This document shows positions 1 through 64,000 of a DNA stretch of 64,000 bases, piece by piece. The DNA lies in sequence record PP355090.1. The stretch is one strand, 5' to 3'. The translations under genes and the position numbers were made by a program. The stretch's first letter is position 1, and each line of letters starts with the position of its first letter. This DNA comes from Escherichia phage 232Ecol030PP. The notes under the pieces are model-generated. The model searched no databases. It had not been told where the DNA came from and saw only the letters and a program-made list of their open reading frames with translations.

Positions 1-650
1 TACATAATTCGCATGTTCACCTTCAAATTTAGCAGCGCCTTGTTTACCTTTTGCCCAAAGCAGAAGTTTATAATTTCCTGGTTGCATTTTCATATTTGCC
101 ATATTGATAATGAAATTAAATGTGTTTTCACCATCATAATCACCAAGAGTCAAAGAATATTTAACACGGGTCAGAGCAGAATCTTCTACTTTATTAAAAC
201 CGTTAATTACGATTTTACCTTCTTTTACTGTGATAGCAATTGTATCAATCTGCAGACCGCGAGATACACGCAACAGCTGTTGAAGGTCTTCAGCTTTAAT
301 TTCGGTAACAACAGATGCTACCGGGAATGGAATTGGTTTATTAGGAGCAACTACTGTACTCGGATCGGCTGCTGGCCAAAAAATTGTTGAACGGGCATCA
401 GCAATTTTAATATTACCATCTTCTGACTGGGAAATTTCTGCATCGTCATTAACTAGAGACAGAATACCGAGAAAACCGTTCAAATCGTAAATTGCTACAT
501 CAAAATCAATAACGTCAGAAATATTTGCTTCCGCGTAAGTTGTACCATTAACTGCGCGAGTCATAATAAATTGACCGGATTTAAGCATAATACCAGAGTT
601 AATAGTAGCGAAATTTTTAAGCAGAGCAGTAGTATCTTTAGACAGTTTCA
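1..650 (-). CDS. 45: sliding clamp (DNA polymerase processivity factor) gp45; last ~10 codons cut by window edge
   Basis: Minus-strand ORF with ATG at 650 (MKLSKDTTALLKNF...) running off position 1; recognised as T4 gp45; middle promoter immediately upstream. Confidence 0.85.
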
Positions 651-680
651 TGTAATTTCCTTCAATTCAAATGAGATTTA

Positions 681-706
681 ATTTTATAACTAATTTAATA
701 AAGCAA
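681..706 (-). promoter_or_regulatory. MotA-dependent middle promoter for gene 45
   Basis: Minus strand reads TTGCTTTA (MotA box, plus 699-706), 12 nt, TAAAAT (plus 681-686), then RBS and ATG at 650. Confidence 0.5.
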
Positions 707-1096
707 TTAACGATTAAAATCAGCAGCAATTGTTTCAGCAACAATTTGAGCAGCAACAATTAGACGTTCATCTGCATTACCGCAATAATCATCTTCAAGG
801 CGTTCACCACATGAAGTCATAATAAATTTGGCACCAGCGTTTAGAGATTCTGCCGTATGTTTGCGCATCAGTTCAATCCATTTATCACTCACTTCACGAT
901 CGATAGCTTCATAATACGCATGACGAGCAGGTGCAGATTTAATTTTATTCTGAATAACTTCCATTGCGTTATCAGAAAGAGACAAAACCCATGCTCGACG
1001 AATTTTATTTTGGTTTTGCGGATTTGATTCAGAACGCACGTGTTTTGGCTGAATATCTTTTACGTCAACAGTATAATTCACAGTAATTTTAGTCAT
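707..1096 (-). CDS. rpbA: RNA polymerase binding protein RpbA
   Basis: 129-aa ORF with ATG start, in the position between 45.2 and 45 as in T4; length matches T4 RpbA. Confidence 0.7.
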
Positions 1097-1105
1097 AATA
1101 CACCT

Positions 1106-1294
1106 TTAGTCATAATAATCAGTAACAGTCCAAGCTTCATTTCTATTGGACATTATTTTTGTATATTCTGATTTAAATGCATTCCTAAGCATAGATTCAG
1201 TAACTATATGCTCTTCATTAGAAAAATTATTTCTCAGAATATATCGTTTTATTTCAGGAATAGTTAATAGATGCTGTCCAGTTGAATATTCCAT
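1106..1294 (-). CDS. hypothetical protein (45.2 position)
   Basis: Small ORF; second ATG at 1294 preceded by GGAGGAAAAC RBS gives 62 aa, first ATG at 1306 has no RBS. Confidence 0.55.
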   Translation of the reverse strand: MEYSTGQHLLTIPEIKRYILRNNFSNEEHIVTESMLRNAFKSEYTKIMSNRNEAWTVTDYYD

Positions 1295-1348
1295 GTTTTC
1301 CTCCATAGAGATTATACTCTAATAAATTAAAGCATAATCTCTTATAAA

Positions 1349-3031
1349 TTAAACCATTACAGTAAATCGACCAACTTTCTTCATTTGAAGATGCTGACCA
1401 TATTCTTGTGGGTCGTGGTCTTTATGCGAAATTATAAAAACATTAGTATTTTTCATTGAATTTATAATATTAGCTACACCTTTAATACCTTCAGCATCAA
1501 ATGACCCATCAAACACTTCATCAAGAATTAATGTACTAATACTAACACCAGATACGATAGAAGCAATATCACGCCAAGTAAATAAAAGAGCAATATCGAT
1601 TCGTGCTTTTTCACCTTCACTGAATGAAGCATAACTAAAATCTTCACGACCACGGGATTTAATTGTCTCATTAAATTCTTCATCTAATGTAAACACATAA
1701 TCCGCTTCCATTATTTTAAGATAATGGTTAATCTGCTTATTAAATAATGGAATGTACTTTTTAATAATAGCACCTTTAATACCAGAATCTTTGAGCATAT
1801 CAGTCAAAATTCCTCGGTGGTATTTTTCCATTACTAAATTAGTTTTTGTCTTAACAATTTTATCAAGTTCTTCTTGAAGCAGTGCTATTTCATCAGCATG
1901 GTCAATAAACTCAGAAGATGCTTTTTCTATAGCCGCTTTAACTTTTTTAGCTTTATCTACTGCTGCGATCAGAGATTGCTTTTTATTGCGAATATCATTT
2001 GCCAACGACTGTTGGGTTTTAATATTATCTCGGTATTCATCAACAAGAACTTTTAAATTATCACGATGTGTTAAAAGCTGTTCAAACGAATGCGTACATT
2101 CAGAAACTTTATCTTTAATTTTAGAAACAACTTTATCACCTGAACTTAATTGTGACAAGCAGGTTGGACATAATCCGCCTTCGTGATACATATTAATGAC
2201 TTTATTATACGAGTCAATTTTTGATTTAATTAAAACTGCTTCTTGACCGATTTTATTAAATGCATCAGTCGGGTCTTCATCTAAAACAATATTAACTAAT
2301 CTTTCATTAGCTTCTTCTATTTCCGATTTTAGCGTTCTAGCTTCTTTTGCCAAATCATCATACATATTTTGCAGACGAGTAAGGTTGTCACCAGTTAATT
2401 TTTTCTGGCGTTCAACGTTATCATTATATATTTTAATTTGTTGGATAATACTATCTTTTTTAACATCAAGCACTTGGTTCTGCGAATTTAATTCGCGTAT
2501 TAGTGCTTTATTAAGCTTATCCATTTCAGCTAATGTTCCTACCTCAAGCAGGTCTTCCACAAGCTTTCTTCGCGCAGGGGTCGACAAACCCATGAAAGGG
2601 GTATACCCTGCTGTACCAAGGACAACAATCTGCTTGAAACTGGCATATGACATTCCGATAAGCTGTTCAAATTCTGCTTGGAAATCTTTACTGCTGGCAG
2701 ATTCATTAAGACGTGTACCGTTAACGGTGATTTCGAAAACGTTCGGTTTTTGTCCTCTTTTGATATAGTACTTTTTCTCATCATATTCCATCCACAGTTC
2801 AACTAAAAGTTCTTTCTTATTTGTGCTGTTTATTAATTGACCTTTCTTTACATCGCGAAATGGCTTACCAAAAAGCCCAAATGTGATGGCTTCTAACATA
2901 GTAGACTTACCACCGCCATTTCGTCCAGTAATAAGAGTTTTTTGAACCTTATCTAGTTGAATGTCAATAGGATTTCCACCTACTGACATTATATTTTGAT
3001 ACCTAACTCGGTTTAGTTTAAAATTCTTCAC
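1349..3031 (-). CDS. 46: recombination endonuclease subunit gp46 (SbcC/Rad50-like ATPase)
   Basis: 560-aa ORF with Walker A (GRNGGGKST) and coiled-coil middle; GTG start overlapping upstream stop (GTGA); matches T4 gp46 length. Confidence 0.9.
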   Translation of the reverse strand: MKNFKLNRVRYQNIMSVGGNPIDIQLDKVQKTLITGRNGGGKSTMLEAITFGLFGKPFRDVKKGQLINSTNKKELLVELWMEYDEKKYYIKRGQKPNVFEITVNGTRLNESASSKDFQAEFEQLIGMSYASFKQIVVLGTAGYTPFMGLSTPARRKLVEDLLEVGTLAEMDKLNKALIRELNSQNQVLDVKKDSIIQQIKIYNDNVERQKKLTGDNLTRLQNMYDDLAKEARTLKSEIEEANERLVNIVLDEDPTDAFNKIGQEAVLIKSKIDSYNKVINMYHEGGLCPTCLSQLSSGDKVVSKIKDKVSECTHSFEQLLTHRDNLKVLVDEYRDNIKTQQSLANDIRNKKQSLIAAVDKAKKVKAAIEKASSEFIDHADEIALLQEELDKIVKTKTNLVMEKYHRGILTDMLKDSGIKGAIIKKYIPLFNKQINHYLKIMEADYVFTLDEEFNETIKSRGREDFSYASFSEGEKARIDIALLFTWRDIASIVSGVSISTLILDEVFDGSFDAEGIKGVANIINSMKNTNVFIISHKDHDPQEYGQHLQMKKVGRFTVMV

Positions 3032-3291
3032 AAAAGATTCCTTTTAATGTATCTTTTAGACCATTCTATCATATCATCATAATCTAAAAAGTATTCATCA
3101 AATTCAGCCATGCAAACAACGCCTTGTGCTGCTTTTGATGTGATATAAATTATTCCAACATATCTAGAATCTTCTTCGGTGTAATCAATATTTGCTATGA
3201 ATTCATCATTAATGTCAAATGTCGAAAACTTCACAGTATGCATCCTTAATACAAGATACAGCCATATCTTGTAATGATTTAGGTGTGTCAT
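3028..3291 (-). CDS. hypothetical protein (46.1 position)
   Basis: 87-aa ORF, ATG start, overlaps neighbour by 77 nt so the start is uncertain. Confidence 0.4.
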   Translation of the reverse strand: MTHLNHYKIWLYLVLRMHTVKFSTFDINDEFIANIDYTEEDSRYVGIIYITSKAAQGVVCMAEFDEYFLDYDDMIEWSKRYIKRNLL

Positions 3292-3478
3292 TATCTAAAA
3301 TGTTGAAGTTAAAAGATACAGCCCAGTCAGTGCAGACTGTAACCTTTTTAATACAATTATCTTCAACCTCTAACGGTTCAAACCAATATTCAATAATTTC
3401 TTTATGCCCAATATCATCTTTTACTTCGCATTCAAAATGCTGACTCATCATAACATTTTTAAATTCATCAAAAGTCAT
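3215..3478 (-). CDS. hypothetical protein (46.2 position)
   Basis: 87-aa ORF with ATG start, stop overlaps gp47 start region. Confidence 0.5.
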   Translation of the reverse strand: MTFDEFKNVMMSQHFECEVKDDIGHKEIIEYWFEPLEVEDNCIKKVTVCTDWAVSFNFNILDNDTPKSLQDMAVSCIKDAYCEVFDI

Positions 3479-4494
3479 TGTGTTGCCTCTACATATAACT
3501 GATTTGCATATTGAATAAGTGCTTCACGGTCAGAATCAGTGATGTCTGGAATTGCATTAATGTATTCTTCCATCAACGTCTGAAGAGATTGAACTTCAAC
3601 TTCTTCACTGTCATCTGACTCGACAGAGTTATCAATTTTTGACACAACTCGTAATGAATGCACAACTTTTTCTAGTTCAGATTCGAACTTCGTTAGATTT
3701 TTGTCTACTTCAGTTACTATAACACGTACTGATAGATTTGTAAAATCTTTATAGTCAATTTTTCCTTTAAATGGATAATGAATTCTACGATGCCAGGTAG
3801 TGTTGTTTGGAATAAATTCCATTCGTTCTGTTTCTGTATCAAACATCCAGAACCCACGAGGGTCATTCTCGTCACCTGCGGTTAGTGTCCATGGTGTCCC
3901 AATATATCTGACGTTAGCAGCCTCAGAGATAGTATGGAAGTGACCAGACCACACTTCTTTATAAGTCTTAAGGAAATCAGGTTCAAGACCATGAGATTTC
4001 ATTCCTTTATAAAAATAAAATCCGTTCAGTTCCCAGTGACCAACGCAAAAAGAAGCAGATGAAGTTTTGATGTGTTCAAGAATTTCACCAGTATTTTCTT
4101 CACACATCCAAGGAATTAAATCAATTAAACATCCGTCAAAATCTACTGTAGTAGGCTTATCATACACTTTAACATTAGGATATTTAGCCAAAAGCTCAGT
4201 AGAAGCATTTGGAGTTAAAGTATTTTTAAAGTGCATATCATGGTTTCCTACAACAGTATGCAGTGTAATACCAGCATCATCAAGCATTTGAACTATTTCA
4301 CGAGCGAACTCCATAGTTTTATGCGTGATTGCTTTTCGCACATCAAAAATATCGCCGTATTGAATCCATGTAGTAATTCCATTTTTCTTAGAATATTCTA
4401 TTGCTTGTTTAATTCCATCCAACTGAATGGATTGAATCCACTCATCATCAGCTTTAACGCCTAAATGCCAATCACCTAAATTTAAAATTTTCAT
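3475..4494 (-). CDS. 47: recombination endonuclease subunit gp47 (SbcD/Mre11-like phosphoesterase)
   Basis: 339-aa ORF with calcineurin-like phosphoesterase motifs (GDWH, GNHD); matches T4 gp47. Confidence 0.9.
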   Translation of the reverse strand: MKILNLGDWHLGVKADDEWIQSIQLDGIKQAIEYSKKNGITTWIQYGDIFDVRKAITHKTMEFAREIVQMLDDAGITLHTVVGNHDMHFKNTLTPNASTELLAKYPNVKVYDKPTTVDFDGCLIDLIPWMCEENTGEILEHIKTSSASFCVGHWELNGFYFYKGMKSHGLEPDFLKTYKEVWSGHFHTISEAANVRYIGTPWTLTAGDENDPRGFWMFDTETERMEFIPNNTTWHRRIHYPFKGKIDYKDFTNLSVRVIVTEVDKNLTKFESELEKVVHSLRVVSKIDNSVESDDSEEVEVQSLQTLMEEYINAIPDITDSDREALIQYANQLYVEATQ

Positions 4495-4631
4495 ATATCA
4501 AGAACCGTCATTGAAATGCAAAATAAAATTATTGAAATAAACCCATCTGGTGTGCTAAAGAAACCAATCCAGCATGCTCTAGTGAATAGATAAAATGCAA
4601 GAAAAAGTATCACATATCCAAAAAATATCAT
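4491..4631 (-). CDS. small hydrophobic peptide (about 46 aa), putative membrane protein
   Basis: ATG at 4631, stop overlaps gp47 ATG (ATGA); strongly hydrophobic translation; below the ORF-track size cut-off. Confidence 0.3.
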   Translation of the reverse strand: MIFFGYVILFLAFYLFTRACWIGFFSTPDGFISIILFCISMTVLDI

Positions 4632-4670
4632 TATATCAAACTCCGTATAAAGCTAAAGGGCCGAAGCCCT

Positions 4671-5873
4671 TTATTTTGTAATAATGTCAAACTGTTCTTT
4701 AAAGCAGAAGCTTGAATCTTGATGCTGATACAAAAATTCATATGCTTTTTCTCGCTCACGGTCATAAAAAGCTCGGTCAGATGACAGTTCTTTAATACGC
4801 TCGAATGTTGATTCCATATCATTTTCATCAAACCAAATGATACCGCTATCATGCGAGGTCAAAGGAGTATTATCAACACGGAATTTTAAATTTTCGCCAG
4901 TAGATTTCCAAAATACCGGAATTGTTCCACATGCACCAAGCTCGAGATGAGTATATTCTAAAGAACGTTGCAGATATTTTTTATCCAACTTACTCAACTG
5001 ATAACCAAATCCGGATTTACTCATGCGTTCAAGCATTTCGCTATTTACATAACGGTCAAGAATTTGCGTTGGCAAATTAGGAGCAATTTTAATTTGGTCT
5101 ACTTGATGAAGACGATAATACTCGTATGGAATTCCTTTTTCTTTAATAGGAATGAACGCTGGAGAACGTTCCAGACCTTCCATAATAGTACTTAGTCCTG
5201 CAGGTTTAAGATGTTTTTCGTGAAAATCAAACATCTGATAAAAACCTTTCCATGTAGTCGTACGACCAATCCAACGGTTAACATTCATGTTAATTTCAGA
5301 AACATCTTTCCAGTAGGTTGACCGAACCTTCGCAATATCCATAGGAGGCTGAAAGTTATATACTGTCGGTGCTTCTTCAATATCATCAAACAGAGAAACA
5401 GTTTCTGGATACCATTCTTTCATCAGAACTTTATTAAAATCACCATTATCAGAATGACTAAAAATAACATCAGCTCGACGAACAGTTTCTTCTAATCCCA
5501 AATTTCGACGCAAAGAAAGAGAAGAATGGTCATGTTGATAAACTACAACACGAACAGAAGGTTTAATGTTATCAATAATTTTTTTATAGTTATTAATAGT
5601 GTCTTCTTCAACCGAAGTAGCAGGAACTGAATTGATAATTAGAATATCACAATCATTTACCAGCTTAAGTGTTTTATCGTATTCTTTTGCCAATAAAACC
5701 GGAATTGAAAATGATTTATAATCATGCGCACAGTTACGAGTAAATGATTTATCTTTGGCATAAACCAAAGTTACTTCATGACCATTTTTAATAAACCAAT
5801 CACGTTGCTCAAGAGAAAATTTAGTTACACCGCAACCTTCAAGACCTCGAGCCATAAAAATACATACTTTCAT
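4671..5873 (-). CDS. a-gt: DNA alpha-glucosyltransferase
   Basis: 400-aa ORF (MKVCIFMARGLEGCGVTKFSLEQRDWFIKNGHEV...) recognised as T-even alpha-glucosyltransferase. Confidence 0.88.
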   Translation of the reverse strand: MKVCIFMARGLEGCGVTKFSLEQRDWFIKNGHEVTLVYAKDKSFTRNCAHDYKSFSIPVLLAKEYDKTLKLVNDCDILIINSVPATSVEEDTINNYKKIIDNIKPSVRVVVYQHDHSSLSLRRNLGLEETVRRADVIFSHSDNGDFNKVLMKEWYPETVSLFDDIEEAPTVYNFQPPMDIAKVRSTYWKDVSEINMNVNRWIGRTTTWKGFYQMFDFHEKHLKPAGLSTIMEGLERSPAFIPIKEKGIPYEYYRLHQVDQIKIAPNLPTQILDRYVNSEMLERMSKSGFGYQLSKLDKKYLQRSLEYTHLELGACGTIPVFWKSTGENLKFRVDNTPLTSHDSGIIWFDENDMESTFERIKELSSDRAFYDREREKAYEFLYQHQDSSFCFKEQFDIITK

Positions 5874-5887
5874 TTAATATCCTCATT

Positions 5888-5912
5888 GTTTTGGTTTATT
5901 TTACCAAAAATT
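5888..5912 (-). promoter_or_regulatory. MotA-dependent middle promoter upstream of a-gt
   Basis: Minus strand TTGCTTTA box (plus 5905-5912), 11 nt, TAAAAT (plus 5888-5893), 15 nt upstream of a-gt ATG. Confidence 0.45.
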
Positions 5913-6116
5913 TATAAAGCAATATAGGAGCCGAAGCTCCTATCCGCATAATACGCCATACAAAGGCTCATTAGAACTTCTAAATTTTATGCGCTTATAT
6001 GTTATAGTTCCTTCTGCTTTAGCTTTATCATGAGACTTTTTAAAGCGTCTCATCATTTCCTCTTTAGAGGAACGAATTTTATTATAATCTATTTCAGAAG
6101 TCTGGGTGTTCATCTT

Positions 6117-6320
6117 TCACAGTTGCCACCATTTTTTGACTTGATAAGAATCAACCCACACTTTCATATTAGGGTCTGCTCTTACAATAGGAGGATTAAC
6201 TTCTTTAATTGAACTATCATGGTATTCTTTTTCAGAAATTTTCACACAAAGATGACCATTCAAAGATTCAGTAAATCCTGCATTAATTTTAAGACGCTTG
6301 AATTTTACGTGTGTAAGCAT
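6117..6320 (-). CDS. hypothetical protein
   Basis: ORF; track start at 6323 is TTG, first ATG at 6320; overlaps upstream ORF by about 30 nt. Confidence 0.35.
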   Translation of the reverse strand: MLTHVKFKRLKINAGFTESLNGHLCVKISEKEYHDSSIKEVNPPIVRADPNMKVWVDSYQVKKWWQL

Positions 6321-6606
6321 CAATCATATCCTCAATCTGCGATCTAGTAGTCTTCCAAAGAATACTGATGAGTTCATCGTTATATGGCTGTTTCAGAATA
6401 TCCCGACTTTTCTTGATAGCATATTCGTATTGAGCAAAATTATTGTTTTCAGCTGCGATCTGAGCGTGCTTATAAAGACGATTCAGTTCGCGTTTGTTTT
6501 TAGACAATAACTTATTTGCTTTTCTTTCTGCTTCAAGACGGTTCTTTTCTTCAATAGAAGAAATAAGCTTTTCCACTTCATCATTAATTTCGGGTTTATC
6601 AGTCAT
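6289..6606 (-). CDS. hypothetical protein
   Basis: 105-aa ORF with ATG start, charged and coiled-coil-like. Confidence 0.55.
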   Translation of the reverse strand: MTDKPEINDEVEKLISSIEEKNRLEAERKANKLLSKNKRELNRLYKHAQIAAENNNFAQYEYAIKKSRDILKQPYNDELISILWKTTRSQIEDMIDAYTRKIQAS

Positions 6607-6607
6607 A

Positions 6608-6826
6608 TTATTTCTCTAATATAAAATAAAAATCATCATCTGTTAAATGATACCTGTAATTTAATTCTACACCATTAGATTTAAAAGCGGTATCATACGG
6701 ATTTTCTGGATCAATATCAATGTCAAGAGCTAAAACTTCCCTGAGATACATTTTAAGTAAATAGGGAATAGCTTCAACTTCAGGTATTTCTTCCAAGAAT
6801 CCGGAGAGGTTAATCGTTAGCCTCAT
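6608..6826 (-). CDS. hypothetical protein
   Basis: 72-aa ORF with ATG start, tightly packed after gene 55. Confidence 0.5.
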
Positions 6827-7367
6827 ATAAAAAATCCAAACTAGGAGAATCGTCTACAACACTTTTCTTTTCAGCCCCCGGTGTTCTATAGGTTGATTCT
6901 TCGTAATGCGTCATTTTATCGTAGATGTCTTGAATAAAAGTTTCATCTACTAACGCAACCATATCGTCGTCACGGCTGTCATAGACATTGTGAACGAAGT
7001 AACTGTATTTCTTTGCAACTTCCTTACGTTCTTTTTTAATACGTTGGACGAATGCATTAAAACAAGCTTGAGTTATATATGCATGCGGGTTTTTATATTT
7101 CGTTTCATCAAAATTGTGAAGCCCCTTAATAGAAGCTTCTATACCATCTGCAATCATTTCTTGTTTCCAAGACTGGGTGTATCCTGAAAAGTTGAAACGT
7201 TTAGATAAGCCTTCTGCAATAAGCATAATGGCTAATCCGATAGTATCATTCTGACGAACTACTTTATTTGGGTCTTTATTATTTGCTAATTCTGTTTTCC
7301 AATCAATAATAGCTTGTAAAAGCTCTTTATTGTTTACGTAATTATATTTAGGCTTAGTTTCTGACAT
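6810..7367 (-). CDS. 55: late-transcription sigma factor gp55
   Basis: From ATG at 7367 gives 185 aa [23 protein letters not shown]... recognised as T4 gp55; track start at 7373 is GTG. Confidence 0.9.
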
Positions 7368-7445
7368 TTTCACCTCTTAGCTCAATTCATAGATCTATTA
7401 TATCATAATATTTGAAGATCTATCTTAAAGCATAGAGGATATCAG

Positions 7446-7715
7446 TTATCTAAGTAAACAGTATGCTTGGAACACTTTTTCCATCATCTTTTTAAATTCA
7501 TGAATATCTATGTAATGACTAGTTAAATCAGCATGATATAAAAAGTCTAAAAACTTTTCATGTGTACTAACATATTCACTTTCATTTAATTCAGAAACAT
7601 GGCTTTCCCAATATCCAACACCAGTCTTATTTGGGAAAAATGAAATTTTCATGTATTTGTCAACATAGAAAATGCCATAATTTTCAATAGTAATAGAAAT
7701 ATTAATAAATTTCAT
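7446..7715 (-). CDS. hypothetical protein
   Basis: 89-aa ORF, ATG start. Confidence 0.5.
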   Translation of the reverse strand: MKFINISITIENYGIFYVDKYMKISFFPNKTGVGYWESHVSELNESEYVSTHEKFLDFLYHADLTSHYIDIHEFKKMMEKVFQAYCLLR

Positions 7716-7927
7716 ACATTCATCAACTTAGCCGCTTCAAGAGCTGCATCTAGTGAATCAAATTGATCAACATATTCAATCAATTCGCCATAATTAGCAT
7801 ATAACCACCATTGGCTAAATTCATACTCAAGGATGAATCCGTTTCCTTCAATTTGAGTTAAACCAATGCCATTTGTATTTACTTCATACCCAGCAAGACG
7901 TAAATCGTTAATAAGAGCTTCGTTCAT
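7712..7927 (-). CDS. hypothetical protein
   Basis: 71-aa ORF, ATG start, 4-nt overlap with neighbour. Confidence 0.5.
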   Translation of the reverse strand: MNEALINDLRLAGYEVNTNGIGLTQIEGNGFILEYEFSQWWLYANYGELIEYVDQFDSLDAALEAAKLMNV

Positions 7928-7929
7928 AA

Positions 7930-8256
7930 TTATACCTTAGTAATTTTCAGGTCTGCAAATTTTTTCTTGCGTTGATTTTTCATGCGACGAATAGTTTTAT
8001 CGGAAATTTCATGCTTTTGATAAGCTTTAGATTCTACACCAAAAGCTTTAACATCAAATTCTGACAAGATATATTGAACCAACAATTCACGGACAGTATT
8101 GCGTCCAATCTTCTGATCATTCTGTTTCATCGTCTGATGAAGCTCTTTTTCCCATTTATCCAAAATTTGAGGAGTTACAATATCGCCTTTTTCTAGCAAA
8201 GAAACTACTTTATCATATGCGTAAGAATTAATGACGTTTTTAATTTGAATAGTCAT
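7930..8256 (-). CDS. hypothetical protein
   Basis: 108-aa ORF, ATG start. Confidence 0.55.
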   Translation of the reverse strand: MTIQIKNVINSYAYDKVVSLLEKGDIVTPQILDKWEKELHQTMKQNDQKIGRNTVRELLVQYILSEFDVKAFGVESKAYQKHEISDKTIRRMKNQRKKKFADLKITKV

Positions 8257-8291
8257 ACATTATCCTCAATTACGTTAAAATTTTATTATCC

Positions 8292-8310
8292 AAAAAGGGC
8301 CGAAGCCCTT
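8292..8310 (-). terminator. hairpin plus U-run, putative intrinsic terminator
   Basis: Plus aaaaagggccgaagccctt; on minus strand GC stem with TTCG loop followed by T-run. Confidence 0.45.
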
Positions 8311-8509
8311 AGCTAAACTTTTTGGCACCCTTCCAGCCTTCGTACATCATTGCGACTGACAATGACAAAGCTCCTTCACATGCTGCATACTTATTATTCC
8401 AGAACCAATTTAGAAAAACTTCATCCTCAATACCATTGTGTTTCATGTTCTGGAAAAATTTGGCGCGTTCTTCAGCAATTCGCTGCGATAATTTAGATTC
8501 AGGATTCAT
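8309..8509 (-). CDS. hypothetical protein
   Basis: 66-aa ORF, ATG start. Confidence 0.5.
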   Translation of the reverse strand: MNPESKLSQRIAEERAKFFQNMKHNGIEDEVFLNWFWNNKYAACEGALSLSVAMMYEGWKGAKKFS

Positions 8510-8641
8510 TTAAATTTCCCAATTGCCATTTTCATCAATAAATTTAATCCAGTCATTTACTGACCACTTAGTTGTATCGCCTTTTGGAGTAGCATTTAAA
8601 GTATATAGCCCTTGCTTAAAAAGCATTCGTTTGATATTCAT
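8510..8641 (-). CDS. hypothetical small protein
   Basis: First ATG with GAGGAAAAT RBS at 8641 (43 aa); track start at 8725 is TTG and would overlap upstream gene by 77 nt. Confidence 0.4.
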   Translation of the reverse strand: MNIKRMLFKQGLYTLNATPKGDTTKWSVNDWIKFIDENGNWEI

Positions 8642-8648
8642 ATTTTCC

Positions 8649-8942
8649 TCAGCTGTAACGATAACACTCGTTTGATTTGCGTTTAGCAACTCGTTGAGAA
8701 ATATTATAATCAAAATCATCGTCAATGTAAACTGATTTTTTCAACTTTCTTACTTCACCGCGTAATTGACGATTTAACTCATCTTTAACTTCTGAATCAA
8801 TGCCTTTCATTCTACGCCATTTATCTGAGCGAAAAATGTTTTCAACCATATCTTTATGACTTACACCGTCTGGAGCTTTACGCTTTCCAAAATAGTCATA
8901 ATCACGAACTTTCAAGTCTTTACGACGATACGTTTTACCCAT
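8649..8942 (-). CDS. hypothetical basic protein
   Basis: ATG at 8942 (MGKTYRRKDLKV...); highly basic, 97 aa. Confidence 0.5.
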   Translation of the reverse strand: MGKTYRRKDLKVRDYDYFGKRKAPDGVSHKDMVENIFRSDKWRRMKGIDSEVKDELNRQLRGEVRKLKKSVYIDDDFDYNISQRVAKRKSNECYRYS

Positions 8943-9117
8943 GGAGTTTAATTTCCTTAGCAACTGAACTAAATACAGCACGGTCACAAATCATCTGTTT
9001 ATGTAACTTGAGTATAAGATAATAAACTTCAAAACCGTTTACATAAGTAACACGAACAATATTACCATTAATAAAATAATATTGTCCCTTTTTAATTTCT
9101 TTATCAACCACAACCAT
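8935..9117 (-). CDS. hypothetical protein
   Basis: 60-aa ORF with ATG start downstream of early promoter. Confidence 0.45.
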   Translation of the reverse strand: MVVVDKEIKKGQYYFINGNIVRVTYVNGFEVYYLILKLHKQMICDRAVFSSVAKEIKLHG

Positions 9118-9147
9118 ATCAATTCCTCAAAGGTAATTCATATGTTA

Positions 9148-9177
9148 ATAATACCACGGTTTGAACTTGTTGTAAAC
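9148..9177 (-). promoter_or_regulatory. T4-type early promoter
   Basis: Minus strand GTTTAC (plus 9172-9177), 18 nt, TATTAT; AT-rich UP element upstream. Confidence 0.5.
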
Positions 9178-9275
9178 AACTTTGTGAAAATTATTTTAGG
9201 GAATGATAAGAAGGGAACGATAGCTTAGAATGGTAATATACAGAATGTGAGAAAGAAGGACCCAGAGGGCCCGTC

Positions 9276-9599
9276 TTAGTCTTCTATGATATCTCTATCA
9301 TATCCAAGTGAAATGAGAGTTTCTTTGAAGTGTTTAATGTTCTTTTGTCTAGAATCATTAATGAAAATGACTGGATAACGAATGTTAAGAGATGTGAATC
9401 CAGCGCGTTTAGCAAGAGATACAATCAGCGGACGATCATACTCAATCTTACCGTTATTTGTAAGAACTTTATAGAAAGTAAAAGGAGCATTGAGCTCCTT
9501 TAGAAGTTTTGTAACTGATTGACATCCAGGACAACGACCTACTTCATCTGGAATTCCATAGACTTCAATCTTATTCTTTAAGTTCGAGTTTTGTTCCAC
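9276..9599 (-). CDS. glutaredoxin-like protein (NrdH-like), non-ATG start
   Basis: CPGC redox motif in a glutaredoxin-fold sequence (KIEVYGIPDEVGRCPGCQ...); no in-frame ATG near the N-terminus, GTG at 9599 proposed. Confidence 0.5.
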   Translation of the reverse strand: MEQNSNLKNKIEVYGIPDEVGRCPGCQSVTKLLKELNAPFTFYKVLTNNGKIEYDRPLIVSLAKRAGFTSLNIRYPVIFINDSRQKNIKHFKETLISLGYDRDIIED

Positions 9600-9882
9600 G
9601 AGAAATAATTCCTTGGTAAGCCCAATAAGGAGGATTAACAGAATCCTCACCAGAGTTTTCTTCAGGAAAATAAACCTGGATAACAAATCCAGACGCATCA
9701 AAGGTAAAATAAACCGTAGGCAATTCACCTAACAATTCGGCACGAGCATTAATTTCTTCTAGATCTCGTTCACGTCCAGCCCAAAAACTAGGATTTAGAT
9801 TACATTCGTAAAAATAATAGTCATTACCGAACATATCAAAACCCTTCCAACTCTCTACCACGTACCGCTCAAAACTAATCAT
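9571..9882 (-). CDS. hypothetical protein
   Basis: 103-aa ORF with ATG start. Confidence 0.5.
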   Translation of the reverse strand: MISFERYVVESWKGFDMFGNDYYFYECNLNPSFWAGRERDLEEINARAELLGELPTVYFTFDASGFVIQVYFPEENSGEDSVNPPYWAYQGIISRGTKLELKE

Positions 9883-9884
9883 AA

Positions 9885-10100
9885 TTAAGCCTTTTTATCA
9901 AGAACAGCATTCAGCTTGTTAGTAATTTTATCCAGACGCTCATTAAACTCACTAGAAGATAAGCCCTTTTCTGGAGAAATTAAACTAATCACGAAAAATA
10001 TAGCAATAAAAGGAATAAGGAAAATAGCTCCAACTGCCATAAACAGAAAGAATGTTACAGTTGTAAGAAAATCAGCTAAACCTTTACGAAATTTATACAT
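9885..10100 (-). CDS. small membrane protein
   Basis: 71 aa with a long hydrophobic segment (FLFMAVGAIFLIPFIAIFFVISLI). Confidence 0.5.
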   Translation of the reverse strand: MYKFRKGLADFLTTVTFFLFMAVGAIFLIPFIAIFFVISLISPEKGLSSSEFNERLDKITNKLNAVLDKKA

Positions 10101-10215
10101 ATTTTACCCTTAATTAATTAACCAAGCATTGATAAGCACTAAACTATACTGCGAATAAAATTCTGGACCAAAATGAAAAATCATATCATTTATAGTATCC
10201 ATAATGTAATTCAAT

Positions 10216-10686
10216 TTAATCATGTGTCCACACCCCATCGGTATTTGACCAAAGCCGCTGATTATCTGATCCTCTCCACAGCTTTTTGGTCGGAAGATTT
10301 TTCTCATACTTCCCATCAATAATAACATCAACATATTTAAGCATTTCTAGTTGTTTAATATCTTCAAACTTATATCCTGTCCACAACCAAATGCTTTTAT
10401 TTGGATAAAGATTTTTTACTGTTTGAACAATGCAATGAATAACATCTCGATTATCAGGATAGAGAGGGTCTCCTCCAGTTATAGTTAATCCTTCTATATA
10501 ATCATTATTCAAACATTCAATTAATTGTTCTAGTGTTTCACCAGTGAATGGAATACCATTTCTAGCATTCCATGTTGATTTATTATAACACCCTTCGCAT
10601 TTATGCAAACAACCTGTAACGAAAAGAACGACCCTGCAACCAGGGCCATTCACAAAATCGCAAGGATAAAATCTATCATAATTCAT
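10216..10686 (-). CDS. nrdG: anaerobic ribonucleotide reductase activating protein NrdG (radical SAM)
   Basis: 156 aa with CxxxCxxC cluster (GCLHKCEGC); ATGA overlap with nrdD stop. Confidence 0.9.
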   Translation of the reverse strand: MNYDRFYPCDFVNGPGCRVVLFVTGCLHKCEGCYNKSTWNARNGIPFTGETLEQLIECLNNDYIEGLTITGGDPLYPDNRDVIHCIVQTVKNLYPNKSIWLWTGYKFEDIKQLEMLKYVDVIIDGKYEKNLPTKKLWRGSDNQRLWSNTDGVWTHD

Positions 10687-12500
10687 TGATGCTTAACCCT
10701 ATGCATGATTTCTTTATTTTTGCCGAGATTAAATCCGCGTTCGTTCGGATTTCCCAAATAACCACATGTTCTTCTTATTGTATTCATCTTTTTAGGATCA
10801 GTTTCTCCACAAATAGAACAAACAAATCCGTTTTCAGTAGGAGTCATTTCATGGGTACTTCCGCATGTAAAACATTTATCCACTGGCATATTAACACCAA
10901 AATAATCTAAATGTTGTGCAGCATAATCCCATACGGCCTCAAGACCTTTCAAGTTATTTTTCATATCAGGAAGTTCAACATAAGAAATGTGACCACCTGT
11001 CGCAATGAAATGATATGGCGCTTCACGAGAAATCTTTTCAAACGGAGTAATATTTTCTTCTACTGAGACATGGAAACTGTTAGTGTACCAGCCTTTATCG
11101 GTAACATCTTTTACACTTCCATATTTTTCTGTATCGAGTTTACAGAAGCGATAACAAAGGTTTTCAGCAGGAGTCGAATATAAACTAAAAGCAAATCCGG
11201 TTCTTTCAGTCCACTGTTTAAGATGAGCATTCATTTTAGTTAAAATTTCTCGTCCAATATCACGACCGACAAGAATATTCAATTCGTGAATACCAATGTA
11301 TCCTAAAGACACTGAACTTCTACCGTTTTTAAATAACTCAATTATATCGTCATCAGGTTTAAGACGAACCCCAAATGCACCTTCTTGGTAAAGAATAGGA
11401 GCAACAGTAGCTTTAACTCCTTTTAAGGAACTAATTCTACACATCAAAGCTTCAAAACATAAATCCATTCGTTCATTGAACAATTCAACAAATTTCTGTT
11501 CATTGAACTGTGTTCCAATATAAGAATCTAACGCGATGCGAGGAAGATTCAGTGTTACAACACCAAGATTATTACGTCCATCAAGAATTTCATTACCAGT
11601 CGAATCTTTCCATACGCCCAAGAAACTACGGCAACCCATTGGAGAAACAGGAACAGATGAACCAGTGATAGCTTTATTGTTCTTAGCTGAAATAATATCA
11701 GGATACATCCTTTTGCTTGCACACTCTAGAGCAAGCTGCTTAATATCATAGTTCGGATCGTCTTTATAAAGATTAACACCTTCTTCAACGAACATAACAA
11801 GCTTAGGGAAAATAGGAGTTATTCCATCACGACCAAGACCTTTAATACGATTTTTCAGAATTGCTTTCTGAATCATTCGTTCAGTCCAGTCAGTTCCTGT
11901 ACCAAATGTAATTGTTACAAAAGGTGTTTGTCCGTTTGAACTAAAGAGAGTATTTACTTCATATTCATAAGCTTGGAATGCATCGTATACATCTTTTTCT
12001 GTTTTAGATTGAGCATAATTCAACGCATCAGCGATTTGCCATTTTTCTGCATCCTCAATATGTTTTGCATAGGTGCGTTTAACATAAGGAGAAAGTACTT
12101 TATCGACATTAGCAAATGTAGTTCCGCCATACTGGTGAGAAGCAACCTGTGCAGTAATTTGTGCCATAATTGCAGTAGCAACACCGATTGATTTAGGAGT
12201 TTCAATCTGTGCATTACCAAGCTTAAATCCGTTCTCAAGCATTCCTTTTAAATCTACTAAACAACAATTAGTAAATGGAAGAGCAGGGGAATAATCAATA
12301 TCGTGGAAATGGATAATTCCGCTTTCATGCGCTTTCATAATAAAAGACGGGACCATATTTTTGGCAATGTGTTTAGACACAATACCAGCCATAAGGTCCC
12401 GTTGAGTTGGAAAAACACGAGAATCTTTATTAGCATTCTCGTTTAAAAGGTCTTTATTAGTTTTATGAATCAATCCTTCAATTTCTTTTTCAATTGTCAT
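10683..12500 (-). CDS. nrdD: anaerobic ribonucleoside-triphosphate reductase NrdD, uninterrupted (no intron)
   Basis: 605-aa continuous ORF ending with glycyl-radical motif RTCGYLG and C-terminal Cys cluster. Confidence 0.92.
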   Translation of the reverse strand: MTIEKEIEGLIHKTNKDLLNENANKDSRVFPTQRDLMAGIVSKHIAKNMVPSFIMKAHESGIIHFHDIDYSPALPFTNCCLVDLKGMLENGFKLGNAQIETPKSIGVATAIMAQITAQVASHQYGGTTFANVDKVLSPYVKRTYAKHIEDAEKWQIADALNYAQSKTEKDVYDAFQAYEYEVNTLFSSNGQTPFVTITFGTGTDWTERMIQKAILKNRIKGLGRDGITPIFPKLVMFVEEGVNLYKDDPNYDIKQLALECASKRMYPDIISAKNNKAITGSSVPVSPMGCRSFLGVWKDSTGNEILDGRNNLGVVTLNLPRIALDSYIGTQFNEQKFVELFNERMDLCFEALMCRISSLKGVKATVAPILYQEGAFGVRLKPDDDIIELFKNGRSSVSLGYIGIHELNILVGRDIGREILTKMNAHLKQWTERTGFAFSLYSTPAENLCYRFCKLDTEKYGSVKDVTDKGWYTNSFHVSVEENITPFEKISREAPYHFIATGGHISYVELPDMKNNLKGLEAVWDYAAQHLDYFGVNMPVDKCFTCGSTHEMTPTENGFVCSICGETDPKKMNTIRRTCGYLGNPNERGFNLGKNKEIMHRVKHQ

Positions 12501-12970
12501 TTTAAACTCTTTCTAAGCTGCTTCTTAAATGAAGCTATTAACTGTGTTTTGGTGTCAGATTCATTATATTCAAATCCTCTTTGAAGCATCTCGGCCATCA
12601 TTTCCTCTTTTCCTAAACGAGAAAATTCCTTTGATTTATCTCCAACAAAGTTAGGGTGAATATTATTTTGGGTGTAATCGGATTTTAAATAAGTAAGTAA
12701 ATTTTCTAACCATTCAAGATAATCAACACCTTGTCCCTTTAAGCCAGAACGATTAAATTTATGCTTCATTTGACCTTCTGCGGCATTGCATAGATTACAA
12801 AGCAATCCACGTACCTTTCCTGCTTTTGGTCCATTTAATTCATGGTCATGATCAAGATGATTAGCTTGAACATCAGGATTTAGTTCTCGTTGGCAAATTA
12901 AGCATTTACCGTTTTGTGCATTATAAAATTTCTGTTTTTCTTCTTTGTATAATTTGCCAGTCAATAACAT
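12497..12970 (-). CDS. 49: endonuclease VII (Holliday junction resolvase) gp49
   Basis: 157-aa ORF with zinc-binding Cys cluster; recognised as T4 endo VII. Confidence 0.88.
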   Translation of the reverse strand: MLLTGKLYKEEKQKFYNAQNGKCLICQRELNPDVQANHLDHDHELNGPKAGKVRGLLCNLCNAAEGQMKHKFNRSGLKGQGVDYLEWLENLLTYLKSDYTQNNIHPNFVGDKSKEFSRLGKEEMMAEMLQRGFEYNESDTKTQLIASFKKQLRKSLK

Positions 12971-13012
12971 AATAAAACCCTTACCTTAAATAGATAAGGG
13001 TATTTATTATTT

Positions 13013-13189
13013 TTAAGTATTGTAAAACATTCGATGCAATCGTTTATACTGTCGAATCATCTTTTTAGTAGGACGAGAATAGGTTCCTACGCAAGTGGTC
13101 ATATGAGGGTCCGTAGAATGTCCTTTAATAAAAAGTTTCCAAACCTTACCGCCATTTAACTTTTCAGTATAAACCAATTCGGTTTTCAT
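13013..13189 (-). CDS. hypothetical 58-aa protein with pin-like C-terminus
   Basis: ATG at 13189; C-terminal IRQYKRLHRMFYNT matches the pin C-terminus; encoded over repeat copy A. Confidence 0.35.
   Translation of the reverse strand: MKTELVYTEKLNGGKVWKLFIKGHSTDPHMTTCVGTYSRPTKKMIRQYKRLHRMFYNT
13015..13058. repeat. direct repeat copy A (pin 3'-end-like)
   Basis: 44 nt aagtattgtaaaacattcgatgcaatcgtttatactgtcgaatc, 4 mismatches to copy B. Confidence 0.8.
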
Positions 13190-13224
13190 TAAAATGTCCT
13201 GTCAGAAAAAGAATTTTGAGTTTT

Positions 13225-13710
13225 TCAAGTATTGTAAAACATTTGATGCAATCGCTTATATTGCCGAATCTTTTGGTCAGAAAAAGAAATTTGAGTTTCA
13301 AGCCATTCAATGTACTCTGCGGCAGCTTGCATCAGGTTACCTTCATAGCCATCGTTATTTTCTTGTGCAGCTAATTTAGCTAATGCGTATGAAATACGTT
13401 CACCTTGAAAATCGGCTTTAGGCTTCTGAACAACTTGATTAGTTCGCTCTACAACTTCTTCAATTTCGCCATTTTCGACTGATTCAGTATTCCACAAGCA
13501 CCAATACGTAATTGGCTTATCATAGATGTTAATAATCTTTCCGTCGGAAAGTTCAATTTCAATAATTCCAGTGTCAGGCTCTATATCATCTTCACATTCT
13601 TTTGCAAGTTCACGAACTTTAAAGACAGTACCTGCACTAAGTTCCGGCCAGTAATTACATAGCCCTGTATCAATACGATTAATTCTAAACCACTTATCTA
13701 CTGTAATCAT
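13225..13710 (-). CDS. pin: protease inhibitor PinA (inhibitor of host Lon)
   Basis: ATG at 13710 gives 161 aa MITVDKWFRINRIDTG...; position between nrdC and 49 as in T4. Confidence 0.7.
   Translation of the reverse strand: MITVDKWFRINRIDTGLCNYWPELSAGTVFKVRELAKECEDDIEPDTGIIEIELSDGKIINIYDKPITYWCLWNTESVENGEIEEVVERTNQVVQKPKADFQGERISYALAKLAAQENNDGYEGNLMQAAAEYIEWLETQISFSDQKIRQYKRLHQMFYNT
13227..13270. repeat. direct repeat copy B (3' end of pin)
   Basis: aagtattgtaaaacatttgatgcaatcgcttatattgccgaatc; flanked by 23-nt direct repeats at 13201-13223 and 13276-13298. Confidence 0.8.
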
Positions 13711-13832
13711 GTCCCATCTCCATATCAATTAAGTCATTTATCGTTGGTTCATTATATACTGTTTCTTCATCAGTGTAAACCGGTTCTTCCGGCTCTGGCT
13801 CTACAGTTTCCCATCTAGCCGCCCACCAAGGT

Positions 13833-14003
13833 TTAACCCCGAAGCTTATTAAGTTCTTCATAATCAATCCAGGATTCTAATCCTGATGGCAAATCAGATT
13901 CAATTTCCCAAAGAAGTTCTTCAATTTTATGAAGACGATCTAGTTCTTCAGCAGGAATAGTAACCACTGACGGAGCTCTTGCTACATTAATATCGTAAAT
14001 CAT
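13833..14003 (-). CDS. hypothetical small protein
   Basis: First ATG at 14003 (track start 14042 is GTG); 56 aa. Confidence 0.4.
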   Translation of the reverse strand: MIYDINVARAPSVVTIPAEELDRLHKIEELLWEIESDLPSGLESWIDYEELNKLRG

Positions 14004-14005
14004 AT

Positions 14006-14221
14006 TTACCCCAGTTTGACCATGCAATCGCCGTATTTCCACTTAGAAATAGACTTTTCACCGTTAGAATAATAAACTTCGAGTTTAGCACGATTATTTT
14101 TAATTTGAATAACCATTGCTGTCATCAAAGTTCCATACCCATAATAAACTGCAACTTCATCACCTACATATACCGCGCTTCCGCGGTAATCATGAATATA
14201 GTCAGTTCCTTCGAGCATCAT
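14006..14221 (-). CDS. hypothetical protein
   Basis: 71-aa ORF, ATG start. Confidence 0.5.
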   Translation of the reverse strand: MMLEGTDYIHDYRGSAVYVGDEVAVYYGYGTLMTAMVIQIKNNRAKLEVYYSNGEKSISKWKYGDCMVKLG

Positions 14222-14481
14222 TTAAAATATTCTCGCAGTTGGTCAAATCCACCAATATGACTTCCATCAGGAGCAAATACCTGGGGCATTGTCAAGCCGA
14301 TTTGAGTATCACGACCTAGTTTAGTCAGAAGCTCAGCAATTTTCTCATCATCAAAAACACCTTTTTCCGGCATAATGTTGATAAATTCAAACGGCTGTTT
14401 CTTCACGGTCAAAAGACGTTTTGCATTATCGCAATACACACATTTATGAATGTTGCTATCATAACCATATACTTTAAACAT
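14218..14481 (-). CDS. nrdC: thioredoxin NrdC
   Basis: 87 aa MFKVYGYDSNIHKCVYCDNAKRLL... with CVYC active site; recognised as T4 thioredoxin. Confidence 0.9.
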   Translation of the reverse strand: MFKVYGYDSNIHKCVYCDNAKRLLTVKKQPFEFINIMPEKGVFDDEKIAELLTKLGRDTQIGLTMPQVFAPDGSHIGGFDQLREYFK

Positions 14482-14503
14482 ATTATTCCTTAATTCCTAG
14501 TAC

Positions 14504-14725
14504 TTATTTAAAAGTCTCGTCGTAATCAAGACTTTGGCCCGTTTGTTCTTTATGTTTGTATATAATATCACTTACTTCTGATAGCATATTTTTATATGAA
14601 CGAGTTAAAGCAGATTTAAGCACGCTGTATCTATCAGGAAATTTACCGTGTTCATTATAATAAGCTATTGCTAATTCACGGACTGCCTTTTCAGCAGCCT
14701 CCATATATTCTTTACGCTTGGTCAT
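14504..14725 (-). CDS. hypothetical protein
   Basis: 73-aa ORF, ATG start. Confidence 0.5.
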
Positions 14726-14727
14726 TT

Positions 14728-15117
14728 TTAATCCAAAATATTATTAGGCATTGGTTGAACACTCACAAGTTCTTTAAAGAACTCAGTAGAGTCAGGCAAT
14801 TTAACCATTTCCGGAGCATGCTTACTGAATTTATGTTTACATTGACGGCATTTATATTCAAGCTCCGGTTTACGCCAGTTAATCAACTGAACTTGTTCAG
14901 TACCGCATTCAGGGCAATTAGGAACGTTTTTAGAAGCTCTTTCACGTCGTTCAACCATAGCCATAATAGCATCCCATGCTGGAGGTTTAAAATCTAAATC
15001 GTCGCAGCCGTGAATCTTTCCACGCATTTCCAAATTGTCTTCTTCACCAGCCATAATAATTTTAATTAGACTAGAATTACTTGAAGCTGCAATGTCTTCT
15101 AATAGACGCTTTTTCAT
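14728..15117 (-). CDS. hypothetical protein with zinc-ribbon motif
   Basis: 129 aa with CPECG...CRQCKH (CxxC...CxxC). Confidence 0.55.
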
Positions 15118-16043
15118 TTCAATACCTCAATAGCATTGCGTAAACCATTTGCTTTTGCATTAAGAGCTTTTAACAATTTGGTGTGTTCTGCAATTTGGGC
15201 TTCAACTTCAATCAAACGAGCATTGAGATATTCGCGTTCTTCGCTCAAGTTATCAACCTTTTCTACTTTAGGCTCTTTTACAACTGTCTTATATGTATTA
15301 GGGTTCTTCAGTTTAATTAGAATGCGTGAACTGTATAACATTGAACCATTATCTTCGGTTTCGTCATACATTTCCACTACGTCCATCATCTCCACCATCG
15401 TGCAGAGTTTATAAGACAACGAACGAATAATTTTGTTGTGCTTATTAATTTCTCTAGCTGTCATGGTGCCGAGATTACGTGAGTAATAATAAGGAACCTG
15501 GATATTAATTAATACTGATGAACCACCTGGCTTGTGTGTTACTTCATCAGCAATAACCCAGTCCTTAACATGAACTGTATTTGTACGGTCATCGCCCGCG
15601 GTAAATAGTTTGCGAGCATGCTTAAAAAGCATATTCACTTGGTCATTGAATTGACAAGCAAATTTATCAGCAAATTTAGTTTCAGGAATGGTAGAAAACC
15701 AATCAGCCAAATGAGTCTTTTTAACATCATTAACAATAGTAAATTCAACCAAATCGGTTATAGATGTCGCAGTTTTAATGAATCTCGGCTTCATAAAGTT
15801 TTTAATGTTATCGCGAGCTACAGTAGAAGATAACATACGAGAACGTTTAAACCATTCAAGTAAATTGCCTAACGAATGAGAATAAGCGTTCTGAGTATCT
15901 TTACAGATATGATTTTCCTGGCCAACATACTGAAGGAAATCACGAAGAATATTATTGATTACTGCTCTGTGTCCTATCTGATAATCACGATGTTTAGTAA
16001 TAAGACTGTCAAAATAATCAATATAATGTTTACGAGTTTTCAT
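15114..16043 (-). CDS. hypothetical protein with C-terminal coiled coil (paralog family member 1)
   Basis: 309 aa, ATG start, N-terminus MKTRKHY..., C-terminal heptad-rich segment. Confidence 0.6.
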   Translation of the reverse strand: MKTRKHYIDYFDSLITKHRDYQIGHRAVINNILRDFLQYVGQENHICKDTQNAYSHSLGNLLEWFKRSRMLSSTVARDNIKNFMKPRFIKTATSITDLVEFTIVNDVKKTHLADWFSTIPETKFADKFACQFNDQVNMLFKHARKLFTAGDDRTNTVHVKDWVIADEVTHKPGGSSVLINIQVPYYYSRNLGTMTAREINKHNKIIRSLSYKLCTMVEMMDVVEMYDETEDNGSMLYSSRILIKLKNPNTYKTVVKEPKVEKVDNLSEEREYLNARLIEVEAQIAEHTKLLKALNAKANGLRNAIEVLK

Positions 16044-16097
16044 GTTCTTCTCACTTGGTTAATGGTTTATACTCCGAGCCATCCTTGGCTTTAAATT

Positions 16098-17099
16098 TTA
16101 CTTAATTAACTGTAAAGCTTGTTCAAGACGATCCAGGCGATTAACAGATTCTTCCCAAATCCTTTTAGCCTGCTCATATTCTTTCTGTGCTTTATTAGAA
16201 ATTTCTAGAACTTCTTTATAAGCTTTTTCTAATGCAATAACTTCTGGACGAATTTCTACCGATTCAGGTGAATCATCAAGATTATCCATTAGTTCCTCAA
16301 GGGTAGTTTCTTCTTTAGGGGTATTCACAATTTCTTCACATTTTTGTTGATAAATTTCTTTATTAGTAGGTGAGTACGCGCACTTTACTTCACGAAGACT
16401 AACTACAATTTTATATCCTTCCCAACCGCATATATTCTTAAAAGGATAAGTATGAATATTTTCTACCGTTTCCATACAAAGTAATGCAGTCTCTAACTGA
16501 CGAGTTGTATCACTAGCAATTGAGAAAAATTTATTAATGTTCTTTTGATTAGCTTCTGGTGTAAAAAATTCATAATTCACAAAAATAGCTGCTTTATTTT
16601 TATCAAGTTCATATTCTTTTATGATAATCATATCAGAAGCCAAAGGATGAATTTGACGATAATCGCCATAACATAATTTAGAAGCTGATTTTAGAATTTG
16701 CTTCTTGAAAAGTCTAAAATTACTAATCCAACGACGAGTAAAAATATTCTCAGGGTCTTCTTTATTATTAAGATGATAAGAATTAACATCACCGAACCAA
16801 CTGTATCCTACTACATCTTTGGTTCGTTTAATTTCTTTCCCAAAATTACTAAGAATATCTTGATTAACTAAATATGAAAGAAGACGAGAACCTTTAAAAG
16901 TTTCCTTAATATCATCTTTATATTCGCGACTAGAAATTTTATGAACTTCATGAATAAATTTGCTTGAAGAAACAATACTTGCATCAATATTATTGAGCCA
17001 TTGATTGATAATGGAAAGAACGCTATTTTGGCCAAACATCGGTATAGCTTTATCATCAATAACGCTATTGAATGATTTGATATATTCGTTACGAGTCAT
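16098..17099 (-). CDS. hypothetical protein with C-terminal coiled coil (paralog family member 2)
   Basis: ATG at 17099 with GAGGAG RBS (MTRNEYIKSF...), 333 aa. Confidence 0.6.
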   Translation of the reverse strand: MTRNEYIKSFNSVIDDKAIPMFGQNSVLSIINQWLNNIDASIVSSSKFIHEVHKISSREYKDDIKETFKGSRLLSYLVNQDILSNFGKEIKRTKDVVGYSWFGDVNSYHLNNKEDPENIFTRRWISNFRLFKKQILKSASKLCYGDYRQIHPLASDMIIIKEYELDKNKAAIFVNYEFFTPEANQKNINKFFSIASDTTRQLETALLCMETVENIHTYPFKNICGWEGYKIVVSLREVKCAYSPTNKEIYQQKCEEIVNTPKEETTLEELMDNLDDSPESVEIRPEVIALEKAYKEVLEISNKAQKEYEQAKRIWEESVNRLDRLEQALQLIK

Positions 17100-17156
17100 A
17101 ATAATCTCCTCAGTAGAAAGTAAAAACATTATACCACATCCTTGTGGCAAAGTAAA

Positions 17157-18185
17157 CTAGTTCAGTGCATTTAGTGCATTGTTCAGTTTAGAACGTTGCT
17201 TTGTCAGATTTTGAACCCTTGACTGAGCTTGTTCTAACGCCTTTTCAGCTTCTAGCACTTCATTGGTCGCTTTAACGAGTTCATCATCTACTGCCTTAAG
17301 AGACTTCTCAATCGCGTCAGCGTGCCATTTTTCTACAGGTTTAAAATTTGAATTTTCAGTAGGAAGAAAACTCACTTTATTAAGTTTACATGCATCTATA
17401 TTGCTTGAGCTATACATCCAAAATTTAGGATCGTTTGATAAGTAATTGGATAAATTTAAATTTAAGGTATCTTGCACTTCCTGCTTTTTCTCTTGAACAA
17501 TTTCATCCTTTCTCAAAAATTCATATTTAAATGAAACGATCATATCAAGTTCATATGTTGTTGTATGTTCCCAATTTCGCTCAAAACGAGGTAAAATCTT
17601 AGATTGAACAGCAGCAACAACATCCATATACTTAAATGCTTCTGTCAGCTGTGATTTAAGACATTCACAAATTGAAAGAGAATTTTTAGTATTAGGCTTA
17701 AAGCTAATTCGTGCAGTTCTATTATTTTCTTTTAACGGTCTTACTTCCATCTGAAGAGTATAACCATCAAATTTCAGGTTCTTTAAGTTAATATCAGAGC
17801 CTTTTAATCGACTAGCAGTAGACAAAATTTGCTTTAATTGTTTACGGAATAGAGCAATAAATCTCCATTCAATACGATAATGATTTGGATTGAAAAATCC
17901 AGATGATAAATCGACCTTACTTTGACCAACGCCTTGAACAATCAAAGGATTTTTATAATCAATAGTTTTACAGAAATCGGTGAGCTGTTCACGAGCAGTC
18001 ATTTGTGTAATATACCCTGCTTTACTAAAATTACGCACCCATTCACTGCTATTCGTATACTTAAAGTGATGAATAACACGATTAACTTTATCAGGGTCTA
18101 AATTATTTTCACACAAAAATGTCATAACATCACGAGTATAGCTGGCATTACGAACCATATCTTCAATTTGAGAACGAGTTTTCAT
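17157..18185 (-). CDS. hypothetical protein with C-terminal coiled coil (paralog family member 3)
   Basis: 342 aa, N-terminus MKTRSQIEDM..., motif FRKQLKQILSTASRL resembling FKKQILKSASKL in member 2. Confidence 0.6.
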   Translation of the reverse strand: MKTRSQIEDMVRNASYTRDVMTFLCENNLDPDKVNRVIHHFKYTNSSEWVRNFSKAGYITQMTAREQLTDFCKTIDYKNPLIVQGVGQSKVDLSSGFFNPNHYRIEWRFIALFRKQLKQILSTASRLKGSDINLKNLKFDGYTLQMEVRPLKENNRTARISFKPNTKNSLSICECLKSQLTEAFKYMDVVAAVQSKILPRFERNWEHTTTYELDMIVSFKYEFLRKDEIVQEKKQEVQDTLNLNLSNYLSNDPKFWMYSSSNIDACKLNKVSFLPTENSNFKPVEKWHADAIEKSLKAVDDELVKATNEVLEAEKALEQAQSRVQNLTKQRSKLNNALNALN

Positions 18186-18193
18186 GGTGTTCC

Positions 18194-19081
18194 TTAAGAT
18201 TTAAGTAAATCAACGATTTTAATTAATTTTTCACGCTCAGATTTAGCTTTACTACTCAATCCAGATAGTCTGAAAATTTCATCATCATATTGCTGAATAG
18301 AAATATTTAGCTCTTCAATCTGCTTATTAAAATAAGCAATTTGTTCAGAATGTTTTTCATTACTGCGAACTGGTACAGGTTTTGTAGGTAATTTAGTTGA
18401 ACTGGATTCATCTGGGCGATAAATTAAAATGCAATTTGAACCAATCGGACATTTAGCACCAGACACATATTCTAATGTTCCGGCTTCTTTTAAAACTTCA
18501 AAAGCTAAACAGAGATGATGCCCCATATTAACATAATCTGTAGAGCGAGCTCTGATGTAATAATCATCTCCACGAGTACTAAATTTAAAGCATTTAAGGT
18601 CTTCTGTATTATTGGTCTTAAAAATCATTTGTTTATCTAGACCTTTAGCTAATCGAGCGCCTAATGCTAATAATCGTCGTTGATTTTCCCACAAATCCGC
18701 AATCATTTGGTCAAATGATAATTTCGGCATTAGTCGACCATAAAGGTCATATCCTTTATTATAATTGCGAAGGATTTCACTCGCATTAATACGAGACAAC
18801 GCTCCAATTTTATTAAGGGCTTTCATGATGCGATTAGATAAACCCATTCCAGATCCGTTTGTTCGTTGCAAATGTTTATCTAACCCAAACCCAATATCAA
18901 CTTTAAATTTATCTAAAATTTCAGCATGAACATCTCTGTCAATAACATTCAAATCCAAAGTTGGGTTAAATCTATGAAAAAATTTATCTGGCTCTCCACG
19001 ACGAAGTACAGTCCATTCATTTAATTTTTTATTAACTAAAGATTTAATTACTGCATTGACATTATTAATTACTACTGACAT
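18194..19081 (-). CDS. hypothetical protein with C-terminal coiled coil
   Basis: ATG at 19081 with GAGGAAAAT RBS (track start 19102 is TTG), 295 aa. Confidence 0.55.
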   Translation of the reverse strand: MSVVINNVNAVIKSLVNKKLNEWTVLRRGEPDKFFHRFNPTLDLNVIDRDVHAEILDKFKVDIGFGLDKHLQRTNGSGMGLSNRIMKALNKIGALSRINASEILRNYNKGYDLYGRLMPKLSFDQMIADLWENQRRLLALGARLAKGLDKQMIFKTNNTEDLKCFKFSTRGDDYYIRARSTDYVNMGHHLCLAFEVLKEAGTLEYVSGAKCPIGSNCILIYRPDESSSTKLPTKPVPVRSNEKHSEQIAYFNKQIEELNISIQQYDDEIFRLSGLSSKAKSEREKLIKIVDLLKS

Positions 19082-19088
19082 ATTTTCC

Positions 19089-19496
19089 TCACTCAATTTC
19101 AATTTTACTAAATATACAGAATAAGATGGAACAGACTATATAAGCACCACACACAGATTGAACTAATACCATTCCAAAGAACCAAACAATATTATCAAAC
19201 AATGTCTGTTTTACGTCGAAAGGACGTAAACTTACAGTAATATTATCGCCTTTTTCTATTGATGAATACATCTCTGGTGAAATATATTCACTAAATCTAT
19301 AACCGTCTTTGAGTTCATATACGGCAATAAACGATAAACTAGACCCCTTTCCTTGAGTTCCTGTAAGGGTATTAACTACAGTAACATCATAATCTTTATA
19401 ATGCATATAATCATTAATTGCGTAATAACCATATGCAATTGCTATACATAAACAACATATCAATAAATTCAATCTTTTAATTATCAACTGTTTCAT
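19089..19496 (-). CDS. membrane protein
   Basis: 135 aa with N- and C-terminal hydrophobic helices. Confidence 0.55.
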   Translation of the reverse strand: MKQLIIKRLNLLICCLCIAIAYGYYAINDYMHYKDYDVTVVNTLTGTQGKGSSLSFIAVYELKDGYRFSEYISPEMYSSIEKGDNITVSLRPFDVKQTLFDNIVWFFGMVLVQSVCGAYIVCSILFCIFSKIEIE

Positions 19497-19551
19497 AATA
19501 ATCTCAATTAAAAGGGCTTAGAACCATTATACCATCCTTGGTATAAAGCGG

Positions 19552-20079
19552 TTATGCGAGTACCGTCTTTAACCGTTCTTCAAACTTCCGAAGAGTATTC
19601 TGGCGTTCAGCTCTTTGCTTTTTGTAAGTTTCAATACGCTCTGAAATGAGAGTGTATCGTTCATTTACTGATTCTTTCATAAAATCAGGAATTTCACGAG
19701 AAGCTTTAATCTCATCAAATTTATCAATAACAGCTTGCTCTTCAGCAATTAAGTTATCATACATCAAAATATCTTTCTTGATGAACTCAATATCTTCTTG
19801 AGTTACACGAGATAATTTAGATGCTTTATCCTTTTTGTACTGTTCGTTAGTATCACGAGACCAGTGTAATGTACGATTTTTATTCGTATTCTTGTAAATT
19901 TCTACAATACCAATCTCATCGATAATAACGATCCAATTCCAACGAGATTTGTAAATTTGTCCTCCGTCAACCGTGATTTCACCTCCGATTGAGATGTCAT
20001 TAAAGAACTTACTTTGTGCTTCAGATTTAAATTTACCATCGTTGTAATTTACCAGGTTGAAAATATCTTTAGCGTTCAT
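19552..20079 (-). CDS. hypothetical protein
   Basis: 175-aa ORF, ATG start, downstream of early promoter. Confidence 0.55.
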   Translation of the reverse strand: MNAKDIFNLVNYNDGKFKSEAQSKFFNDISIGGEITVDGGQIYKSRWNWIVIIDEIGIVEIYKNTNKNRTLHWSRDTNEQYKKDKASKLSRVTQEDIEFIKKDILMYDNLIAEEQAVIDKFDEIKASREIPDFMKESVNERYTLISERIETYKKQRAERQNTLRKFEERLKTVLA

Positions 20080-20106
20080 TTTGTGTTCCTCCGTAGTTGA
20101 TAGTTG

Positions 20107-20137
20107 TATAGTACCACAGAGGAACAGTCTTGTAAAC
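20107..20137 (-). promoter_or_regulatory. T4-type early promoter (conserved GGTACTATACAACTATC class)
   Basis: Minus strand GTTTAC (plus 20132-20137), spacer, TACTATACAACTATC, RBS, ATG at 20079. Confidence 0.5.
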
Positions 20138-20139
20138 CA

Positions 20140-20454
20140 CTAAAAGAAACTTCTTTCACAATTTTTTCCACTGAACCATGCGCTTACCGCTTTCTTAGTC
20201 TCAGGAGCAGTGTTATCCATAAACCATTCAAAGGCAGTCTTTTTATGATTCTGGAGGGCTTCTCGGGCTTTAATCTGCTCACGGTCTATTAACACTAACA
20301 TATGAGCCTTTCTTGTCACCATGGGCTTCTTATGATTTTTTGAATACTCCCAGTCATTTGTCCATCGCATTGTCGTTGCGAACTTAAATACTGCTTCTTT
20401 AATTTTAGTTTCGTAAATTTCACGAGCCTTTGAGTATAACATCATTACCTCCAT
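20140..20454 (-). CDS. hypothetical protein
   Basis: 104-aa ORF, ATG start. Confidence 0.5.
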   Translation of the reverse strand: MEVMMLYSKAREIYETKIKEAVFKFATTMRWTNDWEYSKNHKKPMVTRKAHMLVLIDREQIKAREALQNHKKTAFEWFMDNTAPETKKAVSAWFSGKNCERSFF

Positions 20455-20544
20455 TCACCAGTTTAATTCTAGTCATCTTTTTAATGGCAGTCCATATAAT
20501 CTATTTCTGAACTGCCTTTTTGTCATAGAAGTCCTCTTATGAAT

Positions 20545-21513
20545 TTATTTCAGAAGAGTAACCTCAGCGATTTCTTGCCAACCGTTTTTGTCGGTCATAA
20601 TAAAGTCAGCAAGATAAAGTGCAGTACGCAGTGAAACATTGCGTAAACGGTTAACATTGACTTTCATCCATGATAATGCTTTATAAGTTTCTTCATCAGA
20701 AAGACCGCGCTTTTGCATCATGTCAGTTGAAAGAATAACATCTTCAACCCTGACCATAATTTCTTCATTAGTGTGAACACCCAAATCCAAATAAACCGAG
20801 CGGGACACTAATGCTTGTAAATGTGGAGCAAGTTTAGTACCACGGTCTAATTCGCGGTCAATGTCAACGTTTGTGATAAAAACAATCGTTCCTTTAAATT
20901 CAAACTCACGCTCAATGCCTTTTTCTTCTAAGTAAGAAGATGCGGTGCTCCAGCAGACTTTACGGGTCTCTCCAGTGTCCAGAGCAGCTTTCAGAAGATT
21001 AAGAATGTCCATATCAGAGAAAACATCCACATCATCAATCAAAAGGACAGAATTCTCTTCACGATTATTCCAAAGTTGTTCATAAAGACCGATACCGGAG
21101 ATTTTACCGTTAATGCTTTTATATTCAATGTATCCATTATCATTTGCTTTATTCAAAGCTTTATCTAAAGAATACGTTTTACCAATACCCGCCGCACCAG
21201 AGATAATTAATGAACGAATGTTTCCGTTAATAATACCATTCGTCATCATTCCCATAACATTAAATCTTTTATTAATGCGGGTTTTCATATCTTCATATGA
21301 TTCTTTAACTTCTTCAACTTTTACACCATCATATGAAATGTCTGATTTGTAAACCCAAACACCGCGACGCTTACCGTCAATTTCAACAAAAACTTTACCA
21401 TCTCCTTGTGCATCTACCGGAGCATTATCTGGGAACCATTCACCTAAGAGCTCAAAAGTTCCAGAGATTTCTTTACCGAAGTAGATACCCTTATTGATAG
21501 TTACAGTTTTCAT
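20545..21513 (-). CDS. P-loop ATPase (AAA-like)
   Basis: Walker A GAAGIGKT and Walker B VLLIDDVD; ATG at 21513 with GGAG RBS (track start 21531 is GTG). Confidence 0.65.
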   Translation of the reverse strand: MKTVTINKGIYFGKEISGTFELLGEWFPDNAPVDAQGDGKVFVEIDGKRRGVWVYKSDISYDGVKVEEVKESYEDMKTRINKRFNVMGMMTNGIINGNIRSLIISGAAGIGKTYSLDKALNKANDNGYIEYKSINGKISGIGLYEQLWNNREENSVLLIDDVDVFSDMDILNLLKAALDTGETRKVCWSTASSYLEEKGIEREFEFKGTIVFITNVDIDRELDRGTKLAPHLQALVSRSVYLDLGVHTNEEIMVRVEDVILSTDMMQKRGLSDEETYKALSWMKVNVNRLRNVSLRTALYLADFIMTDKNGWQEIAEVTLLK

Positions 21514-21543
21514 TTTATTCTCCAATCTCACATTTGTTTTGAT

Positions 21544-21579
21544 AGGGTAATAGTATCACACTACTACCCTTCTGTAAAC
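21544..21579 (-). promoter_or_regulatory. T4-type early promoter with embedded palindrome
   Basis: GTTTAC (plus 21574-21579); -10 region GTGATACTATTAC flanked by inverted repeat agggta/taccct. Confidence 0.5.
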
Positions 21580-21582
21580 AAT

Positions 21583-21846
21583 TTATTTTAACGTTCGCCA
21601 AATTTTTACTGCTTCACGGCGAGATACTTCTACAGCTCCAAGTTCTACAGCTTTTTGGCGTCGGCGAGCGTGTAAGTCATAATGTTTAATGCGTTTATCT
21701 TGAAACCAAGAACGTTTCATTCCTATTGCTTCTGCCATTTCATGAAGCTCTTCAATATCTCCATCAGTGAACATATGACAATTTTTAGTTGGATGACCGC
21801 GAAGTTTCCATCCATGATTCATTAAAACATCTACGTAAACTGTCAT
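21583..21846 (-). CDS. hypothetical protein
   Basis: 87-aa ORF, ATG start. Confidence 0.5.
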   Translation of the reverse strand: MTVYVDVLMNHGWKLRGHPTKNCHMFTDGDIEELHEMAEAIGMKRSWFQDKRIKHYDLHARRRQKAVELGAVEVSRREAVKIWRTLK

Positions 21847-21992
21847 TGATTCTTCTCCAAATAAGTTTCGATAATTTTCTGAGCGAGATAAACTGCATTA
21901 TCTTCAGTTGCATCTTCTAAGAAACTTTCAAAACACTCTGAAATTTCTTCTGTGTCAATCAACTTTTTTACTTCAATTGGTGTAATTTTCAT
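21843..21992 (-). CDS. hypothetical small acidic protein
   Basis: ATG at 21992 (MKITPIEVKK...); the longer track start lies inside the promoter. Confidence 0.4.
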   Translation of the reverse strand: MKITPIEVKKLIDTEEISECFESFLEDATEDNAVYLAQKIIETYLEKNQ

Positions 21993-22026
21993 TTTGTTTT
22001 TCCGTTTAAGTGTTTGTTTTGATAGT

Positions 22027-22060
22027 TGTATAGTACCATAAAGCTTTATGCTTGTAAACA
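22027..22060 (-). promoter_or_regulatory. T4-type early promoter
   Basis: GTTTAC (plus 22055-22060) and conserved TACTATACAACTATC -10 block. Confidence 0.5.
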
Positions 22061-22084
22061 ATTTTGTGAAAAATTTTTGAAATA

Positions 22085-22108
22085 AAAAAGGGAGCCCGAA
22101 GGCTCCCT
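22085..22108 (-). terminator. intrinsic terminator
   Basis: Hairpin gggagcccgaaggctccc preceded on plus strand by A-run (T-run after hairpin on minus RNA), directly after stop of the upstream gene. Confidence 0.6.
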
Positions 22109-22109
22109 A

Positions 22110-23123
22110 TCATTTATAATAACTTCGGTGGTTTTCAAGATAAACCCTCTCAAGGAAGTCATCCCAAAAACCCATGTCTACTTTTTGCTGCATACCGTTC
22201 TTAGAAGCTTCAGTAGATGCTGCTTCTACTTGATCGACCACATCTTCCAAAAACTCTTGAACCGTTTTAAATGGATGTTTACCCAACTTCACGTCGAGAA
22301 TAAATGGAGCATCTTGGAGTGGATAAACCAAGTCACCAGTTTTGTAAATTTCCAATAGTTGGAGTCCACCACGGCAAGCATGACTCAGAGCTTTCCAGTC
22401 AATACCTTCATTGGCTTCGGCCTTACGAGCACGTTCACCGTATTCAGCATCTAATTTGTTCAGTGACTGCTTAAGCTCAATAAGAGAAAGCGTTGTCTGA
22501 TATTTACGACCCAACACAGTGTAGAACGTTTGTGGGCCTGTTTTCTCATGATTATGGAACACCCATTCACAGAATTCGTTTTCTGGAAGACGATGCTTAA
22601 TATCTTCAACTTTAGTACGACGCTGCTTAATGGAACCGTCTTCTTGGTAATCAACCCATTGCTCAGGGATTTGATTAACTACTTTCAATACATCACGTAA
22701 TGCAGCCAAACGAGAACCCTTGACGCCGTATTTAGAAGCTTGCTTGCGGACATATCCTAAATATGATTTCATGTTAGTCGTATAAAAACGAGAACGGTTG
22801 TCTTGAATAAACTTCCACACATCAGGCAAATCAGATTTAACCACTAGTTCAGGTGGAGTGTGAAGCATATCTAACGCTACAGTTTCACCATCTGCTGCTA
22901 ATTTAAAGAAATATTTAAGACTGTATAGTTCATGGTCAATATCATCTTTAGTGTTTTTAGATGATGTGTTGTTAGTGTTTTTACTCATGTGCTCTTTAAC
23001 ATTTCCAATAAGAATATCACGAGCAGGAGGAACAAAGATTTCTTTAAAATCTACATCAGATTCTGGGGTAGAAGTTCCATAAAGATGACTACCAAAATAG
23101 CTTTTCATTACTGTTTTCATCAT
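22110..23123 (-). CDS. Pol-beta-superfamily nucleotidyltransferase-like protein
   Basis: N-terminal motif GSHLYGTSTPESDVDF (GS...D.D nucleotidyltransferase signature); 337 aa. Confidence 0.6.
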   Translation of the reverse strand: MMKTVMKSYFGSHLYGTSTPESDVDFKEIFVPPARDILIGNVKEHMSKNTNNTSSKNTKDDIDHELYSLKYFFKLAADGETVALDMLHTPPELVVKSDLPDVWKFIQDNRSRFYTTNMKSYLGYVRKQASKYGVKGSRLAALRDVLKVVNQIPEQWVDYQEDGSIKQRRTKVEDIKHRLPENEFCEWVFHNHEKTGPQTFYTVLGRKYQTTLSLIELKQSLNKLDAEYGERARKAEANEGIDWKALSHACRGGLQLLEIYKTGDLVYPLQDAPFILDVKLGKHPFKTVQEFLEDVVDQVEAASTEASKNGMQQKVDMGFWDDFLERVYLENHRSYYK

Positions 23124-23581
23124 TCAGCCTTATATTCAATAACAGGACATACTTTAGCTTTACGCGCTTTTAAAAATTCGACGATAATAGATTTCTTGGG
23201 TTGAATAGGAGGTAAACCTTTATACGCCCTATCAATATTTTCTACATGTAAAGCATAATCCTTTTTCCATTTATAATCTTTATATTTTTCATGCAGTTGT
23301 GCAGGAATAACAAATGAACCAATAATAAGTAAAATAAGCAAAATGGCAAGTATAAATGCTGATGGAATAAGAGTCCATAAACTACCAAAAATAAGCCATT
23401 TCTGTATGATTTCTGCACAGATAATAGTTAGACCTGCGAGTATAGTACATCCGAAAAAAGAAACGAAAAATGTAGGGATAACAATAGACCAAAAGTATGC
23501 ACACAGTGTCTTAGGTCGTTTCCATTCGTCGTTAAACAGTTTGAATAATTTATAGTGCCAAGAGTTTTCATTAATAATCAT
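23120..23581 (-). CDS. membrane protein
   Basis: 153 aa with 3-4 hydrophobic helices. Confidence 0.55.
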   Translation of the reverse strand: MIINENSWHYKLFKLFNDEWKRPKTLCAYFWSIVIPTFFVSFFGCTILAGLTIICAEIIQKWLIFGSLWTLIPSAFILAILLILLIIGSFVIPAQLHEKYKDYKWKKDYALHVENIDRAYKGLPPIQPKKSIIVEFLKARKAKVCPVIEYKAE

Positions 23582-23583
23582 AA

Positions 23584-24105
23584 TTATCCTTTCATTGAAG
23601 GTGTAACAGTTGTTAAATACTTAATCATAGCTTCAGCTTCTGATTTTGATAATGAAATTTCTTCATTGTTTTGACGAATAGAAATAAAATCCGGATGACG
23701 GTCACCACCGGCTTTTAAAACACACATATAAGTATCAGTTTCATCTTCAATATTTGAAATGATTGAAGCAGTTCCACACGAATGTGGTTTTTGATAAATC
23801 AATACAGCTTTTCTTCCACCGTTTGACTGTTCATAAACTTTTAACACATCAAACAAATCGCTTCTTTTATCAATAGCTAAGATGTTGTTTTCATCTTCAA
23901 TATTAAATCCTTCGGATACTTCATAAAGTGTCACCCATAAATCACCAATATCAATAACAGCGTTCACTTTTCCATGACTTTCAAGAGCATTACAAATTTT
24001 CTTAATTTCATCATAACTCATTTTAATAATATCATCTCCTTGAATAAGGAAGATGTCATTTTTAAATTCAACACGAATTAAACCACTTCCACTTGAAATA
24101 AACAT
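23584..24105 (-). CDS. hypothetical protein (tandem paralog A)
   Basis: 173 aa; C-terminus SEAEAMIKYLTTVTPSMKG similar to neighbour. Confidence 0.55.
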   Translation of the reverse strand: MFISSGSGLIRVEFKNDIFLIQGDDIIKMSYDEIKKICNALESHGKVNAVIDIGDLWVTLYEVSEGFNIEDENNILAIDKRSDLFDVLKVYEQSNGGRKAVLIYQKPHSCGTASIISNIEDETDTYMCVLKAGGDRHPDFISIRQNNEEISLSKSEAEAMIKYLTTVTPSMKG

Positions 24106-24111
24106 ATTTCC

Positions 24112-24645
24112 TCACTTTGAAATCATAGTTGGAATGACAGAATCGAGATAAGTCTTTAGCGCAATAGCTTCGTCTTTGGTAAATGTGACAATATGTGATC
24201 GAAAATCGTCGATTTGGCGAATAGTTAAGACATCACCATCTTCATAGCATTTTGATACGTTTAAAACAGTTTCATCATTCTGATTGCAAGCGTTAGTAAT
24301 AATAGCATTGCAATTTTTGAGCCATTTTAAACTATGTTTTCTTTCATTAGAATAATAAAAATATTTAATCTTATCTATAAAACTATCCCAATGGATAACT
24401 GATAAACACATTGACTCACTTTTAATATTAAATCCTGGGCATGAAGAATAAAAATGAATTTTGTGCTCATCATTGATGCTTACTATTTTATCAGTATAAG
24501 GATATTCAATTTGGGTTAAATGAATGATTTCACTAGGCGTAAAATATAGCATATCGTCTTCTTGTGTCAAACGATACATATTATTTACTTTTTCTATAGC
24601 TAATTCACCAAAAAGCGGACTAACTTCTAATACTAATCGTTTCAT
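24112..24645 (-). CDS. hypothetical protein (tandem paralog B)
   Basis: ATG at 24645 (track start is GTG); C-terminus DEAIALKTYLDSVIPTMISK. Confidence 0.55.
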   Translation of the reverse strand: MKRLVLEVSPLFGELAIEKVNNMYRLTQEDDMLYFTPSEIIHLTQIEYPYTDKIVSINDEHKIHFYSSCPGFNIKSESMCLSVIHWDSFIDKIKYFYYSNERKHSLKWLKNCNAIITNACNQNDETVLNVSKCYEDGDVLTIRQIDDFRSHIVTFTKDEAIALKTYLDSVIPTMISK

Positions 24646-24803
24646 ATTGATTCTCTTCGACTCACCCACAATTACATACTCCTTTGAATAATATCAATAA
24701 TGTTGTTCACCAGATTATAAGTAAACATTGGATAATTATATTGAATCATCACATACACAACAAACAAAACTTTCATTCTCTTCTCCTTGGCAGTTGACAA
24801 GAT

Positions 24804-24833
24804 TACTATATCATAATCTTGCCAACTTGTAAA
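24804..24833 (-). promoter_or_regulatory. T4-type early promoter
   Basis: Minus strand GTTTAC (plus 24828-24833), 18 nt, TATAGT; lies within inverted repeat gttgacaagatt/aatcttgccaac. Confidence 0.45.
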
Positions 24834-24835
24834 CC

Positions 24836-25010
24836 ATTAAATGGCGTTTTCAATAAAATTCTGAAGCTTTGTGTGAGCATCAACCATGATTTTCATTTCT
24901 TCCTTTGCGAAAGCTGTACCTCTTTCCCGAGCAGAATACTCATAGTCAGAAACTGCATTAGCATATTCTTCAATTAGCTTCATTAAAAACATCTGCTTTT
25001 CAGTTTTCAT
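24836..25010 (-). CDS. hypothetical small protein (58 aa)
   Basis: ATG at 25010 with AGGTGG RBS, fills an otherwise empty 330-bp gap; below track size cut-off. Confidence 0.35.
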
Positions 25011-25194
25011 TATTCCACCTAATCATTTCAAGATATTGAACTAACTTAGCTTTGGATTTATCCAAATCCTTTTTAGCTGCTTCTATACCGTCGTATGAAT
25101 ATCCTTCACAATGCTCAACTGCTAATTGGTATGAATCTATTTCAATATCACGTGCTAATTTAATGATTTTTTCAAACTGTTCACGTGTTAGCAT
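25000..25194 (-). CDS. hypothetical protein
   Basis: 64-aa ORF, ATG start. Confidence 0.45.
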   Translation of the reverse strand: MLTREQFEKIIKLARDIEIDSYQLAVEHCEGYSYDGIEAAKKDLDKSKAKLVQYLEMIRWNNEN

Positions 25195-25196
25195 AA

Positions 25197-25400
25197 TTAA
25201 ACTCTCGTATTATGATCGATAATTTCATCAAGAAACATATCTAACGCTTCTAAAGCATTATCAACTTTAGCTTCAAATTTTTCAATACCTTTATTTGCAA
25301 TGCCTGCCGAAAACCAAGCAAAGTCACTAAGTTCCTCATCTGCTTTGCGAATTAAAGCTACCAATTCTTTAATTTTATCTGCTTGTTCAATTCTAGTCAT
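25197..25400 (-). CDS. hypothetical protein
   Basis: ATG at 25400 with GGTGG RBS (track start is GTG). Confidence 0.45.
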   Translation of the reverse strand: MTRIEQADKIKELVALIRKADEELSDFAWFSAGIANKGIEKFEAKVDNALEALDMFLDEIIDHNTRV

Positions 25401-25588
25401 TATTCCACCACATATGAAAGAGAGAATATTGCACACGCCATATGAGTTGCAGCTTCATCACACATATCATAACGTTTCTTAAGAAGTTCTACAAGTTCTT
25501 CACTAGTAACTTCATCCATGTCGACGAAAAAATCACCATTAATGATGACGTAGATATTTCCTTCTTGATTAAGTGCTTCAATTTTCAT
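25400..25588 (-). CDS. hypothetical protein
   Basis: ATG at 25588 preceded by AGGAG RBS and early promoter. Confidence 0.5.
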
Positions 25589-25607
25589 GATGTTCTCCTC
25601 TTTATCC

Positions 25608-25646
25608 GATAGTTGTATAGTACCACAGCTCAAACGGAAAGTAAAC
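25608..25646 (-). promoter_or_regulatory. T4-type early promoter
   Basis: GTTTAC (plus 25641-25646) and TACTATACAACTATC block. Confidence 0.5.
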
Positions 25647-25655
25647 CGGTAAAAT

Positions 25656-25679
25656 GAAAAAAGTCTCCCGAAGGAGACT
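25656..25679 (-). terminator. intrinsic terminator
   Basis: Hairpin agtctcccgaaggagact with adjacent A-run (T-run on minus RNA). Confidence 0.55.
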
Positions 25680-25683
25680 AATG

Positions 25684-26070
25684 TTATTCGAGGGAAAGAA
25701 GATACTTACTTTGGTAAAACATTCCAGTAATATCATCTATCGTGCTTTGGATGGCTGGAGGCATTTCTTTATAAATGCTGTTAGATTGGTCTAGTATGCG
25801 ATCAATCATTTTAATTGTGTCGGTAGGAAGTTTACTGGCATCTGGAATAGAAGGCGTGTATTTTCTACCAGAATACCCCAAATATTGCTCACCAAATTTA
25901 TCAATCAAATCTGGCAACTCAGAGAAAATAAAATCGTATGCTTTGTGTCTAGCATAACTTTTAGTTTCAAAATGCGCAGAATGAAAATAAGCTTGTGCAG
26001 CCATTAATAAACCTAAGTATTCATCTGCCTTTGAAGGTTTTCCACTTTGTGAAAAGTCGCTGAATTTCAT
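25684..26070 (-). CDS. hypothetical protein (rI.-1 position)
   Basis: 128-aa ORF immediately downstream of rI. Confidence 0.55.
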
Positions 26071-26360
26071 TCAGTCTCCAATTTAATGTTCATAATTCTA
26101 GCGTATGATTGTGCCATCTCCGCGCCTCGCTCTATACATTCAAAATCGGAAGAGCACGGGTCATTTTTATAAGTCGTTCGCATAAAACTATAGAACTGTT
26201 CAGATGATTCTACGCTTTTATTTTCAAAAAGCATATAAACGTGTCTAATACCAGATTCCATAAATTTATCAAAATGAGGATCGACATTCGCTTCAATTGG
26301 TGGAGATAAAGCAAACGCTAATCCTAGCATGGCAAATAGTGCCGTTGCTTTTAAGGCCAT
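26067..26360 (-). CDS. rI: lysis inhibition regulator rI (periplasmic antiholin)
   Basis: 97 aa with N-terminal signal-anchor MALKATALFAMLGLAFALSPPIEA; recognised as T4 RI. Confidence 0.85.
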   Translation of the reverse strand: MALKATALFAMLGLAFALSPPIEANVDPHFDKFMESGIRHVYMLFENKSVESSEQFYSFMRTTYKNDPCSSDFECIERGAEMAQSYARIMNIKLETE

Positions 26361-26372
26361 AAAGGCCTCCTA

Positions 26373-26585
26373 TCATTTTTGTCCTGTATTTACTTTATGC
26401 CGATGCACGGCCTTAACTTTATCAAGGTATTTTTCAAAATTTCGCAATCTAGTATAGTCTGCCGGAGATTGGTTGAGTGATACTTCTCGACGCAAAGCTG
26501 AAATGATATTTCCAACTTCCCTACGAATTTCATCTAATTGAAGCACAGTAAGATTGCGAAGTTGCTTTTCAGTTAATTGTAGCAT
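26373..26585 (-). CDS. hypothetical protein
   Basis: 70-aa ORF, ATG start. Confidence 0.5.
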
Positions 26586-26627
26586 ATATACCCCTTTAGT
26601 TAGATAAACCTATTTATAACTTTTGCA

Positions 26628-27209
26628 CTAACCGAGCTTTTTAGTTAATTCATTCCAATGTTTTCTACACAAAGAAACATAAATTTCATCACCAATACAG
26701 ATTTGATTACCTTCTTTAACTGGTGTTCCATCTTCCATTAATCGAGCTGTCATAATAGCTTTTTTACCACAATGACAAACTGCCTTTAGTTCAATAAGTT
26801 TATCTGCAATCGCCAAAAGTTCTTTAGAACCTTCAAATAATTTTCCAGCGAAATCAGTCCTTAGCCCATAAGCCATAACAGGAACATTATATGTATCAAC
26901 AATTCGACTTAATTGATGCACCTGTTCAGTTTTTAAAAACTGAGCTTCATCTACAAATACACAATGAATATCTTTTTGTGCTTCAGCCCATTTATAGAAC
27001 TCAAAAATATCCATATCATCAGTAATAATATTCGCTTCCTGCTTAATTCCAATGCGAGAAACGACTTCACAGACAGAATCGCGAGTATCAATAGCAGGCT
27101 TAAGAACTAATACACCCATTCCGCGTTCTTTATAATTATGTGCAGCAGTCAAAAGAGAAGCAGATTTTCCAGCATTCATTGCTGCGTAAGTAAAAATTAA
27201 ACTCGCCAT
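26628..27209 (-). CDS. tk: thymidine kinase
   Basis: 193 aa with P-loop (AAMNAGKS) and C-terminal Cys zinc site; recognised as T4 Tk. Confidence 0.9.
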   Translation of the reverse strand: MASLIFTYAAMNAGKSASLLTAAHNYKERGMGVLVLKPAIDTRDSVCEVVSRIGIKQEANIITDDMDIFEFYKWAEAQKDIHCVFVDEAQFLKTEQVHQLSRIVDTYNVPVMAYGLRTDFAGKLFEGSKELLAIADKLIELKAVCHCGKKAIMTARLMEDGTPVKEGNQICIGDEIYVSLCRKHWNELTKKLG

Positions 27210-27218
27210 ATCACCTTC

Positions 27219-27404
27219 TTAAAGCATATTCACATAAGCTATTAATTCGTTTTCTTTCTTATCAAACCGATCAGCAAATTCTTCTTGCTGTTCGGGAGAT
27301 AGCGGGCCGTATTCATCATAAAAGGTGTTTGCTTCTGTATGCTCATCTAGAAGTTCATGGATAAGCTCAAACAATTTATCTTTTTGTTCTTTACTCAGAC
27401 TCAT
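27219..27404 (-). CDS. hypothetical protein
   Basis: 61-aa acidic ORF. Confidence 0.5.
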   Translation of the reverse strand: MSLSKEQKDKLFELIHELLDEHTEANTFYDEYGPLSPEQQEEFADRFDKKENELIAYVNML

Positions 27405-27574
27405 ATATTAATTTCCAGGAGTTTTAAAATAATTCGCTTTTGCTTAAATATTTCCATAGTTAAATGACCAGTATCTTTTTGACCGATTCCAATGGCAAAA
27501 CCTTTATTAACAGCGAGTTCAATTAAATTATCAAGCTCACGTAACACTTCATACTGTAACTCAAAACTATTCAT
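27401..27574 (-). CDS. hypothetical small protein (57 aa)
   Basis: ATG at 27574 overlapping upstream stop (ATGA) and stop overlapping downstream ATG; below track size cut-off. Confidence 0.35.
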   Translation of the reverse strand: MNSFELQYEVLRELDNLIELAVNKGFAIGIGQKDTGHLTMEIFKQKRIILKLLEINI

Positions 27575-27783
27575 TTCGGTTTACCTTCTTTAACGAAATC
27601 TGGATAAGGATAAAATCCCGAATAAAATCCTTCACCTTTATGATTGATGCATCCTTTATTAGAACAATAGCACCAATAATCGAAATCACAAGCCATTTCA
27701 TCGTTGCATAAAGCAAAAACAACTGGCCATTTACACTTTTCACAATGGGCATTTTTAAGAATACTAGTTTGGCTCATAACCAT
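27571..27783 (-). CDS. cysteine-rich small protein (possible zinc-binding)
   Basis: 70 aa with 8 Cys (CEKCKW...CNDEMACDFDYWCYCSNKGC). Confidence 0.5.
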   Translation of the reverse strand: MVMSQTSILKNAHCEKCKWPVVFALCNDEMACDFDYWCYCSNKGCINHKGEGFYSGFYPYPDFVKEGKPK

Positions 27784-27986
27784 GTAACCTTTAAGCAGTA
27801 TTCTTCTACATGCTGTTTACGACCTTTCTTATCAATAAAGGTATATTCAACGAATGTTCCAATGTAGTCTTTATCTACATCATGCGGACTATTAATTGGA
27901 CATTTAGTACGGCAAATGCGTTCCCATTGACGAATAATTACTGCCTTATTCTTTGGGTCATATGGATGTGGATAATGTATATTCAT
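27774..27986 (-). CDS. hypothetical protein
   Basis: First ATG at 27986 (track start is TTG). Confidence 0.45.
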   Translation of the reverse strand: MNIHYPHPYDPKNKAVIIRQWERICRTKCPINSPHDVDKDYIGTFVEYTFIDKKGRKQHVEEYCLKVTWL

Positions 27987-28450
27987 AATAACGGTTCCCA
28001 ATCAACAATCACAATTTCTAATTTAGAGGAATATGTATCTAAAATCCCCTCAATAATATCCCAGTTCCCTTTACCTATGCCTGCACCAATCCTAGGCATA
28101 TAGATTGTAGGTTTAATCAGTTTATTTTCACCAAACTCATTTAATTCTAACATACAATTCATTAAAGCGGAATACTCAAAATTTGGCCCTGGTTGAAATT
28201 GAGTATAAAGGTTGAAGCAATACGCTTTATGAGTCCTAAAGTATTTTTCATAGACTGAGTAAGAACCGAGTTTAGTTACATCACCCCATTCAGTCTGTAA
28301 TTTATCAGCTTCCAAAATTTTAGGGAAAGCTTTGGTTAATTGACCCGCTACGCCTGAACCCATAGTATGAAAACAATTGCATCCATGCGCAATATTTTTA
28401 CCTTCAGCGAAAAGGGCGACAATATCGCCCTTGATATATTTTACAATCAT
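27983..28450 (-). CDS. macro-domain-like protein (putative ADP-ribose binding or hydrolase)
   Basis: Motifs GDIVALFAEGKNIAHGCNCFHTMGSGVAGQL and PRIGAGIGKG resemble macro-domain signature segments. Confidence 0.5.
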   Translation of the reverse strand: MIVKYIKGDIVALFAEGKNIAHGCNCFHTMGSGVAGQLTKAFPKILEADKLQTEWGDVTKLGSYSVYEKYFRTHKAYCFNLYTQFQPGPNFEYSALMNCMLELNEFGENKLIKPTIYMPRIGAGIGKGNWDIIEGILDTYSSKLEIVIVDWEPLL

Positions 28451-28788
28451 CTAGTACTCAATCCTCGATTATAAGAATCTACCAAACGGTCAACCATTGA
28501 ATGACAAGCGGCTTTATCTTTCTCCTCCGCAACTGAACATTCTAAGGTATTCCACTTTTTAGCATATCGTTTTAATAATGTATCGTTTTTGTATCTGCTT
28601 GATTTATCTCTTTCTCCGTCTTTATATGCATATATTAATTTCTGCGCAAATTCAGCTTGGCATGCTTTATTTTTCCCACAATAATCTGCCGCAGTGCGAT
28701 TTACATATTCTCTAATTTCAGTATATGATGTATCTGCTAACGCAGAAAATGAAATTAATCCTATACATAAAACCAAAATTTTAGTCAT
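28447..28788 (-). CDS. secreted or periplasmic protein
   Basis: 113 aa with signal peptide MTKILVLCIGLISFSALA. Confidence 0.55.
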   Translation of the reverse strand: MTKILVLCIGLISFSALADTSYTEIREYVNRTAADYCGKNKACQAEFAQKLIYAYKDGERDKSSRYKNDTLLKRYAKKWNTLECSVAEEKDKAACHSMVDRLVDSYNRGLSTR

Positions 28789-29326
28789 TTACTATTTCCA
28801 AAAGTTTATTATTTTTAAGGTAATTAGCCTTTTCTAGGACTTCAGAAGCATATTTAGAACCTGCTTTAACATTCCATCCCGAATTATAAGATGATATTGC
28901 TTTTCTTATATCGCCCTTATGTATATTTAACCAATAAGAAAGTTCAATGTACGCCCAGGAAGCTGAATTGGATCGTTTATTCAACATTCTTTTTATTTCA
29001 GCATCGGTCATATTATAACCAAGTTCCTTAACTCTTGCTCGCATAGTAGGCAAATAATTTTGGAACATTCCATAAGCGTGATGCTTTGGTTTAGATTTTA
29101 AATTAACTCCGCCAGAGCTTTCTTGCCATAAAATAGCAGCCATTATATGACCTAATCCGCTCTTGTGGATATTTTTGTGTGTTTTATATTTTCCATCCTT
29201 AGAAAATTGTTCCCCGAATTGATACGCGTAACGCATGTTATCGAGTTGGACATTACTGAAAGTATGCTCGGAGCTATGTGCCATCATTGAAATGGCCAAT
29301 AGACCAGCGAGTAGTGCTTTTCTCAT
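28781..29326 (-). CDS. periplasmic lytic transglycosylase-like protein
   Basis: Signal peptide plus SLT-like motifs (WQESSG, GMFQ, SYNSGW). Confidence 0.55.
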   Translation of the reverse strand: MRKALLAGLLAISMMAHSSEHTFSNVQLDNMRYAYQFGEQFSKDGKYKTHKNIHKSGLGHIMAAILWQESSGGVNLKSKPKHHAYGMFQNYLPTMRARVKELGYNMTDAEIKRMLNKRSNSASWAYIELSYWLNIHKGDIRKAISSYNSGWNVKAGSKYASEVLEKANYLKNNKLLEIVND

Positions 29327-29333
29327 GCTTACC

Positions 29334-29795
29334 TCATTGAGTTTTAATTACTGCTTTAGAAGCCTTTCCTGGTAAACGACGACTGTTGATAATTGCCATC
29401 CTGCATTGAAGTGACGGGTTTTTGAACTTCTCATTAGGCTTACAAACCGTAAATCCAAGCCAAAGATTTCCATCTGTGATTTCTAAACGTCCAGGACGAT
29501 ATTCAACCCCATCAATAAAATCCTCGTCAATGTCAGGACGCGGAGGCATACTCAGGAATTCATTAACTTCTAAAACATGGTCTTTTATTTTATGGAATAA
29601 TTCAAAAACATATGTCTCATCAATCTCCCGTTGAATTGCACGATCAAGAAGATGTTGAGAATATTTTAGATGAAACGATGAGACTCCTGCTGCTTTTGAT
29701 GCCTCACGAATCTCATTGTTAATTTGACGAAACTCCGACTCAAAATGACGACGAAGCTTATTTCGACGGATAAAAACTTCTGTATTGATAGTCAT
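29334..29795 (-). CDS. regB: endoribonuclease RegB
   Basis: 153 aa MTINTEVFIRRNKLRRHFESEF... recognised as T4 RegB; early promoter upstream. Confidence 0.85.
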   Translation of the reverse strand: MTINTEVFIRRNKLRRHFESEFRQINNEIREASKAAGVSSFHLKYSQHLLDRAIQREIDETYVFELFHKIKDHVLEVNEFLSMPPRPDIDEDFIDGVEYRPGRLEITDGNLWLGFTVCKPNEKFKNPSLQCRMAIINSRRLPGKASKAVIKTQ

Positions 29796-29817
29796 GTTGT
29801 TCTCCTCTTAACTGATA

Positions 29818-29852
29818 GAAAAATTATACCACAGTCAAGAGGAAAAGTAAAC
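29818..29852 (-). promoter_or_regulatory. T4-type early promoter (regB)
   Basis: Minus strand GTTTAC (plus 29847-29852), spacer, TATAAT. Confidence 0.55.
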
Positions 29853-29854
29853 AG

Positions 29855-30133
29855 TTATTCTTTAAATCTAATCAATTTATTCATAGACTTTGAAACTTCT
29901 GCACGAACCTCATGTAGATTTTTGAGCTGTTCAAGACGCTGCGTATAGTAAGCAATTTCATCTTCTTCGAGACAGTCCTGTGAATCTTCTTTAAGATACC
30001 GTGCATAGTCCTGGAAAGCGTTACGGACTACTTCCTGGAAGTCATCAAGACTTTGAATTTTCTTAGGAGCAGCAGACACACGACGAGGGGCAGTATAATA
30101 CTCATAACCAAACCCTGCGCTTAATTGAGCCAT
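29855..30133 (-). CDS. hypothetical protein (vs.3 position)
   Basis: ATG at 30133 with GAGGAAAAA RBS (track start is GTG). Confidence 0.45.
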
Positions 30134-30399
30134 TAGTATTTTTCCTCTGGTTGGAACACAGCACGACAAGCCCACATACTGGCTTCTTTGAGTTTCGTTT
30201 TAGCAATAGCTAACTGATCGAGGCTTTCAGCATAATTCTTCGCGAGTTCAAAGTCTTCGCAATTATCTAGTGCTTCCCAGAATTCATCATATAAAGCATC
30301 AAAGATAAGTCCTAAACGAACTTCAGCGTCTTTAATAGCATTTACTTTACCGATTTTTTCGTCGGTATGTGGCTTATAACCTTTAATATCTTCAATCAT
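30133..30399 (-). CDS. hypothetical protein at the vs.4 position (candidate Acb2-like cyclic-oligonucleotide sponge)
   Basis: ATG at 30399 with GAGGAAG RBS (track start is TTG); fourth ORF downstream... position after regB matching T4 vs.4. Confidence 0.45.
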
Positions 30400-30613
30400 A
30401 TTTGACTTCCTCACCAGTACATAAATCGTATTCAACTAAACGAATAGGTTCATGAATGCCATATCCCTGAACAGAAATTTCTGTCGTAGGATAAATTCCA
30501 CTAATATCACCCATATTCCACGCTTCATTAAATTGCTGTTCGCCTGAATTACTAAACCACTCGGCGAAAGCATTTAGCACATCTTCAGAACCTTCAATAA
30601 TTATCTTTGCCAT
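30392..30613 (-). CDS. hypothetical protein
   Basis: 73-aa ORF, ATG start. Confidence 0.5.
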   Translation of the reverse strand: MAKIIIEGSEDVLNAFAEWFSNSGEQQFNEAWNMGDISGIYPTTEISVQGYGIHEPIRLVEYDLCTGEEVKYD

Positions 30614-30975
30614 TACAAACTCTCGGTGAAGGTACGAGCGATAACGTCGCGCTGCTGTTCCGGAGTCAGAGAGTTAAAGCGAACTGCATAACCGGATACA
30701 CGGATGGTCAGCTGCGGATATTTTTCCGGATGCTTAACTGCATCTTCCAGAGTTTCACGACGCAGAACGTTAACGTTCAGGTGTTGACCACCTTCAATTT
30801 TAACTGTAGGCTGTTGCTCAATTTCAATTTCACGGGCATGCAAACCATAGAAAATTTCTGGGTCTACAAAAGAGTCCTCTTTAAAGGTTTTAGAGACAAT
30901 AATTCGTGCTTGAATACCATCTTCAAAATAAATAGTACCTTTATGTGTGCCTTCAAGAATTTGATATGCTTTCAT
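30613..30975 (-). CDS. autonomous glycyl radical cofactor GrcA (YfiD)-like protein
   Basis: C-terminal ~60 residues ([60 protein letters not shown]) match E. coli GrcA as recalled, including glycyl-radical motif RVSGYAV. Confidence 0.8.
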
Positions 30976-30981
30976 ATAACC

Positions 30982-31311
30982 TCAATTAGAAAATAAATTT
31001 ATCCAAGATTGTTCTTTAATTAAAAATGGCTCAGAATCATATGCCATTAAACTCTGTGTGATTAGTCCTTTAAAAGGCCCATCAATAAATTCCATGGTAA
31101 AATATGGAATTTTATTCATTAGCCGTGCATTAGGAGCCGTGCACAAAACTCTGCATCCTTTGAATACGCCTTTTTGTAATTTGTATTGCTTGGGATAAAA
31201 TTCGCTCAAAATGTTATTTTTTGCCAAAATTTCAAAATGATTCACCAATTTATTTTTAATAGTTTTTGGCGAAAAATAAAGATATTCGAAAAGCTGAGTG
31301 TCTGTCATCAT
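30982..31311 (-). CDS. hypothetical protein
   Basis: ATG at 31311 overlapping upstream stop (ATGA). Confidence 0.45.
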   Translation of the reverse strand: MMTDTQLFEYLYFSPKTIKNKLVNHFEILAKNNILSEFYPKQYKLQKGVFKGCRVLCTAPNARLMNKIPYFTMEFIDGPFKGLITQSLMAYDSEPFLIKEQSWINLFSN

Positions 31312-31847
31312 TGCATTCCGATTACGAAAAACTGTGGACGAGTAATACCACCAATGCAACATTTAATATTACAGCAGCAGTGTACAGTGTCAATATGGAC
31401 ACTATAAATCTTATCCATATCAGGAGATTTGACAGGCTCATCAATTATATACAAAATTCGCGAAAGTGATAAACCTCTGAACTTGCTTCCTTTATTACCA
31501 ATAAAACTGCGCACAGAATCAGTAAATAAACGAAAACGTATATCATCATTAGAATAACGCGAAAATTCCTTTTTAATATTATCTGCGGAAATTTTAGCGT
31601 AAGCTGAAGTATTAGAAAGAACAATAACTGTTCCACCGTCATACAACCAATTAGCGGCAAAATTAGTTACTGCAGTTGATTTACCAGATTGACGCCCACC
31701 ATCTAGTCGAAGTGTACAATACTGTTTAAGTAAGTCTTCAAATGGCGGGATATATTCGTTTTTACAAATTTCTTCTACTCTAGCATCAGAATGGTGTGTA
31801 AAAGCATTCATCAGGGATAGATAAGGACCAGTTAAAAATGTTCTCAT
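31308..31847 (-). CDS. hypothetical protein with P-loop-like motif
   Basis: 179 aa containing GGRQSGKST. Confidence 0.5.
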   Translation of the reverse strand: MRTFLTGPYLSLMNAFTHHSDARVEEICKNEYIPPFEDLLKQYCTLRLDGGRQSGKSTAVTNFAANWLYDGGTVIVLSNTSAYAKISADNIKKEFSRYSNDDIRFRLFTDSVRSFIGNKGSKFRGLSLSRILYIIDEPVKSPDMDKIYSVHIDTVHCCCNIKCCIGGITRPQFFVIGMQ

Positions 31848-31993
31848 TTTTGTTCTCTCTAGGTTTGGGCCATTCCATGGCGCATGAATTGTCTATTTCT
31901 GTATTTACCCATTACCGCACTTGGGCTCGACCTTATTACAGGTTGGCGGGAATCCCTCACAGAATCATGAGGTCCAGGTTATTCCCATGTTAT

Positions 31994-32410
31994 TTAAATG
32001 TAAATATTTTTGCCGTAATACTTATACCAGTGTGGCTTCATTAAAATTTTTTCATCGAGTCGTTGTTGACTCAACTTAATAGCTGATTTGCATGGATTAT
32101 AATCATTTTTCCATTCTACTGGAATATCGCTGATGTCAGGAACTTCAGTATCTTTTATACTGAACCCGCGTTTTAAGCATTCCGTTATAATGTCCGATTG
32201 ACGCTTTCGCAAAAATTCTAACTTATCGTAAAAGAAAGTAACATGACCAGAACCTAAAATAAATTTAGAAGATATTTTAAAATCTTTAACGCGCTTACCG
32301 TTTGCCACATGCTTACGAACTATACCAAAAACACGCGGCAATTCACGGTATTCTGCGATTAAATGTTGATCAGCAAGTTCAGATACTAAAGTCAAATTAA
32401 TACGAGTCAT
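31994..32410 (-). CDS. denV: endonuclease V (pyrimidine dimer DNA glycosylase) DenV
   Basis: 138 aa [17 protein letters not shown]...; recognised as T4 DenV. Confidence 0.9.
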
Positions 32411-32434
32411 TTTATCCCTCCAAGTAACTGTGAA

Positions 32435-32465
32435 TATACTATCACAATTCTAGGAGAAAGTAAAC
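32435..32465 (-). promoter_or_regulatory. T4-type early promoter (denV)
   Basis: GTTTAC (plus 32460-32465) with -10 TAGTAT on minus strand. Confidence 0.5.
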
Positions 32466-32469
32466 AACT

Positions 32470-33000
<531 letters not shown>

Positions 33001-33456
33001 TTAAAAGAGGCTGTTCATTATTCGGTAAAGTGAAGGACCCATCACATATTGCCACTGAGTACGAGGAATAAGAGCAAAAGCATCCATCTCTGGAATCATA
33101 ACGCCATCTTTATTTTCAAAATAAGACTCGCAATGGCAATTTCTAAACATCTCATGCTCTACTGGAATCGTATAATAAAATAACTGTAAGTCTTTATTAC
33201 TAGAATATTTAAATACACCTAGGTCTTCTAGAAGGTCTGGATTATAATTGCTAAAACCGGTCTCTTCTAAGCATTCTCTTTTTGCAGCTTCCAGTGCATT
33301 CAAATCAGAACTTTCTACGCGGCCCTTTGGAATATCCCAGCGATGTGCCATCATTCCAGGCTTACGAGAACCAGTAACCCGACCCATAAATAAATCTTTA
33401 TCTTCTGTCATAAAGATAATACCAGCTGATAGTGTTTTCATTTTAATTTCCTGCAT
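33001..33456 (-). CDS. nudE: Nudix hydrolase NudE
   Basis: 151 aa with Nudix box (GRVESSDLNALEAAKRECLEETG). Confidence 0.8.
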   Translation of the reverse strand: MQEIKMKTLSAGIIFMTEDKDLFMGRVTGSRKPGMMAHRWDIPKGRVESSDLNALEAAKRECLEETGFSNYNPDLLEDLGVFKYSSNKDLQLFYYTIPVEHEMFRNCHCESYFENKDGVMIPEMDAFALIPRTQWQYVMGPSLYRIMNSLF

Positions 33457-33926
33457 TCAGTGATAAAGTTATTTAAATTTTGAGTATATTTCTTTTCATC
33501 AAAAATCTTTTGTTGTCTGCGTAAACGCCATGGCATTTCAATGAACATACGCCATATTCCTGATAATACTGCTGCTGTAAAAATATTAACAAGTATAGTT
33601 AAAAGAACCCAATCTCCTATTCTGTCCATTGGATTTTTTATAAAAAAGTAAAATACGAACGATGATATAGGAAGACTAATGATATACCACAGAAGAACCT
33701 TCTTATCTGTGAACCAATCAGCATTCGTTAACTTAGCGCGACCGTTTTGAATACATACGAACTTATCATCTGTTACAGTAAATGGCTTAGCTGCTTGATA
33801 TCCCATTCTAAACTCCCTAATCAACAAATTTTTCATATCTTCGGAACAACCATTCCAGTCAACTCTATCAACTGAAATGCCATCGTCCCCATCATCTAAA
33901 TCATACCAGCGAGTTTTTAAAATCAT
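33438..33926 (-). CDS. membrane protein
   Basis: 162 aa with two hydrophobic helices. Confidence 0.5.
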   Translation of the reverse strand: MILKTRWYDLDDGDDGISVDRVDWNGCSEDMKNLLIREFRMGYQAAKPFTVTDDKFVCIQNGRAKLTNADWFTDKKVLLWYIISLPISSFVFYFFIKNPMDRIGDWVLLTILVNIFTAAVLSGIWRMFIEMPWRLRRQQKIFDEKKYTQNLNNFITECRKLK

Positions 33927-34285
33927 TTAATTTTCCTACAATCACTCACAAACTCTTCCATTGATTCTTTTTCAATATAAGACATATAGCTATTATATTC
34001 CTTTAATTGTATTTTGTAATCCTTTTTTCTTTGCCAATTTATTTTAAAATTATCATAATGAAAATATAACATGGTACCAAAGAATGAAAATAATGAAATC
34101 GCTATAGTAAAACGAAGTTCACTCCAAACCTCTGTTATAATTACTGTGCCGTCGATATTTAAAATAAAACAGTCAATTAACAATCCAATAAGACTACCCG
34201 CAAGAGCTGTAAATACTGATACAGCAAGAATTAATAGTGCCTCTGGAAACGAATATTTGACTTTATTTAGTTTTGGCTTTTGCAT
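33923..34285 (-). CDS. membrane protein
   Basis: 120 aa with two hydrophobic helices. Confidence 0.5.
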   Translation of the reverse strand: MQKPKLNKVKYSFPEALLILAVSVFTALAGSLIGLLIDCFILNIDGTVIITEVWSELRFTIAISLFSFFGTMLYFHYDNFKINWQRKKDYKIQLKEYNSYMSYIEKESMEEFVSDCRKIK

Positions 34286-34659
34286 CGTGATTCCTTAACA
34301 AATTTCATAATTTCATCAAATTCATACATATCTAGCTTAAGCTGGTGTTCCTTTTTAATCTTTTTACACTGAGCTTTCCAATCACGTACACGTTTACGAT
34401 AATGTCTTCCTTGATACCAGTATCCTACCCAATTTACGGGTACTAATAAAAGTGGAACTATTAATGGAAGAATTAGCATTAACACAAGTATTTCGCCAGA
34501 ATCAATATCAGTCATAACATCTAAAACACCTCCAATAATCAATAGAATTACAAATGATATGAGTATAACAGGACCTATTAACACATCAGTAGAAATTATC
34601 TGACGCTTTGGTTCATACTTCACAGGTTTACTTGGAAGGTATAGTGATGGTTTTGACAT
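34267..34659 (-). CDS. membrane protein
   Basis: ATG at 34659 (track start is TTG); two hydrophobic helices. Confidence 0.5.
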   Translation of the reverse strand: MSKPSLYLPSKPVKYEPKRQIISTDVLIGPVILISFVILLIIGGVLDVMTDIDSGEILVLMLILPLIVPLLLVPVNWVGYWYQGRHYRKRVRDWKAQCKKIKKEHQLKLDMYEFDEIMKFVKESRCKSQN

Positions 34660-35242
34660 ATTCTCTACATTCCTTAACAAATTTTTCTAGTAATAAATCA
34701 CTTTCAAAATTGGGATTTTCTACAAATTTATCAAAAAGATCATCAACAATAGTTAAGATATTCTTTTTACTAAGAATACGTTTATTTTCATGCTTCGTTT
34801 CAGAATCAACTATAAGAGTAAAGAAATATTTCTTGCCCTGAAATTTTACAGTAGTATCAATATAAAATAAATTTGACTTTTGTAAATTACGTTTAAACCA
34901 TGCGTCACTTAAACTATAAACACCGAGATAATCAAAATCGTCGTTTAAATAACAAACCGTCCATTCAGGAGAAATGAAATCAGTAAATTCAACATCAAAA
35001 TCACACGTCAATGAATGAATTGATTCAATACTGTTAATGAGTATTCCAGGACGTATTAAAGACTTTTTACCTCTAGAAAATCTTCCGGAAAGGCTTTCAT
35101 CAGTTTCATATGAAGACCCCCAATAGTAATTACGTCCTTCTGCCATGCGTTTAAGAGCATTTAGTAATTGGTCTGGAACATCAACCTGTCTTTGGAACTC
35201 TTCAAACATTGAATTGAAATCACTTTGCATTTTCATTTTCAT
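34628..35242 (-). CDS. hypothetical protein
   Basis: 204-aa ORF, ATG start. Confidence 0.5.
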   Translation of the reverse strand: MKMKMQSDFNSMFEEFQRQVDVPDQLLNALKRMAEGRNYYWGSSYETDESLSGRFSRGKKSLIRPGILINSIESIHSLTCDFDVEFTDFISPEWTVCYLNDDFDYLGVYSLSDAWFKRNLQKSNLFYIDTTVKFQGKKYFFTLIVDSETKHENKRILSKKNILTIVDDLFDKFVENPNFESDLLLEKFVKECREYVKTITIPSK

Positions 35243-35283
35243 TCCTATTTACTCCAAGTATAAGGGGCCGAAACCCCTTATCA

Positions 35284-35877
35284 TTATTTCAGAGAATTAA
35301 TGTATTCCTGAACATCGGCAGAGGTAGTTTCAACCCCAGAAATATTACCGTTAAAGGTTTCAACTCGAGCAAGGGTATCTTCAATATCAACCTTAGTCAG
35401 TGCTGCAATTTCAACTACATCATCGGCAGTACTAATTCCAAGGGCATTTGCTGCACGAGTTTCACGGATATATTCCAATTTAACCGCAAGTTCTTGACGA
35501 GCATCATCTAACTCAACTACTTTCTTGGCGATTTCAATTCGCATTTCAGCATAACCGTCAGCCTTAGTAGTCAACTGCTCAGCTGTTCGACGATATAGTA
35601 AACCGAGTTTAGCATGCATTGTTACATCTTGGCCTTCGGAAAGAAGTTTACGAATTTCACGCTCTTTTGATTCGGCCTGTCGATTCTTTTCGATAACAAG
35701 TTCACGAATACGTTTTTCTTCGTTAATAGATTTAACAGAAGCAGTTTTTAGATCTTTAATTTTATCAAGTAGTTTTGCTGCTGCAGCAGTATACTGTTCT
35801 TCGACAGATAGATTTTTAGCCATAGCAGAACCAAGTTTAGTGCGAATAAACTCAACAATTTTCTTCAGTGTGTTCAT
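35284..35877 (-). CDS. hypothetical coiled-coil protein
   Basis: 197 aa, ATG start. Confidence 0.55.
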
Positions 35878-36166
35878 AGTATTTCCTTAGGTTAATTGAG
35901 ATTTAAAATCCATGAGAGTATTATACTCCGGATAGTTTGTAAACTATTTCAACATCGCCTTTTGCTGCTTTATAACCTTCAGCCCAAGATACAACCGAGT
36001 TTTTATCCGAAGATTCAAATTCTGGCATTGGGCTTTCGCCAATGTTCACGCAGTATGTTTCTTCATTTTCGTCGAACCAAATAATTAAAGTAGTCATTTA
36101 TTTCTCCGTTTTCTGTATTTGTTTTGATAAGTCTATAATAACACCGTCCTTGGCGTTTGTACACAA

Positions 36167-36430
36167 TTATTTCATATTATTGAAATATTCTTCTGCGATT
36201 TCATCGTTATCATGGTAAACTTTAGAAGACAGTTTAACATAACCTTCAGCAGTGAACATGTTAATCACAACCTTTACAGTATACCACTGACCATCTTCAT
36301 TACCCATTACTGCATAGGTTTCAAACATCGGATGGTCAGGACCGATAACTTTAATATCATTCACTGTACGACCGAAATCTTCTGAAACACATTTCATAAA
36401 GAAGTTGAACAGTTCGCCGTAATTATCCAT
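36167..36430 (-). CDS. hypothetical protein
   Basis: ATG at 36430 with GGAG RBS (track start is TTG). Confidence 0.5.
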   Translation of the reverse strand: MDNYGELFNFFMKCVSEDFGRTVNDIKVIGPDHPMFETYAVMGNEDGQWYTVKVVINMFTAEGYVKLSSKVYHDNDEIAEEYFNNMK

Positions 36431-36464
36431 TTCATTCTCCAAGTTGTTTTTGTATCAGTAGTTG

Positions 36465-36502
36465 ATAGTTGTATAGTACCATGGAAGAACAGGGATGTAA
36501 AC
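36465..36502 (-). promoter_or_regulatory. T4-type early promoter
   Basis: GTTTAC (plus 36497-36502) and TACTATACAACTATC block. Confidence 0.5.
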
Positions 36503-36636
36503 AGTTTTGTGAAAAAATTTTTTAAAAAGTTTTAGGGAATTCTAGGGCAGGGAGGGGCAATTAAAAGATAGGATAATATATTATAAAGGGTAGAAACTAA
36601 ATGATGTCTAGAGAGGCCCGGAAAGGCCTAGATACC

Positions 36637-36664
36637 AAAAAGCCCCAACCTTTCGGTCGGGGCT
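36637..36664 (-). terminator. intrinsic terminator (copy 1 of identical 28-mer hairpin)
   Basis: aaaaagccccaacctttcggtcggggct; GC stem plus T-run on minus RNA, directly after stop of 36671..37144. Confidence 0.6.
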
Positions 36665-36670
36665 AAAATG

Positions 36671-37144
36671 TTATTTGATTTGTTTAGCAGACCAAATGCG
36701 GTCTTTAATAATTTTTTGGATGTCTTCAACATACTCAAGAGAGTGAACATGTGGGTTATCTTTGAAACTATAAGCACGGGCTAACTTTTGGCCTTCGGTT
36801 TTGATTACTAAAAGCTCTTTAAGGATAGCTTCATATTTGGAGATAATTCCTTTAACAATATTTTTCTCTTGTGTGACTTTAGGATCTGCTTTAGGAGCAG
36901 GTTTACCTGAAGCCTTTGCAAAAGCAGCTCCAGTAGCAACTAAACTTTTCCAAGCCATACTAACTGCGTTCCCTGTAAATCCTTCGGCTTTCATATCACG
37001 AGCAAATTGGAATCGTGATTCATCGGAAGCATCTTTATAGGAATATTTACCCGCGGCAATGGCAGCTTTTGCAACAGCTTGAATTTCGGTGCTAGATGCT
37101 TCATTTAACACCGCTTCATTTAAAAATTGAGCATATGATTTCAT
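36671..37144 (-). CDS. internal-protein-like protein with capsid-targeting-sequence-like N-terminus
   Basis: N-terminus MKSYAQFLNE resembles T4 CTS MKTYQEFIAE with an L-x-E protease site; gene flanked by two identical terminator hairpins. Confidence 0.55.
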   Translation of the reverse strand: MKSYAQFLNEAVLNEASSTEIQAVAKAAIAAGKYSYKDASDESRFQFARDMKAEGFTGNAVSMAWKSLVATGAAFAKASGKPAPKADPKVTQEKNIVKGIISKYEAILKELLVIKTEGQKLARAYSFKDNPHVHSLEYVEDIQKIIKDRIWSAKQIK

Positions 37145-37190
37145 CTTATTTCCTGTTTTAATTCGTGGTTTTAATATACTTATTTATACT

Positions 37191-37218
37191 AAAAAGCCCC
37201 AACCTTTCGGTCGGGGCT
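37191..37218 (-). terminator. intrinsic terminator closing the tRNA/stable-RNA transcription unit (copy 2 of 28-mer)
   Basis: Identical to 36637-36664; hairpin plus T-run on minus strand. Confidence 0.6.
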
Positions 37219-37269
37219 AAGCCTTGCGGCAACCTTGTCGGGGTTCCACCTGCTAAGGCAAGTGTTTGT

Positions 37270-37427
37270 ACGAAACGCCGGGATTCGAACCCGGTTATTA
37301 AGCAGTTGACGCTACTCAATATTTTTAAAAGGCCATATCTCGACCATATCCGAACGTTCCGTCAAAAACGCTACTCGGCTTACGGCAAAGATATTTCCTC
37401 GAATCGATAATTCGGTGCGCCGTTTCT
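37270..37427 (-). ncRNA. stable RNA with tRNA-like acceptor/T-arm end (T4 species RNA C/D-like)
   Basis: 6-bp acceptor-like pairing GAAACG/CGTTTC closing a canonical T-arm (CCGGG TTCGAAT CCCGG) around a ~140-nt body; no ORF. Confidence 0.35.
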
Positions 37428-37534
37428 GCTGTGATATAAGGGGGCATTAACAAAACATAAAGATTTATTAATGCCAGTCCTTAAACAGGGAACATCAGTC
37501 CGACGACTTGCCGGTAGCGACCCGGCTTCTTGTC

Positions 37535-37610
37535 TGGTCGAGGCAGTAGGGATCGAACCTACGACCCAGGACTTAGAAGGTCCTTGCTCTTCCTTCTGAG
37601 CTATGCCTCG
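37535..37610 (-). tRNA. tRNA-Arg (anticodon TCT)
   Basis: Hand-folded cloverleaf: acceptor CGAGGCA/TGCCTCG, anticodon loop CTTCTAA, T-loop TTCGATC, encoded CCA. Confidence 0.8.
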
Positions 37611-37614
37611 GATT

Positions 37615-37689
37615 TGGCGGACGTGATAGGATTCGAACCTATAACCAATCGCTTAACAGGCGATCGCTCTGCCATTGAGCTACACATCC
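37615..37689 (-). tRNA. tRNA-Asn (anticodon GTT)
   Basis: Acceptor GGATGTG/CACGTCC (one G-U), anticodon stem ATCGC/GCGAT, loop CTGTTAA, T-loop TTCGAAT, CCA. Confidence 0.7.
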
Positions 37690-37693
37690 AAAT

Positions 37694-37780
37694 TGGTGGG
37701 GAGTGATGGAGTCGAACCACCCGAGTCGCAATGACAATGGATTTACAGTCCACACCGCTACCTCTACGGGATAACTCCCC
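37694..37780 (-). tRNA. tRNA-Tyr (anticodon GTA), class II with long variable arm
   Basis: Acceptor GGGGAGT/ACTCCCC, anticodon loop CTGTAAA, variable arm TGTCATTGCGACTCG, T-loop TTCGACT, CCA; architecture like bacterial tRNA-Tyr. Confidence 0.6.
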
Positions 37781-37789
37781 AAATTAATT

Positions 37790-37864
37790 TGGTGGCCCTG
37801 GGTGGAATTGAACCACCATCTGGCGATTATGAGTCGCTTGCTTGAACCTTCCAGCTACAGGGCC
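37790..37864 (-). tRNA. tRNA-Ile (anticodon CAT, lysidine-type; could be scored as Met)
   Basis: Acceptor GGCCCTG/CAGGGCC, anticodon loop CTCATAA, T-loop TTCAATT, CCA. Confidence 0.7.
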
Positions 37865-37865
37865 T

Positions 37866-37941
37866 TGGTGCTGATTGACGGAATCGAACCGCCGACCTTC
37901 TCATTACAAGTGAGTTGCTCTACCTACTGAGCTAAATCAGC
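37866..37941 (-). tRNA. tRNA-Thr (anticodon TGT)
   Basis: Acceptor GCTGATT/AATCAGC, anticodon loop CTTGTAA, T-loop TTCGATT, CCA. Confidence 0.8.
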
Positions 37942-37946
37942 AAAAC

Positions 37947-38036
37947 TGGCGGAGGCGATAGGATTTGAACCTATGAGTCGCCGGAGCGACTGCCGGTTTT
38001 CAAGACCGGTGCATTAAACCACTCTGCCACGCCTCC
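37947..38036 (-). tRNA. tRNA-Ser (anticodon TGA), class II
   Basis: Acceptor GGAGGCG/CGCCTCC, anticodon loop CTTGAAA, long variable arm, T-loop TTCAAAT, CCA. Confidence 0.8.
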
Positions 38037-38038
38037 AG

Positions 38039-38112
38039 TCTCCGTGGCAGGATTTGAACCTACGACATTCTGCTCCCAAAGCAGACGCTCTACCAAACTG
38101 AGCTACACGGAG
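38039..38112 (-). tRNA. tRNA-Pro (anticodon TGG)
   Basis: Acceptor CTCCGTG/CACGGAG, anticodon loop TTTGGGA, T-loop TTCAAAT; CCA not encoded. Confidence 0.75.
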
Positions 38113-38122
38113 TAAATTAAAT

Positions 38123-38196
<74 letters not shown>

Positions 38197-38201
38197 AAAT
38201 T

Positions 38202-38288
38202 TGGTGCGAGAAGTGGGACTCGAACCCACAAGGAAATCATTCCGCAGCATTTTAAGTGCTGTGCCTTTACCAATTTGGCCATTCTCGC
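38202..38288 (-). tRNA. tRNA-Leu (anticodon TAA), class II
   Basis: Acceptor GCGAGAA/TTCTCGC, anticodon loop CTTAAAA, long variable arm, T-loop TTCGAGT, CCA. Confidence 0.8.
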
Positions 38289-38289
38289 G

Positions 38290-38362
38290 CTGGGAATAAA
38301 GGACTCGAACCTTTGCATCCTGGAATCAAAATCCAGTGCCTTACCAACTTGGCTAATTCCCA
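38290..38362 (-). tRNA. tRNA-Gln (anticodon TTG)
   Basis: Acceptor TGGGAAT/ATTCCCA, anticodon loop TTTTGAT, T-loop TTCGAGT; CCA not encoded. Confidence 0.75.
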
Positions 38363-38459
38363 ATTATTAACAAAGGCTCTTAAGCAAGAACCCTTGATGA
38401 TAGAGGGTATTAATCAGTGCGATATGAGTTAATAATAACAAATAATTCTTAAAGCATAT

Positions 38460-38747
38460 TTACCATTTATAATAATACATATTTACGATGCATTCAAGAC
38501 CCAAAGGATTCTTGAAAATATCATATTCAAGAGGACCTTTTTCTGTTTCAATAAAGAAATCAAAATTTACTGTATTAAATTTACGTTCTTCCTTCACTAA
38601 TTTAACTTGAGAAGATGAACGGTCAATGTAAACCTTTTCAACTTCAAAACATGTTAAAATGCCATAATCATCAATCAAAGCTTTAGCCGCGTCTTGATCA
38701 TATTTATATCCATTTTCAATGGATGATACTTTCGCATAAAGAATCAT
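38460..38747 (-). CDS. hypothetical protein
   Basis: 95-aa ORF, ATG start. Confidence 0.5.
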   Translation of the reverse strand: MILYAKVSSIENGYKYDQDAAKALIDDYGILTCFEVEKVYIDRSSSQVKLVKEERKFNTVNFDFFIETEKGPLEYDIFKNPLGLECIVNMYYYKW

Positions 38748-38749
38748 TA

Positions 38750-39148
38750 TCAGCCTTCATCAACAATAGTGTGAGTATTAGCATTTACGATTTGCCACCA
38801 ATCAAAGCGATTAGAATCCATCGGTTTGTTTTCATTTTCTTTGATAATGTCACGGAGTTCATCTTCAGAGAATGCTTTAGCAATTAAATCGGTATACCCA
38901 CCACGGGGATAATAATTATCACCTGCAAACAAAAGGAAATTTACCTTCCCGGAAGCAACATATGCTTCCTTAGGATACTTGTTTCCTGCGTGGTCAACCA
39001 CTTCAATATAACGGTAAGGAATATCGGTTCTTTCAACCCATTGCCATGCCGCCGCAGGGGAATCGAAAGCATCTACACCTAAACGATTATCTTCATCTTT
39101 AGACGGATTATTTTCGTAATCCGCATATACATAATATTCAACGTTCAT
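38750..39148 (-). CDS. hypothetical protein
   Basis: 132-aa ORF, ATG start. Confidence 0.5.
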   Translation of the reverse strand: MNVEYYVYADYENNPSKDEDNRLGVDAFDSPAAAWQWVERTDIPYRYIEVVDHAGNKYPKEAYVASGKVNFLLFAGDNYYPRGGYTDLIAKAFSEDELRDIIKENENKPMDSNRFDWWQIVNANTHTIVDEG

Positions 39149-39333
39149 TATTCACCTTTAGAAATTTTATCCATAACAATAGCAATTAAACCAATTAAAA
39201 ATGCTACTACAAGTGAAAACACATTTTCTGCTGTAGTCAATAATCCACATATAAATCCAACAAACATTGAAAAACTAAAAGCGGAAGCAGAAATTGCAAT
39301 AGCAACATTTCGAATTAATTCACAACGTTTCAT
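39148..39333 (-). CDS. small membrane protein
   Basis: 61 aa, mostly hydrophobic (two helices). Confidence 0.5.
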   Translation of the reverse strand: MKRCELIRNVAIAISASAFSFSMFVGFICGLLTTAENVFSLVVAFLIGLIAIVMDKISKGE

Positions 39334-39351
39334 TTTATTCTCCTCAGTAGT

Positions 39352-39391
39352 AGATAGGGTAATAGTATCACTACCCTATCTAAAAGTAAAC
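39352..39391 (-). promoter_or_regulatory. T4-type early promoter embedded in 10-bp perfect palindrome
   Basis: GTTTAC (plus 39386-39391); -10 block GTGATACTAT flanked by agatagggta/taccctatct inverted repeat. Confidence 0.5.
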
Positions 39392-39625
39392 TTATTTTTT
39401 ACGAAAAATTGATTTATTTTCTGCTGCCCATTTTTCAATAACTGCAGCAGGACCAGTAACAACAATTTTATCACCGTAATCTTCTGCGGCGAGTTGACCG
39501 AAATTATCTAATGCATCACGAAGAACTCCATGAGGCATTTCACCCATTTTATCTTTCTTGCCAGTGTAAATAAACTCAACTTTTACATCAGCAGTTTCAG
39601 CAATAAATTCTTGGTAAGTTTTCAT
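39392..39625 (-). CDS. ipI: internal protein I (IPI-like) with capsid targeting sequence
   Basis: From ATG at 39625: MKTYQEFIAE... exact T4 CTS decapeptide; an upstream in-frame ATG at 39637 is also possible. Confidence 0.65.
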   Translation of the reverse strand: MKTYQEFIAETADVKVEFIYTGKKDKMGEMPHGVLRDALDNFGQLAAEDYGDKIVVTGPAAVIEKWAAENKSIFRKK

Positions 39626-39651
39626 TTTGATTTCCATTTGGTTTTGTTTTG

Positions 39652-39689
39652 ATAGGGTAATAGTATCACAACTAAAACCCTATGTAAAC
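39652..39689 (-). promoter_or_regulatory. T4-type early promoter with embedded palindrome
   Basis: GTTTAC (plus 39684-39689); GTGATACTATTACCCTATC block; atagggt/accctat inverted repeat. Confidence 0.5.
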
Positions 39690-39701
39690 AACTTTGTGAA
39701 A

Positions 39702-39959
39702 TTATTTTAAATCTTCTAATCGTTTCTTCATCTTAGAACCATTTTTAGCAATTTCTCCTGCATCGGAGCATAATGCTAAAAGTGCTTTAACTTTAGTTTG
39801 GTCTCCTTTAAAAGATGAAGGATCGACCGCAGCAGCAAGTTCTTTAATACGAGAGAAAAGACGCTCAGCTTCAGCTAAAGCCATTCCAAGCTTTACTTCC
39901 ATACCGTGGGAAGATTCAGTGATAGTAGTTTTTGTAGCAAACTCTTTGAAAGTTTTCAT
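39702..39959 (-). CDS. internal-protein-like protein with variant CTS
   Basis: N-terminus MKTFKEFATKTTITE resembles CTS consensus with an I-T-E site; small, lysine/alanine-rich. Confidence 0.5.
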   Translation of the reverse strand: MKTFKEFATKTTITESSHGMEVKLGMALAEAERLFSRIKELAAAVDPSSFKGDQTKVKALLALCSDAGEIAKNGSKMKKRLEDLK

Positions 39960-39981
39960 TTTTATTTTCCTAATTAATTTT

Positions 39982-40020
39982 GATGAGGTAATAGTATCAC
40001 TACCTCATCAGTATGTAAAC
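39982..40020 (-). promoter_or_regulatory. T4-type early promoter embedded in palindrome with compensatory changes
   Basis: GTTTAC (plus 40015-40020); loop atagtatcac identical to 39362-39371 but arms gatgaggta/tacctcatc co-vary. Confidence 0.5.
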
Positions 40021-40032
40021 AACTTTGTGAAA

Positions 40033-40717
<685 letters not shown>

Positions 40718-40718
<1 letters not shown>

Positions 40719-41443
40719 TATAGTACCTTTAGTGTATTTTTAATTTTAGAAAAAAGTTCTTCAAGAGAACCATCGTTTGTAATTACTAAATCGCCATCAC
40801 GAATTGGCAATCCAGCTTCTGTAATATGTGTATCATTGGATTTTTGACCAGGACGAACTACATGAATTACTGTAGCACCCATCGCCCTAGCCGCATCCAT
40901 TTCATGATCTTGACGGGTATCAGGAACGATATAATAATCATAACCTGAGTTAAATTTATCAAGATAATCTAAAGCAAATAATTTTACCCAGTACATGCGG
41001 TCGAAGTTATTAACAATCAAATCCGTACCTAGGGCTTGCATCAGACGACGGACTGACCATTGATCTTCAATATTATTTATAACGTCAATAATCTTGTTAA
41101 ATGCTACGGAATTAACTGATTCTTGTCCTTCGTCATCAAAAACAAACACACCTTTAATTGGGCTTTTACCATTAAGATAGCAAAATGCTTGTTCCATAAT
41201 CGTGATTACTTCTAATTTAGTTAGATTTAAATTAGTCTCACGATCATAGTCAATTCCTTCAAACTCTTTACGAGTTAAGCAAGGATAGTCGGTATTTGCT
41301 GCAAATACTCCCCATGCATAAGCCAATGCATCCTTAATAGGACCAGCAAGTTGGTATTTAACTGCAGAATAATTGCTCATGATAAAATCAGCAGTAGTAT
41401 CTTTTCCACTACGCTTTACACCGCTTAAAAAGATTAGTTTCAT
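40718..41443 (-). CDS. 1: deoxynucleoside monophosphate kinase gp1
   Basis: 241 aa MKLIFLSGVKRSGKDTTADFIMSNYSAVKYQLAGPIKDALAYAWG...; near-identical to T4 gp1 as recalled. Confidence 0.92.
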
Positions 41444-41492
41444 ATGTTTCTCCTCAAATTTAGTTAAGATTATAACACATGAAACTGAAGCA

Positions 41493-42023
41493 TTAAACTT
41501 CCGCTATAATTTTTCCATCTTTTTCTACTTGAAAATACGTATAAGGAATCGTTGCTGTACATACTAAAGCCGGGTCTGAATCTTCTGTGTAGCTAAATTC
41601 TACTTCAGATAGGTCAGAAACCCAAGGCTTATAAAAATTTATTGACATCACGATTTCAGTTTTGCTATTATCTAAAATGTAAAGCGTAATGTATTCAGGA
41701 CCTGTTTTTTGGGCAGTATTTTCACCTGTAAGATAGTTGCTAGTTCCTAGCATCCATTCATACATTCCTATCCATGACTTAAGTTCTTCATCAACTATAA
41801 ATCTCACGATGAGTGGATCGTACTCAAATGTAGCACCTGGACGTTGTGCTCGGCCCAGTCCAAACGGCCCAGTCACGGTATCAGTAACAGGTATTCTAAT
41901 TCCTGGAATAGGAACTGACTGAGCATTTAAAGTAAAAGCAGATGTAGTATTACTATGTGGTATTGATACTACAAAGTTAGTTGTATTTGCTTGGTTAAAA
42001 ATTTGTTGCAGTGCTTGCGACAT
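41493..42023 (-). CDS. 3: tail completion and sheath stabilizer protein gp3
   Basis: ATG at 42023 gives 176 aa (MSQALQQIFNQANTT...) matching T4 gp3 length. Confidence 0.75.
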   Translation of the reverse strand: MSQALQQIFNQANTTNFVVSIPHSNTTSAFTLNAQSVPIPGIRIPVTDTVTGPFGLGRAQRPGATFEYDPLIVRFIVDEELKSWIGMYEWMLGTSNYLTGENTAQKTGPEYITLYILDNSKTEIVMSINFYKPWVSDLSEVEFSYTEDSDPALVCTATIPYTYFQVEKDGKIIAEV

Positions 42024-42129
42024 ATATTCCTCATAATGCTTTATAACTGTTGGTGGTATAATGGGTCTAAGTCCCTTCCATTCAATTCCATTTAGAACAA
42101 ACAACAGAAAAGAATGGAAGATAATAGAA

Positions 42130-42954
42130 TTAGATATTTGACCAGACTTTGTTTGCAGAGAAACGTTTTCCTTTTGAAACGAACTGCTGAAGTGGCATTA
42201 ACACAACGTTCGCCCAGTCTTTCGGGGCGATTTCAACAAGGCTACCCATAATATTACCAGGTATATATGCCTTAATCATTTGGTCTGCACCCCTAAATCC
42301 TTTCACTTGACTCCAATCAATTTTTAATTTCGTTTTATTAGTAATAGTAGGTGTATTTGCATATTGCTTTAAAAGCTCTTCTAGAAACTGTTGACGAGCT
42401 TTAGGTGGAATATAGTGCAAGTTCAATCCGTACATTAAATTATGCTTACCTAAACCAAGGTAAATTATCAAAGGAAATTTATCCCAGTAAGGAAGAGTTT
42501 CCTTGTGTTTAGCATCATAAGCAAAAGCATATATTCGTCCCGGCTGCGGGCGAACAACTTTATGTCCTTTTACTTGCTTAATAGTTTCAGCAAACCACTT
42601 TCTGGTTTTATTATTAATTGCTGCGCCTTCATTACGAATTTTATCGCGCAATGTTTGTCTGAATGAATTTATCATAAGCAGTTGTCTTTCTTGCTTATTG
42701 AGTTTATTCATTGGTTTTGATTCAAGCTTTTGAATCTTTTCAGCCGTTTTAATTCCTGAAGCATATTTTGACATTGCTGAAGTAAACGTAGAGTATTTGA
42801 TTCCTCTTTCTTCAGCAAATTGCTTTCCTGTCATTCCTTTTGCTTTGGCCTTTTTATATTCAAGACCTATCTGAATCCATTTCTTTTCGTTTAATGATTG
42901 CTTAACCTTTGGAACTTGGGGAGTGCTTTCATTAATTATTTGAAAAATAGCCAT
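42130..42954 (-). CDS. 2: DNA end protector protein gp2
   Basis: 274 aa, T4 gp2 length and position. Confidence 0.8.
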
Positions 42955-43406
42955 TATGCCCCCTTAAAGCCAAGAGCTCGTAATCCATCTTCTGTCAGAA
43001 TTCTAAATTTTATTCCACGCTTTTCAGCTAAAGCTTGCGCTGCTTTCCATTTGTCGGTATTAACAGAATATGTATAAATTTCATTCATAAATCTTTTCTT
43101 CGCTGCGGTTGTTAGATGTGCTGGTTTAACTGGTGGTTGTGTTTCTTTTTTAGGTTTTATTTCAATAAAAAATTCTTGTCCAGAAGAATCTTTCATCCAA
43201 ATATCCATGAAGTATCTACGTTTTTTCCCTTCTGCATTACAAAAATAAGGAATTACTGCTGTTTCACTACCCCATGCAATAATTTCTGGATTTTTATCTA
43301 ACCATTCAAAAAAGAATTTTTCCCAATTTGATCTATACGTAATTTTTTTAGGGTCACCTCTATACTTTGATATATTTTTAGGAACCCATTTTCCAGAATA
43401 TGCCAT
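42954..43406 (-). CDS. 4: head completion protein gp4
   Basis: 150 aa, T4 gp4 length and position; late promoter upstream. Confidence 0.8.
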
Positions 43407-43417
43407 TGGATTCTCCT

Positions 43418-43440
43418 TATAAATAGATAATATATTTATA
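43418..43440. promoter_or_regulatory. divergent late promoters (TATAAATA) for gene 53 (plus) and gene 4 (minus)
   Basis: Plus TATAAATA at 43418-43425 and its reverse complement tatttata at 43433-43440, between divergent ATGs 43406 and 43454. Confidence 0.6.
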
Positions 43441-43453
43441 AACAGGAGGGCCC

Positions 43454-44044
43454 ATGCTCTTTACATTTTTTGATCCGATTGAATATGCGGCCAAAACGGT
43501 GAATAAAAACGCGCCGACTATTCCTATGACAGATATTTTTAGAAACTATAAAGACTATTTTAAACGCGCTCTTGCGGGATACCGCTTACGTACTTATTAT
43601 ATCAAAGGTTCACCACGCCCGGAAGAATTAGCAAATACTATATATGGAAATCCACAGTTGTATTGGGTTTTATTGATGTGTAATGATAATTATGACCCGT
43701 ATTATGGATGGATTACTTCACAAGAAGCAGCTTATCAAGCATCTATACAAAAATACAAAAATGTAGGTGGAGACCAAATAGTATATCATGTGAATGAGAA
43801 CGGTGAAAAATTTTATAATTTAATATCATACGATGATAATCCATATGTTTGGTATGATAAAGGTGATAAAGCTAGAAAATATCCTCAATATGAAGGAGCA
43901 CTTGCTGCTGTTAATACGTATGAAGATGCTGTTCTTGAAAATGAAAAACTTCGTCAAATAAAAATAATAGCAAAATCAGACATTAATTCATTTATGAACG
44001 ACCTTATACGTATAATGGAGAAATCTTATGGAAATGATAAGTAA
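43454..44044 (+). CDS. 53: baseplate wedge protein gp53
   Basis: 196 aa, AGGAGG RBS; T4 gp53 length and position. Confidence 0.85.
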   Translation: MLFTFFDPIEYAAKTVNKNAPTIPMTDIFRNYKDYFKRALAGYRLRTYYIKGSPRPEELANTIYGNPQLYWVLLMCNDNYDPYYGWITSQEAAYQASIQKYKNVGGDQIVYHVNENGEKFYNLISYDDNPYVWYDKGDKARKYPQYEGALAAVNTYEDAVLENEKLRQIKIIAKSDINSFMNDLIRIMEKSYGNDK

Positions 44045-45755
44045 TAACCTTAATTGGTTTGTTGGTGTTGTTGAAGATAGAATGGACCCATTAAAATTAG
44101 GTCGTGTTCGTGTTCGTGTGGTTGGTCTGCATCCACCTCAAAGAGCACAAGGCGATGTAATGGGTATTCCAACTGAAAAATTACCATGGATGTCAGTTAT
44201 TCAACCTATAACTTCTGCAGCAATGTCTGGAATTGGAGGTTCTGTTACTGGACCGGTAGAAGGAACTAGAGTTTATGGTCATTTTTTAGACAAATGGAAA
44301 ACTAACGGAATTGTCCTTGGCACGTATGGTGGAATAGTTCGCGAAAAACCGAATAGACTTGAAGGATTTTCTGACCCAACTGGGCAATATCCTAGACGTT
44401 TAGGAAATGATACTAATGTATTAAACCAAGGCGGAGAAGTAGGATATGATTCGTCTTCTAACATTATCCAAGATAGTAACTTAGACACTGCAATAAATCC
44501 CGATGATAGACCACTATCAGAGATTCCAACCGATGATAATCCAAATATGTCAATGGCTGACATGCTTCGCCGTGATGAAGGATTAAGACTAAAAGTTTAT
44601 TGGGATACTGAAGGATATCCGACAATTGGTATTGGTCATCTTATCATGAAGCAGCCAGTTCGTGATATGGCTCAAATTAATAAAGTTTTATCAAAACAAG
44701 TTGGTCGTGAAATTACTGGAAACCCAGGTTCTATTACGATGGAAGAGGCGACGACTTTATTTGAACGTGATTTGGCTGATATGCAACGGGACATTAAATC
44801 ACATTCTAAAGTAGGACCAGTCTGGCAAGCTGTCAACCGTTCTCGTCAAATGGCGTTAGAAAATATGGCATTTCAAATGGGTGTTGGCGGTGTAGCTAAA
44901 TTTAACACAATGTTAACTGCTATGTTAGCCGGAGATTGGGAAAAAGCATATAAAGCCGGTCGTGATTCATTGTGGTATCAACAAACAAAAGGCCGTGCAT
45001 CCCGTGTTACCATGATTATTCTTACGGGGAATTTGGAATCATATGGTGTTGAAGTGAAAACCCCAGCTAGGTCTCTATCAGCAATGGCTGCTACTGTAGC
45101 TAAATCTTCTGACCCGGCTGACCCTCCTATTCCAAATGACTCGAGAATTTTATTCAAAGAACCAGTTTCTTCATATAAAGGTGAATATCCTTATGTGCAT
45201 ACAATGGAAACTGAAAGCGGACATATTCAGGAATTTGATGATACTCCTGGGCAAGAACGATACAGATTAGTTCATCCGACTGGAACTTATGAAGAAGTAT
45301 CACCGTCAGGAAGAAGAACAAGAAAAACTGTCGATAATTTGTATGATATAACCAACGCTGATGGTAATTTTTTGGTAGCCGGTGATAAAAAGACTAACGT
45401 CGGTGGATCAGAAATTTATTACAACATGGATAATCGTCTTCACCAAATAGATGGAAGCAATACAATATTTGTACGTGGCGATGAAACTAAGACAGTTGAA
45501 GGCAATGGAACTATCCTAGTTAAAGGTAATGTTACTATTGTAGTTGAAGGTAATGCTGACATTACAGTTAAAGGAGATGCTACCACTTTAGTTGAAGGAA
45601 ATCAAACTAACACAGTAAATGGAAATCTTTCTTGGAAAGTTGCTGGGACAGTTGATTGGGACGTTGGTGGTGATTGGACAGAAAAAATGGCATCTATGAG
45701 TTCTATTTCATCTGGTCAATACACAATTGATGGATCGAGGATTGACATTGGCTAA
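44028..45755 (+). CDS. 5: baseplate hub and tail lysozyme gp5
   Basis: 575 aa with lysozyme-like middle domain (LRRDEGLRLKVYWDTEGYPTIGIGHL) and C-terminal VxGxxxxx beta-helix repeats. Confidence 0.92.
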   Translation: MEMISNNLNWFVGVVEDRMDPLKLGRVRVRVVGLHPPQRAQGDVMGIPTEKLPWMSVIQPITSAAMSGIGGSVTGPVEGTRVYGHFLDKWKTNGIVLGTYGGIVREKPNRLEGFSDPTGQYPRRLGNDTNVLNQGGEVGYDSSSNIIQDSNLDTAINPDDRPLSEIPTDDNPNMSMADMLRRDEGLRLKVYWDTEGYPTIGIGHLIMKQPVRDMAQINKVLSKQVGREITGNPGSITMEEATTLFERDLADMQRDIKSHSKVGPVWQAVNRSRQMALENMAFQMGVGGVAKFNTMLTAMLAGDWEKAYKAGRDSLWYQQTKGRASRVTMIILTGNLESYGVEVKTPARSLSAMAATVAKSSDPADPPIPNDSRILFKEPVSSYKGEYPYVHTMETESGHIQEFDDTPGQERYRLVHPTGTYEEVSPSGRRTRKTVDNLYDITNADGNFLVAGDKKTNVGGSEIYYNMDNRLHQIDGSNTIFVRGDETKTVEGNGTILVKGNVTIVVEGNADITVKGDATTLVEGNQTNTVNGNLSWKVAGTVDWDVGGDWTEKMASMSSISSGQYTIDGSRIDIG

Positions 45756-45765
45756 TATACTTCCA

Positions 45766-46284
45766 ATGAGCGCTGATTTAGGAGAATCCATGGAAGGTTC
45801 TTCTATCGACGTCACCTTTACCGCTCAATTAGAAACAGGTGAAACGTTAGTATCTATAAATATAACTAGTTACGAAGAAACTCCTGGGGTTTTAGTAGAA
45901 GAAAATCGCTTATACGGAACATATGAATCTGTGTTTGGATTTGGAAATGACGCGTTGAAATATCGTTTAGGCGATGAATTTAAAACTGCTGCTTCATGGG
46001 AAGAACTTCCTACTGATTCTGATACTCAGTTGTATTTATGGAAAGCTCCTCAAAACCTCCAGAAGACATTCACTTACGAAGTAACATTAATATATGACTA
46101 CCAAGAACAAAGTGAATCTGGAGGTTCTGGCAGTAATTCTAGGTCATCTTCTGATACTACTGAACCGACAGATCCTCCTGCTCCAGTAAGAAAAACTCTC
46201 GTTAAAAATTATACTAAAACTATAGTTGGAAATTGGAGTCGTTGGGCTAATAAATTAAGAAGCTATGTGTATGAGAGGTCATAG
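45766..46284 (+). CDS. hypothetical protein (5.1 position)
   Basis: ORF between gp5 and the PAAR gene; start placed at first ATG after gp5 stop. Confidence 0.45.
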
Positions 46285-46578
46285 ATGTCAGGATTAAGTT
46301 ATGATAAATGTGTTACTGCTGGTCATGAAGCATGGCCTCCAACAGTTGTGAATGCTACACAAAGTAAAGTATTCACTGGAGGAATTGCTGTTCTCGTAGC
46401 AGGTGATCCAATTACAGAACATACAGAAATTAAAAAGCCATATGAAACACATGGCGGAGTGACACAACCCAGAACTTCTAAGGTATATGTCACTGGAAAG
46501 AAAGCTGTTCAAATGGCTGATCCAATATCATGCGGTGATACTGTGGCTCAGGCATCATCTAAAGTATTCATTAAATAG
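46285..46578 (+). CDS. 5.4: PAAR-repeat spike tip protein gp5.4
   Basis: 97 aa; position and size match T4 gp5.4. Confidence 0.75.
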
Positions 46579-46586
46579 GATTTAAA

Positions 46587-48569
46587 ATGGCAAATACCCC
46601 TGTAAATTATCAATTAACAAGAACAGCAAATGCTATTCCCGAGATATTCGTCGGGGGTACATTTGCTGAAATAAAACAAAACCTCATTGAATGGCTTAAT
46701 GGCCAAAATGAATTTTTGGATTATGATTTTGAAGGCTCAAGATTAAACGTTCTGTGTGACCTTTTAGCTTATAATACATTGTACATTCAACAGTTTGGTA
46801 ATGCTGCTGTGTATGAAAGCTTTATGCGTACTGCTAACTTACGAAGTTCAGTTGTTCAAGCTGCACAAGATAACGGATATTTACCTACTTCAAAATCCGC
46901 TGCGCAGACCGAAATTATGTTAACATGCACCGACGCATTGAATAGGAATTACATTACTATTCCTCGCGGAACTCGCTTTTTAGCATATGCAAAAGATACT
47001 TCTGTTAATCCATATAACTTCGTTTCTACCGAAGACGTTATTGCTATTCGTGATAAAAATAACCAATATTTTCCGCGTTTAAAATTGGCCCAGGGACGTA
47101 TAGTAAGAACTGAAATCATTTATGATAAATTAACACCTATTATCATTTATGATAAAAATATTGATAGAAACCAGGTTAAATTATACGTTGATGGAGCAGA
47201 ATGGATTAACTGGACAAGAAAGTCAATGGTTCATGCTGGTTCTACATCGACAATTTACTACATGCGTGAAACTATTGATGGAAATACTGAATTCTATTTT
47301 GGTGAAGGTGAAATTTCTGTTAATGCTTCTGAAGGAGCTTTGACCGCTAATTATATCGGAGGTCTTAAACCTACTCAGAACTCTACGATTGTTATTGAGT
47401 ACATCAGTACTAATGGTGCTGACGCGAACGGAGCAGTCGGATTTTCATACGCAGATACATTAACAAATATAACTGTCATCAATATTAATGAAAATCCAAA
47501 CGATGACCCAGATTTTGTTGGGGCAGATGGCGGCGGTGATCCAGAAGATATTGAGCGTATCCGCGAATTGGGTACTATTAAACGCGAAACCCAGCAACGC
47601 TGCGTAACTGCGACTGACTATGATACATTCGTTTCAGAGAGATTTGGTTCTATTATTCAAGCAGTTCAGACTTTCACTGATTCTACTAAACCTGGTTATG
47701 CATTTATTGCTGCTAAACCTAAATCAGGTCTGTATTTAACTACTGTACAGCGTGAAGATATTAAAAATTATCTCAAAGACTATAATTTAGCTCCTATTAC
47801 GCCATCAATTATTTCTCCTAATTATCTTTTTATTAAGACTAATTTAAAAGTCACATATGCTTTAAATAAGCTGCAAGAATCCGAACAGTGGCTCGAAGGT
47901 CAAATAATTGATAAAATTGATCGTTATTATACCGAAGACGTAGAAATTTTTAATTCATCTTTCGCTAAATCTAAGATGTTGACATATGTAGATGATGCAG
48001 ATCATTCTATCATTGGCTCATCAGCGACAATTCAAATTGTTCGTGAAGTACAAAACTTCTATAAAACGCCTGAAGCAGGTATTAAATACAATAATCAAAT
48101 AAAAGATCGTTCTATGGAATCTAATACGTTTTCATTTAATTCTGGACGAAAGGTTGTAAATCCTGATACTGGTTTAGAAGAAGATGTATTATATGACGTT
48201 CGCATAGTATCAACAGACCGAGATTCTAAAGGAATTGGTAAAGTTATTATTGGTCCATTTGCTTCTGGCGATGTTACAGAAAATGAAAACATTCAGCCAT
48301 ATACAGGCAACGATTTTAACAAATTAGCAAATTCTGATGGACGCGACAAATACTATGTTATCGGTGAAATAAATTATCCAGCTGATGTGATTTATTGGAA
48401 TATCGCTAAAATTAATTTAACATCTGAAAAATTTGAAGTTCAGACCATCGAATTATATTCTGACCCAACCGATGATGTTATCTTTACTCGCGACGGTTCA
48501 CTGATTGTATTTGAAAATGACTTACGTCCACAATACTTAACTATCGATTTGGAGCCTATATCACAATGA
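46587..48569 (+). CDS. 6: baseplate wedge protein gp6
   Basis: 660 aa, T4 gp6 length and order. Confidence 0.88.
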   Translation: MANTPVNYQLTRTANAIPEIFVGGTFAEIKQNLIEWLNGQNEFLDYDFEGSRLNVLCDLLAYNTLYIQQFGNAAVYESFMRTANLRSSVVQAAQDNGYLPTSKSAAQTEIMLTCTDALNRNYITIPRGTRFLAYAKDTSVNPYNFVSTEDVIAIRDKNNQYFPRLKLAQGRIVRTEIIYDKLTPIIIYDKNIDRNQVKLYVDGAEWINWTRKSMVHAGSTSTIYYMRETIDGNTEFYFGEGEISVNASEGALTANYIGGLKPTQNSTIVIEYISTNGADANGAVGFSYADTLTNITVININENPNDDPDFVGADGGGDPEDIERIRELGTIKRETQQRCVTATDYDTFVSERFGSIIQAVQTFTDSTKPGYAFIAAKPKSGLYLTTVQREDIKNYLKDYNLAPITPSIISPNYLFIKTNLKVTYALNKLQESEQWLEGQIIDKIDRYYTEDVEIFNSSFAKSKMLTYVDDADHSIIGSSATIQIVREVQNFYKTPEAGIKYNNQIKDRSMESNTFSFNSGRKVVNPDTGLEEDVLYDVRIVSTDRDSKGIGKVIIGPFASGDVTENENIQPYTGNDFNKLANSDGRDKYYVIGEINYPADVIYWNIAKINLTSEKFEVQTIELYSDPTDDVIFTRDGSLIVFENDLRPQYLTIDLEPISQ

Positions 48570-51500
48570 CAGTAAAAGCACCTTCAGTCACTAGTCTCAG
48601 AATTTCCAAGTTATCCGCAAATCAGGTGCAAGTACGCTGGGATGACGTTGGTGCTAATTTCTACTATTTTGTAGAAATCGCTGAGACAAAAACGAACTCG
48701 GGGGAAAATCTCCCGAGTAATCAATACAGATGGATTAACTTAGGATATACTGCAAATAACAGCTTCTTTTTTGATGATGCTGACCCATTGACATCATACA
48801 TTATCAGAGTAGCTACAGCTGCGCAAGATTTTGAGCAGTCTGATTGGATTTATACCGAAGAGTTTGAAACTTTTGCTACAAATGCTTATACATTTCAAAA
48901 CATGATTGAAATGCAATTAGCCAATAAATTCATTCAGGAAAAATTTACTCTTAATAATTCTGATTATGTTAATTTTAACAATGACACTATAATGGCTGCA
49001 TTGATGAATGAATCATTTCAATTCAGCCCATCGTATGTTGATGTTTCATCAATAAGTAATTTTATTATTGGTGAAAATGAGTATCATGAAATACAAGGTT
49101 CTATTCAGCAAGTATGTAAGGATATTAACCGAGTTTATTTGATGGAATCAGAAGGAATTCTATATCTTTTTGAGCGCTATCAACCTGTAGTTAAAGTATC
49201 CAATGATAAAGGACAAACCTGGAAAGCCGTAAAGCTCTTCAATGACCGTGTAGGATATCCTTTATCTAAGACAGTATATTACCAATCTGCGAACACAACA
49301 TACGTTCTAGGATACGACAAGATTTTCTATGGCCGTAAATCGACTGACGTTAGATGGTCAGCAGATGATGTCAGATTCAGTTCGCAGGATATAACATTTG
49401 CTAAACTTGGCGACCAGTTACATTTAGGATTTGATGTAGAAATCTTTGGTACTTATGCGACTTTACCAGCGAATGTATATCGTATAGCTGAAGCCATTAC
49501 TTGTACGGATGATTATATCTATGTTGTTGCCAGAGATAAAGTTAGATATATAAAAACGAGCAATGCACCTATAGATTCTGATCCATTATCTCCAACATAT
49601 TCGGAAAGGCTATTTGAATCTGATACAATGACTATAACTGGAAATCCTAAAGCAGTATGCTATAAAATGGATTCTATTGGTGATAAAGTTTTTGCTCTTA
49701 TTATCGGTGAAGTTGAAACATTAAATGCTAATCCTAGAACGTCAAAAATAATTGATTCTACTGATAAAGGAATATATGTTTTAAATCATGACACAAAAAC
49801 GTGGAAAAGAGTTTTTGGCAACACTGAAGAAGAAAGAAGACGTATTCAACCTGGGTATGCGAATATGTCAACTGATGGTAAATTAGTTTCTCTATCTTCG
49901 AGTAATTTTAAATTTTTAAATGATAACGTTGTTAATGACCCTGAAACTGTAGCAAAATATCAGTTAATCGGTGCCGTTAAATATGAATTTCCTCGTGAAT
50001 GGTTAGCTGATAAGCATTATCATATGATGGCATTTATAGCAGATGAAAAGTCTGATTGGGAAACTTTTACGCCTCAGCCAATGAAATACTACGCAGAACC
50101 GTTCTTTAATTGGTCTAAAAAATCTAACACACGCTGTTGGATAAACAACTCTAATAGAACTGTAGTAGTTTATGCTGATTTAAAATACACTAAAGTTATA
50201 GAAAATATTCCGGAAACATCACCAGATAGATTAGTTCATGAATACTGGGATGATGGTGATTGTACGATAGTAATGCCAAATGTTAAATTCACGGGATTTA
50301 AAAAATATGCGTCTGGGATGCTTTTTTATAAATCTTCTGGTGAAATAATTTCTTATTATGATTTTAACTATCGTGTGAGAGATACAGTAGAAATTATTTG
50401 GAAGCCGACTGGAGTATTTTTAAAAGCATTTTTACAAAACCAAGAGCATGAGACTCCTTGGTCGCCAGAAGAAGAGCATGGATTAGCTGACCCTGATTTA
50501 AGACCATTAATTGGCACAATGATGCCTGATTCTTATTTGTTGCAGGATTCGAATTTTGAGGCATTTTGTGAAGCATATATTCAATATCTTTCTGACGGAT
50601 ACGGAACTCAGTATAATAATTTACGAAATTTAATTCGTAATCAGTATCCACGAGAAGAGCATGCGTGGGAATATTTGTGGTCAGAGATATATAAAAGAAA
50701 CATTTATTTAAATGCTGACAAACGTGATGCTGTTGCAAGATTTTTTGAATCACGTAGTTATGATTTTTATTCTACTAAAGGAATTGAAGCATCATACAAA
50801 TTTCTTTTTAAAGTTCTTTATAATGAAGAAGTTGAAATTGAAATTGAATCTGGAGCTGGTACTGAATATGATATAATCGTTCAATCTGATTCTTTGACTG
50901 AGGATTTAGTAGGACAAACGATTTATACAGCTACAGGAAGATGTAATGTTACTTATATAGAAAGAAGTTATTCTAATGGTAAATTGCAATGGACCGTGAC
51001 TATACATAATCTTTTGGGGCGTTTAATAGCAGGGCAAGAAGTTAAAGCAGAAAGACTTCCTAGTTTTGAAGGCGAAATTATTCGTGGGGTTAAAGGAAAG
51101 GATTTGCTTCAAAATAATATAGACTATATTAATAGAAGTCGATCATATTATGTAATGAAAATTAAATCCAATTTACCTTCTTCTCGTTGGAAATCTGACG
51201 TTATTCGTTTTGTTCATCCAGTAGGATTTGGATTTATAGCAATCACGCTTTTAACTATGTTTATTAATGTCGGTTTAACTCTTAAACACACAGAGACAAT
51301 AATTAATAAATATAAAAACTACAAATGGGATTCTGGATTGCCTACTGAATATGCTGATAGAGTAGCTAAATTAACTCCAACTGGTGAAATTGAACATGAT
51401 TCAGTAACAGGAGAAGCAATTTATGAACCTGGCCCAATGGCTGGTGTAAAATATCCTCTTCCTGATGACTATAATGCTGAAAATAATAATTCAATATTTC

Positions 51501-51664
51501 AAGGTCAATTGCCTTCTGAACGACGCAAGTTAATGAGTCCTCTATTTGACGCATCTGGAACAACATTTGCACAGTTTAGGGATTTAGTTAATAAACGTCT
51601 AAAAGATAATATAGGAAATCCAAGAGACCCTGAAAATCCAACACAGGTTAAAATAGATGAATGA
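48566..51664 (+). CDS. 7: baseplate wedge initiator gp7
   Basis: 1032 aa, T4 gp7 length and order. Confidence 0.88.
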   Translation: MTVKAPSVTSLRISKLSANQVQVRWDDVGANFYYFVEIAETKTNSGENLPSNQYRWINLGYTANNSFFFDDADPLTSYIIRVATAAQDFEQSDWIYTEEFETFATNAYTFQNMIEMQLANKFIQEKFTLNNSDYVNFNNDTIMAALMNESFQFSPSYVDVSSISNFIIGENEYHEIQGSIQQVCKDINRVYLMESEGILYLFERYQPVVKVSNDKGQTWKAVKLFNDRVGYPLSKTVYYQSANTTYVLGYDKIFYGRKSTDVRWSADDVRFSSQDITFAKLGDQLHLGFDVEIFGTYATLPANVYRIAEAITCTDDYIYVVARDKVRYIKTSNAPIDSDPLSPTYSERLFESDTMTITGNPKAVCYKMDSIGDKVFALIIGEVETLNANPRTSKIIDSTDKGIYVLNHDTKTWKRVFGNTEEERRRIQPGYANMSTDGKLVSLSSSNFKFLNDNVVNDPETVAKYQLIGAVKYEFPREWLADKHYHMMAFIADEKSDWETFTPQPMKYYAEPFFNWSKKSNTRCWINNSNRTVVVYADLKYTKVIENIPETSPDRLVHEYWDDGDCTIVMPNVKFTGFKKYASGMLFYKSSGEIISYYDFNYRVRDTVEIIWKPTGVFLKAFLQNQEHETPWSPEEEHGLADPDLRPLIGTMMPDSYLLQDSNFEAFCEAYIQYLSDGYGTQYNNLRNLIRNQYPREEHAWEYLWSEIYKRNIYLNADKRDAVARFFESRSYDFYSTKGIEASYKFLFKVLYNEEVEIEIESGAGTEYDIIVQSDSLTEDLVGQTIYTATGRCNVTYIERSYSNGKLQWTVTIHNLLGRLIAGQEVKAERLPSFEGEIIRGVKGKDLLQNNIDYINRSRSYYVMKIKSNLPSSRWKSDVIRFVHPVGFGFIAITLLTMFINVGLTLKHTETIINKYKNYKWDSGLPTEYADRVAKLTPTGEIEHDSVTGEAIYEPGPMAGVKYPLPDDYNAENNNSIFQGQLPSERRKLMSPLFDASGTTFAQFRDLVNKRLKDNIGNPRDPENPTQVKIDE

Positions 51665-52661
51665 TTCAAGTGTTATCTATCGTGCGATAGTTACTTCAAA
51701 ATTTAGAACAGAAAAAATGTTGAATTTTTATAATTCAATTGGGAGTGGTCCGGATAAAAACACTATCTTTATCACATTTGGAAGATCAGAACCGTGGTCA
51801 TCAAATGAAAATGAGGTGGGCTTTGCCCCACCTTATCCAACCGATTCTGTATTAGGCGTAACTGACATGTGGACGCATATGATGGGAACAGTAAAAGTTC
51901 TTCCATCAATGCTTGATGCTGTTATTCCTCGCAGAGATTGGGGAGATACTAGATATCCGGATCCATACACATTTAGAATTAACGATATTGTAGTGTGTAA
52001 CTCAGCTCCTTACAACGCTACTGAATCAGGCGCAGGCTGGTTAGTATATCGTTGTTTAGATGTTCCTGATACCGGAATGTGTTCAATAGCATCTTTAACT
52101 AATAAGGATGAATGCCTCAAATTAGGCGGAAAATGGACTCCTTCTGTTAGGTCAATGACTCCTCCTGAAGGTCGAGGAGATGCGGAAGGAACAATCGAAC
52201 CTGGAGACGGATATGTTTGGGAATATCTTTTTGAGATTCCGCCCGATGTATCTATAAATAGATGCACAAATGAATATATCGTAGTTCCTTGGCCTGAGGA
52301 ATTAAAAGAAGACCCAACTAGATGGGGGTATGAAGATAATCTCACTTGGCAGCAAGATGATTTTGGGTTAATTTATCGTGTTAAAGCTAATACAATTCGT
52401 TTTAAAGCATATTTAGATTCAGTTTATTTTCCTGAAGCTGCATTGCCGGGAAATAAAGGATTTAGACAAATATCAATAATCACGAATCCTCTTGAAGCTA
52501 AAGTTCATCCAAATGATCCAAACGTTAAAGCTGAAAAGGATTATTATGATCCAGAAGATTTAATGAGGCATTCGGGCGAAATGATTTATATGGAAAATAG
52601 GCCACCTATTATCATGGCAATGGATCAGACAGAAGAAATCAATATTCTGTTTACATTTTAA
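51657..52661 (+). CDS. 8: baseplate wedge protein gp8
   Basis: 334 aa, T4 gp8 length and order; terminator hairpin follows. Confidence 0.88.
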   Translation: MNDSSVIYRAIVTSKFRTEKMLNFYNSIGSGPDKNTIFITFGRSEPWSSNENEVGFAPPYPTDSVLGVTDMWTHMMGTVKVLPSMLDAVIPRRDWGDTRYPDPYTFRINDIVVCNSAPYNATESGAGWLVYRCLDVPDTGMCSIASLTNKDECLKLGGKWTPSVRSMTPPEGRGDAEGTIEPGDGYVWEYLFEIPPDVSINRCTNEYIVVPWPEELKEDPTRWGYEDNLTWQQDDFGLIYRVKANTIRFKAYLDSVYFPEAALPGNKGFRQISIITNPLEAKVHPNDPNVKAEKDYYDPEDLMRHSGEMIYMENRPPIIMAMDQTEEINILFTF

Positions 52662-52666
52662 ATTAA

Positions 52667-52690
52667 GGGAGCCCATGGGCTCCCTTTTTC
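52667..52690 (+). terminator. intrinsic terminator after gene 8 (copy 1)
   Basis: Palindrome gggagcccatgggctccc followed by ttttt. Confidence 0.6.
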
Positions 52691-52692
52691 TT

Positions 52693-52700
52693 TATAAATA
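52693..52700 (+). promoter_or_regulatory. late promoter TATAAATA (copy 1)
   Basis: Exact TATAAATA. Confidence 0.55.
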
Positions 52701-52807
52701 CTATAAACTCATAAGGAAACCGCTATGTTCATTCAAGAACCAAAGAAATTGATTGATACAATGGATCAGACAGAAGAAATCAATATTCTGTTTACATTTT
52801 AAATTAA

Positions 52808-52831
52808 GGGAGCCCATGGGCTCCCTTTTTC
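52808..52831 (+). terminator. intrinsic terminator (duplicated copy 2)
   Basis: Identical hairpin plus T-run in second repeat unit. Confidence 0.55.
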
Positions 52832-52833
52832 TT

Positions 52834-52841
52834 TATAAATA
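52834..52841 (+). promoter_or_regulatory. late promoter TATAAATA for gene 9 (copy 2)
   Basis: Exact TATAAATA 25 nt upstream of gp9 ATG at 52866. Confidence 0.6.
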
Positions 52842-52865
52842 CTATAAACTCATAAGGAAACCGCT

Positions 52866-53732
52866 ATGTTCATTCAAGAACCAAAGAAATTGATTGATAC
52901 CGGCGAAATTGGTAACGCTTCTACTGGTGATATCTTATTCGACGGTGGTAATAAAATTAATAGTGATTTTAACGCAATTTATAATGCGTTTGGCGATCAG
53001 CGTAAAATGGCAGTAGCAAATGGCACTGGAGCAGATGGTCAAATTATCCATGCTACTGGATATTATCAAAAGCACTCTATCGCGGAGTACGCAACTCCAG
53101 TGAAAGTTGGCACTAGACATGATATTGATACCTCTACTGTAGGTGTTAAAGTTATTATTGAAAGAGGAGAACTTGGCGATTGTGTTGAATTCATTAACTC
53201 TAATGGATCAATATCAGTTACTAATCCTTTAACGATTCAGGCTATTGATTCAATTAAAGGCGTTTCAGGTAATTTAGTAGTAACTAGTCCATATAGTAAA
53301 GTTACTTTACGTTGTATTTCATCTGATAATTCTACGTCGGTTTGGAATTATTCTATTGAAAGTATGTTTGGTCAAAAGGAATCACCTGCTGAAGGTACAT
53401 GGAATATTTCTACATCTGGGTCAGTTGACATTCCATTGTTTCATCGTACTGAATATAACATGGCTAAATTGTTAGTTACATGCCAATCAGTAGATGGAAG
53501 AAAAATTAAAACGGCAGAAATAAATATTCTTGTAGATACTGTTAATTCAGCGGTCATTTCTTCTGAATATGCTGTCATGCGGGTTGGAAATGAAACAGAA
53601 GAAGACGAAATCGCTAATATTGCATTTAGTATTAAAGAAAATTATGTAACGGCAACTATAAGTTCTTCAACTGTCGGTATGAGAGCAGCAGTTAAAGTTA
53701 TCGCTACGCAGAAAATCGGGGTGGCTCAATAA
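52866..53732 (+). CDS. 9: baseplate wedge tail fiber connector gp9
   Basis: 288 aa, T4 gp9 length and order. Confidence 0.88.
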   Translation: MFIQEPKKLIDTGEIGNASTGDILFDGGNKINSDFNAIYNAFGDQRKMAVANGTGADGQIIHATGYYQKHSIAEYATPVKVGTRHDIDTSTVGVKVIIERGELGDCVEFINSNGSISVTNPLTIQAIDSIKGVSGNLVVTSPYSKVTLRCISSDNSTSVWNYSIESMFGQKESPAEGTWNISTSGSVDIPLFHRTEYNMAKLLVTCQSVDGRKIKTAEINILVDTVNSAVISSEYAVMRVGNETEEDEIANIAFSIKENYVTATISSSTVGMRAAVKVIATQKIGVAQ

Positions 53733-55537
53733 TGAAACAAAATATTAATATCGGTAATGTTGTTGATGATGGTACCGGTGACTACCTGCGTAAAGGTGGT
53801 ATAAAAATAAATGAAAACTTTGATGAACTTTATTATGAACTTGGCGATGGAGATGTTCCATATTCAGCCGGTGCCTGGAAAACTTATAATGCTTCATCCG
53901 GTCAAACATTAAAAGCTAAGTGGGGAAAATCATACGCTATTAATACCTCTTCTGGAAGAGTAACTTTACAACTTCCTAAAGGAACTGTTAATGATTATAA
54001 TAAAGTAATTAGAGCTAGGGATGTATTTGCAACATGGAACATTAATCCAGTTACTTTAGTAGCTGCTTCTGGGGATACAATTAAAGGGTCGTCATCGTCA
54101 GTTGAAATTAATATTCAATTTAGTGATTTAGAGCTCGTTTATTGTGCTCCAGGACGTTGGGAATATGTCAAAAACAAACAAATTGACAAAATTATTAGTT
54201 CAGATATTAGTAATGTAGCACGTAAAGAATTTTTAGTCGAAGTTCAAGGACAAACAGACTTTTTAGATGTTTTCCATGGAACTAGTTATAATGTCAATAA
54301 CATCAGAGTAAAACATCGTGGTAACGAATTGTATTACGGTGATGTATTTAGCGAAAACAGTGACTTTGGCTCTCCGGGCGAAAATGAAGGCGAATTAGTT
54401 CCTCTTGATGGATTTAATATTCGATTAAGACAGCCTTGTAATATTGGTGACACCGTTCAAATTGAAACATTTATGGATGGTGTATCACAATGGAGAAGTT
54501 CATATACAAGACGCCAAATAAAAGTATTAGATTCAAAATTAACGTCAAAAACTTCTTTAGAAGGAAGTATTTACGTTACTGATTTATCAACAATGAAATC
54601 AATTCCATTCTCTGCATTTGGATTAATTCCTGGAGAACCTATTAATCCTAATTCTCTTGAAGTTCGTTTTAATGGAATTTTACAACAACAAGCTGGAACA
54701 GCAGGATATCCTCTGTTTTTGTGTGAAGGTGCTAACTCAGATACGCAAGCAGGATGTATATCTCTTGGTGGTGAATGGAAAGAATCTAACACAGATTATT
54801 CTATAGAATATGAAGATGGAAAACCTGTCAGTCTTTTATTTGATAGAAAATTTGAATCAGGTGATATAATCGTTATAACATGGTTTAATAATGATTTAGG
54901 AACTCTTTTAGAAAAAGATGACATTATTGAATTAACTGATGACCGTTATGTTAGTAAAGGATCATCTACCGAAGTTACTGGGGATGTAGCCTTAACAGAT
55001 TTTGATAAAATCGGTTGGCCAAATGTTGAAAAAGTTGATTCTTATACTAGAACGTATAATTCAATATCATCTATTTTCGATAGCATTTATCCCGTAGGTT
55101 CAATTTATGAAAATGCTATAAACCCAAATAATCCGGTGACTTATATGGGGTTTGGTTCGTGGAAATTATTTGGTAAAGGACAAGTTTTAGTAGGATGGAA
55201 TGATGATGTTACGGATCCAAACTTTGCTTTAAACAATAATGATTTAGATTCTAGCGGAAATCCTTCACATACTGCCGGTGGAACAGTTGGAACAACATCG
55301 GTGACACTTGAGAACGCAAATCTTCCTGCGACTAAAACTGATGAAAAAGTTTTAATTGAAGATGAAAACGGATCAGTTATTATTGGAGGTTGTCAATATG
55401 ACCCAGACGAAACTGGTCCTATATATACAAAATATCGTGAAGACTACGCAACAACAAACTCTTCACATACTCCTCCTACTAATATTAGTAATATTCAACC
55501 GTCTATTACTGTATACCGTTGGATAAGGATTGCATAA
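53732..55537 (+). CDS. 10: baseplate wedge subunit and tail pin gp10
   Basis: 601 aa, start overlaps gp9 stop (TAATG). Confidence 0.88.
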
Positions 55538-56196
55538 TGAGTTTACTTAATAATAAAGCGGGAGTTATTTCCCGCTTAGCAGATTTTCTTGGTTTTAGAA
55601 CTAAGAAAAATGATATTTCGGTTATGAATAATCAGCCAGTAGGCGCTGTAACAATTTCACAAATAGCAAAAGGTTTTTATGACCCGAATGTAGAATCTGC
55701 TATCAATGATGTTAGAAATATGGCAGAGCAACCGGTTGGAGCTGTATTAGTTAATATAAGCGGCGTATCTCCTACTGGCGTGCAACAAACCGACTATTGG
55801 TCATTTGAAGGAACTGTTACTGATACTTCAGTCAAATCAGGTGACCCAGTTATTGTTAACATGTTTGGTATTCCAGTTAAAGCTACTAATGGAATGACTT
55901 CAATTGAATTTACTAGTGCCGTTAGAATAGCTCTACAGGAAATGGTTGTAAAATTTATTGCAATTGATTCATTTGAAGACCATCCTACCATAGGAAATAA
56001 AATACAAGTTAAGTATTTAGATAACCAAGAACATATCTTAGAACAATACTCTGATAAAGGAATTACTTTCAAACAGGAAATAATTTCTCCTTCTAAACCT
56101 GGGTATGGAACTTGGCAATTATTAGGTGCGCAAACTGTTACGCTAGATAGTCACACACAACCTACAGTATTTTATTATTTTGAGAGAGTAGCATGA
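55537..56196 (+). CDS. 11: baseplate wedge subunit and tail pin gp11
   Basis: ATG at 55537 overlapping gp10 stop gives 219 aa (T4 gp11 length). Confidence 0.82.
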
Positions 56197-57743
56197 GTAA
56201 CAATACATATCAGCACGTATCAAATGAATCAAAATATGTTAAATTCGATCCTACTGGATCGAATTTTCCTGGCACTGTTACGACAGTACAGTCTGCATTA
56301 TCAAAAATAAGTAATATCGGCGTAAATGGTATTCCTGATGCAACTATGGAAGTTAAAGGAATAGCAATGATTGCGTCAGAGCAAGAGGTTTTAGATGGAA
56401 CTAATAATTCTAAAATCGTTACACCAGCTACATTAGCAACAAGATTATTGTATCCAAATGCTACTGAAACTAAATATGGTTTAACGCGTTATTCAACAAA
56501 TGAAGAAACATTAAAAGGCTCAGATAATAATTCATCAATAACACCACAAAAACTGAAATACCACACTGACGATGTGTTCAAAAATAGATATTCGTCTGAG
56601 TCATCAAACGGGGTTATTAAAATATCATCTACACCTGCAGCTTTGGCTGGAGTTGATGATACTACTGCGATGACTCCGCTAAAAACCCAAAAACTTGCAA
56701 TAAAATTAATTTCGCAAATAGCTCCTTCAGAAGACACTGCAACAGAATCGGTGAGAGGAGTAGTTCAATTATCTACTGTTGCACAAATTCGTCAAGGAAC
56801 TCTCCGCGAAGGATATGCAATTTCCCCGTATACCTTTATGAATTCTGTTGCAACACATGAATATAAGGGTGTTATACGCCTAGGAACGCAGACTGAAATT
56901 AATAATAATTTGGGTGGTGTTGCAGTAACAGGTGAAACACTAAATGGTCGAGGAGCTACCGGTTCTATGCGTGGAGTAGTTAAATTAACGACGCAAGCCG
57001 GTATTGCCCCTGAAGGTGATAGCTCTGGAGCATTAGCATGGAACGCAGATGTAATTAATACTCGTGGTGGACAAACTATTAATGGTTCTTTAAATTTAGA
57101 CCATCTTACAGCAAATGGAATTTGGTCACGCGGTGGAATGTGGAAAAATGGCGATCAACCTGTTGCCACTGAAAGATATGCGTCCGAACGAGTTCCGGTT
57201 GGAACTATTATGATGTTTGCGGGTGATTCAGCACCTCCAGGTTGGATTATGTGTCATGGTGGAACCGTGTCAGGTGACCAATTTCCTGATTATAGAAACG
57301 TAGTTGGAACAAGATTTGGTGGCGATTGGAATAATCCTGGCGTTCCTGATATGCGGGGTCTTTTCGTCAGAGGAGCCGGCACAGGCGGTCATATTTTAAA
57401 TCAACGTGGACAAGATGGCTATGGAAAGGATAGACTGGGCGTAGGATGTGACGGAATGCATGTTGGTGGTGTTCAGGCACAACAAATGTCATACCATAAA
57501 CATGCTGGTGGTTGGGGTGAATATAACAGAAGTGAAGGCCCATTTGGCGCGTCAGTTTATCAAGGATATCTTGGAACTAGAAAATATTCCGACTGGGATA
57601 ATGCTTCATACTTCACTAATGATGGATTTGAATTAGGTGGACCGAGAGATGCTCATGGTACACTTAATCGTGAAGGATTAATTGGTTATGAAACTAGACC
57701 ATGGAATATATCATTAAACTATATTATTAAAGTTCATTACTAA
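56193..57743 (+). CDS. 12: short tail fiber protein gp12
   Basis: 516 aa, repetitive Gly/Thr-rich fibre sequence; ATGA overlap with gp11. Confidence 0.88.
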
Positions 57744-57752
57744 GGATTACAA

Positions 57753-59210
57753 ATGATTGAATTAAAAGAGTTACCTTTTGTTGATAGCGTTCCTGACGAA
57801 GGTCAGGAACGTATTTCATGGATTAAAAATGGTGAAGAAATATTAGGAGCTAGTACTAAGTATGGAAATGATGGATCAATGAATAGACCAATTGTTTCCG
57901 TGTTTAAAAACGTCGAAGTTCTTGATGAAAATGTGGGAATTCTTAAAACTGCCATTGAAACATCACAGAAAGATATTAAAACAATTCAAGGAGTTTTAGA
58001 TGTATCAGGAGATATAGAAGCACTATCGCAGATCAGTGTTAATAAAAATGACATATCGAATTTAAAGACACTTACCAGTGAACACACTGATATATTAACT
58101 GGAACTAATAATACAGTTGACAAAATTATTGCTGATATAGGTCCATTTAATGATGAAGAAAACTCTGTTTATAGAACAATTAGAAATGATTTATTGTGGA
58201 TTAAACAGGAATTAGGACAATATTCTGGCCAAGACATTAACGGTCTTCCTGTTGTTGGTAATGCTAGCACAGGAATGAAACACAGAATAATAACAAATAG
58301 TACATTATTATCTTCACAGGGCATTCGTTTAAGCGAATTAGAAAATAAATTTACTGAATCTGACGTAGGATCATTAACTGTTGAAGTTGGTAAATTACGT
58401 GATGAACTTGGTAATAAACCAGTAGATTTTGGGCCAAATATTTATAATAGATTAAACACTATAGATGATAAACAAACTTTAATAAATTCTGATATAGCAG
58501 AAATTAAATCTTCTATTGGATACCCAGAAAATGTTTCTATAATAACAGAAATTAATAATAACAAAAGTAGCATTGAAGCTATTAATAATGAATTAAATCA
58601 GAGTGAAGGTGTTAAACAGCGCTTAACGGCTATTGAAACTTCTATAGGTTCAGATGATATTCCTTCTAGTATTAAAGGAAAAATTAAAAATCACACAACT
58701 TCTATTGAGTCTTTAAACGGAATTGTTGGTGAAAACACTTCGTCTGGTTTAAGAGCGAATGTTTCGTGGTTAAATCAAATTGTTGGAACTGACTCCAGCG
58801 GAGGACAACCGTCTCCTTCTGGATCTCTATTAAATAAAGTTTCAGTGCTTGAAGGAGAAGTTTCAGTTTTAAACAATAATGTTCAAAATATACAAGTTGA
58901 AATAGGAAATAATAGAACAGGAATTAAAGGTCAAGTTATTGAACTTACTTCACTTATAAATGGAAATAATCCTGACGGATCAACTGTTGAAGAACGAGGA
59001 TTAACTAATTCTGTAAAAACGAATGAAACCAACATTGCGGCAGTCACACATGAAGTAAATACAGCTAAAGACAATATATCCTCTTTACAGAGCAGCGTTC
59101 AAGCTCTACAAGAAGCAGGTTATATTCCTGAAGCTCCAAAAGATGGCCAAGCTTACGTTCGTAAAGACGGCGAATGGGTACTACTTTCTACCTTTTTATC
59201 ACCAGCATAA
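57753..59210 (+). CDS. wac: fibritin (neck whiskers) wac
   Basis: 485 aa, heptad coiled-coil repeats and C-terminal foldon-like [27 protein letters not shown]. Confidence 0.9.
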
Positions 59211-59241
59211 CATGGGGCCGCAAGGCCCCAAAGGATTTTAA

Positions 59242-60943
<1,702 letters not shown>

Positions 60944-60984
60944 TAAATATTATAAACTAATTAAAGCCCAGATTAGGAGAAATC

Positions 60985-64000
<3,016 letters not shown>

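Follow-up and report, generated by a model that had tools for sequence, protein, structure and literature searches.

Early promoters within hairpins at the ipI locus of a T4-type phage: arm pairing, rather than arm sequence, is conserved

Background

Promoter-early stem-loops (PeSLs) were defined in phages phi1 and RB49, where the stem lies most often between the -35 and -10 elements or over the -10, and where the elements sit between an upstream stop codon and the downstream Shine-Dalgarno sequence (SD). They cluster in hyperplastic regions and bring about the shuffling of modules and the formation of mini-circles (Arbiol et al. 2010). The class was later extended to the PST/T4 pair, with the promoter pattern TTTACW-N17-TAYWAT, in a paper that also repeats the point about the internal-protein (IP) loci (Comeau et al. 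2014). According to both of these papers, PeSL-like sequences at the IP loci of T-even phages go back to Repoila et al. 1994. Neither of these two papers contains a formal covariation test (the string "compensat" does not occur in Arbiol et al. 2010), and a search of the literature found neither later functional work on PeSLs nor a usable transcriptome map of T4 transcription start sites and terminators.

Here we examine four predicted early promoters, sites A to D, each lying within a hairpin, in 64,000 nucleotides of Escherichia phage 232Ecol030PP (PP355090.1; this whole stretch is called the window). These elements belong to the published PeSL or PeSL-like class found at T-even IP loci and are a rediscovery rather than something new; the first-pass annotation of this DNA had missed both the class and its role as a recombination linker. 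As far as the T-even elements are portrayed in the two later papers, they occupy the same loci (ipI and ipII/ipIII), use the same T4-type early promoter and, like sites A to D, are AT-rich stem-loops of variable size accompanied by homology blocks 5' and 3' of the IP genes, which make shuffling possible. Within those accounts there is no essential difference from the sites described here, and site B and the T4 ipI promoter are one and the same. The phi1/RB49 PeSLs likewise combine an early promoter with a stem-loop between stop codon and SD in hyperplastic regions, with crossovers between the -10 and the SD/ATG. They differ in having near-consensus TTGACA/TATAAT promoters and stems built from G-runs and C-runs, in that one of them reduced downstream expression, and in that mini-circles were detected; Arbiol et al. 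2010 accordingly call the T-even IP elements analogs and not homologs. The legend to Fig. 3 of the phage PST paper places the stems "just upstream" of the promoter (Comeau et al. 2014), whereas here they lie around the -10.

Three other kinds of hairpin invite comparison. In T4 e, soc, 49 and I-TevI the promoter is located in the 5' part of a hairpin, so that only read-through RNA can fold, as is predicted for sites A to D; those promoters, however, are late ones and their hairpins sequester the SD/AUG, whereas sites A to D are predicted to leave the SD free. Rho-independent terminators are also intergenic hairpins on the transcribed strand, but sites A to D lack a U-tract, their stems are AT-rich and their loops reach 10-18 nt. 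Finally, REP-type intercistronic stabiliser hairpins are stable structures that follow a cistron and could block 3' exonucleases after cleavage; they have no sequence family kinship with sites A to D, and the likeness is at most an analogy.

Results and discussion

Four promoter-hairpins, three of them at the ipI locus

Several Tequatrovirus genomes, among them those of Yersinia phage PYPS2T and Escherichia phage G9062, match the region with 100% identity, and judged by sequence the source phage is a Tequatrovirus. The genes run in the order 57A, 57B, internal head protein, internal virion protein, trna.4-like gene, trna.3, trna.2 and the tRNA cluster. The interval from 39.3 to 40.0 kb is the ipI locus; T-even phages have two loci for internal proteins, both highly polymorphic, and this is one of them. 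Three direct repeats of about 71 nt (Table 1), each holding the end of the upstream ORF, an AT-rich UP region, the promoter and the hairpin, provide homology available for cassette recombination. The last codons of 57B (..DDLK*) open a homology block that recurs where the first IP gene ends (..EDLK*).

Table 1. Positions in the window of the predicted promoter-hairpins and of the genes and repeats around sites A to C
Feature	Position	Strand	Context or basis
Site A, predicted promoter-hairpin	39352..39391	-	5' of trna.4-like gene
Site A, -35; -10	39391-39386; 39367-39362	-
Site A, arms AGATAGGGTA / TACCCTATCT	39381-39372 / 39361-39352	-
Site B, predicted promoter-hairpin	39981..40020	-	5' of first IP gene
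Site B, -35 GTTTAC; block GTGATACTAT; -10 TACTAT	40020-40015; 40000-39991; 39996-39991	-
Site B, arms TGATGAGGTA / TACCTCATCA, equal to (T)GATGAGGTA / TACCTCATC(A)	40010-40001 / 39990-39981	-
Site C, predicted promoter-hairpin	39644..39691	-	5' of second IP gene
Site C, -35; -10	39689-39684; 39665-39660	-
Site C, arms ATAGGGT / ACCCTAT	39683-39677 / 39658-39652	-
Site C, outer helix TTGTTT / AAACAA	39691-39686 / 39649-39644	-	inner helix UAGU/ACUA
Site D, predicted promoter-hairpin	21534..21581	-	nrdC/mobD hyperplastic region
Site D, -35; -10	21579-21574; 21555-21550	-
Site D, arms AGGGTA / TACCCT	21570-21565 / 21549-21544	-
Site D, outer helix	21581-21576 / 21539-21534	-
Gene 57B, RNA-ligase family	40033..40491	-	annotation and profile match
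Internal head protein gene, MKTFKEF... leader	39702..39959	-	behind site B; phrog_3499, E 1e-49
Internal virion protein gene, MKTYQEFIAE leader	39392..39625	-	behind site C; phrog_8111, E 1e-52
trna.4-like small membrane-protein gene	39148..39333	-	behind site A; phrog_1692
Direct repeats, three copies of ~71 nt	39349-39419, 39647-39717, 39978-40048	.	B and C copies 86% identical

The block GTGATACTAT occurs exactly four times in the 64-kb window, always on the minus strand (21550-59, 39362-71, 39660-69 and 39991-40000), and when one mismatch is allowed there are 16 matches, against 4.9 +/- 2.2 expected; the composite GTTTAC-N-GATACTAT is found four times in the window, against 0.01 expected. 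Sites A to D are predicted T4-type early promoters (GTTTAC-N18-TACTAT plus TGn, minus strand), and reading the sequence reveals an AT-rich tract upstream of each. All four are intergenic, with the upstream stop codon followed by the element and then by the SD and the next start codon, the SD lying 6-26 nt downstream of the 3' arm. Read on the minus strand, the four sites and all the arm coordinates given in the first-pass annotation are correct. In the T4 numbering convention used here (GTTTAC at -36 to -31, the -10 hexamer at -12 to -7) the 3' arm falls at about -6 to +4 and so does cover the transcription start, as had been claimed, the start being predicted and not mapped.

At sites A and B, 10-bp arms lie on either side of the 10-nt block and differ, as the first-pass annotation had noticed, by compensating changes: AG becomes GA in the 5' arm and CT becomes TC in the 3' arm, that is, two base-pair swaps. 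The 3' arm TACCCTATC is common to sites A, C and D, the 5' arms of C and D being placed in other spacer registers. When ungapped stems were compared with those obtained after shuffling the spacer and downstream sequence, A (p=0.000), B (p=0.001) and D (p=0.014) stood out, and by this same simple measure C reached only p=0.24. RNA folding gave similar values at all four sites: -18.5 kcal/mol (z -3.4) for A, -17.4 (z -4.4) for B, -18.1 (z -3.9) for C and -18.7 (z -4.7) for D; the full fold of C and D adds an inner helix and an outer helix in which the -35 region (TTGTTT) pairs with a downstream AAACAA. The Rfam covariance models gave no match at E<=1 in 38500-40800.

Pairing is conserved among unrelated arms

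The window contains 16 minus-strand GTTTAC-N18-TAnnnT sites, six or seven of which have significant hairpins around the -10, with arms that are unrelated (for instance AGTTGGCAAGATTA/TAATCTTGTCAACT at 24834, TCCTCTTGACTG/CAGTTAAGAGGA at 29852 and TGTTCCTCTGT/ACGGAGGAACA at 20137). We then looked at promoters of other phages with search patterns that left both arms unspecified; the two broader IMG/VR scans are samples, not censuses, and many of the contigs in them are not T4-like. Among the sampled other phages, stems with p<=0.02 were present in 20 of 93 unique GTTTAC-N14-GTGATACTAT sites. With the A/B register held fixed, the Watson-Crick fraction was 0.40, versus 0.31 +/- 0.014 when downstream halves were permuted (0/2000) and 0.27-0.31 in the slid control. 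The lengths of the paired runs are bimodal, 13 sites having 9-12 contiguous pairs and the remainder no more than 5.

The same picture emerges from an ungapped alignment of 91 promoters, in which the fixed-register helix was 48.9% paired, compared with 42.7 +/- 1.2 in shuffled sets (0/500) and 36-41% when slid, and in which the covariation score was 0.267, compared with 0.190 +/- 0.015 shuffled (0/500) and 0.14-0.18 slid. The first-pass annotation had argued that the structure rather than the arm sequence is selected and had proposed to look for covariation in more copies from related phages; these 91 promoters do covary, above both the shuffled and the slid controls, and its argument holds. 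Among the matches listed, 40 of 282 unique promoter-to-ATG segments had p<=0.01 and 63 of 282 had p<=0.05. A search anchored on the leader peptide of the IP genes, and not on the promoter, adds the arm variants GATGGGATA/TATCCCATC, AGGTCTATAG/CTATAGACCT and GATAGAA/TTCTATC, and a variant in the register of site C, ATGGGGT/ACCTCAT, pairs with a B-type 3' arm and represents a second compensating case in that other register. Dozens of unrelated arm sequences in other phages remain complementary in the same register. Pairing, and not arm sequence, is thus what is conserved, in a general manner; it is non-random and under selection.

Cassette exchange between phages

T4 has the order 57B-ipI-trna.4 at its ipI locus and is missing the internal virion protein cassette that follows site C, so that the window has one extra IP cassette. 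The T4 ipI promoter corresponds to site B base for base, and in the T4 trna.4 promoter a 5' half like that of site C continues into a 3' half like that of site A, a chimera that places the crossover inside the shared GTGATACTATTACCCTATC block. The promoters of T4 ipIII and ipII lie within hairpins of 8 bp and 14 bp, respectively, whose sequences are quite unlike those of sites A to D. In other phages A'/B and C'/B promoter chimeras occur, and in general the sites adjoin genes that differ between close relatives, with the exchange points falling within the element. The e-denV junction belongs to the same evidence for exchange within such elements. Some natural chimeras have broken stems (for instance AAATAGGGTA with TACCTCATCA, about -9.7 kcal/mol), and since such chimeras survive, pairing must be dispensable, at least in the short term. 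The best-documented role of these elements is that of a recombination linker for IP cassettes, a role that the comparison of our sequence with T4 reproduces.

Two geometries relative to the Shine-Dalgarno sequence

Among the stems in the matches listed, the 3' arm begins in one of two intervals, 0-4 nt downstream of the -10 (class I, to which sites A to D belong) or 8-16 nt downstream of it (class II), with no case at 5-7 nt. The 5' arm of class II lies right behind the -35 and constitutes an anti-SD, and among the matches listed the SD core is wholly inside the 3' arm in 21 of 27 cases, an architecture that matches the SD-sequestering design of T4 e, soc, 49 and I-TevI. For all stems taken together, coverage of the SD by the 3' arm exceeds uniform placement only marginally (21 versus 15.2 expected, P ~0.05). 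For the class II SD the predicted accessibility is 0.03 when the RNA reads through from upstream, compared with 0.34 when the upstream sequence is shuffled and 0.61 when the transcript starts at the promoter itself; the window promoters at 29852 and 20137 are of this class, and their SDs are predicted to be masked.

In class I the situation is different: predicted SD accessibility in read-through RNA is 0.58, and only 0.45 once the upstream sequence is shuffled (p 0.003), and the SD unpaired probability is predicted at 0.58-0.82 (site B included). The insulating effect of class I stems on the SD is small. Masking of the SD by hairpins A to D was considered and rejected, the SD being largely unpaired in the predicted read-through RNA; the suggestion of the first-pass annotation that these hairpins serve translational control does not hold for occlusion of the ribosome-binding site (RBS), which all four are predicted to leave free.

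One may tentatively see in the promoter-in-hairpin arrangement a "transcript-origin switch" that T4-type phages use across the genome and that comes in two discrete geometries, a possibility that we put forward as a speculative extension. In class I, the promoter sequence within a read-through transcript would fold away and the RBS would stay open, while in class II the gene would be silent on read-through RNA and would be translated only from its own early promoter.

An RNA boundary or a DNA element?

Our preferred reading, held with moderate confidence, is that the hairpin acts as an RNA boundary in read-through transcripts. Each site is a PeSL-like cassette boundary of a T-even phage, built around what should be a strong T4 early promoter of the sigma-70 type (with a UP-like AT tract, GTTTAC, a 17/18-nt spacer, TGn and TACTAT) whose spacer may have evolved to be complementary to the promoter's own initially transcribed region. 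Since the predicted start is inside the 3' arm, RNA begun there should not be able to form the hairpin, which would arise only in RNA that reads through from tandem upstream promoters. In such RNA the promoter sequence would fold into a self-contained hairpin of 10-14 bp and -17 to -19 kcal/mol, acting as a structural boundary that keeps the downstream ribosome site free, and giving the upstream cistron a 3' hairpin after a RegB or RNase E cut downstream. The hairpin would be neither a canonical terminator nor an SD mask. The invariant promoter core and its flanks, about 30-70 bp, would at the same time serve as the homology linker by which internal-protein genes are swapped between phages.

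Strand comparisons initially appeared to speak for RNA as well. A first count of mismatches in the stems among the matches listed gave 14 G.T versus 2 A.C, a first fold comparison gave a sense z of -1.50 versus -0.99 for antisense (p 6e-10), and at sites A to D the sense RNA is 1.4-4.1 kcal/mol more stable than the antisense. The source of this bias is the fixed promoter block with its AGUG/UAUU G.U pairs: with the TGn/-10 block forced to be unpaired, sense and antisense z are -1.11 and -1.09 (p 0.77), and in the subset with significant stems -4.99 and -4.57 (p 0.09). Among the matches listed, counting only arms outside the block and removing duplicate arm pairs, 8 G.T face 4 A.C. We therefore reject an RNA signature in the arms. 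The read-through RNA hairpin, one of the options raised by the first-pass annotation, remains the best reading, while its sense-strand bias vanished once the block was masked. The RNA level is nevertheless favoured over the DNA level on other grounds, since class II makes sense only as RNA, loops of 6-28 nt suit RNA and not cruciforms, the single-mismatch variants of the IP family are all G.T in the sense orientation, and the geometry lets only read-through RNA fold.

The main rival is a DNA-level element, in which the palindrome, as a cruciform or as a hairpin in DNA made single-stranded by replication or recombination, would stimulate cassette shuffling or direct it to these places, and on which a structure-specific nuclease (e.g. 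endonuclease VII) or some other protein might act. This would agree with crossovers mapping to the elements, with the high share of perfect Watson-Crick arm pairs (38 of 53 outside the block, among the matches listed), with the absence of strand asymmetry after masking of the -10 block, and with the folding of single-stranded DNA, in which both strands are equally stable (about -8 kcal/mol each at site A); a DNA-binding recombination protein has also been speculated upon (Arbiol et al. 2010). However, homologous recombination requires the shared core only and no palindrome, a DNA role does not predict that the class II 3' arm should coincide with the SD, and no sequence is common to the arms for a specific protein to recognise. 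Large loops are known to disfavour cruciform extrusion, and with loops of 6-28 nt the duplex cruciform suggested by the first-pass annotation is unlikely. On balance, we consider the DNA-level role unlikely.

Another possibility, and the label that the authors of the PeSL papers chose, is a transcription terminator or attenuator, the hairpin lowering or stopping read-through from upstream. The intergenic position between tandem promoters would fit, and one phi1 PeSL stem-loop cut lacZ expression as strongly as rrnB T1 (Arbiol et al. 2010), but the stem tested there is of the G-rich/C-rich type, unlike the AT-rich stems here. A terminator consensus scan returned no terminator-like site in 38800-40600, only one of 46 significant stems among the matches listed is followed by a U-tract (at least 5 T in the next 8 nt), and the mean number of T after stems is 1.83, compared with a background of 1.81, the tails being A-rich. 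Both the scan and the U-tract statistics being negative, a canonical rho-independent terminator is rejected. Furthermore, the downstream T4 tRNA genes probably rely on promoters that lie upstream, so that transcripts would have to read through, which argues against termination. A terminator or attenuator role seems improbable to us.

One may also consider a non-adaptive origin, in which quasi-palindrome template switching and gene conversion between repeated cassettes generate and perfect inverted repeats without selection for structure. Such template switching is the Ripley-type mutation known from T4 rII, and the A/B difference, an adjacent-dinucleotide swap in both arms, could be copied by a single templated event; the stems are mostly perfect, and broken-stem chimeras survive. 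This scenario, however, leaves unexplained the dozens of unrelated arm pairs that bracket the -10, the two windows to which the starts of the 3' arm are confined, the three registers in which the 5' arms of A, C and D still match the same 3' arm, and the enrichment of stems at p<=0.01 among the matches listed, and we doubt strongly that it accounts for the elements. The dimeric-protein site proposed by the first-pass annotation, for instance an operator for shutting off early promoters, would suit the dyad symmetry centred on the -10 and a shut-off mechanism of T4 early promoters that is incompletely understood, but it is effectively excluded, as the arms differ almost completely between copies, share no half-site, and lie at varying distances from the dyad centre (the loops measure 6-28 nt).

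Conclusions

Elements of this class have been described in print since 1994 and 2010, and the present analysis adds a statistical confirmation of the pairing and a cautionary negative result on RNA strand bias. That the hairpins are neither canonical terminators nor protein operators narrows the possible roles of the stem. If the transcript-origin switch, which we regard as conjectural, were true, dozens of early genes would come under the late-promoter paradigm of e, soc, 49 and I-TevI, and the PeSL stem would gain an RNA-level function apart from termination and recombination. The confirmed selection on the stem matters mainly for how T4-type phages insulate tandem early genes. The internal proteins are injected anti-defence factors, whose swapping alters host range, and it is at the promoter-hairpin cassettes, as joints, that the swap takes place.

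Promoter-hairpins at gene junctions

Gene order and promoter structure were compared with T4 in the region of the lysozyme gene e (see table). In the window denV directly follows e, whereas the T4 order is e-ipIII-ipII-denV, and the denV promoter of the window is a mosaic, in which a 5' arm of the T4 ipII type (CTCCTAGAATTGTGA) is joined to a -10 and 3' arm of the T4 ipIII type. The T4 denV promoter has an SD-masking hairpin with arms CTCCTGTAG/CTACAGGAG. The arrangement in the window looks like the loss of a cassette, with the junction lying within the promoter-hairpin, i.e. an early promoter whose arms pair around the -10. In one IMG/VR phage locus the -10 and 3' arm are partly duplicated in a slipped manner (tacctcatcaaGATACTATTACCTCATC), and the arms are mismatched, the 5' arm being A-type and the 3' arm B-type (the arm types of the ipI-locus hairpins at sites A and B, respectively). 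This suggests slippage or recombination within the shared -10 block.

The tRNA cluster adjoining the ipI locus contains 10 tRNAs in the Yersinia phage PYPS2T and 8 in T4, where it also carries segB, rnaC and rnaD; the segB homing-endonuclease gene is absent from the PYPS2T cluster.

Features compared, with their coordinates
Feature	Location	Strand	Sequence or remark
e-denV region	window 31994-32964 (junction 32411-32470)	minus	
tRNA cluster, PYPS2T	L001 2536-3363		matches window region downstream of trna.2-like gene
tRNA cluster, T4	L344 6909-8531		
Promoter with spacer palindrome	window about 22035-22059	minus	CATAAAGCTTTATG, perfect
Second promoter family	window 36502, 25646, 22059, 20137	minus	TGGTACTATACAACTATC, common sequence
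Promoter with SD-complementary 5' arm	window 29803-29852	minus	TCCTCTTGACTG/CAGTTAAGAGGA
Promoter with SD-complementary 5' arm	window 20084-20137	minus	TGTTCCTCTGT/ACGGAGGAACA
Strongest class I hairpin	window 24792-24834	minus	AGTTGGCAAGATTA/TAATCTTGTCAACT

Early-promoter types and the Shine-Dalgarno sequence

One early promoter has its palindrome confined between -35 and -10, which fits another subclass of the promoter-early stem-loops (PeSLs) of Arbiol et al. (2010). The sequence common to the second promoter family comprises the -10 and the initially transcribed region, and most members have no hairpin around the -10.

In the two promoters with an SD-complementary 5' arm, this arm lies immediately 3' of the -35 and is complementary to the downstream Shine-Dalgarno sequence. 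The predicted accessibility of the latter is 0.00 in read-through RNA but rises to about 0.8 in RNA started at the promoter itself. By this folding prediction, both appear to be early-promoter counterparts of the translational switch of T4 e, soc, 49 and I-TevI.

Class I hairpins, in which the 3' arm begins 0-4 nt after the -10 and is predicted to leave the SD open, are at their strongest in the window around a TATAGT -10, with 13 Watson-Crick pairs and one G.T. Across all 28 class I promoters among 282 sampled sites (a sample from among the matches listed), the SD downstream had a predicted accessibility of 0.58 in read-through RNA, compared with 0.45 when the upstream sequence was shuffled (p 0.003). 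This small predicted rise suggests an insulating, rather than a repressing, role for class I hairpins.

Follow-up and report, generated by a model that had tools for sequence, protein, structure and literature searches.

Architecture of the gene 8/gene 9 junction

The locus belongs to the block of baseplate genes of a T4-like phage (Tequatrovirus). Over 24 kb the window, that is, the whole 64-kb stretch of DNA analysed here, shares 98-99% identity with many phages of this kind. Genes 8 and 9, which encode two components of the baseplate wedge, are both intact (Table 1), and a head-to-tail direct repeat with a unit of 141 bp and one novel junction spans the place where they meet. Gene 8 ends inside the first copy of the unit with the C-terminal residues MDQTEEINILFTF and its stop codon, while the true start of gene 9 sits in the second copy.

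Each unit carries the last 13 codons of gene 8 plus the stop codon, a predicted terminator, a match to the T4 late-promoter motif, a ribosome-binding site and the beginning of gene 9. The terminator hairpin (52665-52686 and 52806-52827) is a 9-bp, GC-rich stem followed by a T-run, with a folding energy of -16.2 kcal/mol (z = -2.9). The ribosome-binding site, AAGGAAA, is located 5 nt ahead of the ATGs at 52725 and 52866. As regards gene 9, each unit includes 11 whole codons and the first base of codon 12, a threonine codon that reads ACC in the real gene and is remade as ACA at the junction. Since the two genes are in the same frame and 141 equals 47 x 3, the frame opened by the first gene 9 start runs on into the orphan tail of gene 8, giving an open reading frame of 25 codons; this chimeric frame exists only if the duplication is real.

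A first-pass annotation made from the sequence had described two terminators, two late promoters and a 25-codon chimeric frame at this place, and the anatomy was borne out. It had also assigned the first 12 codons of gene 9 to each unit, which holds for 11 of them, codon 12 being represented by its first base only.

The late-promoter motif is not enriched across the window (13 occurrences observed, 10.7 expected). A third occurrence on the plus strand, at 52253-52260, falls within gene 8 and precedes the duplicated unit by about 440 nt.

Table 1. Positions of the duplicated unit, of the genes and predicted signals around it, and of other features discussed in the text.
Feature	Position in window	Strand	Remarks
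Gene 8 (baseplate wedge subunit gp8), intact	51657..52661	+	334 aa, length as in T4 gp8 and JB75
Gene 9 (baseplate wedge tail fiber connector gp9), intact	52866..53732	+	288 aa, length as in T4 gp9
Copy 1 of the 141-bp unit	52618..52758	+	Real gene 8 3' end, terminator, late promoter, RBS, truncated gene 9 start; identical to copy 2
Copy 2 of the 141-bp unit	52759..52899	+	Orphan gene 8 tail, terminator, late promoter, RBS, real gene 9 start
Novel junction, ...TTGATTGATAC / AATGGATCAG...	52748..52769, join 52758/52759	not assigned	1 nt (C) of homology; putative assembly seam
Intrinsic terminator 1, AAGGGAGCCCATGGGCTCCCTT plus T-run	52665..52696	+	Predicted hairpin; rho-independent terminator in the JB75 annotation
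Intrinsic terminator 2 (copy)	52806..52837	+	Predicted hairpin
T4 late-promoter motif TATAAATA, copy 1	52693..52700	+	Motif match
T4 late-promoter motif TATAAATA, copy 2	52834..52841	+	Motif match
25-codon chimeric ORF	52725..52802	+	gp9 residues 1-12 joined in frame to gp8 residues 322-334; encodes MFIQEPKKLIDTMDQTEEINILFTF
Gene 5 (baseplate hub and tail lysozyme)	44028-45755		575 aa
Dispersed repeat family D1	9135, 21537, 22017, 39349, 39647, 39978
Dispersed repeat family D2	20075, 24772, 25584, 36440

Extent and uniqueness of the 141-bp repeat

The two copies are alike at 141 of 141 bases, with no insertions or deletions. Tandem Repeats Finder reported the array with a period of 141, 2.0 copies, 100% matches and a score of 566, far above that of any other array in the window, and in a whole-window repeat scan it was the only perfect repeat of at least 30 nt in the 64 kb. 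Neither the scan nor Tandem Repeats Finder found any other perfect repeat that might mark a further seam. In addition, two occurrences of a 61-nt core of the unit were counted in the window, where shuffled sequences give an expectation of 0.00. The repeat is present as described, and a chance match is ruled out.

Identity at period 141 extends 0 bases leftward and 1 base rightward, to the C at 52900, and the homology at the novel junction amounts to that 1 nt (C); the string across 52758/52759 reads TTGATTGATACAATGGATCAG. The exact 141-bp duplication sharing the C at 52759 that had been noted in the first-pass annotation was thus recovered in full.

Other repeats in the window

Several imperfect repeats were also observed. 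The C-terminal part of the gene 5 product is encoded by a tandem array at 45494-45626 with a 24/48-nt period and 71-81% matches, which reads VEGNGTILVKGNVTIVVEGNADITVKGDATTLVEGNQT at the protein level; it corresponds to the 8-residue repeat already known from the gp5 beta-helix needle and is, as such, ordinary. Two families of dispersed repeats of about 71 nt (D1 and D2 in Table 1), with 61-86% identity, have in common the pattern ...GATAGTTGTATAGTACCAC...GTAAACA.... Their minus-strand sequence is reminiscent of T4 early promoters, with a GTTTAC -35 box and a TATACTAT-type -10 box, and they often adjoin a short palindrome; they may be regulatory cassettes of the PeSL (early promoter plus stem-loop) kind. 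A 35-nt hairpin-containing element, ATACCAAAAAGCCCCAACCTTTCGGTCGGGGCTAA, is found at 36632-36666 and 37186-37220 in copies that are 97% identical and 554 nt apart, and the pair resembles a terminator duplicated to either side of a small gene. Finally, a 49-nt direct repeat (13010-13058 and 13222-13270) shows 90% identity over a distance of 212 nt.

Related phages and metagenome contigs carry one copy

A 901-base query around the site was compared with 50,697 phage records, 496 of which cover at least 80% of it. Each of the matches listed covers 760 bases, the query length of 901 less 141, as two pieces, corresponding to a single copy of the unit. Phage JB75 is 100% identical on both flanks, the sole difference being a clean gap of 141 bases, and deleting either copy from the window sequence restores 100% identity to it. 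In reference T4 (NC_000866, AF158101) the unit is likewise present once, with the end of gene 8 at 87155, the start of gene 9 at 87219 and a 63-nt spacer between them, and the spacer is the same in each other relative compared. The single copy in T4, which the first-pass annotation had put forward, is therefore confirmed, and the comparison with related T4-like genomes that it had proposed gives the same answer for the Tequatrovirus matches listed.

While the 901 bases at the gene 8/gene 9 junction match JB75 at 100% outside the gap, the best match over 24 kb is another phage, ECML-123-2, at 99.3% identity; a pattern of this kind is the usual mosaic relatedness of T4-like phages.

Metagenome data point in the same direction. 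The exact gp10 sequence (601 aa, 53732-55537) was found on 4 contigs, and only in related contigs with a single copy, while the exact gp7 sequence (1032 aa, 48566-51664) was absent from the collection of assemblies searched. Two independent metagenome assemblies with identical gp10, the ENA MEGAHIT contig k141_172299 and a Logan contig, hold one copy each. Altogether, 5-6 metagenome or IMG/VR contigs are single-copy, including three IMG/VR contigs that match the 61-nt probe once; a fourth IMG/VR contig (L010) has no exact match to the probe. None of the four IMG/VR contigs that match the adjacent gene 9 sequence opens or closes at the seam, as a wrapped contig with a direct terminal repeat would; all four hold that sequence internally.

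The novel junction itself was absent from the phage collection (40-nt query, 50,697 records) and, as an exact 28-nt pattern, from IMG/VR, the JGI metagenome contigs and the GTDB genomes. Taken by itself, this absence suits an artefact and a unique recent mutation alike and cannot separate them.

Gene coordinates consistent with re-opening at the T4 origin

In the window, rpbA is located at 707-1096 and gene 46 at 1349-3031; their counterparts in T4 lie on the same strand at 32659-33048 and 33302-34984, respectively, so that window position 1 corresponds to T4 position ~31,953, also on the same strand. Assuming that the window was cut from its source at a round coordinate (window start 32,001), these offsets are consistent with a record opened at the conventional T4 origin. 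Since the opening point of a de novo contig is random, a record that follows the T4 convention would be a rotated contig with its seam inside.

In this regard, assembler constants have left documented traces. MEGAHIT 1.2.9 works through the k-list 21, 29, 39, 59, 79, 99, 119, 141 and yields contig-end overlaps of length maxK (PMC10914622), and circular 'k141_' contigs from this assembler carry end overlaps of 141 bp (bioRxiv 10.1101/2023.06.07.544120). In the mitogenome of Lycopodina hypogea, a contig made with default MEGAHIT 1.2.9 contained a 141-bp insert that was an exact copy of the adjacent sequence and was judged an artefact, being contained in no read (PMC11572364). Comparable cases are known from phages: artificial overlaps of 127 bp produced by SPAdes have been left in phage genomes (PMC5923482), terminal repeats of 127 bp were trimmed from phage U136B before its genome was re-opened (PMC8104045), and internal repeats of ~79 bp in short-read phage assemblies were refuted by Sanger sequencing (PMC10438801).

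A model for the origin of the repeat

Taken together, these findings make it very likely that the 141-bp repeat is an assembly artefact, most probably an untrimmed contig-end overlap left at a seam by MEGAHIT run to k = 141. This reading is favoured because the length of the unit equals the default final k of MEGAHIT, the copies show zero divergence, the junction has 1 nt of homology and is absent from the collections searched, the record appears re-opened at the T4 origin, and the relatives have one copy. We infer both the use of MEGAHIT for this genome and a later rotation of the contig; it is the number 141 alone that points to this particular assembler.

The genomes of T4-like phages are circularly permuted, and short reads from them consequently assemble as a closed loop. 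MEGAHIT would write such a loop in the de Bruijn graph as a linear contig that ends with the same k bases with which it begins. If the contig was then re-opened at the T4 origin, the old end would have been pasted onto the old start and, with the overlap untrimmed, a perfect head-to-tail repeat of 141 bp would have come to lie inside the record. The same outcome would follow if two contigs with a shared 141-bp overlap were concatenated. In either case the seam would have fallen near the gene 8/gene 9 junction by chance, and a homology of 1 nt is what is expected of a random cut. The true genome would then have one terminator, one late promoter and no chimeric open reading frame.

Alternative explanations

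A genuine tandem duplication would look the same in the sequence, and the zero divergence of the copies suits a very recent event in the phage isolate. Illegitimate recombination or template switching with little or no homology, joining codon 12 of gene 9 to codon 321 of gene 8, followed by fixation in a plaque-purification bottleneck, would have doubled both the terminator and the late promoter ahead of gene 9 and created a chimeric peptide of 25 aa expressed from the gene 9 ribosome-binding site. Such a phage would be viable, as one intact copy of each gene remains, which is always so when the ends of a tandem duplication lie in two different genes; the unit is in frame, and the effect would probably be near neutral. 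Homology-independent routes to duplications exist, tandem duplications are classical mutations of T4, for example in the rII region, and T4 tolerates small increases in genome size through headful packaging. Nevertheless, we consider a real event unlikely. No selective benefit of the duplication is evident, and the very active homologous recombination of T4 would tend to collapse an unselected direct repeat of 141 bp. The microhomology available for slippage or short-homology recombination, a single C, is at chance level, and slippage at microhomology was not favoured as an origin on this ground. Moreover, the duplication is absent from the ~500 related records, as far as they were listed or retrieved, and from the public contigs examined, and a second isolate or assembly with the junction was found neither among the 50,697 phage records nor in IMG/VR, the JGI metagenome contigs or the GTDB genomes. 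A literature search on small tandem duplications in T4 returned nothing directly usable. What weighs further against a real event is that its length coincides exactly with the assembler constant 141, a match that we estimate at ~1-2% for a real duplication and that is expected under an artefact; nothing about a real duplication would dictate a length of 141 bp. This coincidence is weaker than 1 in several hundred, because a length equal to any of about ten final k values in common use, among them 127, 99, 77 and 55, would have looked equally suspicious.

The stem-loop terminator directly before a promoter gives the unit a superficial likeness to the PeSL cassettes, which drive the shuffling of modules and the formation of mini-circles in T4-type phages through homologous crossover inside two separate cassettes, in hyperplastic regions and with sigma-70-like early promoters (Arbiol et al. 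2010, PMC2839356). By analogy, the terminator-plus-late-promoter cassette might have mediated the duplication. The relatives, however, have a single cassette; the end points lie in the coding sequences of genes 8 and 9, outside the cassette, so that a homologous exchange between cassettes does not apply, and the context is a late-type promoter in the conserved baseplate core. The positions of the end points largely refute cassette recombination of this type, which we regard as highly improbable. A true direct terminal repeat, or terminal redundancy of the virion DNA, was also rejected: the repeat is internal and tandem, and the terminal redundancy of T4-type phages is kilobases long and permuted.

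Together, our results strongly favour an assembly artefact and disfavour a real duplication, a choice that the first-pass annotation had left open, the significance of the number 141 having escaped it.

Implications

The 141-bp repeat is most likely not a real biological feature, and the importance of the case is chiefly one of quality control. With the artefact left in, the record is 141 bp too long and presents a spurious second terminator, a second late promoter and a 25-codon open reading frame; annotation, promoter and terminator counts, indel calls in pangenomes and the design of primers for the gene 8/gene 9 junction may all suffer. As a screening rule, a perfect tandem or terminal repeat with the length of a common assembler k (141, 127, 99, 77, 55) should be considered an artefact until reads prove otherwise.

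Were the duplication real, it would add a modest case to a type of mutation that is well known in T4. It would offer a glimpse of how a promoter is duplicated and an ORF is born de novo in the conserved baseplate operon of a natural T4-like isolate, with the terminator of gene 8 and the late promoter of gene 9 doubled and a translatable gp9-gp8 fusion micro-ORF of 25 codons.

Comparison with known systems

PeSL cassettes and the 141-bp unit both place a stem-loop terminator beside a promoter in a short unit. The former, however, involve an early promoter in a hyperplastic region, whereas the unit described here has a late promoter, is located in the conserved core and extends beyond the cassette at both ends.

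The classical T4 duplications, such as those of rII, resemble the repeat in form, being head-to-tail with a novel junction, a fusion ORF and intact flanking genes. These duplications are usually selected, often kilobases long and unstable. The 141-bp repeat differs from them in showing no evident selection, a homology of 1 nt and a length specific to an assembler.

The overlaps that MEGAHIT (k = 141) and SPAdes (k = 127) leave on circular contigs resemble the repeat in being perfectly identical, matching the final k in length, occurring in a circularly permuted phage genome, lying at positions independent of genes and lacking support in related genomes. Such overlaps normally lie at the two ends of a contig, whereas the repeat is internal, so that an extra step, the re-opening or concatenation of untrimmed sequence, would be needed, as suggested by the T4-convention coordinates. 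In the Lycopodina hypogea mitogenome, a different organism, the artefact was checked against reads, while for the phage repeat it is deduced from sequence; in both cases, an insert of 141 bp is an exact copy of the adjacent sequence in a circular replicon.
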